Shown: positions 1 through 64,000 of the stretch, one piece after another | Layout: each line of letters starts with the position of its first letter | How positions within the stretch are numbered: position 1 is the first letter of the stretch | Assembly: GCA_907165135.1 (NCBI GenBank) | Contig: OU015569.1 | Location: 11,780,001 to 11,844,000, forward strand | Direction: 5' to 3' | DNA length: 64,000 nucleotides | Origin: Oikopleura dioica | Taxonomy: Eukaryota; Animalia; Chordata | The notes under the pieces: generated by a model | What the model saw: the letters and a program-made list of their open reading frames with translations, nothing else | Databases searched by the model: none | What the model was told of the DNA's origin: nothing | Translations under genes and position numbers: made by a program

Positions 1-2
1 TC

Positions 3-104
3 CATCACTTTTGCGAAGCATGCATCAATGCTCTCCAGCCGAAGAACTGCCCGAAATGCCGAACTCGCTTCACTCCTGCCAAAGTCAAGAAGATCTTCGA
101 TTGA
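3..104 (+). CDS. 3' end of a RING-finger protein (gene starts before window)
   Basis: Frame 3 reads HHFCEACINALQPKNCPKCRTRFTPAKVKKIFD*, the H-x-FC-xx-C...CP-x-CR C-terminal half of a RING domain; TGA at 102-104. Confidence 0.75.
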   Translation, partial: HHFCEACINALQPKNCPKCRTRFTPAKVKKIFD

Positions 105-680
105 ATTAACCCTGCCTGTATTCTCACTCTAGAATTTTTACATGCTCCGATCGTCTATCGTAGAGCAATTTAAAAATAAACCTAAAAAAAGATATTCCAA
201 GTCCTATTTCTTGCATGTTTCACAAAATCATTTTTCTTTGCAACGAAAAAAAACCAGATGTTCTTTTTCGAAAATTTCATTTTTCAAGAATTCATTTATT
301 TTTTGAACTTGACGTTTAAAAAAAACAATCAACGGGTTACGAACTGTACAGTTACTCTTTTGCAACATTAACTTACATTACTAGTTGCAGTTGGTTAATA
401 AGATGAGTTTTCACTTTGGGTTGAAGAAATGATTTTGGGTCGCGTTGTTTTTTTTGTTGCCTTTTTGGAAAAAGAGATAAGACGATTTTTTAGACGAGGC
501 GAGAAGAAAATTGAAATAAAAACACGAATTACTGTATTTTACTGTAAATACTTGAGGCGGAACTAGTTTCATGAAGTTGACGTGAAATTCGGTGGAGGTG
601 ATGGCAAATATGAAAAGAAAGAAGATAATAATAATATTATTAATAATTGTATAAAGCGCTTTTTCGACGAAGATAAAGGG

Positions 681-2504
681 CTAGTCGATGATGCCTTGAA
701 GTTGCTCTATCAACCACTCCTAAAATGATAAAAATGAGTATTACTTCTCAGAGAGAATCGAGGGAGGGACCATCTAGGCTCGGCAAACTGTGTAGGAAAC
801 CTGAGTCAGGGACCTTTCTTTTAGGATCCTGACTCAGGTTTTCTACACAGGTTCCCAAGCTCAGCTGATACCCGTGGACTTACTCGATCAGCCGTAGAAA
901 GCTTCATCGCGGCTAGAAGAACGGTCTGAACAGACGGAGTCCGAATAAAAGTGCTCAAGTAGACATTGGTAAATGACTGCATCACGAAATGACAATCCAT
1001 TCGATCTAAAAGAAGTATTCGTTGAATTCTTCGCCGGAGATTATAGCCGCTTACCCATGACGCCTCCATGGCCAGGAATTAAATCGCCAAAGTCTTTGAC
1101 TTTGAATGCTCGTTTGAATCCGGAAGCGAAGAAGCCGCCGAAAGGTGCAATGAAAGAGGCGAAAACGCCCAGCGCGGCGATGTGGTACTGGAACGGGCGG
1201 ATCAAAACCGTCTAAAATTTGGCATTTATCACCCTTTTTCATCCTGATTTTGGTACCTCGCCGACGCCGAACAAGCCAAACAGCGGTCGCAAAATGATCG
1301 GAACTGTATGTTCCACGGGAATGAAATACTCGGATGGCTCGCAAGTGGAAAGCACGTGCCAGTTGGCATCAAGTCGAACCGGACAAGTTAGAATCGGAAA
1401 ACGAGTCAAGAACCAGGAAAAAATGAAGCCCCAAATCAGCGTGCATATGAAACCACCGACGAACCCTTCCCAACTCTTTTTCGGCTGAAAAAACAACGGT
1501 GAGAAAGGTGCAAAAAGGAGTGGCAAACCGAGAGCTTGGTGAGAGGCTGGTTGATGAAACGCTTCCCAAGGAAGAACCCGCAAATATAGGCCCAAGTGTC
1601 GTTGGCGCAAACGAGCAGCACGGGAAGACAGAACCAGATCACTCCGTCGAATATATTTTGCATGCAGAGATGGCTCTGAAAGATCAGTACTCCTCTATGT
1701 CTCCAAAGTGAAACTTACGGATACAACGACCATGAGCAGAGTGCAGTGCGTCCAGCCGAACATGAAGAACTGCAAGCGATAGAAGGTCTTGACGAGGGAG
1801 CAGACGAAAGCGATAAAGCCGCAGCTGTACATTGCATAGGAAATGATGCGGTGGTGTTTGAAGAGGAAGTGCAACGCGACGTCCTTCTGGAGCACACTGC
1901 CGAAGTACTCGTTGATCGTCTCTCCGTAGAAGTAATAGTTGGCGCAGAAGAGGAAGTACCACGAGATCGAGCGGAACCACGGAAGCTCGTAGTTGCGGTA
2001 CACCATGTACCCGATTGTGATGATCTGTAATGATAGTTTATTGAAAGCAACTCATCTAGACTTTCACATTTATGACTAAAAGCGAGAAGCCGCGCGAAGC
2101 GCAGTTATACTAATGATCTCGAAGCTGAAAGCGGCTTCATTTTAGTAAAAAATGAATAGTATGTCGATTTCTTGAGATCTTACTTCATGGAAGGCCTTGA
2201 GTTGAATGGCGAGAATGAGAAGGACTATGGCAAGAGGGCCAAGATAGCCGATGAAGATGAAGCCAAAAAGCATTAAGAAAGAAGTAGAAACACGGATCCA
2301 CCAGTTACGCCAGCGCGCCGGCAGATGAGCGAGCATTTTGGAGAGAGCGCCCGTGTCGCCCGATTGTGGAATGTCTTCGTCTTTGATAATCCCAGCTTGG
2401 CTGCTGCTGGGATTTGTCGGCTCGGGCGCGCCTTGGATCAGCTCTTCCATAGGTATGGAGTCCACTTTTGCCAGTGGCCGCTTTGGCGCGATCAAGAAAA
2501 CCAA
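681..2504 (-). CDS. CDS1/CDS2: Phosphatidate cytidylyltransferase (CDP-diacylglycerol synthase), multi-exon; true start not resolved
   Basis: Spliced exons give [55 protein letters not shown] introns were checked; last exon 681-719 ends [12 protein letters not shown]. Confidence 0.93.
774..864. mobile_element. hAT-like MITE family A, short copy (CDS last intron)
   Basis: Arms CTAGGCTCGGCAAACTGTGTAGGAAACCTGAGTCAGG and CCTGACTCAGGTTTTCTACACAGGTT. Confidence 0.85.
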
Positions 2505-2553
2505 TTCACTTTTAGCATGATTTAGAGGTAAGGGGGTAGACTTCGTTAACTTT

Positions 2554-2668
2554 CTAAGATCGACAACCTGTTAGAAAACGTGAGTCAGGTTCCTAAAAGA
2601 GCGGCTCCCCCAAAATTAAGCTTTTTAGGACCCCGACTCAGGTTCTCTACACAGCTTGCTGAGCCTAA
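2554..2668. mobile_element. MITE family A copy
   Basis: Both CTGAGTCAGG/CTGACTCAGG-type arms present, diverged. Confidence 0.8.
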
Positions 2669-3787
2669 CTTTTTATCAAAATAAGGCTATCAAGTCATTC
2701 TGTCTTTTAGGCAATTTTCGGTAAGAGTGGCCTGATTTTTATTTAACACCATTTGTAAAACAAATAAAAAACAAGTATGTCTGAATTTGCTGGGTGATTA
2801 TTGACAGCATCAATTAAATATAAATAAGGGGCCACTTAATTAAATATTTATCATTTAAAATTGATCCGCTTCCTTTCTGACTTCGGATTCCATTCTTGAG
2901 CCGCTTTCGTTTTTCTCTCTTTTTCTGAAGAAACAGGTCAAAGGGCGTGTTTATTTTGTTCTTAATTTTTCCGAGTTTTGAAAAGTCCCGGAAAAAGAGG
3001 AGTGGAATGCAGTTGAGCGATTTTCGAATTGGAAATAGGAGTTCGCGGAATCGGAATGAAACAACAAAAAAGAACGCGCCTCGGGGCGAGTCAGATGGTG
3101 GCGCTATGGCGCAACTTTCTTTTCTGACTTTCGCGAAAGTCATTTTTTACTTGATTTGGATATGAGAACGATTTGAAATAAGAAATTCTGATAGAGGAAC
3201 ATTTACATCACTCATTTTTCCTTTGAGCGAATATGGTAAAATAGAATAGAGGGAGGGCGTAAAAATATCGATAGGAAAGGTAGAGAGAGAAGTTGTTTTC
3301 ATCATAAACGATAAGAAGCGTAACTGAAAATAAGAAAGAATAAATAAGAATTGATAACAAAAATTAAAAGCGAATTTTAGAAAAAAGAAAGAGGTTGATT
3401 TTCAACAAAGAGAAATAAGTTTTGCGCAGCGAGAATTAAGGGTATCACCAGTCAAAAAGAAACTGGGTCATTGAACAAGGGAGTCAAAAGGGAAAAAAGC
3501 GAAGATCAATTATACTTTTATCGTTTCTTTTAAAGAATGATAATAACTGCATTGTTCGGAATATATATATTTACGAAAATGAAGATAGCTAGGAACAATA
3601 ATAAATACGACGAAAAGGAATAGATGAGAATCATATACAGAAATAATTAAAAGATTTAACGGAGTTGGATTTTCATAAAACAAAGAGATTTATCGAGCTC
3701 ACGCCCTTAAGATATCTCTGTCACTCCCTTAATAAGTAGCAAGCTTCTACAGGCGATAGTAGGAACCTTCCTACCCGTCAGCTTCAG

Positions 3788-3893
3788 AAGGGCTCGGGAT
3801 GATGTATGTAAAACCTAAATCAAGGTCTTGAAAAAGCAGCGTAGTCAGGGCCCTGACTCAGGTTTTATATACAGGTTGCCTAACCGAGCCCAC
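3788..3893. mobile_element. MITE family A copy, degenerate
   Basis: GGGCTCGG left end; CCCTGACTCAGGTTTTATATACAGGTTGCC right arm. Confidence 0.75.
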
Positions 3894-4391
3894 CCCTCAA
3901 GCTAACGGCATTGGGTGTGTCCTTAATATTCTCTTTAGGGGATCCTTAGATGGACTCCATCTAATGGAGCTCCTTAAGGCGATTCCTCGAGGGAATTAAG
4001 GGTCTCATAAGGTTATTATTAGGTGAGATTTAAAAGCATAGTGGTGGATATGGACTTGTGACGAAATAGAAATAATTGCATATGAATTTGAGTTTGAATT
4101 TTCGAACTTGTAAATGTTGAATTTTGAAAATATAAAGGGGCAGCAGTTTTGATTCATAAACAAAAGGATTGAACGAAGAAATAATTTGACAATTTTAAAT
4201 TTACAAAAAAAGGCTAAAAAGAAAGAAGATAGATTGGAACTGATTAAGATTTCTTTCTCGCTTCTTTTTCTTTCAGCTTGGAACTCGTCGAAGACATGGA
4301 AGAGATTTGAGAGATTGAAGAGGGTGTTTTTTGGTTTTGGGTTTTTTGAACAGGTGAAGTTTTGAATTTTTGAAGTTTTTTTTCTTGAAGT

Positions 4392-8606
<4,215 letters not shown>

Positions 8607-8894
8607 TCTAGCAATTCTCAATTAAAATTTTTTTTATCAACTTTGGTGAATTATTATTTTCGAAATCAAAAAAGGCAGGAGGTGGATAACTTGTGAAACT
8701 TTTAAGAAAAATATTTGTAGAACCGTCTCTTTCCTTTTCAATAATAACTGGGTTAGTCATATGACAAGAAAATTGAGTTGAGTTAACAAACAGAGACTAG
8801 AATAAATAAAAAGGCACCATCTGATTTTCAGAAAATGGTATAAAAGAATATGTATATTAGCATTTGTTCAATATATAAAAAGAGGACAGAAGGG

Positions 8895-11800
8895 TCAAGT
8901 TTTCACGAGAAGTGTACTTTCGTCGGCATTATTGTCGTCGCTTGAATTGAACTCTAGAAGGGAAGGATGTGTCTTGTCGCTCGAATTCAAATTGTGGTTG
9001 GTGTCTAGTTCGTGGAATTTCTGCTGGCGGAGGCGTTCTTTTTTCAAATTTTCTTTCATTAATTTTTCAGTGTGGTTGGGCAGCATCCGCAAAACTGTCC
9101 ATTTCATGAACTACAATGATCAAAATTATTGTAAAAACGAGCTTTGAAACTGTACCTGAACAATATGCTCGAATAGGAGAATGAACATGAGTCTGCCGCA
9201 GAAGACGATGTAGTAAGCTTCTGTTTCGAAGCCGCGGTAATGGCACTTGCAACGAGCATCGTCGGAGGTAGAACTGGGCGAGTTGAGGCAGTTTTTGATT
9301 ACAGAAAAACTAAAAGAAGAAATCTTCATTTGGAAAAAAGAGGGGCTTTTACTCTTGGCGGTCGGAAAGGACTTGTTTGAAGAAGTCGTTGGAGTGGCGG
9401 TGATCCCACTTGTCTTTCATCGTCCAAATCTGGTGCTGGCCGTTTTGACCTTCACGGAGCCCGTAATCCAGCTGGGAAATATGGACGCTTTGGGTGGACC
9501 AGTCCACGTAGCCGCGGTAGCACTCGTTCTTCATCGGCCGCAGCAGTGGACTCAAGTGCGCGCAGTTGGGAGCGTACATCGTCGAGTACACAACCCTCGG
9601 GACCAGGTCGGAGGTGTAGCCGGCTACCAGGGCGTTAGTCAATACTGCGATCTTGAATAAAGCCTGTTAGGGGCTTGATAGTAATCTAACTTACCGAAGC
9701 TACAGTGCGAAGAATGCCAACCCAGGCACCGATCGAGCGAGCCATCACAAATCGCGCCCGTCGATGAAGTTTAATAAATTTATACGCATCTATCGAAAAG
9801 GGATGAAACGACGGTCCTCCGTATGAACTATGGTTGCCCTTTCACTTTTGATTTCATCCTTTCCTAATCGAATCTCAATGACATTATTCATCAGGGCAAA
9901 AAACGGGGCGAGCGGAAAAGTGGCGACGAAAATGGTGATGAATCCGAACTGAATCGCCATTTCTTGGTACTCATTCAACAAGCACAGGTTTTCATTCTTG
10001 GCGAGCAAGTAGTCACGCACCCAGGGCTTCTCGTCCGACCCCTTGTTCGTCTTTTTCTGCTTTCGGGCGTTCCACCACGGCCAGGCTAGTTCCACGATGT
10101 TGGAAACTACCTGTTTGATAATGAGGATGATGCCCAGTTGGAGGGACACGTCTTTTCAAAGAGGATTTACACTCATTACAGATGAAAACTAGTAAAAAAG
10201 TTCACGACATTTATGTTTAAATCCGTTGCCCATCAAGCAGCCGGCGGGATGGCACTCTTCCAGACGATAATAACTGTCGGAACTAATCCCCTGCCAGCGA
10301 TGATAGCGAATCGGCGTGCCAGTACCGTGTCCCTTGATGAAAGCGATGTAGAAAATCGACCCCCAAAAGTTGACCGCGTTGAACATGAACACTTTCAGGG
10401 TGTAGCTCTTTTCGTAGGCAGTGTCCAACTTCGGCATTTCCAACTCGGTTAGCCAGCTGGCTACGAGACGGAAGACCCAGTCCAGTGAGTAGATGAAAAC
10501 CATGTTTAGGCAAACTGAGCTAGGGTGGCAACGATACTCAAAAAAGGGGATGATTAGCTGTAAAATTTACAGTGTAAAGACTGCTCCCCCACATACCCAT
10601 ACCATTAAACTGGCCACCCTAGAAACTGAGGAAGCGGAAGCGATGAGAACTGAGTTCTCCGTGATCCGATCGTCCCAATCCAACCCAGTAAGGAAAGAAG
10701 CCATCCAGAGTCGATAAAGCTGAACTGTTAACACGCCGAAAATTGCGATTAGACAGAGCGTGAGGATGATCGAGACGGAGACGAATAAATACGGTAGCTT
10801 TCGGACGTAGCTCACTTTGTAGCTTCCGTCTTCTTCTTTAACTGGATAGAGTTTTTGTAGAATCGTGTTGAGAATGTTCCCCTTGCCCTGGCTGTTCTGC
10901 ATCTTCCTCGCTCGATTTTCGAACTGGACGCGGACGGAGTCGATCGAGTCTTCCGTCAAGTTCCAGTCGTTGCTCATCTTCGCTTCCTTTCTGGCCCAGA
11001 GATGGCAAAAGATCTTCGCCCAGGTGGCCATGAACAACGCGTAAATCACCGTCCACTTGTTGTCGAAGGCAGCGCTGATCTTGGCCGAGGCGCACGAGTC
11101 TTCCAAAACGGTGAAGCGGCAGCTCTTTGCCGGCCCGTCGCACGGCGGACACATGATTCGCGTATCGTTGCACATTGCTCGCTGCACCGGCGAATCGTTT
11201 ACCCAGCCGAGCACGGCGAAACCCATTATCTGGCGCATCGTTACCAGCAGACCTTGTCCAAGCTCAAGATCGCCTTTTCAGAGTTATTCAACTAGTTTAA
11301 CAGTTGATTTCCGTAATAATTTATGAGCACGGTCCCTAAGACTGCTGGCAGTATGAGCATTTGAGTGTACCAGCCAAGCCAAGTAAAGTAAATACCAATT
11401 TGCGGTCCGAAATATCTCTTGATCAAAAACAACGGCTGAAAATAGAGGGACTTTGCCCAGCAAGCCCATGTTTCCCGCAAAATCGTTCGCAGATTCGACT
11501 CTTTGATTTCTCCGACTTTCTTCTCGCCAGTTTCTTCGGTATCAGTTTCGTGGAGGGGGAAGGCGTCTTCGTAGACTTCTTCGGCCAAGAGTCGATCGAT
11601 CCCGATTTCGGCGTTTTTTCCGTAAGCAGTGTGCTTCAAAATGTACTGAATCCATGGTTGGGCAAAATTATTAGAGAAAATTATCATGATTTTGAGAATT
11701 CGCCCACCCTAGCCTGAATCACTCTAATCCGAACGCTGTTTGAAAACACTGTATCTGGATTGGAGAGTTTGATCAGTTCGTTGGAGGCGAACTTCTGGAA

Positions 11801-12384
11801 GACCTTTCGGCGGACTTTTTGGTAGCGCGCGTCGATGTAGTGTTTCTTCTTCTCGTAGAACTTGAGCGCGTTCGCGTTCTCCACAGTCCAGTTCGCTAGT
11901 TGCTGCCACATCGGCGCAAGCAGATTTGGGGACATGAACGGATCGAAGCGGTAGAGCGCCCGGGCGATCACCGATTCTTGTTTCTCCTCTAAATCGCAAA
12001 GTTGGAAACTGAAAAGAAAAACGAGGAAGTTATACCTTCGCTCTCGATGGGAAGCTTTATTTCCAGCTTTTCAGCATAATCTTCGAGCAATTCTTCCGAA
12101 ATTCCGATGAGCACGAACTCCTTGCTTTTGTTATTGACGATTTCCATTCGCCGCTCGACGAAGAGTCTTTCCTTCTTCAAATTGTTTTCAAAGTCTTCAA
12201 CGAATCGCCGGTGCTTCAAGATTTCTTCCGATTCCGAAACGGCCGTCGAGGATGAATGAATTGGCCGCGGCTTGTTCTTCTTGAGTCTGTCGTTACGAAC
12301 GAGAACGAAGCAGAAATTCTTGCGAGCTCGCTCTCGATCGTAGTCTTCCGGCGTCGGAGGCTGCTCCAAATCGCCGTCGTCCAT
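8895..12384 (-). CDS. ANO (TMEM16): Anoctamin/TMEM16 family channel or scramblase, multi-exon
   Basis: QPLFLIKRYFGPQIGIYFTWLGWYT, MCPPCD, YRLEECHPAGCLM, KQVVSNIVE, EYQEMAIQFGF, NNVIEIRLDA. The Ca2+-coordinating acidic residues appear present after splicing. Confidence 0.93.
10520..10622. mobile_element. 103-bp TIR element inserted in anoctamin coding sequence
   Basis: TIR CTAGGGTGGC...GCCACCCTAG; perfect 8-bp TSD AAACTGAG at 10512-10519 and 10623-10630. Confidence 0.92.
11653..11712. mobile_element. 60-bp degenerate element of the same TIR type, now an anoctamin intron
   Basis: Ends CATGGTTGGGCAAA and TTCGCCCACCCTAG; TSD ACTGAATC/CCTGAATC (7 of 8 identical). Confidence 0.85.
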
Positions 12385-13113
12385 GTTTTCTGAAAGTTTT
12401 TGTTAAGAAAAGTACCGAAATTCTAGTTGAAAAACTATTATTCGAGTGAATCCTAATCCTTATTTAATCGACCTTGACGCTCTTAGGGCTCAATAAGGGG
12501 ATTTAAGGGGGTAAACATCAGTAGCTTTTCCACAACCTTGATCCTTAAAATGGACCTTTCTTCTCCGCAGAATCGGCGCCATTTTCTCAAAATTCTTTTC
12601 TTCTGATTGAAAATTGTTTCTTTCTCGATTATCCATCGGATAAAAACAGCTCTTTTTAATTAAAGCTATTTTGGCCCTTCGTTTCTCGCTTCTTATTTCT
12701 ATTATTGATATTGAAAGGGATCAATTATGCAGGGCTTTAGGGATTTAGCTAGATCTTCATTCCAAATTCTAGAAAAAAAGGAAGGTTTCGGGGGTTGTTT
12801 ATCTCCTCTTTCTTGGCATTATTCTGCCCCACTATTGTTCCTTGTCTGTTTTTTTTTCTCCTCAAGCTCGGGCGCCTCTTCAAAAAAAATGATTCGAGAG
12901 GTCTTCTCTCTTACCCCCTTTCTTTGAAAAAAAAACATTCGACCTTTTCTTCACCTTTTTTTCGTAAAAAACTCGAAATCGTCGAAATTTCAGTTTCAAA
13001 CTCGCCCTAATTTCTGAATGCAACTCACACGGGGATTAGGCTAGAGCCTTATCACCCACGGTGCAGATCAAAGTCCATTTCTACTGTCTTTAGTAAAGAC
13101 TCTTTACTATCAT

Positions 13114-13245
13114 CTTGGCTAGACTGCCTGTGTAGAATACCTGAGTCAGGGTCCTGAATGTGGTTTTTTGACAAAAGCCGCGTAGTTTCACTAACGCACT
13201 TCAAGGACCCTGAGTCAGGTTTTCAACACAGGTAACCGAGCCGAG
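13114..13245. mobile_element. MITE family A copy
   Basis: CCTGTGTAGAATACCTGAGTCAGGGTCC...GGACCCTGAGTCAGGTTTTCAACACAGG. Confidence 0.85.
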
Positions 13246-14435
13246 AACAGTCATAATCTAATTATGAGTACTTACTAAAATTTACTCTAAAAGTTGTGTC
13301 GTCTTTTTCTTCTTCTTTTCGTTCGTTTTCGGATTAAGATTTCCCAATTTGAAATTCGAATATTCATGCTAGAGTCAGACTTCTTCACAATTTTTCAAGC
13401 GCTTCGGATCTTTTTTCATTCTAAAGAGGAAAACTGTATTCTTACAAGCAAGGATTAGTCTGGAATCAACTGGATAAAAGCATTAATTTGACTCTGCGGG
13501 CTAAAAATTAATTCGCCACTGTAGCTTTCAAAAAGTTGTTCTCTTACTGTGGAATTTTGACAAAAAGTAATTGTAGCTTCTGTATTTGCCTTTGAAGCTT
13601 CAGCAGAGAAATACAGTGGCTACAATCACTGTAGTTAAGATTCCACAATGTGATGATAACTTTCTGATACATTGAGCTAAAGTGGTGTCTTAATTTTAAC
13701 TCAAATTAGTCATTTTTCTTACTGTCAACAACTTCTTCTAGTAATAATAGCTCCATAACTAAACTATGCAATAAGATAATGTGTTTGCGGTAGTTATTGT
13801 TACTGCAGAAAGATATTTACAATAAGACAAGTTTCTACGAAGTAATTCAGAAGGCTAATTCTAGATTTGCCTCATTTCTGAGAAAATTCCGAAATAACTA
13901 TTCAGCGACGTGCTCGAGTCAGTGACTCCGTGAGAAAAAAACTCGCCGCCTACGCGCGCGAGATGACTCATCGCCCGATTACGCGGCGTTCTCCCTTTTT
14001 CTCGCCAACGAAAGAGCGTACGAAAACGCCGCAAATTAACAAATTAAAACGATTAAAATGAGGAAAAACATGATTTAAAACTGAAGAAAACGCAAGAGCA
14101 AAACTTAAACGCGAGGAAAATGAGTTGATTCGGCAAATATTGGTTGAAAAGGAAGAAATAACGAATTGGAAATGGAGAAAAGAATTTCTTTTGATTTGTG
14201 AGAAAAAAATTGTGGCTTGTGGAAATTTGAATCGTCGAAAAGAAGAAAAAACTGATGCAAAAAATATTATGCGGAATTGAGAATGACGAGGTCTTTTTCA
14301 GTGGGAAATATGAATTATCAATCTTATATAAAATGAAACTCTCAAAATTGTAGATAAATTCGTAAGTCAACTCTGCGTGAAATTACTAAATAATAAAAAT
14401 TGTTTCCTTATCCATTCCGAATTCTTTGGTCTTCA

Positions 14436-14665
14436 GCTCAGCGTACTGTGTCAAAAACCTGAGTAAGGCTCCTGTCATGAAAAGCCGCGTAGCGGCTTTT
14501 ATTAAAATTAAGTCGCGAAGCGGTTACGCAAAAGTCTTCAAACATATTGTATTGGTAATTTAGCAAAGCCGCTTCGCGTCTTTCTTTTTATAAACGCCTC
14601 CACGCGGCTTTTCAGTGTAACTCTTTTTGGGCCCTGACTCAGGTTTCCTTCACATTGTTTGATTC
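14436..14665. mobile_element. MITE family A full-length-type copy, diverged
   Basis: Both arms plus AAGCCGCGTAGCGGCTT interior palindromes. Confidence 0.8.
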
Positions 14666-15066
14666 CCTTCTTTGGTCGGGTTGAAAATTACAGAATGCCT
14701 GAAGTGAAAACTGTAAAAACACGAATTTCCCTTGATCACGACTTATCTTTCCGGTCAACGATTAACTTGATTGTTTCTTTCACTTTTGTAATCGTGATGC
14801 AATGTCGAGTCGTTATGCAATCCAAAGAAATTTCATTCTTTTCAATCGAGACAAAATTTACGACTACCGATTTACTCGACAGCCCTTGTCTGACAGTGAA
14901 AGTGAAGCCCAAATTCCATGGACATGTGTCAAAAAATTCAAATCTTGCGAAGCAAATTTTAGGCCTCTATTCAGTCTTTGTTCAATTTTTCCCGATTTCG
15001 GAATTACTAACTGTCGCATATTAACGTTGAATCAACTAATGTGTTCTATATTGTTCGATCTTTTCC

Positions 15067-15235
15067 CTGGACTTGGCAACCTGTGTAAAAACCTGAGTCA
15101 GGGTCCTGCAAAACTATAAAAAAAATCTCCGTAGATTAAAAAGTGGTTTCATTCGAAAAGAATCCGCTTCGCGGCTAATTATTGAGCCTCTTTCAGAACC
15201 CTGACTCAGGATTCCACACAGGTCGCCAAGCCCAT
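15067..15235. mobile_element. MITE family A copy
   Basis: CTGGACTTGGCAACCTGTGTAAAAACCTGAGTCAGGG...CCCTGACTCAGGATTCCACACAGGTCGCCAAGCCC. Confidence 0.88.
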
Positions 15236-15488
15236 CTTTCAAGTTGCAACTCTTCTTCCTAAATCCATCCTCAGTCAAAATACGCCAGCTCATGTCTCAG
15301 ACGTCTCCTATTTCAGCTAACTCCAGTCCCAATCAAATTTTCAACTAGTAGCTTTTTCGATTATTTCCAAATCACCAAGAATCGTACTGAATGATGGAAA
15401 CCGAACCAGCCCGATATTTCCAGCCTCCTTTTTTTCTTCCATTTCTGAAATTTTCAAGCTTTTTTAATCAAAAACGCGTGGTTTTCAG

Positions 15489-18400
15489 ATGAGTTCGAAC
15501 CAGTCTCGTCGCTCGGCAAAGAAAGTAGAGGAGAGATGGTTCTTTAGTAAAAATGAAATCGAAGACACGCCCTCGGCATCGGACGGGATCGGCCACTACG
15601 ACGAGCTGCGATATCGGCAGCACGCGGCCAACCTCATTCAGGTCTGTTCTTCGCGCTCTAGAATCTCTAGAACACGGATTTCAGGAGTGCGGAAAGCAGC
15701 TCAAACTCGCCCAGCTTCCCATCAACACCGCCATCGTTTTTAGCCATCGCTTCTTCATGGTCCATTCTTTCAAGGTACAAACAGACACTTCTATAAAAAC
15801 CCCCAATTCTATGTATTGCATATAGACTCGAGAAGCCGCTTGTGGCTTCGAGAAACAAAATTCTAAGTCTTGTAGCGGCTATGCATGAATTCAACATAAA
15901 TTGAGACTTCGGCTTTGTTCAAAGAAAAAGCCGCAAGCGTCTTTTCGACTTTAGTAGCTCGAAGCCACAAGCGGCTTCTCAAATTATTTTCGATTACTTT
16001 AAAGCAGTCCAACTAATTAAGAAATAAGGGTGTTACTAATATAGCTTGGAAGTTGTCAAAATGGTTAACAAAAAATGTTAAGAAATTCAACAAATACGAC
16101 GTTGCCGCGGCGGCACTGTTTCTAGCGTCGAAGGTGGAAGAAAGCCCAAGAAAAGTGGAGCAGGTGCTGAAGGTAAAGGAAGACTGGACGCGGAAAGGAG
16201 CATCCTCGCCTGAGCCGCCCTTGGACCCGAACAGCGAAGAGTACCAGTGGAAGCTCAACCAACTCATCGACCATGAGGTTCGTTTCTAGTGGCTCTAGAA
16301 TCGCGTGTTTTCTATCATTTCTTCTTTCAGCTGCTGATGCTGCAAACGTTCGGCTTCGACGTGACGATCGATCACCCGCATAAGCATGTGATCAAGGCGA
16401 CACAGTTCATGCGAGGTAAAAACCGGTGACCAAAAAACTGACTGTTAACATTACCGTAACAGCGCCACGCGAACTGTCACACGTCGCCTACTTCATGGCG
16501 ACGAATTCGCTCAATTTGACGACGTTCTGCCTCGAGATGCGGCCGGAAGTCGTCGCCGCTACCTGCATCTACTTGAGCATCAAATGGAGCAAGTTCAAAA
16601 TGGACCGGAGCAGCGAAGGAAGGGTAAGTTGAATCGAACATGATTCTTAAGTGTATCCACAACGAAACGATAAACTTTCGTTTCAGTCAATATCTCTCAT
16701 AGATACCCTTATAATAACGCTCATATTTGATCGTAGCTTTTTTCTTAATATATTCTAGGAGTGGTGGAGCTACCTGGATCCGACGCTGACCGAGGACGAC
16801 CTTATCCTTAATGTGAAGAGATATATCGATGTTCTTAAGGTTCTTCTTGCACTAGATTCGATTGCATTTTTTAATGCGCGCGAACTTTAAGGAGCACCCC
16901 ACAAGGCTGACAGAAATCAAGCAACTCTGCCCCGGCACTGCCATTGAGACTCACTCACTCAACAACTCCAACTTAAGCGCTAGCGAAACCTCCAGCAACG
17001 ACCACAACTCCAGCCTTTCTCACAGAAGAATAAGCAGCCACCATCACAATCAGTCTAGCAACTCGACGTCCCACAGCAACAAGAGGCCCTACTCTGCCGA
17101 AGACTCCGAAGGATCAAAGAGGATGAAGACCGAATCCAGAGTTAAAGAAGAGTAAGTCGCCCTTTCTTTATAGAGCGCGTTAAATCTCGCCTCCACCTCT
17201 CTAACTCCCATTTTTCAGACCCAAACCGACCCTACCGCCAGTTCGCCTTCCTGGCTCGTGTTCGCGAGATCGTATGCGCGAGATCGAATCGCGTCTCCAA
17301 GTTCCCGAAAGCGGGAACTCTAGCTCTTCGAAAATGTAAGTCCAGTTCGCTCCATCGCTTCGTTTTAAGATTATTAGCACTTTCGAAAACTTTGAGTTCA
17401 GTCAAAATCAGAAAAAGTCCCTGGGACCGAAAAAGGTTCCGTATTCTGAATATTTAAAGAGGTATTCTTGAGCATGAGTATTTTTGACTGAGAAAACAAA
17501 ACAAAAAAAGCAGGGTACTATTCAGTATCGTCCTAACAAGGGGGCCCTAGAAGAGAGACTCTTAAAGTTTACAGCCAAAAGTAGGGAAGTTACCATCCCT
17601 TTCTCCCCTTATTCTAGTTTCTTGAGAAGTAAAGTGAAACAGGTCTGGGCTACTGTAACTGTGGCATGCCTGTGACTGGGCTCAGCTAACTGTGTTCAAA
17701 ATCTGACTGAGGATTTGAAAGAGCTGCGTTGACGCTTCGTTTCTCATCACTCAGTTTTCTACACAGGTTGCTGATCCCAGTCCTTCGAGCTAAATTTCCG
17801 CAGCACTTTCTTTTTTCATTATTTATGTCATTTTTATTTTCTTGGCTTGGGAAGATGGATTTCAATGTCTGAATGAATCTAATTGTGCTTGACCCTTTTT
17901 CTATTCCATCACTTCTTTCTTTTTATGATTTTTTTCATTTCAGGCCCAGCAGCGCGCACAAATCAAATTCTTCTAACTCTGCTTCATCCAACTCTGGCCG
18001 ACCTGGATCCTATTTACCTAGACTAACTGCTGATGAGAGATTCGTTAAAGAGTGCCTTAGACAAAAAGAACTTTGGGCAAAACTGAGCGACGAAGAGAAA
18101 GAGTATTGTAAATCATGGGTCAGTGTTTCTATATTATTAGATTTTATATCATTTGTTATCATTAATTAATCTTATCCTACTAAATATGGTCATAAATTGA
18201 TGGCAAGCGTCTTCGAGCTAGGATCGACAATGCCCACCAGACACGCGATCGAAAACCGACGTTTTTGTCGAGTTTTTGTTGGATCTCGTACAAAATCCCG
18301 AATCTAAAAATCCAACCCAAGCCCGACAAAAACCCGAAAAAAACGCTATAAATACCCGAAAACTCCCCTACGAAAACCCGACCAAAGCCCGATCGGCAAA

Positions 18401-18973
18401 TTCGGGCTGCAAGAAAATCCGATGAAAACCCGATCCGAATTTCGGGAGCATTTGTCGATCCAAGTCTGCGAGACAAGGGGCCCATCAGGGGCGCGCGCTG
18501 ATACGCGGAGCGCTTTCGGCTCGAAATCGAAAGTCGCGCGCGAGATCAAAGCGTAGGCGCCGCCCCCACTATGGGCCATAGATTCTGATTGGTGCTCCAC
18601 CACTGCACGTGCTCAGAGGAGAGATAATCTCTCATTCTGAAATTTTCGAATTTCGAAGGAACATGAAAAAGAACTTGAGAAAGTTCTCTCACTGACCCAA
18701 AACTAGAAAGTTAAAGAGAAAAAAAGAAAAGAACATGAGAAGATCCGCGAGTCGAGGGCAAGGCAGTCTGCTTCAGCACAATCCTCAATAGTAAGTCAAC
18801 CCATAATGGGGTGTTACAAGCAATGAATTTCCATGTTTCTTCTAAAAGCCGCTAACGGTTAGATTCTAACCCTTTTGTTTCAGAATTCTTCAAACGCCCC
18901 TATCCGTGCGCCTCCAGACCTGTCGGAATCTCACCGAGCGGTGGACCAGATCGCAAACGAGTTACTAATGTAA
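15489..18973 (+). CDS. CCNT1/CCNT2: Cyclin T, multi-exon; 3' end inferred (alternative stop at 18704-18706)
   Basis: [50 protein letters not shown] and WWSYLD match the cyclin T boxes; followed by a low-complexity S/H-rich tail. Confidence 0.9.
15830..15980. repeat. 151-bp element bounded by perfect 23-bp inverted repeats (cyclin T intron); related fragments at ~2085-2140, 4650-4670, 7760-7855, 57400-57450, 58160-58180
   Basis: GAGAAGCCGCTTGTGGCTTCGAG and CTCGAAGCCACAAGCGGCTTCTC; shares the AAGCCGC..GCGGCTT module of family A interiors; no TSD seen. Confidence 0.75.
17676..17780. mobile_element. MITE family A copy (cyclin T intron), degenerate
   Basis: CTGGGCTCAG...TTTTCTACACAGGTTGCTGATCCCAG; flanks GCCTGTGA/TCCTTCGA (5 of 8 identical). 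Confidence 0.75.
18250..18445. repeat. Degenerate AAAACCCGA-type repeat cluster in cyclin T intron
   Basis: About ten variants (AAAACCGA, AAAATCCCGA, AAAAACCCGA, AAATACCCGA, GAAAACCCGA). Confidence 0.6.
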
Positions 18974-19621
18974 ACCACCGCCGTCGCGTTCTTTTGTTTT
19001 TTCATCTCTCTTTCCCGCTCTTCTCTTTTGCTCTCAACCCTTCTACTAGTCAAAATTGAACCTTTTACTCGCAGTAACACAGCATTACTCTGTCCGCGCG
19101 TTACTGTATCTTTTTCCTTTCTAGATTACTTTCAATTCCTAAATTTCAATATTTTAAATATCCTTATCAACCTATCTCGTTTTCAAAACCGAAGTTAAAA
19201 AAAATGAGCCCCACCCCTGAAAAAAAAAACATCCCCTGCTTCATTTTTGCTAAAATTTATTTATTTGAAGAAAATTTTTCCGAAAAACAACACTCTTTTA
19301 TCATGTTTTCTGTACAAATCATGCGCCTCTTAAATTTTTTGAATATTTTTTTCTATTTCAAAAAAATTCAAAGACAAACAAGTGAAAAAATCTCGCATTA
19401 ACTAACTTTCCTTCTATTCAGAATTATTGAGAAAACCGAGAAGTGGAGAAGAAAAGAGGCCAGGAGTGGACATTGAGCCTGAAACTAGAGCAGTGCCAAT
19501 GTTTGGCCAACAACCAGAGATCATCCTGGTTTCGGACGGGAGGGAAAACCCTCCGGAAAGATTTATCACATCTGAAAATACAGTCGCAACTTATTCAACT
19601 TCAAAACTATCAACTCCTAAG

Positions 19622-19834
19622 CTAGGCTTGGCAACTCCAATCAGAGGGCATTAAAGATGTTTTACAGACACTAAATTAAATAGAAAATAGCCATAGTTCA
19701 ATAAGATCAACTACTGGTAGTGATTTTGGCGCAGCCGCTTCGCGGCTTTGTTAAAAAGGAAGCCGCTACGCGGCTATTTACAATGTGCCAACTTAGAGCA
19801 CTGGCTGAGTTTTTACAGAGAGTGCCGAGTCTAG
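19622..19834. mobile_element. MITE family A copy, diverged arms
   Basis: CTAGGCTTGGCAAC...GTGCCGAGTCTAG ends; interior GCCGCTTCGCGGC and GCCGCTACGCGGC. Confidence 0.75.
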
Positions 19835-20764
19835 CTTTTTTACTATTATCTCTACATTTCGTCCCCTAACCACCTTTTCAATTCAGACATGAGGAATATG
19901 TGCGTCGAATGTGGAGTTCGATGATCGTCAGAAGCAGAAAGACTTTCTCAAGATCCTGGTCGGTCATCTCTCCATCGAATAACTGCGAGCGGCGACTTCA
20001 ATCGCTGATGCAACGGGCTCCGTTGATGTGCTCAGCCGCAACGAGAGGGAAAACCCTCGGAGACAACGAAGAATAAGGAGAAAATACTCCTCCTCCGATG
20101 GCCTCAGGCGGAAGACGGGAATGGCGAACTCAGACCCCTGATCATTGCCAAGCAATCGAATTCATCGACTTTCATTTTACTCAAGTTCACTATTACTTTT
20201 GCCAATTATCACACCTACCTACCAACTAAAAATTAACCATTTTCTCTATTTCAGACGAAAGAAATGCCCTGAGCGCGAATCGATAACCGACCAGTCCGGT
20301 CGGTTATTCTGCGAAAACTTGCCTGAGACGGGCGATTACATCTTCCACTGCCACCCATAACGGGTGGCGGTGCGAAGATTAACGAGCAGTTTGCTTCCAA
20401 ACTGATGGAAGAGGACAAGGATAGAGGAATCTACCTCTTTCACCACTTCTCCGGCTCTGTTCGACTGCGAGATCACCTGAAAAGGAAGGGTCAAACAACA
20501 ATTCTTCATGCTCGGACAACTGCCCTTGTATTCCTCTGTCACTCACGTGACGTACACGCTACTGAAAATACAGTCGCAACTTTCAACAACTCAACTTTTA
20601 CTCAATTGAATTCTTTCAGAAGAATCCAATTCTCCTCGTTGTTTTCTGTATTATTTGCATTTTCGATTAGCAGGAACGTTTATCCTTGCAAGGCAAATGA
20701 AGCATGTTTAAAGAGATTGCAGGATTGAGAAAAAATGAATCCGGCAATGAAGACTCGGTGCATC

Positions 20765-20837
20765 TTTCTCTCGCGGCTTTTCTTTCATAATGGTTCTGAA
20801 TCTGACTCAGGCTCTCTACATAGGTTGCCGCCCCCAG
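20765..20837. mobile_element. MITE family A right-arm remnant
   Basis: CTGACTCAGGCTCTCTACATAGGTTGCCGCCCCCAG. Confidence 0.7.
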
Positions 20838-21124
20838 TTCTTGACTTGATCCTCTAACTTGAAACTAAAATTAAGTCTAAAATCCTCCAAGAAAGTGTGC
20901 CATATTCAGCGAAGATTTTCTTTTACAACTAATTAAAAAATAATCAAGTAACTTTTTGATATGTTTCTTTTTATTGTTGTATTTTTCGGTGTTTGTGAAT
21001 TTGGAAGGTATGTGCATTAAGTTATAGAGTCGATGTCGTCTTTAACTATGTACAAAGCAGGTTGTAATTTTGCAGAAAGGAAGGTCGGGAAGAAGTTTTT
21101 CTCTTTTTCTTGTTTTCTTGCTCC

Positions 21125-24100
21125 TCACTGCGAACACTTGTGTTCCTTCACGTGCTTCGAAAGATGATCCGAACGCATGAATCGCTTCGAGCAGACTGGA
21201 CAGGAGAATCGCTTTTCGCCTGAAAGAATATTTTTAGATTCTTGAAATTTAAGCCGTATTAGTAAAGTAAACTTTGATTGAAAATTAAAGTGAAAAAACT
21301 TTTCAGATTGGAAATTATGCCTCTCTAAGGCGCTAGATTAAGGTTTGAACTTAATGTTGGTAAAATTAAATAAGGGTGTGACTGTGTTAATTTCAGAAGG
21401 AAAAGCGTGATGTTAAAGCCCATTTATGGTGTGTAGCACCTTAAAATTAACCGATTATTGTCAAGGATTGTCGATAAAACGAATCCTCTGTTAACAAAGT
21501 GACGCCCTTATTTCAAGGCATTTTCTTAGAATATTCATAACGTTATTTTGGGGTGTAAGCATTAATTTCGAGGAAAATTGTGGCGTTGCGAATTTAAAGA
21601 GATAACTCGAGCAACTCAGCTGGCCGCGAAAATGACTTGCAAGTGCGGGCGGATTATTTCTAGCGGCGATTATTTCGTGGAAATTGAGAAATAGAGGAAA
21701 ATTGCTAATCGCGAACTGAAAAAGTACTTGCTCAAATAACGAGAAAACGAAAAAGGTGGCTATTTCGTTGACCGCGCCGCTCTCTCTAAACACTACCTCG
21801 AATGCTACATGTCGAGATTACCGTGACAGGCCAATTCCAGGCTTATCTTCAAAACGCTTTTTCTGACGCAGAAGTATCAATTAGTAGTTCCCTTTTTTGA
21901 TGATTTCTGCTACCGCCTTTTTTTAAATAATTTTATTCAAAACGAAAATTGCTGAATTTTCAATTTGAAAAGTCGAGTTTCAATTTTGAAAAATCATCAC
22001 ACGCAAAACATCGCCTTTTACGATTTAACGATTGTCGAAAATTAAAATCAGAGTTTTCAAACAGACGCTCAAGACGCTCTTTCAAATTCGGGAGATTTAC
22101 ACGAGCTTATTGCTGAGAAAACAATTAGTGTCAGGGGCGCCCTTTCATCGGACATTCTTAAATTATTATTCTCGAGGAATTATCATTTTTTGCCTTGCGC
22201 GAAATCGTAAAATCGCCACTTGCATGATTTTTTCTAGTTTTGTAATGGCCCTTACCTGTGTAGAAAACCTAAGTCAGGGTCTGAGAAATCTAATACGAAA
22301 AGCCGCGTAGCGGCTTTTTCTTGAAGAAGCCGCGAGGCGGCTTCGCGAAATTTCCTTTTCAATCAATTTTTAAATTCGCGGCTTCTCTAAGAAAATCATA
22401 TTGGATTTCTCAGACCCTGACTCAGGTTTTCTACACAGGTTGCCAAGCCTAGGCTTCCCGATCCCAGATCAAGAACTAGTCTTTTTCTCTTCTTGCTAGA
22501 GTTTCTATGGTGAGACCCTTAATAAAGCTAGCACAAATTCTAGTATTCTAGTAAGTGGTCCATTAGTAGCCCGCTAGTGCTAGAAGCAGATTCGTCTGGA
22601 GAAGCATGATTGCAGAGATGTAGTTATGCGGAAGTAATTTGACAGGGCGGCTCGCTAGCTTCATCGATTTGGCAAAATTACACGAATTCGCCAAATTCAT
22701 CGAATGCCGACCTGCCAGACTCGACCGCTTTGATGGAAAGTCTCGTCTTCTAGATGCCTGCCTGCCCGACTGTTGAACGCATTCTACAGTCAGCCTCAAA
22801 AAAGAAAAGCCAGCAAAGATAGTTTGAAGTGAGCGGAAAATGAGTGAATCTGATCTCAGGCGCGATCGCGAGCTTGAAAATTTGAGGAAACCCCTTCAAT
22901 CCCCTGAGAGCCACTTTCAGATTTTTTGCATCTTTCCAAAGCTCTTAATTGGCACCCAGTAAATCACACTCCCAGGCGGCGCACTTGCACCAACAAAAAT
23001 CGAAAATGCAGCTCAGACTCGTTACAGTACTTGTACATTCATCATCATCCGAAAAAATCTACTTCTAGTGGTCAAAAGTTCTATCAAAAAAAGCCAATTT
23101 TGGCTTTCAAAATGGAAAATAAATAATTAGGGGTCAAACTTTTCTTCCCTCATATCTGGGCTTGGCAACCTGAGTAGAAAACCTGAGTCAGGCTCTGGAA
23201 GAGCTAAAATGAAAAGTCGCGTAGCGGCTTTTTCTAAAAACGAAGCCGCGAAGCGGCTTCGCCAGGAATTTAAAGAAAATTTACATGTTTGAATTGCTAC
23301 GCGATTTTTCATTTTAGCTTTTCCAGAGCCTGACTCAGGTTTTCTACTAAGGTTGCCGAGCCCAGACTCATATAGAATGAGGACGTATTTTAACCCTTGC
23401 CCAAAGAGCATTATTTACAAGTATTTTAACATTTGTACTGATGATACTTTTTTGGCCCATCAGTCAAGAAAAAAAAGAGCGAAGATGCAAAAAAGTGGCG
23501 AGCGGGGGTGCATTTAGCCGCTAATTTGCACCACCAGATGCGTCAAAATTAGCGCCTCTCCACTCTCCCACGGACTATGGCTAGTAACGCTCAGCTCAGA
23601 ACAAACTTTTAGAAAACGCAATTTAAAATTAACGATTTTCGGACGAGTCTCTTCTTATGATGAATCATGAGTTACGTTTCCAAGTCCTGCTGATTTATGG
23701 TACGAAATGTTAACTGCTTCCGCTTTTATTTCAAAAATATTGAGAAAATGAGCGCTCTCTGCCGATTTTAACTAGAATTTTGGGTGTAAATAGTTTTCAA
23801 CTGAAAGTTAGGGCTAGGTTTAATTATAGGCTTAACATAGTGACACCCTTATTGAAATTTGTCTTCAAATTTATAAAAAATCTAGGCAAAGGTTTGGTCT
23901 TTCTTTTGATAAAATAAGGGTGTCAATAGACTAATTTTTGAAAACAAATTTGAAGAGAATAACCATTCAACATTACTATCTTCCTGGTTGTCGGTAATTG
24001 ATTACATAAGAGTAAGAAAATCACCCATTTTTGGCATAAAAAAGCGCACTCTTGGTCCGATGCATTTGTGGCACGGAGGATTCAAATTTCCGGGAGGAAA

Positions 24101-25567
24101 TATCCTCTGCGTGCCAACCGTCGCAGCGCGGAATCGAGTGTGATTGATCACGCAAAATTGGAGTTTCCGCGATAGTTTTGATCATTTCGTTTAGAACTTA
24201 CCGGAGTGCCATCGTAAGTGCGCCTTCAGGTGGCTGGTTTTGGCGTAGACTTTTCCGCAGCCGGGGATGTGGCAGTTGTGGACGCGGGGACGGAGGGAGG
24301 ACTGGGCGGCAGGGGGAAGCGACTCGATCTGTTGACAATTGGGACACGTGCAGTTCGATCTTCCTGTATTGCGCCGCACGGAAGTGCCACTTGAGCGCGA
24401 GGAGAAACCAGAAGCAGCTCGGATGGTGGATTCGATCGACGACGTCGTCGAGCCGCTCATTTTGCCACCGCCGGGCGACTGTAACGTCGTCGCCGAATAG
24501 TCGTAGAGAGGATAAGGGGATGACATGTTCGCCAGGTTCTGGTTTGCTGTCATTTGTCCTAAAATACGAAATGAATTAGATGTCGAAGAATCGGACCAAT
24601 AAGCGCTTTGATCAGAAAATACCTATCAAGGCCATTGATTGGCTACAAACTGAAATTATCCAAAAACTAGCCAGTCAACGATCTAGATAGATATTTTAAA
24701 TCAGAGTTGCTATTGGCTTGTTTCCGCGAAATAGTCGAATTTTGAGCTGTATTACCTAGCATCTGTTGATAAGCTTGTGTGTCGACGTATGCGTTTGCGC
24801 CGGGCAGTGCACTCGTTGCGTGATTGCGAAGGTTCAGGTCGAGCCCTGTCGCCCAGTTCGACCAGTCGGGGTATCCAGCTTGCGAGACCGTCTGGCTAGT
24901 CATGTAGCTCTGAGTCGTGGGGATCGTGGACGGAATCGAGGCTGATGGAGAAAGCGACGAGGAAGTGGGAGTGGCTGGTTTTGTCCAAGGAGTTGAATAA
25001 GGATATAACGAGTATAAATCCAAACCGCTCTGAATTTTTAAAAACATGAAAAAGGCATTCAAGGTGAAATCTGAAAAATCAACAAAGAAGATGGATTTTA
25101 AGATTAATTACCTGATAAATAGACGAATGAGGAACCGCACTGGAAGCACTGTGTTCTTCCTGTTTCAGAGTGTCATCTTTTGGCTCAAGCTTGGGCTGCG
25201 TGGGGCTGGACTCGTTCGATCCGGCAGAGAGACTTTGGCCGACGGAGCCGTCAACCCCCGTCGTGGAAACTGTCTGTGGATAAACTGTCTGCTGGCTGCT
25301 GCTGTCGGTTCCGCTGGCGACTTCCGTGTCTGAGTGGGAATGGCTCGTCTTTTCGTTCTGCGTGACTGTATGCGACTGTGGCTGGACGAGACCTGTGCTT
25401 GTAGAACTCAGCGCTGGGGTCAACCCTGCAACGCCCAAGGGAGAAGTCTCCCAGGGCGTAGAAGTGACAGTAGCAGTGACGCTGGTTGGAGCGACTCCTG
25501 CTACTCCTTTGGGCACTCCAACGGCATGTGTCGGATCGGCGATCAATGATTTCTCGACTGAGAGCAT
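21125..25567 (-). CDS. SP8/SP9-like: Sp6-9 class (Sp8/9-like) zinc-finger transcription factor; finger 2 not found; start approximate
   Basis: Buttonhead box RSNCTCPNC and ZF1 [27 protein letters not shown] (24191-24553). ZF3 exon [27 protein letters not shown] lies at 21125-21219. Confidence 0.85.
22246..22452. mobile_element. MITE family A full-length copy (Sp intron)
   Basis: Mirrored arms GGGTCTGAGAAATCTAATA and TATTGGATTTCTCAGACCC; interior palindromes. Confidence 0.9.
23156..23365. mobile_element. MITE family A full-length copy (Sp intron)
   Basis: ~70-bp near-perfect arms; TSD CCTCATAT/ACTCATAT. Confidence 0.95.
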
Positions 25568-26255
25568 CTCTGTTTCTGTGAATCTCTCTCTGTTTTTGTG
25601 TTGAGTTTTGGAACCAGGTGTCTTGAAGTTCGTCGCTCTTTTTTCTTTATTGGAGTCTTTGGTGGTAAATTTAAGGGTGTTACGAAGGGTGAAGAAGCAA
25701 AAGTAGCAATTTGGAGTGAAGAGAGAGAGGTAGCTGCTGGTAGGACGGGCGAGTTCGATTTCGTCGCAAGGGGCGCTAGAAAGCGGAGGCGGAATTGGCC
25801 GCGCCGCGGCGCCACCCGCAGGATGCTCCACCACAAACCCAAAATGGAAGAGCGGAGCTGTGCCTCCATGCATTTTATCGAGCCCCTTTATTAGTGGGTA
25901 ATTATGAACAATTAGAAATCGGATCGATTCACGCCAGAATTGAATCCCCAATCCGAAATTTCCTGTTTTTATTTTCGCAAAAATCAGGGCGGCCATAAAA
26001 ATAAAAACGTGTGGCTCTCGCTCCTTTTCATTATTCTGATGATCTTTACGGCGCTTGTTTATCGTTACGCAAAACGGAAGTCGTTACTCACCGAATATAT
26101 CGCTAAAGAGAGGGGATAAAAGACGGTGAATTATGCTATTTCAAATGCTATGCTTTGGCAATTTGCAACAGCTTTTAATTACTGCTTCTATTCACTCACC
26201 AAAGCAAGGTCAACAAATTGGACAAGGAAGAGTTAGGGTTAGGGACCGTTCTTCC

Positions 26256-26492
26256 CTGGGCTCGGCAACCTGTGTAGAATGCCTGAGTCAGGGTCTGAAA
26301 GAAAAGTCGCGTAGCGGCTTTTTCAAAAACGAAGCCGCGAAGCGGCTTCCCCAGAATTTCTTATAGATTGTAATGAGAATATTAGCGAAGCCGCTCCGCG
26401 GCTTCGTTTTTAAAAAAAAGCCGCTTCGCGGCTTTTCATTTCAGCCTTTTCAGACCCTGACTCAGGTTTTCTACACAGGTTGCCGAGCCCAG
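26256..26492. mobile_element. MITE family A full-length copy
   Basis: CTGGGCTCGGCAACCTGTGTAG...CTACACAGGTTGCCGAGCCCAG; TSD GTTCTTCC/ATTCTTCC. Confidence 0.95.
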
Positions 26493-27299
26493 ATTCTTCC
26501 AAAACTGAAATTGAATTTCAGAATTAAAAAAAAACCTAAAAAGTTCCATCAAAGCGCCAGACTTGTTTACTTGCGTCAAGAAGTTTTCAGCAAGAAAATA
26601 TTTTCATAAAATTGATTTTAAAAGGATCAGAAACGAGCCTTTTTTATTCTTTCTTGAATTGCAAATCAATTGATTTTGGAGTGCACTTGAAAGTGTTTCC
26701 AATAATATCGGAAATTTTAAAAGAAAGAGTGATTTGATAAGTTGGAAAGTTTGAATGGAAGGGGAGGTATTATTACGTCGATAGCGGTCGATAAGGAACC
26801 GGTTGGTGGGAAAAGAAGATGCCAATTGGCGATGACCCCTGACTCGCTTCTTCGCTCCACTAAAAAGAGAAGAGAGAGAGCAGCTCCACCACCACTTGGG
26901 ATGAAAACGGCGCCGCGGCTGAATTAAATTCCCATTTTCACAAATTCGAGCTTCTTTTTTTTCCCACTCCCGTTCTTTTTTTTTGCAACACTTGAAAACG
27001 GAGAAGTCGAAAAGCTGAAGAAGCTTGCCTGCTTCGTAAAATGGGGGGAGCCGTTGTCTTAAAAAGCGGCGAGTATTTATTCTGGTGGAGGTTAATTCTT
27101 GTTTGCGCGTGCTGCCGAGGTGGAATTACGCCCCGTCGACCGCGTTTTGTACTTAACATTTAGTGCCACTGCGTTATTTTTGTTTCAAACAGGCACTTTC
27201 GCGAATGTTGAGAAAATACGCTTCACCTCAAGCTAACCGCTCTCTGATAAGTCAAAAACGCACTTTTTCAATTCATTACCAGGCACCAAAGGTATCTGA

Positions 27300-27410
27300 T
27301 GTGGCTTAGCGATCTGAGTTGAAACCTGAGTCAGGGTCCTAGAAATCCAATTTCACATAGGTTTCCTTCAGGACCCTGACTCAGGTTTCTACACAGGCTG
27401 GCGAGTAGGA
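27300..27410. mobile_element. MITE family A short copy
   Basis: AACCTGAGTCAGGGTCC...GGACCCTGACTCAGGTTTCTACACAGG. Confidence 0.85.
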
Positions 27411-28840
27411 GCCAGTAGCAAAGTGACACCCTTAGTTTTTGGAGAATTATGGCTGGTACTGTTCATTTTTTGAAGCAAAAATTTCTAAGAATAAATCAAA
27501 AATGATTACTCATTTTATTTGCTAAGAAAAAGAACGGTTGACTGCTCTTTCAGTGCGAGATATGGGCACTTAACCAGCATAGGCGCGTGCGGAATCCAAT
27601 CTCTATTATCTCAAGGGTGGCAAGGTCCTTATTAACTGCTAGAGTTGCACCAGCGCCAAAAAAATGGAAAATGTCGCGAAATCGAAGCTTATTGGGACTC
27701 AGTTAAGCCAACTTAAAATTCTTAACCAGCTTCTGCTAAGTACACTCTTCCTTTATTTTTAAGGGGGTAGACATCAATAACCGTTTTTTAAACTTTTCTT
27801 CTTTAGCAAGAGTTAAAATAGCGACACCCTTATTCTATCTTAAAAAATCAAAGTTTGATTCTTTATTGAGCTAGAATTTTGAAAAACTTAAGGGTGTCAA
27901 TGCTCTTCGGAAGATATATTGAGTTTTCAGTCTCCCAAGCTCACAGCTTCAGTGCATTTTCGACTGGTAAGTTGTGTGTGAATGGAAATGAGTTTATACT
28001 GGCGGAGTGATAGAGCGTGGCCTGTATCGGCTCTATAATTATTTGGCCGCAGCAGAAAAAACAAAAAATTATTTTTCATTCTGTCGGCGGATGAAAGGCG
28101 GCAACACCGCGCTGGGAAAAATCTTGCTCGCACCGCCAAGTCATTCCTAGTGCCCAGTTGAATAAATAATCCAAAATCACAATTGCGGCGCCATTACTTT
28201 CAACCCCCTTTTCCCACCCATGCATCCCTTCATCAGCTGATTCCAAGAGCTCTTCTTCATGCTACTACTAGAGCTTGACGTAACTTTTCATTTGCACTTT
28301 TTAGTTTTTTACGATTAGTTGATAAGTTTTACTGGAGCAACACAGGAAGTCGTTGGGAATCCATCGCGCCTTGCCCAATTCATTTTTTTCAGACGTCAAT
28401 TTTTTATCTTATTATTGATAATCTTTTACGCTGCATTTTACGACAAGTTATGTTCATTCAATTTATTATCAATTTATTTTCAGGAGGGGTGTCATCATAA
28501 CCACATTCGATCTTGCAGCTACAGCTTCATTTTATAAATAAAAAGGCAAGTTTCATTAAAAAGGAATGAGTAGACCTAGACCAAATTTCATAGGTTGAGT
28601 TTCATTTTTTCAAATAAAGATGAATGCAAAAGGACCAAGCCACTTATATCGACCATCTCATCCAACTGAGGACGCTGTTGTCCCTCCTCAGCGGGATATC
28701 TTTGTATCCAACTCATCAGATAACCAGATCGACCACCGATAACTAATCTAGTTCTTGGGGAACTCTTATTTAGTAATCAAAAAGAAATTTTTTGTAATTT
28801 TAGTAAGGTCTTTTTTTCATTATTTTTTGGATATATTTTC

Positions 28841-29144
28841 GAGTAGGCTTCACTTGGACAAGAGCTCCACTTGGACAACCTTTTGCCGAATATGAAAAAC
28901 GATTATTTATGAATAACGTAATCAATAATAACAAATTATGGCTAAATTTAAAGAAAATTAGACACAATCAGATGTTTTCTTTGATATAATCAAATACAGT
29001 TTTTTTCGCCGATAAATATATTTTATCGGATATTAATGTAAGAAAATTGGAAATTTAATGAAAACTGTTACTTTCTTTTTGAGAATAATTTATCAAATTC
29101 ATAAAAAGGGCCTTTTTAATATGTTGTCCAAGTGATGCCTACTC
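28841..29144. mobile_element. 304-bp Mutator-like MITE
   Basis: 21-bp TIR GAGTAGGCTTCACTTGGACAA and TTGTCCAAGTGATGCCTACTC (1 mismatch); perfect 9-bp TSD TATATTTTC at 28832-28840 and 29145-29153. Confidence 0.85.
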
Positions 29145-29195
29145 TATATTTTCAGCAACTCGAAAAAGAGAGCTCAAGTTGAACATTCATTTTTT

Positions 29196-30577
29196 CTAGT
29201 TTTCATTTGGTTCTTGCGAGTGTATCGTCCCCGGTGTAGTAGTGGCGGTGGCGATGGTTGATGTTCCCAAGTGATAGAAGATAATTTCTCAAATTGGCAC
29301 CCTGGATGCAGCTAGCTGCTCGTTATTTCATTGGGAAGAGTCGCCAAAGTAGCCCCCGCTCTTTTTGAGGCCGAGCGCCTGAGAAATCATTCCAAAATAC
29401 ATTCCCTCGCTGAGAAAGAAACACAGAAAGAAATGCACAAATCTGTCGATGTCATTGAAGCGCGCTATTTTTTAATCACATCAAATTTACAGCTTCCAGG
29501 GTCAGAAGAGGAGACACTTATCCAAGCCTCTAATTATAATTACGAACTCTTTCTGGTGAGTTTTTGAGGGCAAAACTGATTTTGAGAAAGTTGAGACTCT
29601 TCTTGGGAAAAATTCCAGCGCTATCTTCGTCACTAGTTCGGCAGCATTAAAAATTCCTTGAGAGTTGCTTCCGGGGCCCTCGCTTCCGATCCAAAACACA
29701 TAAATTGCTACCTACCTTGGCTGGATCAAACGAGTAGAGGTGAACCAACCACTGCTCATGCGGAAATATCTTAATTAGACAATTCGCCATCTTCAGAAAT
29801 GAACAGCGAATAACTCCGTCTTTCTTAATGAAAACCCCTGTATTTTGGCAGAACAGATTATCTCCCAAAATGAATGATTTTCCAAGATCGACGTTTTACC
29901 GAAAACCAGTTTTTACCGAACGCCTGCTTTTGCCGCGATTGGGTAAATTCTGGATTCTGGGAAATCATGTGTTTTTGAAAATAATTATTTGGAATCAGAG
30001 AAAAACGGAAATTTTTCTTTACGATTGTTTGATAATGAACCAATTCCTTGTCAAACGAGAAGGCCGGTGTCGATTTCTCTCTCTGACCATCGTGAAGGTA
30101 TGCTTCTCAAGAGTAATTATAGCTGCGCGCTATTTAGGAAACATGTTTTTTGTCACGCTCTGGTGTGAAATATTTTTCACACCGAAATAGAATTTTTTCG
30201 GAACGATAAACCATGATTAATTTCAGCTAATGTGCCGCACTCTCAACTCGCGAAAAAAAAGGATGAGAAAATACCCCCGCCACAGCTTAAAAAACGATTA
30301 TTATCGACTAGCTAGAGCCCAAGTTCTTGTTTCTTGCGACATTTTTAAATCATTTGCAACTCGAAAATAGGGAGTGGCCTTGTTCATCCTCTACCTTGAT
30401 GCATGTGTTGCCTTGTTTATCATCTTTTTTGGGATGAACAAGGCGACACATGCAGAAATTCAAATGGTGAACAAGGCCTCTCCCTGTTGTATTTGTTTTT
30501 AATCTGTAGAACCCCTTCTTATTGGTTGAAACAAGATGGTCTTTGATGACCAATAAGAAGTGGCTCTTCTGGCTCAA
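29196..30577 (-). CDS. Possible uncharacterised multi-exon gene
   Basis: Several short open, splice-flanked segments (e.g. IKKDGVIRCSFLKMANCLIKIFPHEQWLVHLYSFDPAK followed by GTAGGT) but no recognisable domain. Confidence 0.3.
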
Positions 30578-31092
30578 AAGTAATTCGCCTCTGTAGCGCT
30601 AGAATTTGGAAGATTGTGTATTCTTGGTGTTGTGGTTCTGTTGTGTTGCTGTGTAGAACACTCTTGGGATTTTATCGTTATCAGATGATAGTTGTTGATC
30701 TTTCGCAAATCCGAAAAGTGCTTATCTTGACGCAGTTTCGGATTTCTGGCAGGTGCGTTTCCTCCCTCTTTCTCTTTTTCGAAACGGCACGTGACGTCGA
30801 GGGCAAGATCCAGCCAAGCGTACAATTAACTGCAACAAAACGGGAGCACTTTAATTGCACCTGCGAAGTGATTCTTGAAAAGCCCCTTTTTGAGACTTTT
30901 CCTTGTTGATTTTAGGAACTTATGCCCTTTCTTTTTTGACCAATTACCGGGGGAATGATGATCTTGGCTGGATTCTGCGCTTCGTGGAAACAATCTGCCC
31001 CAAAAAAGCTCTCTGGTAGCCTTTTAAAGTTTGAATTTATTAGTGTATTTATTAATTTATTTAAAAAAGGAATGTTGTCTATATGCAGTTTG

Positions 31093-34000
31093 TCAATCGC
31101 TGGTAACGCGTAAACGAGGGTCGGCTTTTAATTTCTGGTCCAAAGCGGCGTACTTTTGCGGCGCGTTGATCTTGTGTCGGTCGAGGCGCATCTTCAGAAT
31201 CGAAATGCGGAACATCGCCTCCGAGCAGAACTGGCGATAAGCTTCTTCTTCCTGAACGAAAAAAAGTTAGAATCAGGGAAAGGGCGTTTTGGACGAACCT
31301 CTTTGTGCATCGAAGTTTGGCGATTTTGGTACTCGACCTGGCGCGCCTTGAGTTTCTGCGACTCCTTGTCGAAGTTTGCTTGGATTTGCTTTCCCTGTTC
31401 GATCACTCGTTGTTTACAGTCTAAGTTACTGTTAGAACAATCGACTATTTTTTTTCAATTTCTACCTTCGAGGCAATCTCTCGTGAGCTTGGCAACATCT
31501 TCCTTTGTAAAAGATTTCGGATGTCCAAGTTGAGCCAGGAAAGGAGCCAAATAGTCCATTTCCACTTCCTTTTTTCGCTTCTCTTCGAGATCTGCTTGAT
31601 GAGCGAGGTATTCTCGTCGGGTCTTTGCTTTTTCGTTTCTGATTTTTTTTTTGGTGAAATCAAGGAGGAGAGTTTTATTACCTGTTAATGTCGCGGACGG
31701 AAATTTTAAGCTCGGGCGCGTTATCTTCTTCGTGCAATTGTTCCAGTAGTTCTTTGATCGATTCTTCTATTAGTCTCACTGTTCAAGTTTCAACTGCAGT
31801 TACAGTATTTGCTACAGTGAATGATTTGTGAAGAGGAAATAAAAATCTATTTCAAACAAGAATTTGAGAATTTGAAACTCTTCCTTGTTTGATTGCAACT
31901 GTTTCGCTTTTGATCGCGGCAATGAGTTTTTGATAAACTGGCAATTGCCTGGCCTGAGCAGCTAGATCGACGTCGACGCCGTTGTGAGCCGTGAAAGTGG
32001 AGTTCATGTCGGCGGAGAAGGAAACATTCATGTTTTTGTCGTCCGCGTTGTCTGGTTTTTCGAAGATGCGCGTCGAGTTCGTCACGAAGCCGTCCTGGAA
32101 AGGGGTAAAATTCTAGCCCCTGAGAAAGGACTACCTTTTTGTGATATCGAAAAGCAATCTTGTCCTGTGCGAGAAGATACCTGACGCAGGCAATATCGTC
32201 GTCCGCGTTTTCAATTTCCGGGTGTCGCCTGAAATGATCAAAAGTCCCTTTTCCTAATGAAGTATGATTAAGTTACCCGCTCTTTTCGATAATTTCAATA
32301 ATCTTGCGTCGGACCTTTTCGCCGACAGCGACGAGTTTTGCTTTCCCAGGCTCTTCAAATTGGACAGACCGGAAGTGGAGTTTGTCTTCTCGCCCAGTGT
32401 AGTGCACTTTAATTTAGCAGCTTAATTTACCGGCCGTGTCAGAAGAAAGGGAAAATTCACAAGGTTAATCCGGGCTTTGCCAATCCGATTTACCAGAGAA
32501 AAAAGTGAAATTTATCAATCAATATTGAGTTCGATAGTAAAAGCATGCATAAAATAAGGGTTCCCCGTACCACTAACTTACATTCAAGCGATTGAGGCGT
32601 GGAGTTCAAGTAAACAAGCCCGTCTGGTCTCGAATCGGGCCAGAAGATCATCTCCTGGTCGCTTCCGGCTTGTACCTATCTGCGATTCCGACAGTCTGTC
32701 GCTTCAAAGAATCTTCTCTGCCCGAGCCGTAATGTTCCACGACCGTGTTTTCCACGTGATCAAAGAAGCGGCTTTCCAAGCAGTCTTCTCGCCTCTTGTA
32801 CTGGCATTCCTGGGTGAGTTTCTTTTCGTATTCTCGGTCTTCGAAAAACGTTTGTCTGAAAACCAAGCCATCTTTTTCGACGTAAGGCGAGAACATTTCC
32901 ACGATGCATCGTTTGTACTTGATGATTTTGATTCCGGTGGGTGCGCGTTTCTCCATTTGGAGCACTGAAATGTCCGGATGATCGCACCAGGAAAGAGGAA
33001 GGGCGTTCGGCAGGGAAAGATCGTCGAAGGGCTCTTCATCCGCGGCGTCGTCGAGTGGACTCCGCTCAGTCCCGTCATCGATTCTCTTCGTCCGCCCGAC
33101 GAGCGGTTCCCAAGTCTTCATGTCCGTCACGTCCCATTTGATTTTGTCGACACCTTCGCTCGAATCCTGAACGCACGCCCAGAAGTTGAAGTCGTTCCAG
33201 CAGGACTCCACGCCAAGGAACTTGTCGTCTGACACTTCAAATCCAAGGCCACTATAAAATATTTATAAAAAAATTATGCAGCATAAACTACCTGAATGGC
33301 TCAATAAAGAAAGGTTTCGCAACTTCCCGCCGGCCGGGGCGAACAATGACCCAGGAGTGAATGCGTCTTCCCCAAAGCTCATCTTCGCCGGGCTGTTCAT
33401 TCGCGTCGCGTTCTTTCTTCGCCCTGATCTTCTCTTCCTTCTTCCTTTTGATTCCGTCGGCGACCTCGCGCTCGGCCATCATTTGCTCGAACTTGGAAGT
33501 AAGATCGCGCGCCCCTTTCACCGTGTACTTCCGCTGAGGAGATGGCGTCTTTGGTTTCGGCGGCTCGGGCGACGGGGCTTCTGGCGGATCGTCGAAGCTC
33601 AAGTCGTTGGTGCAAATTTCGCGCGTGGCATAGCCGGACACGACGTATGCATCGTAGCCTGCGCCGAGGAGAAGCGAGCAAAGCGTGTTACTGTACTCGA
33701 AGCAGTTTGCTGCTTGATTCTCCAGAGTCGTGGATGGAGAGGACAGTTGAGTTGGGAGCACTGTCGGCTCTTTCAGCGGCCTAACTGTCAAGGCATCCCT
33801 TTTTCTTGTTAAAAAATGCATTGAAAACAAGGAAGACTCGAAAATGAACAGCGAGCTTGAAAAACTGGAAACACTTTTGAGAAAAAGTAGTCGTCTTCTC
33901 GGTTAATACTTTTTTAACAAATGCCTGATGTAGTTAGCAATGTCCTGCCAGTCGAAAAAGTTGACGTATCTGATCAAAGTGGGAATGACATACGTGCAGA

Positions 34001-34412
34001 TCACTTTTTCCGTGTTTGCTTCATTGACTGGCGCGAGGAGCAGGGGCATTCGATTGGGATACAAGAATGCATACTGCTGTCGGAAGTTTTCGGCGAGCTT
34101 GAGAGCGCGTTTTTCTTGGGGGTGTTTTGTTTGAAGGAGTCGGGAAGAGTAGCCAGGTATTCGGCCGATTGAGTGTTCACTTCTTCGACCAGTTCTTCCT
34201 CTTCGACTGGGGCAGCGTCTTCTTCTGTGATCTGAAGTCGATCTTACTATCATAAAAGTTCGTTCGAGGAAAATTTTTTCTCAAAAAATAAAATATTAAA
34301 TTGTTTTTCTTAATCTTTTTGATCAAAAATTTCCGGAAACGTTGAAAAATAGCTTGAAACTCACGTTATTGAGCTCCGGCTCCGACGGATTATTCTCAAT
34401 CTCTTCGCCCAT
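31093..34412 (-). CDS. DRC7: Dynein regulatory complex subunit 7 (CCDC135/lost boys); two 1-nt frame breaks in this sequence
   Basis: ANCFEYSNTLCSLLLGAGYDAYVVSGY, RIHSWVIVRPGRREV, FLGVESCWNDFNFW, DYLAPFLAQL, FCSEAMFRISILKMRLDRHK, KADPRL. Confidence 0.9.
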
Positions 34413-35132
34413 CTCTCGGAAGCACTTTGGTCAACTACTTCCCTTGTAACAAAAACAATCAACAAGGAAGGGATGAGCTAGAAAATGTTGCACCAAAAAG
34501 ACTCATCTCGAATATTTAACTCAACATTCGTACTCGTCACTATGGAAACATGCGTCTAGGGCCCCTTCTTTCCGCGTTTATCATAATTTCATAGTGTTTT
34601 TTAATTTTTAGCGGGTTAATTTTTCTTATCTACTTCATTTTTAGTGATTTTTAAGGCTTAAAATGGAGAAATCATAAATTTTTATAAAAAAAATAGCCCA
34701 AAAAGGTTAATTTTCGGAATCTCTTCCCATCTACCGCGCTGGCATCTCTTCCCAGCTGAGGAATTCAACGTCGTCGAGACATTTTTTCAACCCAGAAGAC
34801 AGAATAAGGAGACAAAAACAACAACAGCGGAATGATTTGATATAATTTCGACTGATAGTACTTATGATATTGAATTGATTGGGCTTCTCAGACGAAATCA
34901 ATTCGGAAAATTCCTGTTTTGGTAAAAAACCCGGGGATGATTTTTATCAACCATTTGTATTTTTGATGTCTTGGTCTCTGTCTCGGCTGAGTCCTCTTAA
35001 ACTGCCGCGCAGTGGGTCTGGCCGTAGAACGCGACTGGAATTAAAAAGTAAACTTTTTGCTCCCGACAAAACAAAACCCCGAAGAAAATAACTCCTTTCA
35101 ACCTTTCTGCCGTTGCTTTTGATCGAGAGAAG

Positions 35133-35534
35133 ATGTGGTTCGTTTACGACGCCCTCGCCAAAGGTACAAGCAAGTTACTTACTGTTAGTTTGATGTTCTC
35201 GTAGCTGAGCTTTTGGACGAGCGGCATCTTCCTCCTCGAGGATTCAAGACCCTCCATGACAAGAAAGCGATCACGGACACGGTGGCCAAGCCGGACTCGG
35301 AACCCTGACACGGTTTTTTCTCCAAGTTTTTTCTTGCTTCCACTTTTTCAAAAACCGATGAAAAGCGTAATTTGCCTGGAAGGCTTCACAACTGGCCAGC
35401 GCGTCCGCTCACTTCCCTGCGGACACGGCTTCCATACTCGCTGCATCGACGGTTGGCTCAAGACCAATCCCTCCTGTCCATCTTGCCGAAAAGATATTTC
35501 CAAGCCGGACAAGAAGGCTTCTCACCGACGATAA
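35133..35534 (+). CDS. Small RING-H2 E3 ligase-like protein; 5' end uncertain
   Basis: [C]VICLEGFTTGQRVRSLPCGHGFHTRCIDGWLKTNPSCPSCR is a RING-H2 signature. Confidence 0.8.
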
Positions 35535-35849
35535 ACTTCTCCGAAAAAATCGCAAAATTCGACAAAAAACAAAAAAAGAGTCCCTTCCGTAACGACACCC
35601 AAGATTGCTTCCTTCCTTTTCTGCTTCTTGTTATTCCCTTTTCTTGTGCCTAAAATTCTTGCTATAGTCTTGCTCGTCCAGAATAAATCATAATCTTCTC
35701 CCAACTGCAAATTTGAAATTTCAAACAATTCTTATTCTTCTTTCCTCGAAAATAATTCTTGGAAAGAAACAGAAAATGGTTTTGAATGAAATTTACATGA
35801 AATTTATTAGAACAGTTTTGATCTCAGAATTGTTGAAGCAGAATGAAGT

Positions 35850-38800
35850 TTATTGCAATTGGGGTTTAGCTTGATTTTTGATTTTTCTATAAACGTCAAG
35901 TAGTTGGGCAGTGAATAGCGCGTGCGTTGAGTCTAGTTTGTCCAGCAAGCCGCGTTGAAACCATTTTGGAATTGTCAGCTGAACAATTGTTGAGTTTTCA
36001 AAAGGATTGATTTGACGTACCTTAGCGTGCTTGAAGCCTAGCTGCTTGATAATCGAGTCTACGCCTGGGCACTCGAGCACCGTGTGTTTGTACATGAAGC
36101 GAGTCAGCGGGTCCAGCTTCCACGTCCTGCACATGTACGCTCGCGGATCCGTCGAATTTCCTAGTTCCTCGTCGTCCCCATCTCCCAGCTCTAATTCATT
36201 GTTTGTCAATAATTACAGAAAGGCAAAGAATACTACCTTCGTTGGAAAGAACGGACTTGTGTTCTCGAATGTACTCCCTCACGAAGTTTGTCAAAAAGAT
36301 GATCTCGTTTGTGCTCATCGTTACCTGAAATAAAAAGTTGAAATGATAGTCGCAAAAATATTAAATACCTTGAGCGGTTGATCATGAAATTCAGCCACAA
36401 AGACACAGCTGACTTTTGATTCTTCCGGGAAAGCAGGGAGCTTCAGTGGCTGAATCTGCTCCGTTTTGAGCGTCAATTCGGTTTGCGGCAAAGCAAAAAT
36501 GACATGAACGTTTTCACGACTCTTTTCTGGCTCGGCCTCGTTGATCCCAGGAACGGAGTAGTTGATCCAGTCGCGGACGTCGGCTTGTGCACCAGGGCGA
36601 CGGGCTTTGTTGCGAGAAACGTGCAACACGAAGGCGCCGAGCTTGTCGGTTTCGAAGTTGGGAACGCGTTCGATAGCACGGCCAAGGTTGAAAATGAACG
36701 TCTAAAAATGAAATTGAACATCAAGAATGAAAATGGCAATTATGAAATAAAGAAGCAAGCAATTGAAAATTACCTGGAAAATGAAAATATTAAGACGATC
36801 TTGGGCATCATCTTCTGGCGCGGAGTAAACATCGCTGGAGAAAGAAATATCTGGCAAATGAACGGAAAAGACGACCCAGTGATCGGCTGATCGGAAATCC
36901 CCGTCGAAGCAGACAATTGACAGTTCCTGACCGCGGAGGCGAGACTCGCCGCCGAGCTGATATGAAGCAACCGGGTGGCGATTAAAGATCGGAGGCCAGT
37001 GGCGCTGGTACTTGTCGTCGTTCGACTTTTCCACAGGGCCGCGGCGTTTTTCTTCGTAATTTGAGCTGTGAGCGAACATGCTCCGGAAGGCCTCGCTGCC
37101 CGTGTTGATCTGCTGCTTGACGAAGTCCTTGACTTTGCGCCCGCCTTGGACGAGATTCTTCGAAGTCGACTTGCAAAGAAGAAGATCGAACTCGCCCCAG
37201 CGCATGTCGATGTTCGCCTTCGCCCGCGGAGGACGCTCGTCCAACAAGCTCTCGTCGATGACGAGCAGTTGTGCATCGCTCAGCTTCGAAAGTAGAATTA
37301 CTGTCGAGTGGTATTCCAATCGCAGGCTCACTTCATCCAGCGAGACCTAAAGAGAATACGATTATTTTTCGAAGCTAGTCAAGGGGGCTATCAGTAAAAT
37401 CTGGCCTTCTTCCAACCCTAACCCAAATCCTTACCCCTAACCGAAATCATAAAGAGTTGACAAAGATTTACCTTCATTTCATGAGCTGAATCTTGAGTGC
37501 TTCGTTCTCGCCACAAGCAAGCACCATTAAATCCACTCATCGAAATCACTCCTCCTAGGAGTCCTGATCGCGACTCGATCTTCGTCTTTGCAAGAGAAAC
37601 CAAATTCTTGATGTCATTTTTTCTACTGCTTCTCATGTCAAAAGCACCATGATATGCGAGCTGCTCCGTCACCCAAACCGTCTTGCCGAGAACGTTTCCG
37701 ATGTTCATATCGACTCGTAGCTCTCGGAGAACTGTGGAAACCCTGACTGCAGTTTCCCAGTTTTCGTTGTTATGATTCGGCTGGACGGGAGCAGCTTCGT
37801 TTGTCGGCTTTGCGCGGCTACTTTCACCGAGGAAAAGGCGTCTCGCGATGGATCTGTTGTACCAGGCTTTTGGAAAGCCGAGGATTTCTGACAGACGTCT
37901 CATGTCGTAGTTGATATTTGCCTGGCCAATGTCGGAGATGACAGAAATTGTGAGGAGCTTTTCGGAGACGTGCTGTCTCAAAATGTTGATTGAAATGCCT
38001 TCGAAATTCAAGTGGAAACATCCTTTTGACGAGTTTTCGTAAGGATGGTTCACACGGAGAGCGAAATCAGACAGTTGAATCGCCAAATTCAATCCGGACT
38101 TCTTCGCGTCAGCCGACGGCGCTGACGAGAAGACCATGTTTGTCAGCGGTACTCGGAGCGTGCACTCGACCTTTGCTTTAGGTTGACAAGAGAACAGGAC
38201 GGTCGAGGGCTTCACTTTGGCGTGGACGACGACGTCGACGGGGAAAGACTGGACTGAACTTTGCTCGAAGTTGTGATCGGCGCCGCTTCGTAGATCGATT
38301 TGATCCGGGTCTTCCGGCTCCTTGCCAGTGTAGACTTCGTTCTCGTCCAGAATGTCTAAAGTTTGACTGAGATATTCGAGGAACAAGGGCGAAATGCTCA
38401 TCTCTTTGGGCATGGAGCCGATAACGACGTTTGAGTAAAGCTTCGCGCGGCGATGAGTTTCCCCGCTTCCATGCGACATGTAGTTCAAATCGACGTCCAA
38501 TGCAGGAAGAAGAAAAGTTGTAACGCTAGAGTCAGTCGAGTTCATCGCCGAATTTCGCTTTCGCTCGCTTTCGAGCGCAAAGTGATCGAGTTTCTTGGAG
38601 CTTCCACCTGGGACACCTCCCAAGACGTCGACTGGATAGCATTCCAGTTTTCCTGTTTTGATCGTGATCGTCGCATTCAAAATCAGCTCGATTTCTCCCT
38701 CGCCACTGTTGCTTGAATTGCCTCCTTGAGTTTTTCCTTGATTTTGACCATTTCCGCCATTTTCTGGCTCTGGTCGCCGCTTGAGTAGAATGTACTCTTT

Positions 38801-41800
38801 CTTATATTCCTTCTCGATCTCCCTCAGCGCTTCTTCCTCGTCTCTGATGATGCTTTTCGTCGCGCCGAGTTGCTTCAAATCCTCCAATGTCTTCGTTCCA
38901 GTGTTGTACTTATCCCGCAGTTCTTTAAGTCGCGCTTTCGATCCTTCTGAAACTGCTGCTTCGTCGGAAAACGTTGTCAGCGTTTTTCCCAGGCGAGAGA
39001 AGAGCGTTCCGATTTGAGTGTCGAACTTGCCATCCAATCCCATCATGTTCCAACTGATCATTAAATTCCAAACTCCGGTAACGCTCGAATTCGATGACAA
39101 ATTCGAATCCGAGTGCTCCGTGCCCGAAACGATTTCGATTCCGCCTTCTTTCACTTCACAGCAATTCATCTTTAGTTCACGTGGTTGTCCTTCCCTATCG
39201 AAGAGCAACTCAAAACCTGTGAATTTGCCCTTGAAAGCGGACAAATCGCCGACAGTTCCGCAAACATTTACGTGAGAAATGGTGAGGACGAGGACGTGGC
39301 TTGACCGTGTCACTTCATGTTTCATGTCGATTAGCGGCATTTTCACTTTAAAGTCGTTAACTGTCAAGTTAATGAAGAGTTTCGAAGGCTCCTGGGGCGT
39401 GTTTTTGCTGCTTCCTCCTTTTGTCGGGTGAAGAGGGTTGCCCCCTTGAGCCGGATCAATCTGTCCCTGAACACCACGATTTCGCATCGCGGAAATGCCA
39501 CTTTGACCTTGAGCCTTTTCAATTTCTTCCTTCCAGACGTTATAGGACGAGCGATAGTTCAAATAGACTAGAATGGCGCGATCGATCGCATTTGCATGGA
39601 TAAAGACGACCGGGCTCTTGAGCGTCACGAGGAGCACATCTTCTGCGCTTTCGTTCGTGTTGTGAATGTTCACTCGCGCGTCGAAGGAAGCCATCTTCTT
39701 TTCCTGGCAAATTAGGGCTAGTTTGAGCTCCACGTCGCCGTTGATGATGATTTTGTCGGCCTGGGAAGTAAGGAAGTTGTAGGTAACTGGCGACTTGGTT
39801 CCTTCATCCTCGAAGTTTGCGATAAATGAGTTTATTACAGGTACATCGAGCTTGACAATGTTCCCGGTTGGTGTAGAAGCCTCGACGTTTATTCCTTTCA
39901 TCTGGATTTTGAAGGAGTATTTCATCGGTGTCACGGGCGTCAGTTCTTTAGGCGTCGATGCAGAAGTTGCAGCTGTTTGAAATCCAAGAGCAGGGAACGG
40001 CTCCTCTGTTTTCAACTTGTTGAGAATATCAGTCACTTCCGACTTCAACTCTTCAACGCAGGAGAGAAGAATGTTTAGCAAATCCGTCGTCAAATCCTGT
40101 TGGAATTTTTCGATTTCGCAGCGCCCGCTAAGTAGCTCGGCCCCATCCTTTTTCAGGTCTAGATCGACCTCGATCGAGGGGAAGACGATCTTTTGCGAGA
40201 TCTTTTCTTCGTGATCGGCCGTTCGAAATTCGCCCAAAATGCTGATCTTGTGTTCTGTTACTTTCAAGCTGGAGGTCATCAGGACTTTTTGGCTAGAGCC
40301 GAGAGTTGTCTTTACAGAACTAGGATTCCATTCACCATTCGACGTTATTGGGCCGACTTCGTAATTAGCAGTGACCGACTGTAGCAGATTGATTTTCATG
40401 AAAAAGCCTTTGAAGACGACCTTGAAGATCAACGGCATCGTGGAGGATCGCGAGCTTTTTGAGCTCTCCGACCCGAGTTGAGGACTGAGTTGTCCGTCCG
40501 TAACTGGCAATCCTGCTGGAGGGAGCTTAGGAGCATCGAAATCCGGCGTGTCGATGATGATGCCAGGCTGGTAGCTTTCAAAGTCTTTCAATTGGTGAAA
40601 CAGCTTCTGTGAGGTCCTTGAAAAGATATGATGAAGTTCTTGGACACGAAGGGGCAGTTTCAGATTCACTTTTCCGATTTCAGCGATCAGGTCGATCACC
40701 TTCTGACTTTCGCGCGTGTTTGGATGCGCGTTGAATAACGACCGATCAACAGTAACTTGGAGCACGGCTTGAGTACTTTGTGCTTCGATGAAATCGATGT
40801 TGATCGACTTTAGTTTCACTTTTACTGAAAGTTTGAGCGATGCGAGATTCGGAGAAATGCGCAGTGGTTGGACCCGATTATCCGCGTCGAAGGTCACTTC
40901 TTGAACGTATCTCAGCTGGTCGAGATTGACGGAACCGTCGAGCGCGTTGAGCTGAATCGATAGACTCAATCCACCAACATCGGCGGAGAGACGCGTCGTG
41001 CGAATTGAAAACGAAACTTCCACCCTGAGAGTCGTCTCCGTCTCCAAATTGGAAGCTGAGCTATCTGAGTGGAATTTACCACCAGGGCGGTGAAGTTCCG
41101 TTGCTTGAATCACTGTTGATCGGGCGAGGCGAGAAATGGGAGTTTCGTTTTCGATCTCCATCGTTTCTACAGTGCTTTCTTGAGTTGCTACGTTCAATCC
41201 ATCGTTGTAAACGAACACCAGCCAGACTGGATCTTCGTCTCTGCTCGACAATTCACCGTCGTTGAGCTGCTCTTGGTGGCTGATTTCCTGGTGGATGTCG
41301 ATTGAGTCTTCGGATGAGCAAAGCGAGCTCGGATAATTCAAATGCTCATCGTTACATCTTTCTTCCATTCGTCCAATGCGATGGTCCATCTTCGCCCGGG
41401 CGATATTGTCCACGACTCCGTTCACTTGAACGATTAAACGGACGAGGCTCATGTCCAACCGCTGCGAAATTTCGGAAATATCAAGCGAAACAGAAACCTT
41501 TGGGGGGACATTTTGCAGCTTTTCGAGTTCCGTGTTGGGAATGTCCAGGCAGCCGTTGACTTTGATTTGGTCGAGCTTGAGCACCGGTTGGTTTTCGAGC
41601 GCAAAGGCACGCACCCGCCGCGTTCGGCGCTTTTCGGTTTCTTTGATAAAGACCTGGAAACTGGACAAATTGGCATTGATCTTGCACTGGCTTATTTCTT
41701 CTTTATAAAGACTGGTGAATGTTTCCGGATCGTTGTCAACTGGTACATGGCAGTAATCGAGAATCGACTTCATTTTGATGATGGACTCGACCCCTTCTCG

Positions 41801-44800
41801 GGGCAACGAGTAGTTGTGATTAAATGTTTGCACCTTGGTCGGTCTCCGCGATGCTTCGGTGTGAATATTGTCTACTGGCAGTTTCGGCATTCTGAGAACA
41901 TCAAACATATTGTCCGTGTACTCGGGCCAGTGTTTCTCCTTTCCGTAGCTTTCCATCTCCTTTTGCCACTTTTGACAGACGATGAGAAGGGCTCGTTTGA
42001 GAGTTTGGGACTTCGGGATTTTCAAGTTGGTATAGCTCGTAGTCGGTTGATTCGGTTCCAGGAAGTACTCAGCCTCGTCTGACCCGTCGCGGAAGATCTC
42101 TTTCACGAATTCTGGCAACGAGAGTAGATAGACGTTCGAGGCCGCAGCGCAGAAGGCTACGTTCTTCCGCAACGCTTTGGCAGTTCTCGTCAGGGGTAGT
42201 GTCCCGCCGCCGGTGACGGAGAGATCGTTAATGTTGTCGATCAGTTTTCGGATGTTGAAGTTGAAGAGACTTTCTTTGTCCGTTTTCTCCGTCATGGCAA
42301 CTCGGTGCGCTAGCGGAGCAACAATCACCTTGCATCGTTGGTTTATGACGTCTTCTCTGATGTGCGCGATTTCGTTCGAAATATCTTCCAAGCGTTCTAC
42401 CCAGCTCGAGGCCCCATAAGAAGCGGTCGATAGAAGACTCCACTGGCGCGTGGCACGCGAGAGACTCGACGGAGCAGCTGCCAAGAACCAGATCTTTTCG
42501 ATGTTCATGTTCATCTGCGCTTTTGAAATAAGCCTTTCTCCTTTTAGTTTGATCCCGTCGATGCCTGCTTCTGCCATGATCCATCCCCAATCGTTTTCGC
42601 ATTTGAAGGCGACGGAGACGGACTTTGGCGATCTCTGCGATGTTTCTTGGAGGCAAACGACCGTTGTTCTTTCCGGTTCCTGCCCGTCAATAGAGTTTGC
42701 TCGCAGCTGCAAGTGAAGTCTTCTGAAGGAGGCTGAAGCGATGATGTTTTTGTTTTCTTGCTTCAAATTGGCGGAAACGTCGACTTGCTCCATCCACGCG
42801 ACGAGAAGTGTGGCACACGGCATCGGCTTCTGAAACGAAGTGCCGCTTTCGTTGATGTTTTGGGCCACTTGGCAGAGACCGATTTTGATGTTTTGAATTT
42901 TGAAGTTGAGTTGAAGGGGGCTCTTTCGTTCCTCCGTAATATCCTCATCGTCGTTCTTAATGTGTTCGTCGACGACCTTGGCCATTAGAATCGACGTAAT
43001 CGTTGAATAGTGAAGTCGCTGAACGACCGATTCGATGTCTTCTAGGGCATGGCGAACTGCGGCCAAGCAAAGCGGCGTCGCAAAGACGTCCACAGCTGAG
43101 GTGTTCTCCACGGAATTGAGAGTTACATTGAGCTTCGTTGCGTTCCTGTCCGTGACGGATTGTTTCTGAGAAACGCGCGGAGATTCTGGCTCAAAGTCTA
43201 CGCCGCGTTTTGCATCTCTGATCACTATTCCGCTGCAGACTCGATTGCTACACTCTTTGATCGTCATATCCTCGTCCAAAATCGGCAGCACTTTGTCATA
43301 CATTTCATGATCGATCTCATCCGCTTGAATCGGAGACGCAATCGTGTGAAGAGGAAGATTAGAAGGACGTTGACGAGTTCGCGATTCATTTTTAATAGAA
43401 GCTCTGGAGCTTCTTGATTCTGTTCTGAGGCGATGTTGGCTGACTCGTGAACTGCCCTGGCTTGATTCTTTTGACATTCGCTTTGAGCGGGAGCGGCGGG
43501 AGCCTCGCGAGTCATTCCGTTCTAGGGTCCTGTTGGAGATAATGCTCTCGTTGAAACTGGTGTTTCTCGAGTGCGAATGTGGAGACAACGAAGTGTGCTG
43601 TTTGTTCAACAGTTGATTCTCCATCGTAGTCTCTCCAGTTTCGACATCATCTTCTTCCCCGTCTTCCCCTTCATCTGCCGAGTAGAACTGATCGATGGTA
43701 TCGCTTGAGCCGAAGCTCGAGCTCAAGGCAGAATGAAATCCTTCAGTGACGGAGCTGGCCGTAGTTTTAGCACTTTTGAAGCTCTTGACTGAGATTTTAT
43801 CCAGAGCGCTTGTCGATTCTGCGTTTTCCTTGAGACTCATTTCATTCGAAATCAATCCGGGTTGCCCATAAATGCCATCTTGACTGATCGGTGTTCGTGC
43901 TTTTAGAATCCCTCCAGGAAGGCGAGAAGCGGATTCCGCTCTTGCTCGATCCAGCGAGCCATCGCGAGAACTTTTTGAGCTCATTCGTCCGGTTCCGCCG
44001 AAGATTGAGTTCGACTTGAGCTTCGTGGAGTCGCCCGATTCAGTCGGCTGAAGGAGCCCGTACGAGCTTCGGAAAGACGAGCGAGCAAAAGGCCCATCGG
44101 GGCTGATGCTTCCAGTGCTCTGCGCGATAGAAGTAGCTGTCAGGCGGCTGCAGAACGGGCGCTTTTGGAACTTCTGCTCCAGATCGACCAAAACCGTGTC
44201 TTGGATCAAGCTCTTTCCACGCTGGACGACACCGTCGAGCATCACTTCTGCTGGCGAGTTTTCATCAGGATCGAACCAGGAACAACCCCACGAGTCTTTT
44301 AGCGATGTTCGATAAACCGCTTCTCTGGAATTACTGTCCCAGAGGAAATCCAAGCGTTTTCTCTTCCGGTCGTGTTTTCTCAGCCACGTGTCTTGTTCGT
44401 GCAGCTCACTTTCCACAATGCCCAGTTCGACGGCGATTTCTGACTTGGGAAGCTGAAGCAGTCCTGCTTGCAGCCACTGATTCTCGTAGCAAAGGGCCAC
44501 TTGGACTGAAATGACACCCAAGTTTGCGCAGACAAAGCCGCCACGATCGTCGCAGCGAAGATTGTTGATCGAAACGGACGACTTAGCAACGGAGGCATTT
44601 ACTTTGGCACTTTTGCAGACGGCTGTTACGTCGAGCCCGAGCCAGGAGACTTTTGTCTTTTCGTATTTCATTTCATCGCCGATTTTCAGTTCATAGGGTG
44701 CCTTGAGCTCATACGCCTTGTCCGCAACGCAGAGAATCACTTGATCGAGCCACAGTCCCAAATTCACGACGTCTTCGATTTTAAGCTCTCCGGAGAGTTT

Positions 44801-47800
44801 TCCGATTTCAATTTCTTGCATCCACGCGTATTCCAAAGTCGGCGCAGTGAGAGGCAATCCTTCAGCGGAGAAAAACGCGCTCCCTCGATATTGCAAGCCC
44901 GAGAGGTGGAGATCCGCATATTTGTGGCCGAAAGTTACTTCGATTTCTGACAGGGTCAGTTGCATCCGTGTGCTGGTGTAGTGCTTGTCAAGCTCAAAGA
45001 TCAAAAAGTCGAGTTTCACCAAAGGACCGCCGTTTTGAAGACTCGAGTTTGGTGGCAGAGGCAGACGCGCAGTTAAATCCCGTAGTTCGACTTCGACGAC
45101 GACGGAAAAGGCACGGAAGGGACGGATCCAATCCTTCTCGTTCTGCTTGAAGTCTGTTACCGTATTGGTGTTGATTTCAACGATCTCGCATTCGTTACTA
45201 GACTCCTTGACGAAAGGCGTCACTTGATCCCAGAAACCGAGGACGTTTTCTTTAACATTGAGCAGGACTGGAATGAGCGTTCCAAACGCGACGGGTTCAA
45301 TTTGCTCGGCGAGTATTTTCGCTCTAAGGAAGTCAGCTTCGAGCAGCATCGGATCGTACTGGACCTTGACCTTCTTTCTATACTTGGGATGGGGCATGTA
45401 GTCGCAGTTCCATTTGTACTCGAAGGTTAAATTCAGCTTGTTGAAGGAACCGAGTTCGACGAAGCCATTTTCCGCCTTTGTAATTTCGCGCCAGTAATCG
45501 GCGTCGTAGACGAGCACGCGATTCTGGCCCAAAGAGCGTTGGAAACTTTCTTGAGCCTTGTGCGATGCTTTTTGAATGTGATGCGCGGGAGCACAGGGAG
45601 GGACGAAAATCGCAATAGACCCGTGTCGTGTCACGATGTTAAATACGATTTCTACGCTGGCTGGTGCGAAAGTGTCGAACGGAAGACTGTTCAAAGGGTT
45701 TTAGCTTTTTCATCAACAAGAATAAAGTCAAGCTAGCAAGAACGACTGCAAAAGTCTCTAAGAATATGCCTAAAGGAGAACCCATTCCTGAAGTCAACGT
45801 CGAGTTCTGGAACAGCGATCGCGAGTAAGCTATTCTTACATGTGCTATTTGCACTCTCCGGAACAGGATTCTGGCAGTCGACGTAGTTGTATTCGTTGAC
45901 TGGAAGGAGCACTTCGAGATGGTGGAATCGAATTTTGAATTCGTAGGTGACTGGAACGTAGTGGACAATATCGAGCGGTTGATCAGGACTCCAGTCGTTG
46001 ATGAATTCGGTCATGAACTCCTTGATGGGCCAGACAAAGAGCAACGAGCTCTCGCGGACGTTGACTTCGAAGGACCAAATTTGGTGACGGTTGAAAAACG
46101 TCGGGGTCAGCGTATCAAGCGTTACGGACAGTTCTTTGGCGTGGACGAAGCGTTTCAAGTGCTCTGATTGAAGAGTGATCTTTGCGTCCACCAGATGGAT
46201 CTTCAAAGGGGATACACATCAAGGGAATATAGATTAATGATTGAGCTATATTCTGATTATTAAAAATAAGGACGTGACTATGTTAAATCTTGAAGAAAAT
46301 GGCAATGCCAATAATGTCTACCCTCTTCCCTTTACAGGCATGTGGAACTGCATTCCACTCTCATCAACTTCTTTTGGAAAATAAGGCGAAATCGAGCTCA
46401 TAGAACTTCCACTTCCTGCTTGCACTTGTAATTGCTTTGTGTGGCCATCGCTGCCGAGGAATTCCAGATTCAGCTTGTTGGTCAAGTTTTTTGCTTTTGA
46501 GGCTTTCTGCCGCTTGTCCAGCCGCGTGGAGAACTCGAAGTCGAAACGAAATTGGCGAAGAGAAGGGCTCGTTGGTGGCTGCCACTCTTTTTTCTCAATT
46601 GGAAAGAAAAAACGCCAGATTTTCTCGCGCTGGCGATCGCACCAAGGACCCCAATTGATTGTCGAGTTGTTGGCGAGCTGCAGCGAAACACCCCATTCTG
46701 GGTCTTCGGAGACGAGCGGGTGCGAATCCGAATGCACTTCGCTGGGCAACAAGTCCCAGTAGTAATTCACTGAGGCTTTTCGAGAGACGCAGACCGAGTA
46801 AACGCCTCTTTCGCGATACGAGTTACGATGTTGGTGATCGCTTTGATCAGAAAACACGCGCTGGCCAGTCCCGGGAATCGGCTTGTCATCCTTGTCTGGT
46901 CCTTCATAGCCACTGGAAGGGACGAACATCACTTCGAAATTACGGGCGTCGCCTTCGAAGCTCTGGCGCAGTTTCTTGTCCGGTTTTCGGTACTGGAACA
47001 TTCCTTCCGACAAAGAGCAGACGATCGAGTACGGCAGCGTTTTGTTTCCCATGATGATTCGGCCGTAGAGAACGTTGATTTCAAAGTAGGGACACAAGTC
47101 GTAAATTTCATCCCACCACTTCGAAACTGCCTGCTCAGGATTCGAATTATCCCGCTTCTCCCCGTGAACCGATTCATTGTAGAAGTAATTCCAGTCGCAG
47201 CCGCTGAGTTGAATGTAAACTCGAGAAGTCTTCTTGTTTCGTCGGATGCGTCCTTTTTCCTTGACGTTTTGGCTCGTTTCAGGCGCTAAATTTTACGTTT
47301 TTGCTTATGAAATCGGTGATGAAGAATTTATTTAGACATTTCGAGACATTTTTAGATATCTACGAACATCTTAAGAGACTTTTTAGACATCTTTAGGCAT
47401 TCATAGACAATTTTAGACTCAAGTCGTAAATGAAAAGAAAAATTTGAAAACCTATAATGGGATGAGGCAACCACCAACGAAATATCAAGAAGCCATCGTT
47501 GACCGTGACTGTATAATCGGAAGTGCCGTATCGTAAATTGCGAAACATGATTTTCCCGCCCAAGAGGTTGATTGAGAAACTGCCGAAAGAAATGGACTGT
47601 CCTTTGAAGGCGAAGTACTAAAAAAGCGAATCAGTTCGAAATTCCTCCGAAACGAAATCGAAGAAAAGGTCTTTACTTCGCCATAAAAAAGTGCGAAGGC
47701 AGTAAACTTGAAAAGAAGCTCTCACCTTTGAAATGAACCATCCGAAGAGGCGCGAGTTGTAGAAAGTCAGGTAGATGATCCACAAGCCGGAAACGAACGT

Positions 47801-47880
47801 CACGATGTAGAACTTGGCCCATTCCGACCAGTCCTTCATCGGGTTAACCCAGTCGTACCAAGAAGGCACATCGCTGCTGT
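35850..47880 (-). CDS. BLTP1: Bridge-like lipid transfer protein 1 (KIAA1109/Tweek); start codon not resolved
   Basis: WIIYLTFYNSR N-terminal TM region, WGPWCDRQREKIWRFFFP, AFPKAWYNRSIARRLFLG, C-terminal LGFKHA..TIPKWFQRG. One ~8.2-kb uninterrupted exon. Confidence 0.92.
47333..47420. repeat. Degenerate ~10-bp minisatellite (TTTAGACATC-like) in BLTP1 intron
   Basis: About eight tandem variants of TTTAGACAT. Confidence 0.7.
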
Positions 47881-48587
47881 CTGATTTATTGGGTACTTAC
47901 TTATTATTTTTATAATTTATGCTTAGCTAGGATCTTAATAAAGAAACTTTCTTTTGGTTAAATTAAATAAGAGAGTCACTATTTAAAGTGGCCGAGAATA
48001 GCCTGTTAGAAAATCGGTATTTTCTATGGCTAGCCCCTAAAATAACATTGATAGGATTCCCATCGAAAACTATCCTATTTAATCATCTAGTTTTCCAAGA
48101 AAGTTTGAATAAAATGGTCGACCATCTTTAGATAAACGCGATTACTTAGGGTCGAACTTCAACATATAACTCTACTACCCATTCCTGTTACAGAAGTAGT
48201 GAAATTCAAATCGCTCATTTTTCAAATAAAAACAAAATCCAAGAAAACACGGAAAAGTTAAAATAATCAGGTGTCAAGAAATACTCTCTGGCTTCATTAT
48301 TTCTCGCTGGAAAAGAAGATTCTTCCTTTTTTTTCTTCCTCTTTTGAAAAGAGTCTTTGCTCAGCGTAGGCGCTTCTTTCTCACCATGAGTTTTTTCAGC
48401 CCGACTCTGCATTTTCTCCGATTTACGATCTTTCCACAAAACTCAAATTCTAAATTCTTTCTTTCCCAATTCTATCCACTGTGTAATGCAAACATACAGT
48501 CACGAACACGCACCCAATCATCACGTTTAATCGGGGGTCCATATCAAGGACCTTGATTTTTCCCGAATAAAATAAGCTTTATTTCTG

Positions 48588-48692
48588 AACTAAGGAACCT
48601 GTGTAGAAACCTGAGTCAGGGTCCTGAAAGAAAGAGTTCTCACTTATGTTCTGAACCCTGACTCAGGTTTCTACACAGGTTGCCAAGCCGAG
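48588..48692. mobile_element. MITE family A short copy
   Basis: AACCTGTGTAGAAACCTGAGTCAGGGTCC...CCCTGACTCAGGTTTCTACACAGGTTGCCAAGCC. Confidence 0.88.
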
Positions 48693-49399
48693 ACCAAATT
48701 CAAATCGAGCAAAATAACACTTGTTAGCTTTCTGTACTGGAGAGCTTGCTAAGGGTTTCCCCTGGTTTAATCCTTTTTCAAAATGCTAATTTAAAAAGTT
48801 ATGCAAAGAAATGAGACGAGAAATAAGCATGTTAATAATTGTGTATTTGTTGAAGAAGATCATTTTATTTTTCTTAATACTTTTTGATGATTTTGGCAGT
48901 GGCACTTTCTGAGTAAGAGGTTTTAAACTTGAATTCCAAGCAGCACCTTTTCACGCTTTTAGCGGGTGAGGAAAGGATGGATTCAAAACCAGACATTCTC
49001 GGCTTAAAATTATGAAACAGGGAGCTTTCTTTTAAATGGATTAACTTTAATAATAGCCGAATAAGAAATAAAGAGAGAAGTAAGAGAAGGATACAAGCGA
49101 TTATTTGATAATTGCAATTTTAAATGCAGAACTCGTGTTTTTGGAAAATGCACGAGTTCGAGTTGGAACAAGTTGGGAATAAGAAGAATAAGAAAAAGGT
49201 CAATGGGGAGTTGAGGGAAATCGGGGAAGTTGGGTTGATTCAGTTCATTTTTCAGTTTTGAAATTTTGAATATATAAAAATAAATGCATCCTACTCAAGG
49301 AAGGTTCAAAATAAACATTTACAATAATAAGAATGGAAGTTAATTGGGTTCGTTAAAGAACAGGGTCGCTTTCGAGAGAATCATTAATTTTGAATTAAC

Positions 49400-52300
49400 T
49401 CATTCCACCGGTTGCGCCATCGACTGGCCCATTTGAGGAGCGTGCATGTATTCTCCATTGCCCATATTTTGGTCTGAAAACATCGCTTAGATGAATGATA
49501 ATAATAATTGCTTTTTAGGTTCTCTTTAGTAGACTAATCAGAGTGAAGCCCTTATATTTTCTGCTCCGAGAAAGGTTAAGACCCTTTTTCACTGGCTAGA
49601 CTTGACTTTGGAAAGAAAATTTAAGGGTGTCACTTTGAAAAGCGATTTCAAAATGCGAATCTTTATGAAAAAGTCCTTGTCTCTTACCGTCGTCAAAAGC
49701 AAAGGGATCATGCTGTTGCTCTTGCTCAAAGCGTTCGGACTTTGCATCGCCTGGATGCACTTGCCGCTGTTGGTGGTGGTGCATTTGCTGCTGCTCTTGG
49801 TGCTGGCCGGGGTGCTGCTCCATTTGGTGCGGGTCGACTTGGTGCATTTCGTGCTCCGCCATTTGCCCTTGATGCTCTTCAATGGGCACTCCTTGCTGCC
49901 CGTCCAGGTGTTGCACGCGCTGGACCATTACCGGCGAACCGTTCTGCCCGATCACGTGACCGTCCTCCTGAAAAACAAAAATATCTAAGCGAGCCCAAAA
50001 TTTTTCAGCATTTGCTCATTAGAATGAGAACGTGGCGAGATTTAAACGTGCTGGAGAGAGAGCTTGGCTGGTGGCGCTGGTGTGGCACCACCACCACTGC
50101 CTGCACCTTTCTTTTTCACCAGCACGTTTGAAAACCCCTTTTTCAACCCTTCTTTTATGTGACTGACCGTGTAGACTAGACCGCCCTGGGAATGACTGCT
50201 TTCCATGTCGTCCATTTCGGAGTCGTAATCTGGATCGAAGATTTGGTTTCCGTCCTCCTGAAAAATGTATTTTTAGCGCTAGAAAGTTCGTGTTCGATTT
50301 TACGTCGATTCTGTAGCGACCGGAGCGGTGCGTCTTTTGATGCTGCATGAGCGACCATCTGTCGTGGAAGACCTCTTCGCAGTAGCGACATTGCATGGGA
50401 ATCTAAACAAAAACAGCGATAAAAACAAAAAACAGCAACGGCGGCATTACCTCTTGATATGAATGTTGTTTGCGCAAGTGAACATTCAAGTCGGACTTTC
50501 GCCCCAACATCGTGTGGCAAATTTCGCCTAAAATCGCGAAATTGAAATCAACAACGAATATTTTTTCGTTTCTTACATTCGAACTTTGGAGCGGTCTTCG
50601 TGTGCTGCTGCATGACGTGCATTTTCAGACTGCCGTGCTGTGTAAATCTCGCCTTGCAGTGCGGACACTCGTAAGGCTTTTCGCCCGTGTGCGAGAACTT
50701 GTGTCGCTTGAGATGGAAGCTGTCTGCAAACGCTTTGCCGCAGATGTCGCAGCTAAAAGGCCGCTCGCCCGTGTGAGATCTAAATATTTTTATACAAGGG
50801 AGTTCTCTTTGACTTTATATATTTTAAGTTTTCATGGCTCCCAATCTTTATTTTATCAAGAAAAAGTTGTCATCATCAGGATTCGAACCTGGCGCCCTTT
50901 GAAGACTACTTATTCTTATTATGTTAGTTTTTAATTAACGATATTTTCTAATAAAAATAATTATGAAGTTTTGGACTGACCTAAAATGGCGACGAAGTTT
51001 TGAAATTTCGACAGAAGCGTATTCGCACAAAGTGCATTTAAACGGTTTTTCGTGGGTGTGTTTGTACCGCCTGTGTCTCGTCAATTCACCAGATGTTACA
51101 AAGGCCATCTCGCAGTTCGCCTCTGGGCACTAGAAAGATATTCAATGAGCACTAGAAGTTGAAGTGTGTTTACCTTGTAAGGCTTGACCCCTAAATGCGT
51201 GTTGATGTGATTCCGCAGCAACGTGTTTGTACGGAAGCGCGCGCGCTAGAAAATGGTCGGGTTAGAAATCGAAATATATCAGAAATTAACCGAGTAAAGC
51301 CCTTAATTTGAGGCAGTGGTAGAGCTATTGTCAATTTAGCCTGAACTAGTGAATAATTGTAGATTTGGTAGATTGACACTAACCCTAACCTCGCCTGAAA
51401 ATAAGGGTGTCACTGTCTTATTTTCGAGGAATCACAGAATGTAGCGCCTCCTTTGTCAATCTTTTATCCTGGGAGGACTTACCATAAATGACATTTGTAG
51501 GGTCTTTCATCGGTGTGTATCTTCATGTGGCGTATCAAATTGGAATGTCTGAAATTAGAATTTCAGCAATTAGTTATTACGAAACCAGAAGTACCTGTGG
51601 GAATAGAAGGCGCATTCTGAGCACTGGTAGATTTTGCGTTTTTCGCCGTTGGCGCCGACCTGAATCGTTCCAGGATACTTCGTCCTTTGCGTAGTTTGCT
51701 GCGACTTTTTGTAGTGATTTTCGATCTTGGGCTCGTTCTGGATCGGCACGTCTAAATCAATCCTTTTATTTTTGCGTTCTTTTCAACTTTCAACGTCAAT
51801 TCTCCTGGGAGAAGTGAACTCTTTCTCATTTTTCTTCCTAAGTAAACTCGAAAGAGCTACTTTCTTTAAATTTTCATTTCAACTAGCGTAGTGACATCCT
51901 TATATTTTCTGCTAAAATTAAAGCTAAGGCATTAGATACGGCCTCAACACTCTATAGCAGAAAATAAGGGTGTCACTTCGTTAAATATCGTAGAAAATAA
52001 TCATTTTTACAAAGACATATTGTGATGACACCCTTCATTTTCTGCTAAAAGTAAGGCTTAGACCCCTATCTTGTACCTTCACTTTATTTCCCGCAGAAAA
52101 CTAACGGTGTCACCACGTAAAATCTCTAAAAAGAAAACTGACCTTGGTAGTCATAAATATTTTCTTGCTGCTTAATTCCTCCATTATCCGTCGTCTCTTC
52201 GTAGACAACGTCTTGGTTGGTGTAATTTCGCAGAGGGACGCCCTTATCTGCGTCGTGATACTCCGGCTCAGCCTGGTAGTCGTACGGATCCGCGGGCTGC

Positions 52301-53342
52301 TGATCCCCGTAGCCAGGCACCTGTTGGTTTTCCTCGTTTCGCAGCTGAACAATTTTGTTTACTTATTAATCCCTCCTCACTGGCTCGCTGAGTCAAGTTC
52401 AAAATTTTAGTTTCGCTGCAAAATAGGGATAAAAGAAATTAAAATTACGTAAGCCCTCGTTCATCCTTTTATTTCCTGCATATGTACCCTTGTTCATCCT
52501 TCAGCCACATAGCTTTACCTGTGAATGATAGAATCTACCCGCCGCTAAATTTCTAGATTTTTCATAAAAGAAAGGCTACGTGGCCGAAGGATGAACAAGG
52601 GGACACACGCAGGAAGTTAAAGGATAAATAAGGGTGGCCCCATTTTGATTATGTTAACTCTTCAGGAAAAATCTACTGGAAAATAGACGTGTTTGTTATT
52701 GATAAATAGTCACTTAGTGGTTACTTATATCAGAGGGGATACAGATTAAGTATATTCACAAGAGCTTCAAAATATCGTATTTTAAGGGTGTCCCTTCTTA
52801 AAATTAAGAAAACAAGTTTCACTGCGGTATTTGCTCCGTCAAGAGAGCAAAGTGCGAGCGCGAAGATGGTGGCGCCAGGGACAAGCCTAGAGGTCGCGCT
52901 CAACACCTTTTTTTCAGAAGAAGAAAATAATTCAAAGTCTGAAAATCAAGAAGAAATTTACCTGCATGGCTTCGTCGATGGAAATTTGATTTTCGTGGTC
53001 GTTTTCGTCTTTTGAAACGAACATGATTCCGGCCTGCTCGGCGGCTGCTTGCAGAATCGTCGGATCCGTCACCGGGATGCCGTTGCTGTCCACCGCGATT
53101 AGCCGCACTGGCCGTGCCTGTAATACAAGTTAGAATGCTCATTTTATTATTCAATTAGTCACCTCAGTTCCGCCTATAGTCATTTGAACGTCCGCTCCCT
53201 GGATCGTCTCTGGCAGTTCTCCTTCTCGGACCATTCTTTCGTGCTCTTCCGGAGCGACGGCGATGAACTGGACGGTGGTGGTGTTTCCATCCTCCTCCTC
53301 CATAATCGGCTCCTCTTCATACTCCTGCTGCTGCTGACTCAT
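49400..53342 (-). CDS. CTCF: CTCF orthologue with zinc fingers 1-8 only; one 1-nt frame break in ZF2
   Basis: [87 protein letters not shown] and [21 protein letters not shown] align finger by finger with CTCF ZF1-8. Confidence 0.92.
52454..52634. mobile_element. Unclassified MITE-like element with ~63-bp inverted arms (CTCF intron)
   Basis: CCCTCGTTCATCCTTTTA...CCCTTGTTCATCCTTCAGCCACATAGC is mirrored by GCTACGTGGCCGAAGGATGAACAAGGGG...AAGGG; no TSD seen. Confidence 0.75.
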
Positions 53343-54002
53343 TGCCTCCGACTGAACAGATCAGTTATTTTAGACAGCGAGCAAAATAAATGAATAATCG
53401 TCAAAATAGCAAGTCTCAAAATTGCGCGATTTGGTTTTTTCCGTATTTGGAAGTAAAAATTCTAAATAAACAATAAAAAGTAAAGATCAGCTATTCTATC
53501 TTTAAATTTTTAGCGAATTTCATTGATTCAAGTTCTTTTAAGTTATTAAAAGAAAACAATTTTATTCATAAAAATAATACAGTATTTTTTCTTCAGAAAA
53601 ATTCTTAGAAATAATAACAATAATAATCAATTACAGTCGCTAAAAAGTTAATATTAAGAATAGCTTGCTTTAGATAATTTACATTTATTTCATGTAAAAC
53701 AAAATTAAAAAATAAAGCTCCCCGAAACGAGAATATTTAAAATTGAACGACACAGAGACTGTTATTGCTACAGTAATGACTTGTTATTTCGAGTGCGTTT
53801 TAGTTGAGGAAAAATAATAGAAAATTGCAAGGATCAGCGATTTTTGCTCGCTCAAGCGCCTCGAGCTATAATTTAATCACTCTTCCGCGAAAAAATTGAA
53901 AGAAAAAGCCAGCTTTATTTACCGAGTTTCAACTAAACAGTAGCTTTTTCCGATCAAAAGGAAAATATGCTTCTATTGGCGAAACTTTTTATTTCCCATT
54001 TT

Positions 54003-54190
54003 TAAGGGTCGGCAACCTGCGTAGGAACCTGAGTCAGGGTTCCGAAAGAGCCTTGATAAAAATCTTAATCAAACTTTTAAATTCTGGCGAAGCCGCTTTG
54101 CGGCTTTGTTTATAAAAAGCCGGATTGCGGCTTTTTAGTAAAGATCTTTCGGGGCCCTGAGTCAGGTTTCTACACAGGTTGCCGGCCCAG
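54003..54190. mobile_element. MITE family A full-length copy
   Basis: GGTCGGCAACCTGCGTAGGAACCTGAGTCAGGG...CCCTGAGTCAGGTTTCTACACAGGTTGCCGGCCCAG. Confidence 0.88.
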
Positions 54191-54338
54191 TTTTGGCTCA
54201 AACAAAAATGGAAAATTGAAATTTTAAATTTGATTATTTTTCGAAAAATAATTAATTAAAATTTCACCAATTAAATTATTTAAAAGAATTTAAATTCTCC
54301 TTTCGAAAGGTCCAAAAGAATTTGAATCGGGTATTGAT

Positions 54339-55096
54339 TTAAGGATATAGCCTATGAAATTGAACTTTCATAGCGCCTAAATGCGACGTCGGATCATTCT
54401 ATTTCAAAAACAATCCTATCTTAAAATGTACGCAGAACTCGATTCTGGTACTTTTTAAAAATTTTCATTAGAATTTTTCTCTGTAGAGCGTTTTGAAATC
54501 TTACGATCGCGATTTCTCGAAATATTTACATTAAATCGGTCGAGTTTTTTTGATAGAAAAGTAATCTAGACCCTTATCTACAATATTGTGGCTTTGGTTT
54601 TCTCTTATCTCGACAAAAACCGATTTTAGAGCCATTTCCATGAGGCTTCCTCGGCGCGTGAATAGTGTAAAAAGCGCTGCGCGGTGTGCTTAATCTCTCG
54701 ACTCCTCTTTCCCGAGAGAGTGCGCGCCTTTGAAAGAGCGCTCTGATTGGTTGGACTCAAAAAAGCGCGCATGGAAGAAAAACAGGAGCAAGAAAGAGGA
54801 AAACACTAGAATGAAAATTTGGCCGAGTTTGAGAATTTTTCAGCCACAATATTCTAGTTTAGCATTTTGCTAATGCAGTCATCGGTTTAGTTTTAGCGAT
54901 TTAATGTAAATATTTCGAGAAATCGCGATCGTAAGATTTCAAAACGCTCTACAGAGAAAAATTCTAATGAAAATTTTTAAAAAGTACCAGAATCGAGTTC
55001 TGCGTACATTTTTAGATAGGATTGTTTTTGAAATAGAATGATCCGACGTCGCATTTAGGCGCTATGAAAGTTCAATTTCATAGGCTATATCCTTAA
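54339..55096. mobile_element. 758-bp foldback element with 200-bp near-identical arms and TTAA at both ends (Kolobok-like candidate)
   Basis: 54339-54538 is the reverse complement of 54897-55096 with one mismatch by my reading; ends are TTAA-GG...CC-TTAA. Confidence 0.8.
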
Positions 55097-55429
55097 GAAT
55101 CAGAAAAATTGTAGCTCCTCTCCGAAATCGATTTTGGTGAGAAACAAAAATGAATGAAAAAAGAAGAAAACTGAAATCGTGGGAAATCGCGCGCTGGGAA
55201 AAAATGGGAAAAAGGGATGAATTTGTGCTACTGTTTCTCACCTACTGCAAGACCAGAAAGTCTTGGGAAGACGATTGAATCTGATGATTTTACTTTTTAG
55301 TTAAGACTTTGATGATTGTTGGTTTGGAGCGATTCGGGAGCAAAGAAGCTCCACCTTGGAAGATGGTGGAGATCCAGAGCTGGCTGGTTTTCTGTTGGCG
55401 CGTTTTGGCGATGGTGGTCGTCTGGAGCT

Positions 55430-55700
55430 AACTTCTCTGCCGTCCTCTCTTTGCTGCTGCCGCGGCAAATCTCTCTGGCACACTCTGGCAAGTGCGCTCC
55501 AGTCCTTCAAGCGGCTGTGTCTCGCGCTGCGGCGAGGCGAAGTGGCCAGCCACGGCGCGCGCTGATTCGCCGAGCGCGCGGCCGCCCCAGCCGCCAACGC
55601 AAAACCAAACCAAACCAAAGACACCGCCGAAACGCGCGCCAAGCCGAGGTGGCGCCGTTAGCTTCTCGCGCAGCTCCACCACCGATAACAGCGACGCAAG
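55430..55700. promoter_or_regulatory. GC/CpG-rich promoter- or 5'UTR-like island between CTCF and ZC3H18 starts
   Basis: Locally high GC and CpG (GCGCGCGGCCGCCCC) with no convincing protein; lies between two divergent genes. Confidence 0.4.
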
Positions 55701-55807
55701 GGGGCTAAAATCCTGCTAAAAGTCGCTAATTACTGCTTCGATTTGCGACTATTTTGTGAATTAACGGATCTCTCCTCTCTGATTCCAACTCATCATTTCG
55801 TTAAAAT

Positions 55808-55998
55808 TTCGGCTCGGGAAACCTGAGTCAGGATCTGAAAGATCTTAAATGAAAAGCCCCGTAGCGGCTTTTTAAAAACGAAGCCGCGCAGCGGCTTCGC
55901 AAATTATCAATTCAATCTTTTATGCGGCTTTTCAATTAAGGTAATTCAGACCCAGGGTCAGGCTGACTCAGGTTTTCTACTCAGTTTACCGAGCCCAG
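55808..55998. mobile_element. MITE family A full-length copy
   Basis: GGCTCGGGAAACCTGAGTCAGG...CTGACTCAGGTTTTCTACTCAGTTTACCGAGCCCAG; interior GCCGCGCAGCGGC. Confidence 0.88.
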
Positions 55999-56995
55999 GT
56001 CTGAAGTCGCTGAAATGTAAAGCCGCCGAGAACGGAAAGGTTTTCTTTTATTTGAAGCCTCAAATAATCGGATCCGAATTTGTCAGTCCGAAATAGGAAC
56101 CGTAGTATGTAGCAATTAAAAAAAACTTACAAACAAATAGACGTTTCTAAAGACTCTTCTTTTGTTTGATCTTGTTACTTTTCTGCTCGAAATTGATCGG
56201 ATAATCTAAGACTATTAATCCTGCTTTTTGAGGGCATAAAATGAAGGACTCTTCTTCTTGATTTTCCCTTAAAATAAGTGTTTCGACTCGAAACTTTCGA
56301 GACTGATAAAAAAGGTTCAAAAATAAATCGCGGAATTGAGGCTACTGTAGAAATCAACTTAAATTCTGAGAATTTTCAAAGTCGAAATTATTAAATTTTA
56401 TGATGAAATTAAGTTAATTAATTTAATATCAATTAATTAATAAAAGAATTTTGTTAAGTAATAACAATTATTATTTGTTAATTAATTATTAATTATAATT
56501 ATTATTTTTGTTAATTATTATATACCAAGAAATATTCCCTCAGGCAACAATTAACATATCTGTAATAAAATTTATTCCACAAATTAAGCAGTTTTTAATC
56601 GAGAAATAAATATGTTCCCGTTTTAGTGCGTTTATTCAGTCTTTGTTGCTCGAGGCGTCAGAGCGCGTGGGCGTCGTTTTCCTTTTTTCGCTGCGCGGCT
56701 TCTCATCTAAAACGCTGCTCAATTTGTTCAAATTCTCAATAATTTCAAAACTTCTTTTTCTTCTTTTCCATTTTGAGAACAGAAAACTGTCAAAAAATCT
56801 GCAAAATTCAAAAAACAAAAAATGCATTGTGCGTTGTTGTTTATTTTAAACGAGCGCGCTCGCTCTAGAATTCGAAAAACAATTCTTCTTTTCTTGGAAA
56901 ATGCGAAATTGCCAACTTGAAAAAATCAATCAGAACTTCGAAAATCTGAAAAAGCTAAAAATCGTCAAAAATCTAAAAATGCTATTTTTCGGAAG

Positions 56996-59900
56996 ATGAA
57001 TGCCGATGCATTGAATCTGGACGAGCTGGACTACGACGACGAGGACGAAAGCCACAACCTCAAAACGCTCTTCCCGTGGTCGACCTCCTCGAAGACGAAA
57101 GCGACGGGCGAAAACGCTCGAACGAGGAGAGCGAGAACCAGCGAAATCGGCCGAACTCGGACGAGGAGGAGGAAGAAGAGGAAGGCGCGCTGAGTGACGA
57201 TTCCGACGATGGCGAAATCAAATCCGGTAAGAAACACTTTCATTTTTCCCTTTTTGAAATGGCTAATAAAAACAAACAAGTTCAAAACTTCAAAATTCAT
57301 TCTCTCAAAGTACACTCACTCGCAACATTCATATATCGCTCTAAAATTGTTATAAAATAATTGTCCGCCATAGATTTATGTAGTTATCCTTCAAATCGTG
57401 AAGCCGCTTGCGGCTTCGAGTAAAAATAACTGAAAAAGCCGCAGGAATCGCGGCCTTAGTGAAGAGTATTTGAAGCATCAAGCTTACTCTGGCCTAGAGT
57501 GCCTGGGCTCGGCAATCTGTGTAGAAAACCTGAGTCAGGGTAAGAAAACCTCTTAGGTAGAGAAGGATCATTTTGTAAAAAAGCCGCTACGCGGTTTTAA
57601 CTGAGGCTTGCATCGAAACGATTGTAGTTATAGAATAGCTTCAAAACTAATTCAATAACTGATAAGTCTGCTCGAGGGCCCTTTTAGTTCCATCGTAGTA
57701 TAAATTTTATACTATAGTTTATTCTATGAAATAAACATTATTTTTCGTGCAGATGCGGAGGACGGCGAAATCAGCGGTTCGGACGGAGAAGCCGGCGCAG
57801 AGGAGCAGCAAAAATCGAATCTTCCTTCCATTTTCCCCGAAAAAGAAAAGCGCCCTGCGAAGACGCGTCCGGAAAAGCCGCTTTGTCGATACTACCAGTA
57901 AGACCTTCCGAGCTTTTCAGCTTCTTACGAGTGGTTTTCAGGCAGGGGTACTGCCAGTACGGGCAGCGATGCCACTTTGTCCACGCGCGCAAGAACATGG
58001 AAGTGATCAATCCCGTCGAAGAGAAGGTCGACACGGGCAAATACAACATGTTCTCCAAAAACGAAGACGAGGAAGAAGCCATTCCAAAGACAAAACGAAC
58101 AATTACGGTCATGCCCGTCAGATCAGGTAATTCTTTTTCTCAAGAACTATTAGAAGCAAGAAGCCGCTTGCGGCTTCGAGGTACAAATGAAGAGAGCCAC
58201 GCGAAACCTCTGCAAACACCCTTTTTTAGCGCATGTGGGACTGAACCGTCCTCCACCACCAAAAGCAACTGGCGAGACACCTTGGGAAAAAGCGTTGAAA
58301 GCGAAAGCACGGCTGCGGAAAAACGGAATTCAACCAGCTTTGGGAGAAAATGAAAACTCTGGCAAGACGAGAAAGGTAAAGGGAGACTTGCTTGATTGTT
58401 TAACTGACTGTTTTTTGTGAAGTTCGAAGAGCCGGACCCGTTTTGGGCGAAAAGAACGGCGAACAGCCGCAGAAGAGAGAGCACGTTTTGAAGAGGATAC
58501 AGCTCGAGAAAAACCATCTTCCTGACTTGTCCAAGGTTAGTTTTCCCTCTCTGGGACAGGTTGTCCCTGAATTCGGGAGCAAAGCTTTTGTGGGGTTAGG
58601 GGGTTGGTAGATTGAGAGCTTTGGAGCTACAGTTTTTTTCCTCTTTTGTGGACCCCAAGTTTGTGGACATTTTTTCCATTTTAAGGCCTTCAAGTGGGAC
58701 ACTTTATAAAAGATGCTGTTCCAAGTTTGTGGACATTTTTTCGCGGAAAGAAATAAAAAAGACAATTTTTTTGTGTTGAGATTAATTCTTGCTAATCAAG
58801 ATCGAGTTGTTCATTGTTTACGAAAAAAAAACAAAATTAAAGGTTGAACTAGAGACAAAGGGGCCTTTGTCAGTCTTTCAGGAGCATAAATGCAAAGTCT
58901 AGAAAACCATTCGGCGTACTCAAATCTCGAAAAAAAATTTTAAGCGATTTCGATGGGACATTTTTCGGAAGACGTTGCCCAAGTTTGTGGACATTTTTCG
59001 AAAATTTTGGGACAAAAAATGTCCACAAAAGAGGAAAAGAACTGTATCATAAGTCGGTGTTCGTTGGTTAACCAAACACGACAACTCACCCCCTCCCTCT
59101 CTAAGGGGGAAACCCCCTTTTCCCAACTCTAAGTTACTAAGTATCAATCGACGATGTGGTATTAAATAGTTAATTCAATTACGTGTTCAGGAACTCGAGT
59201 CGTACCAAAGCGAGCGCCAGCGCCAAAAAATGAGCGGGAAAACGAGCGAGCGATGGGACCGCTCCCAAGATTTCGAAGACGAGCAGCGCAAATCATCCTC
59301 ATCCAAGAGTAGCAACGCGAAAAGGGGGAGACGCGGACATTCCAACTCGCGAGCTACAATCACAATCGACGTAAATCTAATTCTAGTTGCTTCAGTATTC
59401 ATCATTTTCAGTCGTCCTCCTCGTCTTCCTCGTCGCGATCGTCGTCTTCGAGGAGTTCTTCTGCTTCCGATTCGTCGAGGGATTCGTCCGAGAGTTCAGG
59501 AAGAAGAACCCCTAAGGTACTTTCTTCTCACAATTATAACTAATGAACCATAAAACAGGCGTTCCGGACGAAAAACGGGTCTCGAAGAGCGTCAGATTCG
59601 GAGGACCACGACTACAGGAGAACCAGACGTCTGGAAGAGAAAGCGAAGAGATACACTGAGCGCAAGCCTAGCTCAAGAACTAGCTCGCATTCGCGCAGGT
59701 ACAGTCTTCTAAGAGGATAAAGTCGCTTATCAACCATTTCCATTTTCGGTCAGAGCCTGGACTCGGAAACCTGTGTATAAAACCTTAGTCAGGGCCTTCA
59801 AAGAGCTTGAATGAAAAGCCGCAAAGCTCTTTCAAGACCCTGACTCAGGTTTTGTACGCAGGTTCTGAGCCCAGGCGAGAATGACACCCCTATATGACCC

Positions 59901-60193
59901 GAGTAACATGGATATTTAGGAGGAGCAGTAGAGAGCGAGATCGAAGCAAAGAAAGAAGCCGGGATCGAAGAAAACGCGCCCCTAGATCGTCCTCGTCTTC
60001 TTCGAGCTCGTCCTCCTCATCGTCGTCTTCAGCGAAATCGACGCGCTCGGAAAAGAAACGAAGAAAGCTCGAGAAAAAGCTAAAGCAGGTCGAAGCAGCT
60101 CTCACCAAAAAGGAACAGGATCAATTCATTTTTCCTTTCAAAAAATATGAAGTGGATACTAGAGTTATTACAGTAGCACTAGAGTGTTTTTGA
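56996..60193 (+). CDS. ZC3H18: ZC3H18-like CCCH zinc-finger/RS protein; one 1-nt frame break near the start; 3' end approximate
   Basis: ELDYD and DDGEI acidic motifs, CCCH finger CRYYQQGYCQYGQRCHFVH, RS-rich tail, C-terminal KKLKQVEAAL. Confidence 0.75.
57503..57600. mobile_element. MITE family A left-arm copy (ZC3H18 intron)
   Basis: CTGGGCTCGGCAATCTGTGTAGAAAACCTGAGTCAGGG; right arm missing. Confidence 0.8.
58640..59030. repeat. Clustered CCAAGTTTGTGGACATTTTT repeats in ZC3H18 intron
   Basis: Three near-identical 20-mers, GGGACA variants and one inverted copy AAAATGTCCACAAAA. Confidence 0.75.
59757..59874. mobile_element. MITE family A copy (ZC3H18 intron)
   Basis: CTGGACTCGGAAACCTGTG...CCCTGACTCAGGTTTTGTACGCAGGTTCTGAGCCCAG. 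Confidence 0.85.
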
Positions 60194-61043
60194 ATCCTGT
60201 GAAAGCGCGCGAAAAAGCGCATTAAACGCTAGAGCAATTTTTTCGTCATTTTTTTCTTTGAAATTCAGCATTTGTGAAATCTAGTTCAGCTCAAGCTCCC
60301 TCTTCTTGGTGCACTGATACTTTTACTGTTTGTGACTGTGTTTTTAAATGAAATTAACTGAATTTCGAACATTTCAACAACCATTTTTTTATTATTGAAT
60401 ATTTCTCCAACCGCTTCCTCAGACTAGGAAAACACTTTTTTTTCCAAAACTATTATTTTTTTCTAATTTCATTTCAAACTTTTGAAATCCTCTTTTTTTT
60501 TCTCAAAATGCGCCCAAGTCTTGATTTTCTTCAAAGTATTTTTATTTCCAAACCATTTTAAAAACCAACCTTTTGAAAGCTTTATCCTTATTCTTATTGG
60601 CCTATTTCTTTCTCCTGCAATACTTCTACTACCTTACTTTATTCAGTAGCTTTTTCTCCGCTGCTCAAAAAATTCAAACAAAAAAAATATTCTTCTTTTT
60701 CCGCTTTTTTTTTTGAAAATTTCATTCAAACTACTATTTATAACCGAATTCTTGATCATTTTAGGCTCCTTGATGTACTGCCCGAAATAAATTTTTACAA
60801 TGAATTGTAACTCAGCTTTTCATTTGTTGATCTGCAGAAATCCGTAAACAGGGATCTTACTGTAAGATTGGGAGTCCCAATTTGGGACGAAAACTAGAAC
60901 TTCATGAGTGTATACGGTTAGTACTTTACACGATTTATCGTGGAGTCTCTTATTTACTGTGTATACGATTCAGTATTCGTCTTTGTCTCGAGATATAAAC
61001 AGTATGATAGAGATGTCAATACCATACAGTGAAGTCTATACTG

Positions 61044-61153
61044 CTGGCTCGGCAACCTGTTTAGAAATCCTGAGTCAGGGTAGTCGTAACGGCTTTTCAT
61101 TTAAGATCTTACAGACACTGACCCTTGTTTTTCATACAGGTTGCCAAGCCCAG
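61044..61153. mobile_element. MITE family A copy
   Basis: CTGGCTCGGCAACCTG...CATACAGGTTGCCAAGCCCAG; flanks CTATACTG/ACATACTG. Confidence 0.85.
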
Positions 61154-61456
61154 ACATACTGTATCGAGTCAAACAATAGCGGTTAATAATGAAGATATAT
61201 CACCGATATATATGAAGCATCAGACGCAAGGACCTAAGTTCTGGCCTATCATTCAATGAAACTTGAATGGATAACTTTCCCATGCATTTTGCGAGTTAAT
61301 TAGTGAGTCTTATCGTTTTTATTTCCCTCGACGAATTAGAAGGGACACAGACAGAGACATACGTCTTACTCTTGTTTTCTAGTTTTAGGTGCTTTATCGC
61401 TAAAACGAAAAAAACTGAAGCAAAATTTGTAATTTTAGATTTAAAAAAAATCGAGA

Positions 61457-62334
61457 ATGGCAGATTCAATCGCGATCGCGCGCGTCCAGAAAGAACTCAA
61501 GGACTTTCAGAAGAAGGGAGGCGACCTGGTGGGAATTCGACTAGGAAACGGCTTTGTACAGTCTTCTACAGTAGCAGGATTAGCCAGAGTAAAGCCGAAT
61601 GAATAGATCTCGGAGATGGCAGCGACATGATGAAATTCAAGGGCGAAATAGACGGGCCTCCTGACACAGTCTACGCTGGCGGCAAATACAAACTGCTAAT
61701 AGGTAAAAGATCTTGATTGTAGAACTCGTCGCTAGATTTATTGAAAATTAAGAAATACCGCCGAATTATCCGTTTTCACCTCCGAAAATTCGCTTTACGA
61801 CGCCGATTTGGCATCCGAACATATCTTCCGTCACTGGTGCCATTTGCTTAGGTGTGCGCGCTCCTTTTTTCTTAAAGCTATGTCTTTCTTAGATATTCTT
61901 TCGACAAAATGGGCGGCTGCCATGACTCTCAGAACGGTGCTACTGTCCATTCAAGCTCTTTTAGAGAGCCCCGAACCTGACGATCCACAGGTAAACTTAT
62001 CAAACCGAAAACAGTTACAGTAATGAACGCAACTTTAGGACGCAGTTGTTGCGGCTCAATTCAACAAGAACCGCGCTTGCTGGGAAGCGACGGCTAAATT
62101 CTGGGCTCAGTACCACGCCAGCGCTCCTGGAGCACTAAACGCTACTTACAAAGATTCGCTCGATAAAGTTGTTGCCATGGGTTTTGGTAAGTTGTCCGCT
62201 CTTTTCCAGTCATCCAGTTTATCCAATTGCCGCCCTTACTCATTCTGGTCTTTTCAGACAAGCAAAAAGTACTTGCCAGCCTGTCGCAACACGACTGGAA
62301 CACGGAGAACGCGCTGCAATTTCTGTTCAACTGA
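61457..62334 (+). CDS. UBE2K: Ubiquitin-conjugating enzyme E2 K with C-terminal UBA domain
   Basis: [73 protein letters not shown]. Confidence 0.95.
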
Positions 62335-62809
62335 AGCCTGTAATTTTGTAATTAAAAAAATAGAAACCGAAACTCTTCACAGCAGAACATCGTGCTGCGT
62401 ATTCCAACAAAAAATAATAAAATTTGATCAGCGATACCGATCATTTCATCCTTCTTCTTTCTCACCCCCAAACTCAATCATTTCAAATTCACGAAACAAA
62501 AAGAAAACAGCAGTTGTAGATCAAAACCCAAGCTACCCGACCTTACTCCTTTCTATTCTCACGCCTTTGATAAAAAACACATGTAACTAGAGTATCCAAA
62601 ATGAAAAAAAAAGTTCGATTGAAAGTTCAAAATTCTTGATTCAAAATTCCAAAAGTAGCAACGCCGACATGAATATTTATTTATATATATTTACAAAGCT
62701 CAGTAAGAAACTTCTGATTGAACATTTCAGTGAATTTAAATAAATGATTAATATGATCATCCTTGTCATCTCACTTTTGAATGTTTTAATTGTAGAAATG
62801 TAACGTTTG

Positions 62810-64000
62810 ATGGACAGGGAATTTTCAAATTGGTGGGAGATTCCATGGATTGCTTATTTTGTTTCTCTTTACAAGGTAAAATTGACGGTAAAGACCGTTG
62901 AGTGAATTGTTTTATTTTTGAAGCATCCTTTCGACATTTCCGAGTTTTCGATTTATGAGCTGGAAGAATGCCTCGAAACGGACGACCCGCAAAGCAGACT
63001 CTTCTTTTCAACCCTTCTCAGCGAGCTTCTACGGTAAGTCCACGTCTCTGGCATAGATTAGCATTTGAAATATTTTCAGAGGTCTCTATCAAAATCCCAA
63101 AATCGACCCGTGGAACTTCGACAATTCGCTTCATGAAATCTGCTCGGTGCGTCTTCCCGCTGAGAACTCACTGTTCAACCCTTTGGCAGATCCGACAGTG
63201 TCGTTTTTCGATCTCCCAGTGCGCTTACGCATTTGGCTGGTCTACAAGCTCTGCTGTTGGCGCGTCGAGGACGAGCAGTCGATCACGGACGCAATCGAAA
63301 TCGCCGAAGCGCGGCCTGAATCGCTCGCTGAAGATCGCCACGGAAACCTCTTCTGGTACTTTGGCGGCATTCACCTCTTCAAGCAAATCAAAGAGACGGG
63401 CGATTGGAAGACTGTGGCGCGGACGAAGGAGGAGTGGCGGGCATTAAGGGACAAGTACGCGAACTCGACGGACAAGGAGGAAATCTGGTTCCGAGAAACG
63501 ATCGAGCAAAACTTCGATCCGACCTTGTCCGGAATCGAAGAAGAAACACACACTTGGGCGAGAACGCGGAGGAATCAGCGACTCAAGAAACTAGAAAAAC
63601 TCAAGGGCAAGAAGCGACGAGCGCGTGTGACGAACAAGGAGCCCCATCCGACGCTGCTTCCGGTTGATCAGATTGAAATACTCGCTCGTGGCGCCGGGTT
63701 AATCACCAAACTCGAAAAGGAGCAAAGATCAGCTGAAATCAACGAGGAGGATTTGCATCATTCTTCGTCCAAGTCCGATCAAAGCACTTCGAATTCAGAT
63801 TCCGATAGTTCGTCCCAATCTTCCACTCACTCATCAGTGAAGAAGAAAAAAATCCAAAGAGAGAAGCTCGTTAATTCGAAGCTGCAAAATGCAGTAAAGC
63901 GAAATTCGAATAATCAGGTGCCCAACAGAAGGGATACAAGCTCAAGCTCCAGCTCCGAAGAGGAAGAAGATCAAAAAGAGCGGAGCGGGGCGGAAAGTCC
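62810..64000 (+). CDS. CECR2-like: CECR2-like chromatin remodelling factor (DDT-like/WHIM/WSD region), runs off window
   Basis: NWWEIPWIAYFVSLY, SFFDLPVRLRIWLVYKLC, EDRHGNLFWYFGG, WKTVARTKEEW. The exon from ~63080 is open to the window end and is not in the ORF track. Confidence 0.8.

Follow-up and report, generated by a model that had tools for sequence, protein, structure and literature searches.

How does a gene keep its message readable when a transposon has landed in one of its coding exons? The question is raised by an anoctamin (TMEM16) gene of Oikopleura dioica, lying on the minus strand of a 64,000-nucleotide stretch of contig OU015569.1 (the window, to whose numbering all positions refer). 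In the exon encoding transmembrane segment 4 (TM4), which lines the pore in this family of calcium-activated channels and scramblases, a 103-bp element with 10-bp terminal inverted repeats is flanked by an 8-bp target-site duplication, both repeat types being perfect. In the unspliced frame, translation runs into the element as ...SASSVSRVASLMVWVCGGAVFTL and meets a TAA stop codon 21 codons in. The element, its inverted ends, its perfect duplication, the broken reading frame and the stop on read-through had all been claimed in a preliminary description of the locus and were confirmed. The features are as follows.

8895..12384, minus strand: anoctamin (TMEM16) gene, modelled with ten exons and, after exact removal of the element and one duplication, a protein of 965 aa (gene model, alignment with the Bergen transcript-derived protein P0161, Pfam, PDB)
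10631..11252, minus strand: exon part upstream of the element, encoding TM2, TM3 and the first part of TM4, with ...ENSVLIASASS at its end (metatranscriptome X7 contig at 10888-11083)
10230..10511, minus strand: exon part downstream of the element, encoding the rest of TM4 and TM5, starting (V)CLNMVFIYSLD (X7 contig at 10230-10429)
10520..10622, no strand: putative MITE-like non-autonomous DNA transposon in the coding exon (repeats; absent from contigs L001, L002 and L003, present in run X5)
10520..10529, no strand: terminal inverted repeat CTAGGGTGGC, low-coordinate end (arms 100% complementary)
10613..10622, no strand: terminal inverted repeat GCCACCCTAG, high-coordinate end (exact reverse complement of CTAGGGTGGC)
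10512..10519, no strand: target-site duplication AAACTGAG (gene strand CTCAGTTT), downstream copy in the transcript
10623..10630, no strand: target-site duplication AAACTGAG, upstream copy in the transcript

An inverted-repeat element in the TM4 exon

The 10-mer CTAGGGTGGC occurred only twice in the 64 kb, at the two ends of the element (0.02 occurrences expected by chance). When the whole window was scanned for perfect 8-bp direct repeats that enclose 10-bp inverted repeats (one mismatch allowed, spacing 40-600 bp), the TM4 site alone was retrieved, the remaining matches being nested artefacts of one large foldback; by our own estimate, ∼0.016 such structures per window are expected by chance. 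Among the traits of hAT-superfamily MITEs are short inverted ends and a target duplication of 8 bp, and the end of the maize Ac element, TAGGGATG, resembles TAGGG. The TM4 element shares both traits, but TAGGG fits the hAT motif YARNG, and is Ac-like, only from the second base of the CTAGG start, and the perfect duplication leaves one C outside TAGGG. The element is thus called hAT-like here on account of its 8-bp duplication, which would suit other superfamilies with duplications of this length as well. Its family and its mobility are suggested by the structure of one full copy, the only one in the 64-kb window, within which neither a transposase nor an autonomous partner was seen. In metagenomes, a scan for both inverted ends at a spacing of 60-90 nt yielded 10 unrelated sequences, none with a duplication, about the number expected by chance (our own estimate), and an Rfam search at the element gave no match.

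The product modelled for exact removal, 965 aa long, was open and aligned end to end with the O. dioica orthologues. Matches to the gene in the PDB were TMEM16A/F, and the Pfam Anoctamin profile (PF04547) matched both pieces flanking the element (as far as profile position 150 and again from position 167), three exon pieces scoring 57-93 bits against a curated cut-off of 28; the orthologue from the Bergen lineage matched PF04547 at 383 bits and, in addition, PF16178. On mouse TMEM16A, the upstream piece matched up to residue 522 and the downstream piece from residue 545 (INLVVIILLD...). The motifs SNIVE, EYQE and EIRLD are intact in the modelled protein; from published structures, we take them to hold the Ca-binding residues of TM6-TM8 (N650, E654, E702, E705, E734 and D738 of mouse TMEM16A). 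The element junction lies one residue before Leu-Asn-Met, the Asn of which aligns with N546 of TMEM16A. The Met aligns with F518 of TMEM16F, its inner-gate residue.

Empty sites, a second carrier and constraint

The site of the element was found empty in relatives. The Bergen protein CBY22984.1 (P0173), the transcript-derived proteins P0161 and P0175 (948 aa each) and P0158 (708 aa, from a Tara metatranscriptome), the ORF P0178 and the contigs L001 and L003 are gapless there and all read IASASSVCLSMVFIYSLD. Three ORF fragments from metagenome contigs (P0151, P0153, P0154) are likewise uninterrupted; together with P0173, P0161, P0175 and P0158 they read ...ENSVLIASASSVCLSMVFIYSLDWVF..., which corresponds to the window minus the element and one duplication. 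At the DNA level, L001, whose exons are 81-84% identical, has no break at the point at which 111 extra bases stand in the window, and in the Bergen-type genomic contig L002 one ORF of 420 aa (P0178) extends from ahead of the position of the 11646-11713 intron to where the TM4-TM5 exon ends. As a single copy, the target is CTCTGTCT in L002 and GTCCGTCT in L001 and L003, compared with CTCAGTTT in the window, all differences being synonymous. Two more distant, larvacean-like ORFs (P0013 and P0051) are gapless at this site, too. Because the site is uninterrupted in the relatives, the insertion is derived on the lineage of the window, and what is observed is almost certainly a lineage-specific transposon insertion. 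This is in line with the preliminary description, which had placed a transposon-type insertion in the TM4 coding sequence and called for a search for the empty site; the exon is unbroken both in the Bergen-type and in a third lineage of O. dioica. As the orthologous exon is uninterrupted, none of the relatives carries an unrelated intron at the position of the element, which the preliminary description had named as an observation that would overturn its interpretation. The protein encoded in the window is 92% identical to those from Bergen, which, together with the published tree (bioRxiv 10.1101/2023.05.09.539028), is consistent with the window belonging to the Okinawa-type lineage; the insertion would then have happened on the branch leading to Okinawa-type O. 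dioica, after its split from the Bergen-type and the third lineage. An ordinary old intron with chance repeats was considered and rejected, the site being empty at three loci and the repeat structure unique in the window.

A second genome carries the element. A DNA contig from run X5, which derives from a different study and sample and covers the whole gene, differs from the window at 119 of 3551 nt (3.4%) and contains the element with one extra base behind 10607; that the element is found on this independent contig led to the rejection of an assembly artefact. The insertion had previously been thought very young, a notion not upheld by its presence in a genome diverged by 3.4%, in a copy differing by a 1-nt indel. 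Only four indels separate the X5 contig from the window (at 9333, 9681, 10194 and 10607), the first three falling in introns and the last in the element; that all four should miss coding sequence by chance has a probability of ∼0.001. Substitutions were counted across 8900-9828 (essentially 8943-9828), where 19 of 170 non-coding positions differ (∼11%; 8943-9828) versus 19 of 759 coding ones (2.5%). The exonic differences (8900-9828) comprise 16 synonymous and 3 non-synonymous changes, corresponding to a pN/pS of 0.05 (binomial test versus neutrality, p = 1e-8), a value which, if frequent recombination made the 3′ differences older than the insertion, may report constraint in the population and not strictly constraint after the insertion. 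Identity to the Bergen protein is ∼96% downstream of the element versus 83-89% in the upstream exons.

These observations bear on whether the interrupted gene still functions. Unspliced or mis-spliced mRNA could lead to truncation at TM4 or to decay of the message, the gene being dispensable or turning into a pseudogene in this lineage. Such a loss-of-function allele would agree with the TAA codon met after 21 codons of read-through, with the lack of an exact splice starting with G (see below) and with the fact that runs X19, X20 and X7 provided no evidence of splicing. Against it stand the presence of the element in two independent genomes, in copies that have since diverged by an indel, the low pN/pS downstream of the element, the coding sequence free of all indels between X5 and the window, the downstream exons being the part of the protein best conserved relative to Bergen, and the intact Ca-binding motifs. 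A null allele of a constrained gene is unlikely to be found in both of two independent genomes, and we consider this explanation quite improbable. That the gene might be a pseudogene had been named in the preliminary description as a second such observation; with a pN/pS of 0.05 in the downstream exons and indels confined to non-coding sequence, this appears unlikely. A gene under strong selection that retains the element must, we infer, lose it from its pre-mRNA in frame. Removal of the element as an in-frame intron is therefore likely on the grounds of constraint.

How the element may be spliced out

The element and one duplication can be taken out exactly in nine equivalent registers, among which the only half-canonical ends are CT-AG, GT-CA and TT-AG; the latter two had correctly been named before, CT-AG had been missed. 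By enumeration, no intron starting with G removes the element exactly. The spliceosome might nevertheless accept one of the three border pairs and so restore the ancestral TM4, and several points speak for this. The product would be the orthologue sequence, gapless; TM4 is strongly conserved, so that selection would favour a scarless product; Fritillaria borealis excises MITE-derived introns with non-GT/AG borders exactly (PMC11282704); the 68-nt intron at 11646-11713 resembles the same situation after a T-to-G change had provided a GC donor; and 3′ splice sites are reportedly more flexible than 5′ splice sites (PMC7072748). A 10-bp stem bringing the duplicated copies together might perhaps help, and RNA folding did yield a stem from the inverted ends, but its stability was no better than that of shuffled sequence (z = −0.8). 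U2-type introns that begin with a base other than G are very rare outside Fritillaria. The splice types in the O. dioica annotation (GA-AG, GC-AG, GG-AG, GT-CG and GT-AA; bioRxiv 10.1101/2023.05.09.539028) include none that starts with T or ends with CA. Exact removal thus appears improbable.

Four of the nine other introns of this gene are of the GC-AG, GG-AG or GA-AG type, each preceded by the exon-final bases AG or GG.

11713-11646, minus strand: GC-AG intron, 68 nt, absent from the Bergen lineage
11335-11253, minus strand: GG-AG intron, 83 nt, without a counterpart in the Bergen lineage; neither inverted ends nor a duplication clearly visible
10229-10152, minus strand: GC-AG intron (gene model)
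9863-9790, minus strand: GA-AG intron (gene model)

These four introns fit the allowed splice types given above and the fraction of ∼11% non-canonical introns reported for the Okinawa O. dioica genome (PMC8008620). The four GT introns of the gene all begin with GTA.

The extra base behind 10607 in the X5 copy excludes donors at or below 10602 as a productive form shared by both genomes. The in-frame, stop-free G*-AG pairs left after this exclusion are the following.

Donor GG 10619, acceptor AG 10515, minus strand: +2 residues (SI)
Donor GG 10618, acceptor AG 10520, minus strand: +4 residues (SSSV); candidate GG-AG intron 10520..10618, 99 nt
Donor GG 10615, acceptor AG 10520, minus strand: +5 residues
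Donor GT 10610, acceptor AG 10515, minus strand: +5 residues
Donor GT 10626, acceptor AG 10537, minus strand: +7 residues (YRCHPSS); the only short canonical GT-AG pair
Donor GT 10617, acceptor AG 10537, minus strand: +10 residues
Donor GC 10614, acceptor AG 10537, minus strand: +11 residues

The three in-frame options of the preliminary description (+4, +5 and +7, with donors 10618, 10610 and 10626) are all correct, but the pair GG 10619/AG 10515 and several longer ones had escaped it. Among the pairs listed, only the +2 and +4 products are devoid of Arg, His and Pro.

In the +4 route, the donor CTAG^GG (the caret marking the splice border) lies within one inverted end, and the acceptor CCCTAG^ stands at the very end of the other. 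The neighbouring GG-AG intron at 11335 has the same donor context, TAG^GG, and the acceptor of the +4 route is the first YAG at the end of the element. What remains in the message is a scar of 12 nt (4 nt of the element plus the 8-nt duplication). AG 10537 (a GAG), on the other hand, directly follows a CTAAT branch-like site and a pyrimidine run of 13 nt. It is the first AG after this best branch site, which, instead of CCCTAG, would favour the +7 or +10 products and speaks against the +4 route. In addition, four extra residues beside the gate region of TM4 may perhaps not be tolerated. GG-AG splicing with a gain of four residues is thus put forward only tentatively as the main route, with rather less than even confidence.

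Other in-frame sites may be used instead, leaving a longer or different scar (+7, +2, +5 or +10), possibly along with out-of-frame products. The pairs GT 10626/AG 10537, GG 10619/AG 10515, GT 10610/AG 10515 and GT 10617/AG 10537 are all in frame and stop-free, the branch-like site and the pyrimidine run stand directly before AG 10537, and GT-AG is what automatic gene finders prefer. However, with the +5, +7 and +10 scars, a helix that is hydrophobic and conserved would acquire Arg, His or Pro, the GT donors in question (GTTTCT, GTTTAA and GTGGCC) differ from the GTA of the gene's four GT introns, and the +2 route requires a donor with TA as exon-final bases and has to skip the first YAG. Use of these sites in place of the +4 pair is, accordingly, very improbable in our judgement.

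RNA data were searched for the junction itself. No reads or contigs crossing the element were found in RNA runs X19 and X20 or in the metatranscriptome X7. X19 and X20 (bulk runs of 2026 labelled with the species name) yielded 6 and 2 partial reads, respectively, 90-95% alike to the gene; they probably stem from another lineage, or the gene was silent there. The wild metatranscriptome X7 contained two near-identical exon contigs, one on either side of the element (10888-11083 and 10230-10429), neither of which reaches it. The second contig has its first aligned base at 10230, precisely the exon end in the gene model, and a further 5 letters that do not align, a pattern that spliced mRNA would give at that other exon end. 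Exact protein look-ups of the two window ORFs abutting the element found nothing on record, and protein searches for an Okinawa-type transcript-derived product returned only Bergen-type and third-lineage ones. With neither transcript product nor junction retrieved from these sources, the case for removal from the mRNA is the one made from constraint.

The account which fits these observations best, and which we consider rather probable as a whole, is the following. A short, non-autonomous, hAT-like DNA transposon would have inserted into the TM4-coding exon of the anoctamin gene and then been retained under strong purifying selection, the element now acting as a spliceosomal intron that is removed in frame, with the GG-AG +4 splice as the likeliest route. 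The productive splice signals would come from the element's own inverted ends, with the donor CTAG^GG 4 nt inside and CCCTAG^ as acceptor. The 12-nt scar would insert Ser-Ser-Ser-Val roughly one turn of the helix above the conserved TM4 Asn; with the duplication kept in the message, Ser-Ser-Val would still precede Cys as in the ancestor, and the upstream part of TM4 would be displaced by about one turn. Since the ends are inverted repeats, the geometry CTAG^GG...CCCTAG^ would work in either orientation and in any codon phase.

Comparable insertions and known systems

The TM4 element is not the only lineage-specific insertion in this gene. Three introns of the window (at residues 200, 305 and 509 of P0161) have no counterpart in Bergen, and one Bergen intron (residue 188) is missing from the window. 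For the 68-nt intron at 11646-11713, the first letters are G^CTAGGGTGG, with GATTCAG[G/T] on either side (GATTCAGG and GATTCAGT). In the ancestral state this site was ...ATTCAGT..., so the donor G perhaps arose by a T-to-G change in the upstream copy of the duplication. The far end of this intron no longer finishes in TAG. The intron could represent the process at a later stage, when no scar is left; beyond a shared 9-nt end, its similarity to the TM4 element was not significant (621 of 2000 shuffles; p ∼0.3). In the third lineage (contig L001), the same large exon carries a 293-bp element with perfect 17-bp ends (CAGAGTTGTAAATTTGC) and the duplication AGCAAAGG. Excised as a 301-nt GC-AG intron, it reproduces the transcript-derived P0158, although an empty allele could yield the same protein. 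In both this element and the 11646-11713 intron, the donor is formed by the last duplication base, G, and the first element base, C, and the acceptor AG lies inside the duplication. Thus, the 11646-11713 intron and the 293-bp, CAGAGTT-ended element fit introners of the Micromonas pusilla type, for which one splice site is contained in the element and the other is supplied by the duplication. The TM4 element cannot use this geometry because its gene-strand duplication reads CTCAG^TTT, with T, not G, after AG.

Introners of the alga Aureococcus anophagefferens were reportedly treated by Huff et al. in 2016. They are of the DNA-transposon type, with an 8-bp duplication and both splice sites in the element, and leave a 12-nt scar (4 nt + 8 nt) encoding four residues (Gozashti et al. 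2022, PMC9860276, Fig. 2F-G), which is the same arithmetic as for the CTAG^GG...CCCTAG^ route; like the TM4 element, they were compared with an orthologue lacking the element. The differences are that Aureococcus harbours thousands of near-identical copies with GT donors and proof by RNA-seq, whereas the TM4 element was seen in one full copy, with a putative GG donor, in an animal. Closer by descent is the larvacean Fritillaria borealis, the MITE-derived non-canonical introns of which (Henriet et al. 2019, summarised in PMC11282704 and PMC13326754) are lineage-specific and keep inverted ends and target duplications, the spliceosome neutralising insertions into exons. In Fritillaria, however, the borders are AG-AC or AG-AT, removal is exact and the U2AF genes are duplicated, whereas O. 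dioica reportedly uses G*-AG, and for the TM4 element, unlike the Fritillaria introns, no G*-AG pair gives exact removal. That transposon-derived introns had been known before, including in larvaceans, was rightly stated in the preliminary description and is well documented (PMC9860276, PMC11282704).

The value of the present case lies in its empty sites, the second carrier genome, the signs of constraint and the fact that no exact splice is clean, the birth of an intron being rarely caught with an empty site, a filled site and signs of ongoing selection together. Within one gene, three comparable lineage-specific insertions are available, namely the one in TM4 (no clean exact splice), the one at 11646-11713 (exact GC-AG) and the one in L001/P0158 (exact GC-AG). 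It is conceivable, but in our view doubtful, that CTAGGG-ended elements constitute self-contained, orientation-independent intron generators of an animal, the 68-nt intron representing a later stage; if this were true, a 12-nt in-frame scar would result from each such insertion and its 8-bp duplication, whatever the phase, which in a working anoctamin would lengthen a pore-lining helix by one turn. In any event, the locus could reveal how a compact animal genome tolerates a transposon in an essential helix, be it by a four-residue scar, by non-canonical exact splicing or by inefficient splicing, and it could provide a natural test of how much change in the length of TM4 a TMEM16 protein takes beside its gate.

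A 293-bp element in the anoctamin exon of another lineage

The exon that carries the TM4 element in the window was also found interrupted in a different O. dioica lineage, represented by the metagenome contigs L001 and L003.

L001 381-673: 293-bp element, within the same anoctamin exon as the TM4 element

The ends of this element are perfect over 17 bp (CAGAGTTGTAAATTTGC), its 8-bp duplication is AGCAAAGG, and the same element end is present in L003 (~280-296). Removal of the element leaves AGCAAAGG in two tandem copies, and when it is taken out as a 301-nt GC-AG intron, the result is exactly the transcript-derived P0158 (MQQRSKGNIL), a protein from a Tara metatranscriptome.

Other inverted-repeat structures in the window

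A foldback (54339-55096) consists of two 200-nt arms, 100% complementary, with 358 nt between them. Nearby, a hairpin-like pair of 57-nt arms (54006-54188; 82% complementary, 69 nt apart) is related to a 64-nt arm pair at 54087-54150 and 55837-55900, and these may constitute another small inverted-repeat element family. Two solitary sequences begin with CTAGGGCCCC (34556, plus strand; 17545-17550, minus strand); neither has a visible inverted partner in its vicinity, and they may represent ends of a further element of the CTAGGG type.

Non-canonical introns of the anoctamin gene

Window 11646-11713, minus: GC-AG intron, 68 nt
Window 11253-11335, minus: GG-AG intron, 83 nt (TTAG/GGACC...ACAAG/GTCT)
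Window 10152-10229, minus: GC-AG intron
Window 9790-9863, minus: GA-AG intron

The 68-nt intron, which is absent from the Bergen-type contig L002, starts with G/CTAGGGTGG, has one 9-nt end in common with the TM4 element, and is flanked by GATTCAGG and GATTCAGT; its far end reads CCATG, not CCTAG, and the position of its donor G is occupied by T in the ancestral site. The single 420-aa Bergen-type ORF also lacks the 83-nt intron, at which neither convincing inverted ends nor a convincing duplication was found. The GA-AG intron splits the Asp of the EIRLD Ca-site motif.

An intron missing from the window's gene

L002 3289-3358, compared with window 11714-11863: SNPDS intron site

The intron after SNPDS (residue 188 of the Bergen transcript-derived protein P0161) is present in the Bergen-type and third lineages and absent from the window. 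The 23 extra residues in the GenBank model CBY22984.1 appear to be this intron, retained.

Follow-up and report, generated by a model that had tools for sequence, protein, structure and literature searches.

Is the multi-finger protein encoded on the minus strand of this stretch of Oikopleura dioica DNA a true CTCF, and if so, which of its departures from the vertebrate protein are its own? A first-pass annotation had read it as a CTCF cut down to eight zinc fingers (ZF) with a variant cohesin-binding motif. Here the window is the whole stretch of 64,000 nucleotides that was analysed, and all coordinates refer to it. The explanation that, in our judgement, very probably holds as a whole is that of a single CTCF orthologue with ZF1-8 and a possible relic of ZF9, in which ZF9-11 were lost in the tunicate stem, the cohesin motif was changed to YDY, and exon 6 carries a consensus error.

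The CTCF gene

The minus-strand gene at 53342-49400 is the true CTCF orthologue of Oikopleura dioica, and the only full-length one. Its product of about 602 aa consists of an N-terminus, ZF1-8 and an acidic and Q/H-rich tail that stops at 49402-49400.

49400..53342, minus strand: CTCF coding region, 13 exons, all introns GT-AG
53342-53163, 53117-52962, 52344-52143, 51751-51595, 51548-51483, minus strand: exons 1-5
51245-51174, 51129-50981, 50779-50577, 50527-50451, 50402-50304, minus strand: exons 6-10
50257-50168, 49967-49688, 49473-49400, minus strand: exons 11-13
53163..53342, minus strand: exon 1, with the ATG at 53342-53340, an in-frame TGA 7 codons upstream and the tunicate-wide N-terminal module
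49403..50257, minus strand: tail exons 11-13, acidic, then Q/H-rich, 155 residues, finger-free
49400..49402, minus strand: stop TGA, kept in the sister lineage, where reads and L018 continue into an unrelated 3'UTR

Database searches were made with the exons one by one, and the full-length query was the natural transcript L018, a spliced contig from a sister Oikopleura lineage; a joined protein with X at the frame break in exon 6 was used for local alignment only. The top PDB match of the ZF3-4 exon was human CTCF 325-369 (81.8 bits for the domain), above all other zinc-finger proteins, and the ZF5-6 exon aligned over human CTCF 372-437. When L018 was searched at full length, tunicate proteins ranked first, including a Phallusia 'CCCTC-binding factor', and vertebrate CTCFs followed with about 64% identity across the fingers, some frog multi-finger proteins lying between. 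The linker/ZF1 exon is single copy in the genome, in line with the one full-length CTCF expected of a genome outside amniote CTCFL.

All 13 exons tile contiguously along positions 477-2270 of L018, with no gap or extra sequence, and place the start of exon 3 at 52344, 24 nt upstream of where it had first been put. RNA reads, from runs of the sister lineage, support junctions 4-5, 6-7, 10-11 and 12-13; in each run (X5, X6) 73-77 of these sister-lineage reads pass from 50304 directly into the acidic exon, and both the exon 12-13 junction and the stop are retained. L016, L017 and P0003 likewise encode this 8-finger protein with AQPVE at its end. For the Q/H-rich exon, the sole match in a representative library of 1.84 billion proteins was P0001, a 96-aa fragment with 72% identity, and its 1.1-kb metagenome contig from another lineage (L013) keeps the order ZF8, acidic exon, Q/H exon but does not yield the whole protein. 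The next gene past the CTCF stop is BLTP1, starting near 47869.

Zinc fingers and predicted DNA reading

The fingers and the short stretch that follows them are arranged as below, with contact residues given for positions -1/+2/+3/+6.

51515..51623, minus strand: ZF1, interrupted by intron 4, contacts RSNR as in mouse
51195..51493, minus strand: ZF2, interrupted by intron 5, frame broken in this assembly
51058..51129, minus strand: ZF3, C-x4-C spacing common to all tunicate-type sequences, contacts TGER as in mouse
50773..51036, minus strand: ZF4, interrupted by intron 7, contacts ESKR as in mouse
50689..50751, minus strand: ZF5, contacts DFHR in all tunicate-type CTCFs, against DYKR in mouse (+2 Y to F, +3 K to H)
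50602..50667, minus strand: ZF6, contacts QGSM, against QGTM in mouse
50463..50577, minus strand: ZF7, interrupted by intron 8, contacts RSDV as in mouse
50328..50390, minus strand: ZF8, the last finger, contacts DWSQ, against EYAQ in mouse
50304..50327, minus strand: RSGRYRID after ZF8, aligning with KNEKRFKCD at the start of vertebrate ZF9; RSCGQRFRSD in Ciona

The recognition residues of ZF3-7 (TGER, ESKR, DFHR, QGSM, RSDV) are those specific to CTCF, in agreement with the earlier statement that the core-motif fingers are kept. The replacement of DTYKLKR by DSFHLKR in ZF5 was likewise found (ADSFHLKRH versus RDTYKLKRH), as was the order past ZF8, in which HQKTH ends at 50328, RSGRYRID occupies 50327-50304, and the acidic and Q/H exons run to the TGA. 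Judged from the alignment, RSGRYRID may be what remains of the lost ZF9. Compared to vertebrate CTCF (human 7W1M, 5T0U and 8SSS; L025; hagfish P0083), the contacts of ZF1-4 and ZF7 are identical, and ZF3-4 are about 87% identical to human as counted from the alignment, whereas ZF9-11 and KTYQR are missing and ZF5 has F/H instead of Y/K at +2/+3. As the vertebrate reference for ZF9-11 and the N-terminus we used L025, a contig of 736 aa starting MEGEAV, of mouse length and taken as rodent; the mammalian/vertebrate contigs L030 (non-human N-terminus), L031 and L032 (genomic pieces) were left out of the comparisons.

Since the contacts of ZF1-4 and ZF7 equal those of mouse, the change in ZF6 is conservative and ZF5 is altered at +2/+3, the protein would be expected to recognise a CTCF-like core motif in which the middle triplet is shifted. 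The module for the upstream motif and RNA binding is predicted to be absent. An antibody against O. dioica CTCF is already available (PMC5240408). In the genome, the strict core motif CCASYAGRKGGCRSY occurred 36 times, against 1 for the reversed control, a count that was set aside as evidence of binding-site enrichment because many of the matches are paired at 35-bp spacing and clustered on contig C3, and are probably repeat copies.

The cohesin-binding motif and the basic linker

Two YDY motifs and a weakly basic linker lie upstream of ZF1.

52276..52284, minus strand: upstream YDY (DPYDYQ), 90 residues before ZF1, kept in the O. dioica complex, YSY in P0005
52147..52155, minus strand: downstream YDY (ENIYDYQ/DVPIQ), 47 residues before the first Cys of ZF1
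51630..51674, minus strand: linker before ZF1, 3 K/R against 7-8 in ascidians, mouse and hagfish

The downstream motif had been described as NIYDYQ about 45 aa before ZF1 in a vertebrate-like position, and that description stands, the Y-D-aromatic motif of vertebrates being placed at 42-43 residues, with 42 in the mouse contig. Aligned by position, the YDY is the homologue of VYDF in vertebrates and of VYEF in ascidians. Its third position is Tyr in the window, L018, P0002, P0003 and P0004 and Phe in P0005, species B, ascidians, mouse and hagfish; the Oikopleura-type relative P0005 retains SVYDFQEVPI, and P0004 has a Y-E variant (YEY). Among the sequences compared, this change from YxF to YDY/YEY and the reduction of the basic patch, from 7-8 K/R in ascidian-type to 3 K/R in Oikopleura-type sequences, are the only Oikopleura-specific features. 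Ciona, in contrast, has SVYEF and a 7-K/R patch (KSRDRRKI), and vertebrate CTCF differs in having YDF, an acidic run after it, a stronger basic patch and an unrelated C-terminus. Drosophila CTCF, described in a preprint (bioRxiv 10.64898/2026.10.19.760054) as binding cohesin without loop anchoring, is similar in having 3 basic residues in the linker before ZF1 and in not being a prominent loop anchor, but it retains the F of the motif (YEF) and has more fingers (bioRxiv 10.64898/2026.10.19.759930).

The published consensus for a strong cohesin ligand is [Y/F]-[D/E]-F-[D/E]2-4 (PMC11789155). The first two positions, aromatic and acidic, are present as Y-D in the window and Y-E in P0004, but Tyr stands in place of the Phe, and Q-D-V-P-I in place of the acidic run, from which ascidian Q-E/D-P-P departs too. 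Because the motif deviates at both F and the acidic run, continued binding of cohesin is a guess. On the side of the partner, the STAG of O. dioica retains the equivalents of W334, F367 and F371, and its RAD21 reads TMRSQL at a position where human RAD21 has TIRAQL. A three-chain complex prediction (STAG fragment L044, RAD21 fragment L045 and the YDY peptide of L018) gave scores of 0.02 and 0.08, which count neither for nor against contact. Compared to L018, pS was 0.76-0.81, and pN was 0.041 in the N-terminus, 0.027 in the fingers and 0.122 in the tail (tail pS 0.76). By this measure the N-terminus bearing YDY is under strong purifying selection, and since motif and flanks have stayed frozen while synonymous sites became saturated between the lineages, the YDY at 52147..52155 is, on this evidence, still a functional short linear motif.

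Among tunicates, it is in the O. dioica species complex that the cohesin-docking Y[DE]F became YDY/YEY. The motif most likely still contacts the STAG-RAD21 surface, the pocket residues being kept, with a predicted weak anchoring capacity that would suit a mainly promoter- and enhancer-proximal role of CTCF. It is nevertheless a real possibility, if a somewhat doubtful one, that YDY no longer binds cohesin and that both YDYs serve another partner, CTCF being cohesin-independent. Tyr stands where F would enter the second hydrophobic pocket, no acidic run follows, the basic patch is down to 3 K/R, and the second, Oikopleura-only motif DPYDYQ is equally conserved; however, Tyr for Phe is a conservative change, the STAG pocket residues are retained, and position and flanks (SV/NI-Y-D/E-F/Y-Q-D/E-VPI) are kept relative to the YDF-bearing P0005. 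In its strongest form, which we consider rather unlikely, O. dioica would be the first chordate with a CTCF uncoupled from cohesin, STAG-RAD21 docking having been abolished by Tyr for Phe in combination with the lost basic patch, and the YDYs having been co-opted by another partner. If this were true, the protein would be a natural separation-of-function CTCF, with DNA reading but without loop anchoring.

The reading frame in exon 6 and partial copies of the gene

As assembled, exon 6 (51245-51174) has 72 nt, against 73 nt in L018, which is one base fewer than in every orthologue and throws ZF2 out of frame where exon 5 joins exon 6. This point was overlooked in the first-pass annotation.

51233..51245, minus strand: site of the one-base deficit, the gap falling at 51237/51236, TG/C GCG CGC GC- TTC CGT in the window, TGC GCC CGA GCC TTC CGC (C A R A F R) in L018

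The deficit is probably a consensus or assembly error. The RNA runs used come from the sister lineage, and so their reads do not report on exon 6 of the window's own lineage. Two partial copies of CTCF were found on contig C5, each with CTCF ZF3-8 behind unrelated N-terminal sequence and a stop 2-5 codons after ZF8; ZF1-2 are absent from both and ZF5 from one. They are young partial duplicates at the DNA level, with the parental introns kept. They resemble paralogues of the CTCFL/BORIS type in having the same fingers with new termini, but differ from them in their young age, parental introns, lack of ZF1-2 and, in one copy, lack of ZF5.

Should the deletion be real, the canonical CTCF of the Okinawa type would be truncated after ZF1, or the allele would be null, with its function gone, restored through an unusual splice, or taken over in part by the ZF3-8 paralogues. 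The length difference to L018, the in-frame C.R.FRT of all orthologues and the presence of two expressed-looking chimeric paralogues speak for this. We nonetheless hold it to be improbable, as the remaining exons are all undamaged and bounded by canonical splice sites, the protein outside the tail is 94-99% identical to that of L018, and the base is missing where a (CG)n run meets TT, the kind of place where consensus errors typically arise. Moreover, a search for alternative AG acceptors and G-starting donors turned up none that would open the frame and keep the second Cys of ZF2, and neither paralogue has the N-terminus or ZF1-2.

Loss of ZF9-11

Eight fingers were found in 21/21 tunicate-type CTCFs retrieved, including those of Ciona, Phallusia, Clavelina and Styela, whereas hagfish has eleven, and ZF5 DSFHLKRH is common to all 21. 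Here 'ascidian-type' and 'appendicularian' are groupings by shared residues, most of the tunicate-type sequences coming from metatranscriptome or Logan contigs. The gene in the window has the features of the tunicate eight-finger form, namely a finger-free tail, C-x4-C in ZF3, the ZF5 change, FHDRW in ZF8, and TTTVQFIAV together with a second N-terminal module. The CTCF of Ciona robusta / C. intestinalis (P0011) shares eight fingers without ZF9-11, ZF3 C-x4-C, ZF5 ADSFHLKRH, ZF8 FHDRW, two N-terminal modules, a short R-F/Y-R-x-D stretch past ZF8 and a finger-free acidic tail, although the tails cannot be aligned past the first ten residues and the flanks of ZF5-6 differ, HRMSH/QRGSVKMH standing in one of the two. 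We also considered TTTVQFIAV as a counterpart of the vertebrate PDS5A motif at 95-116, and dropped it when BLASTP of the N-terminus against mouse-length CTCF was non-significant (best E 0.14).

It has been reported that CTCF has 9-11 fingers in all species studied except the sea squirt, and the eight fingers of Ciona have been verified by 3'RACE (bioRxiv 10.64898/2026.10.19.759930, October 2026). No CTCF retrieved, whether ascidian-type or Oikopleura-type, departs from these eight fingers. On present sequence sampling, both the disappearance of ZF9-11 and the altered ZF5 therefore date to the tunicate stem, and Oikopleura inherited them. For the same reason eleven fingers are a mark of the vertebrate form and not of orthology, and the eight fingers of the window are no argument against a CTCF. 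The earlier proposal that the loss is an Oikopleura-specific streamlining, with altered loop anchoring tied to a fast-rearranging genome, did not hold up. It could appeal to the eight fingers and variant cohesin motif of O. dioica, and to the absence of CTCF-anchored Hi-C loops in tunicates as a group (bioRxiv 10.64898/2026.10.19.760054), but the four named ascidians and the other tunicate-type sequences share both the truncation and the ZF5 change, which makes it highly improbable. The truncation predates Oikopleura, and thus does not explain what is special in its genome.

The claim that ZF9-11 are absent was borne out within this genome. A six-frame scan of the window did not find them, and the minus strand between the CTCF stop and BLTP1 holds no further C2H2 finger. 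TBLASTN with ZF9-11 of the mouse-length contig against the genome gave no CTCF-grade match, the best (39.6 bits, 41% identity) being at the level of the gene's own ZF5-6, and within the window the query matched the known finger exons only. The full-length transcript L018, from the sister lineage, ends at the same stop with 8 fingers and has a finger-free 3'UTR (1.1 kb). An 11-finger paralogue was not found either, as the ZF3-4 exon matches just two other loci in the genome, both partial. A rival view holds that the eight-finger protein is one isoform among others, or comes from a mis-assembled model, and that a ZF9-11 isoform or a separate 11-finger orthologue exists. Nothing was found in its favour, and it has almost no probability left given these searches, the single-copy linker/ZF1 exon, the RNA junctions, the tiling of L018 and the one stop shared by independent transcript contigs of at least three O. 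dioica-type lineages.

Implications

An eight-finger CTCF in O. dioica is no surprise, as this is the tunicate state that has newly been verified by experiment in Ciona. Placing ascidian-type and Oikopleura-type sequences side by side makes it possible to date, to the tunicate stem, when ZF9-11 disappeared and ZF5 changed. The YxF motif has been called conserved across bilaterians in two recent preprints, and to this the O. dioica complex is an exception, with Y-D/E-Y and a linker of 3 K/R in an otherwise almost frozen N-terminus. Oikopleura thus offers a cheap natural test of whether engaging cohesin depends on the F and the basic patch in animals other than vertebrates.

Gene structure and transcript support

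The CTCF gene encodes eight C2H2 fingers in exons 4 to 10, several of which are split by introns, and its limits are as follows.

Features of the CTCF gene
53342-49400, minus strand: CTCF gene, 13 exons with short GT-AG introns
49402-49400, minus strand: TGA stop at the end of the last exon

ZF8 ends at 50328 and is followed in frame by RSGRYRID and a donor at 50304, and the ZF8 exon is followed by three more: an acidic exon, a Q/H-rich exon and a last one ending ...MAQPVE. Pfam matches were confined to the finger exons, where they were unspecific C2H2 models; the N-terminus and tail gave none. The RNA runs used are from a sister Oikopleura lineage, with reads 85-95% alike and synonymous sites saturated. 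In these reads intron 4 is removed by splicing, the exon 6-exon 7 and exon 12-exon 13 junctions are present, exon 10 (ZF8) is spliced straight to the acidic exon (73-77 reads in each of the runs X5 and X6), and the stop is kept, followed by an unrelated 3'UTR. Spliced transcript contigs were obtained by scanning metagenome contigs with the ZF3-4 exon as query. One of them, L018, contains the complete 594-codon CTCF coding sequence of the sister lineage, and its positions 477-2270 are tiled consecutively by all 13 window exons with 0 bases left over; this mapping set the exon 3 acceptor at 52344. The same protein is given by contigs L016 and L017 and by Logan protein P0003. The 13-exon model and the sister-lineage transcripts thus agree with the first-pass annotation that CTCF ends after eight fingers with the stop at 49400.

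Exon 6 (ZF2) departs from this picture by a single base, a point absent from the first-pass annotation. Exons 1-5 end in TG, and the second Cys of ZF2 needs one base from the next exon. Exon 6 is 72 nt long in the window and 73 nt in L018, reading C GCG CGC GC- TTC CGT versus C GCC CGA GCC TTC CGC (51233-51245, minus strand); it is one base short of all orthologues, ZF2 is out of frame in the assembly, and the frame as assembled meets a stop 17 codons past the exon 5/6 junction. The deficit falls in a (CG)n run with TT after it, in a gene that is otherwise intact, and is probably an assembly (consensus) error.

Several CTCF introns (e.g. 52830-52780, 52040-51960, 51420-51395, 49630-49540) carry in both orientations a short repeated element with GTGACACCCTTA(A/T)TTT, which looks like a miniature transposon family. 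Past the stop, the sister-lineage transcript runs on for 1.1 kb or more (L018:2271-3417), long for so compact a genome. The window has 1.5 kb between the stop and the start (near 47869) of the downstream neighbour BLTP1 (KIAA1109/Tweek-type; 37418-47869, minus strand), which has a single unbroken open frame of 2758 codons from 37418 to 45694.

Identity and orthology

In a PDB search the top match of the ZF3-4 exon was human CTCF 325-369 (81.8 bits for the stretch), above every other zinc-finger protein, and the ZF5-6 exon spans human CTCF 372-437 end to end, with multi-finger proteins ranking above CTCF by summed scores only. Helix positions -1, +2, +3 and +6 are the same as in mouse-length CTCF in ZF1, 2, 3, 4 and 7, those of ZF2 being taken from the sister lineage. 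In ZF6 the difference is conservative (QGSM vs QGTM), and the alteration noted earlier in ZF5 was borne out, with two contact positions changed (DFHR vs DYKR).

No further finger was found on the same strand in a six-frame scan of the window nearer than a separate gene at ~21-24 kb, and the 1.1 kb of L018 past the stop are finger-free. A TBLASTN search of the genome with ZF9-11 of L025, an 11-finger contig of mouse length, gave at best only 39.6 bits and 41% identity, a level at which the query also matches this gene's own ZF5-6; in the window its matches were confined to the known finger exons. The genome has a single copy of the exon that carries the linker and the first part of ZF1. Since neither an isoform with ZF9-11 (the ZF8 exon is joined to the acidic exon in the reads) nor a separate 11-finger CTCF was found, the window gene is the true orthologue, without a longer form, as had been proposed.

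Besides CTCF, the ZF3-4 exon matches two loci in the assembly (contig C5, 5.669 Mb and 5.736 Mb), each of them a partial copy at the DNA level.

Partial ZF3-8 copies (ZF3-4 exon matches)
C5:5669439-5669582, plus strand: ZF3-8 copy, read as L011:3300-4070
C5:5735756-5735899, minus strand: ZF3-8 copy, read as L012:5060-4225

The two copies are separated by 66 kb and point in opposite directions; they begin at the final bases of exon 6, retain the parental introns, are joined to unrelated upstream open frames (acidic and Ser-rich) and terminate 2-5 codons past ZF8. The L011 copy is without ZF5, and telomere-like CCCTAA repeats stand in the intron at that place. Contig C3 has, at 2.63-2.82 Mb, clusters in which the strict CTCF core motif (CCACTAGGTGGCGCT or CCACTAGAGGGCAGT) is paired at 35-bp spacing, probably copies of a repeat carrying CTCF-like sites.

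Eight fingers in tunicates and the cohesin motif

A database search with the natural transcript L018 retrieved 21 tunicate-type sequences, including Ciona intestinalis, Phallusia mammillata (entry CCCTC-binding factor), Clavelina lepadiformis and Styela clava. All 21 have eight fingers, compared with eleven in hagfish, and share the ZF3 C-x4-C, the ZF5 change, the ZF8 FHDRW and two N-terminal modules. The truncated CTCF with YDY described in the first-pass annotation is real, but its eight fingers are not special to Oikopleura, and the interpretation given there is supported in part. A Ciona CTCF model with eight fingers has been confirmed by 3'RACE (preprint October 2026, 10.64898/2026.10.19.759930), and O. 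dioica CTCF has been on record since at least 2017 through a ChIP-chip profile (PMC5240408). The modules (exon 1, 53163-53342; exon 2, 52962-53117) are conserved from Oikopleura to the four named genera, and nothing significant was found against the N-terminus of mouse-length CTCF (best E 0.14). In the tunicate sequences ZF8 is followed by a retained R-[FY]-R-x-D stretch, which lines up with RFKCD, where vertebrate ZF9 begins; RSGRYRID (50304-50327) aligns with KNEKRFKCD of that finger, and ascidians have R.CG.RFR.D. Judged from this alignment, the stretch may be what is left of the beginning of a lost ninth finger.

The YDY motif at 52155-52147 is present as first annotated; its aligned counterparts are VYDF in mouse and VYEF in ascidians.

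Context of the motif
Ascidian type: SVYEFQ[ED]PPTG
Oikopleura-type relative P0005: SVYDFQEVPI
O. dioica complex: NIYDYQDVPI
P0004: MYEYTDVPI

These contexts place the origin of the F-to-Y change inside the Oikopleura branch. The O. dioica complex also conserves a second motif, PADPYDYQ (52284-52276). The published consensus of cohesin ligands is [Y/F]-[D/E]-F-[D/E]2-4 (PMC11789155). The O. dioica motif is off this consensus at the F and at the acidic run. On the cohesin side, equivalents of W334, F367 and F371 are retained in O. dioica STAG, and the RAD21 segment reads TMRSQL, corresponding to human TIRAQL. The 15 residues before ZF1 contain 7-8 K/R in ascidian-type, mouse and hagfish CTCF and only 3 in all Oikopleura-type sequences; a basic patch here is one proposed feature supporting loop anchoring (10.64898/2026.10.19.760054). 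Comparison of the window with L018 gives a pS of 0.76-0.81, against a pN of 0.041 for the N-terminus, 0.027 for the fingers and 0.122 for the tail; purifying selection acts on each of these parts, including the tail.

The O. dioica CTCF belongs, as an ordinary member, with the eight-finger tunicate CTCFs described recently, and its cohesin motif and linker are of a variant form specific to Oikopleura.
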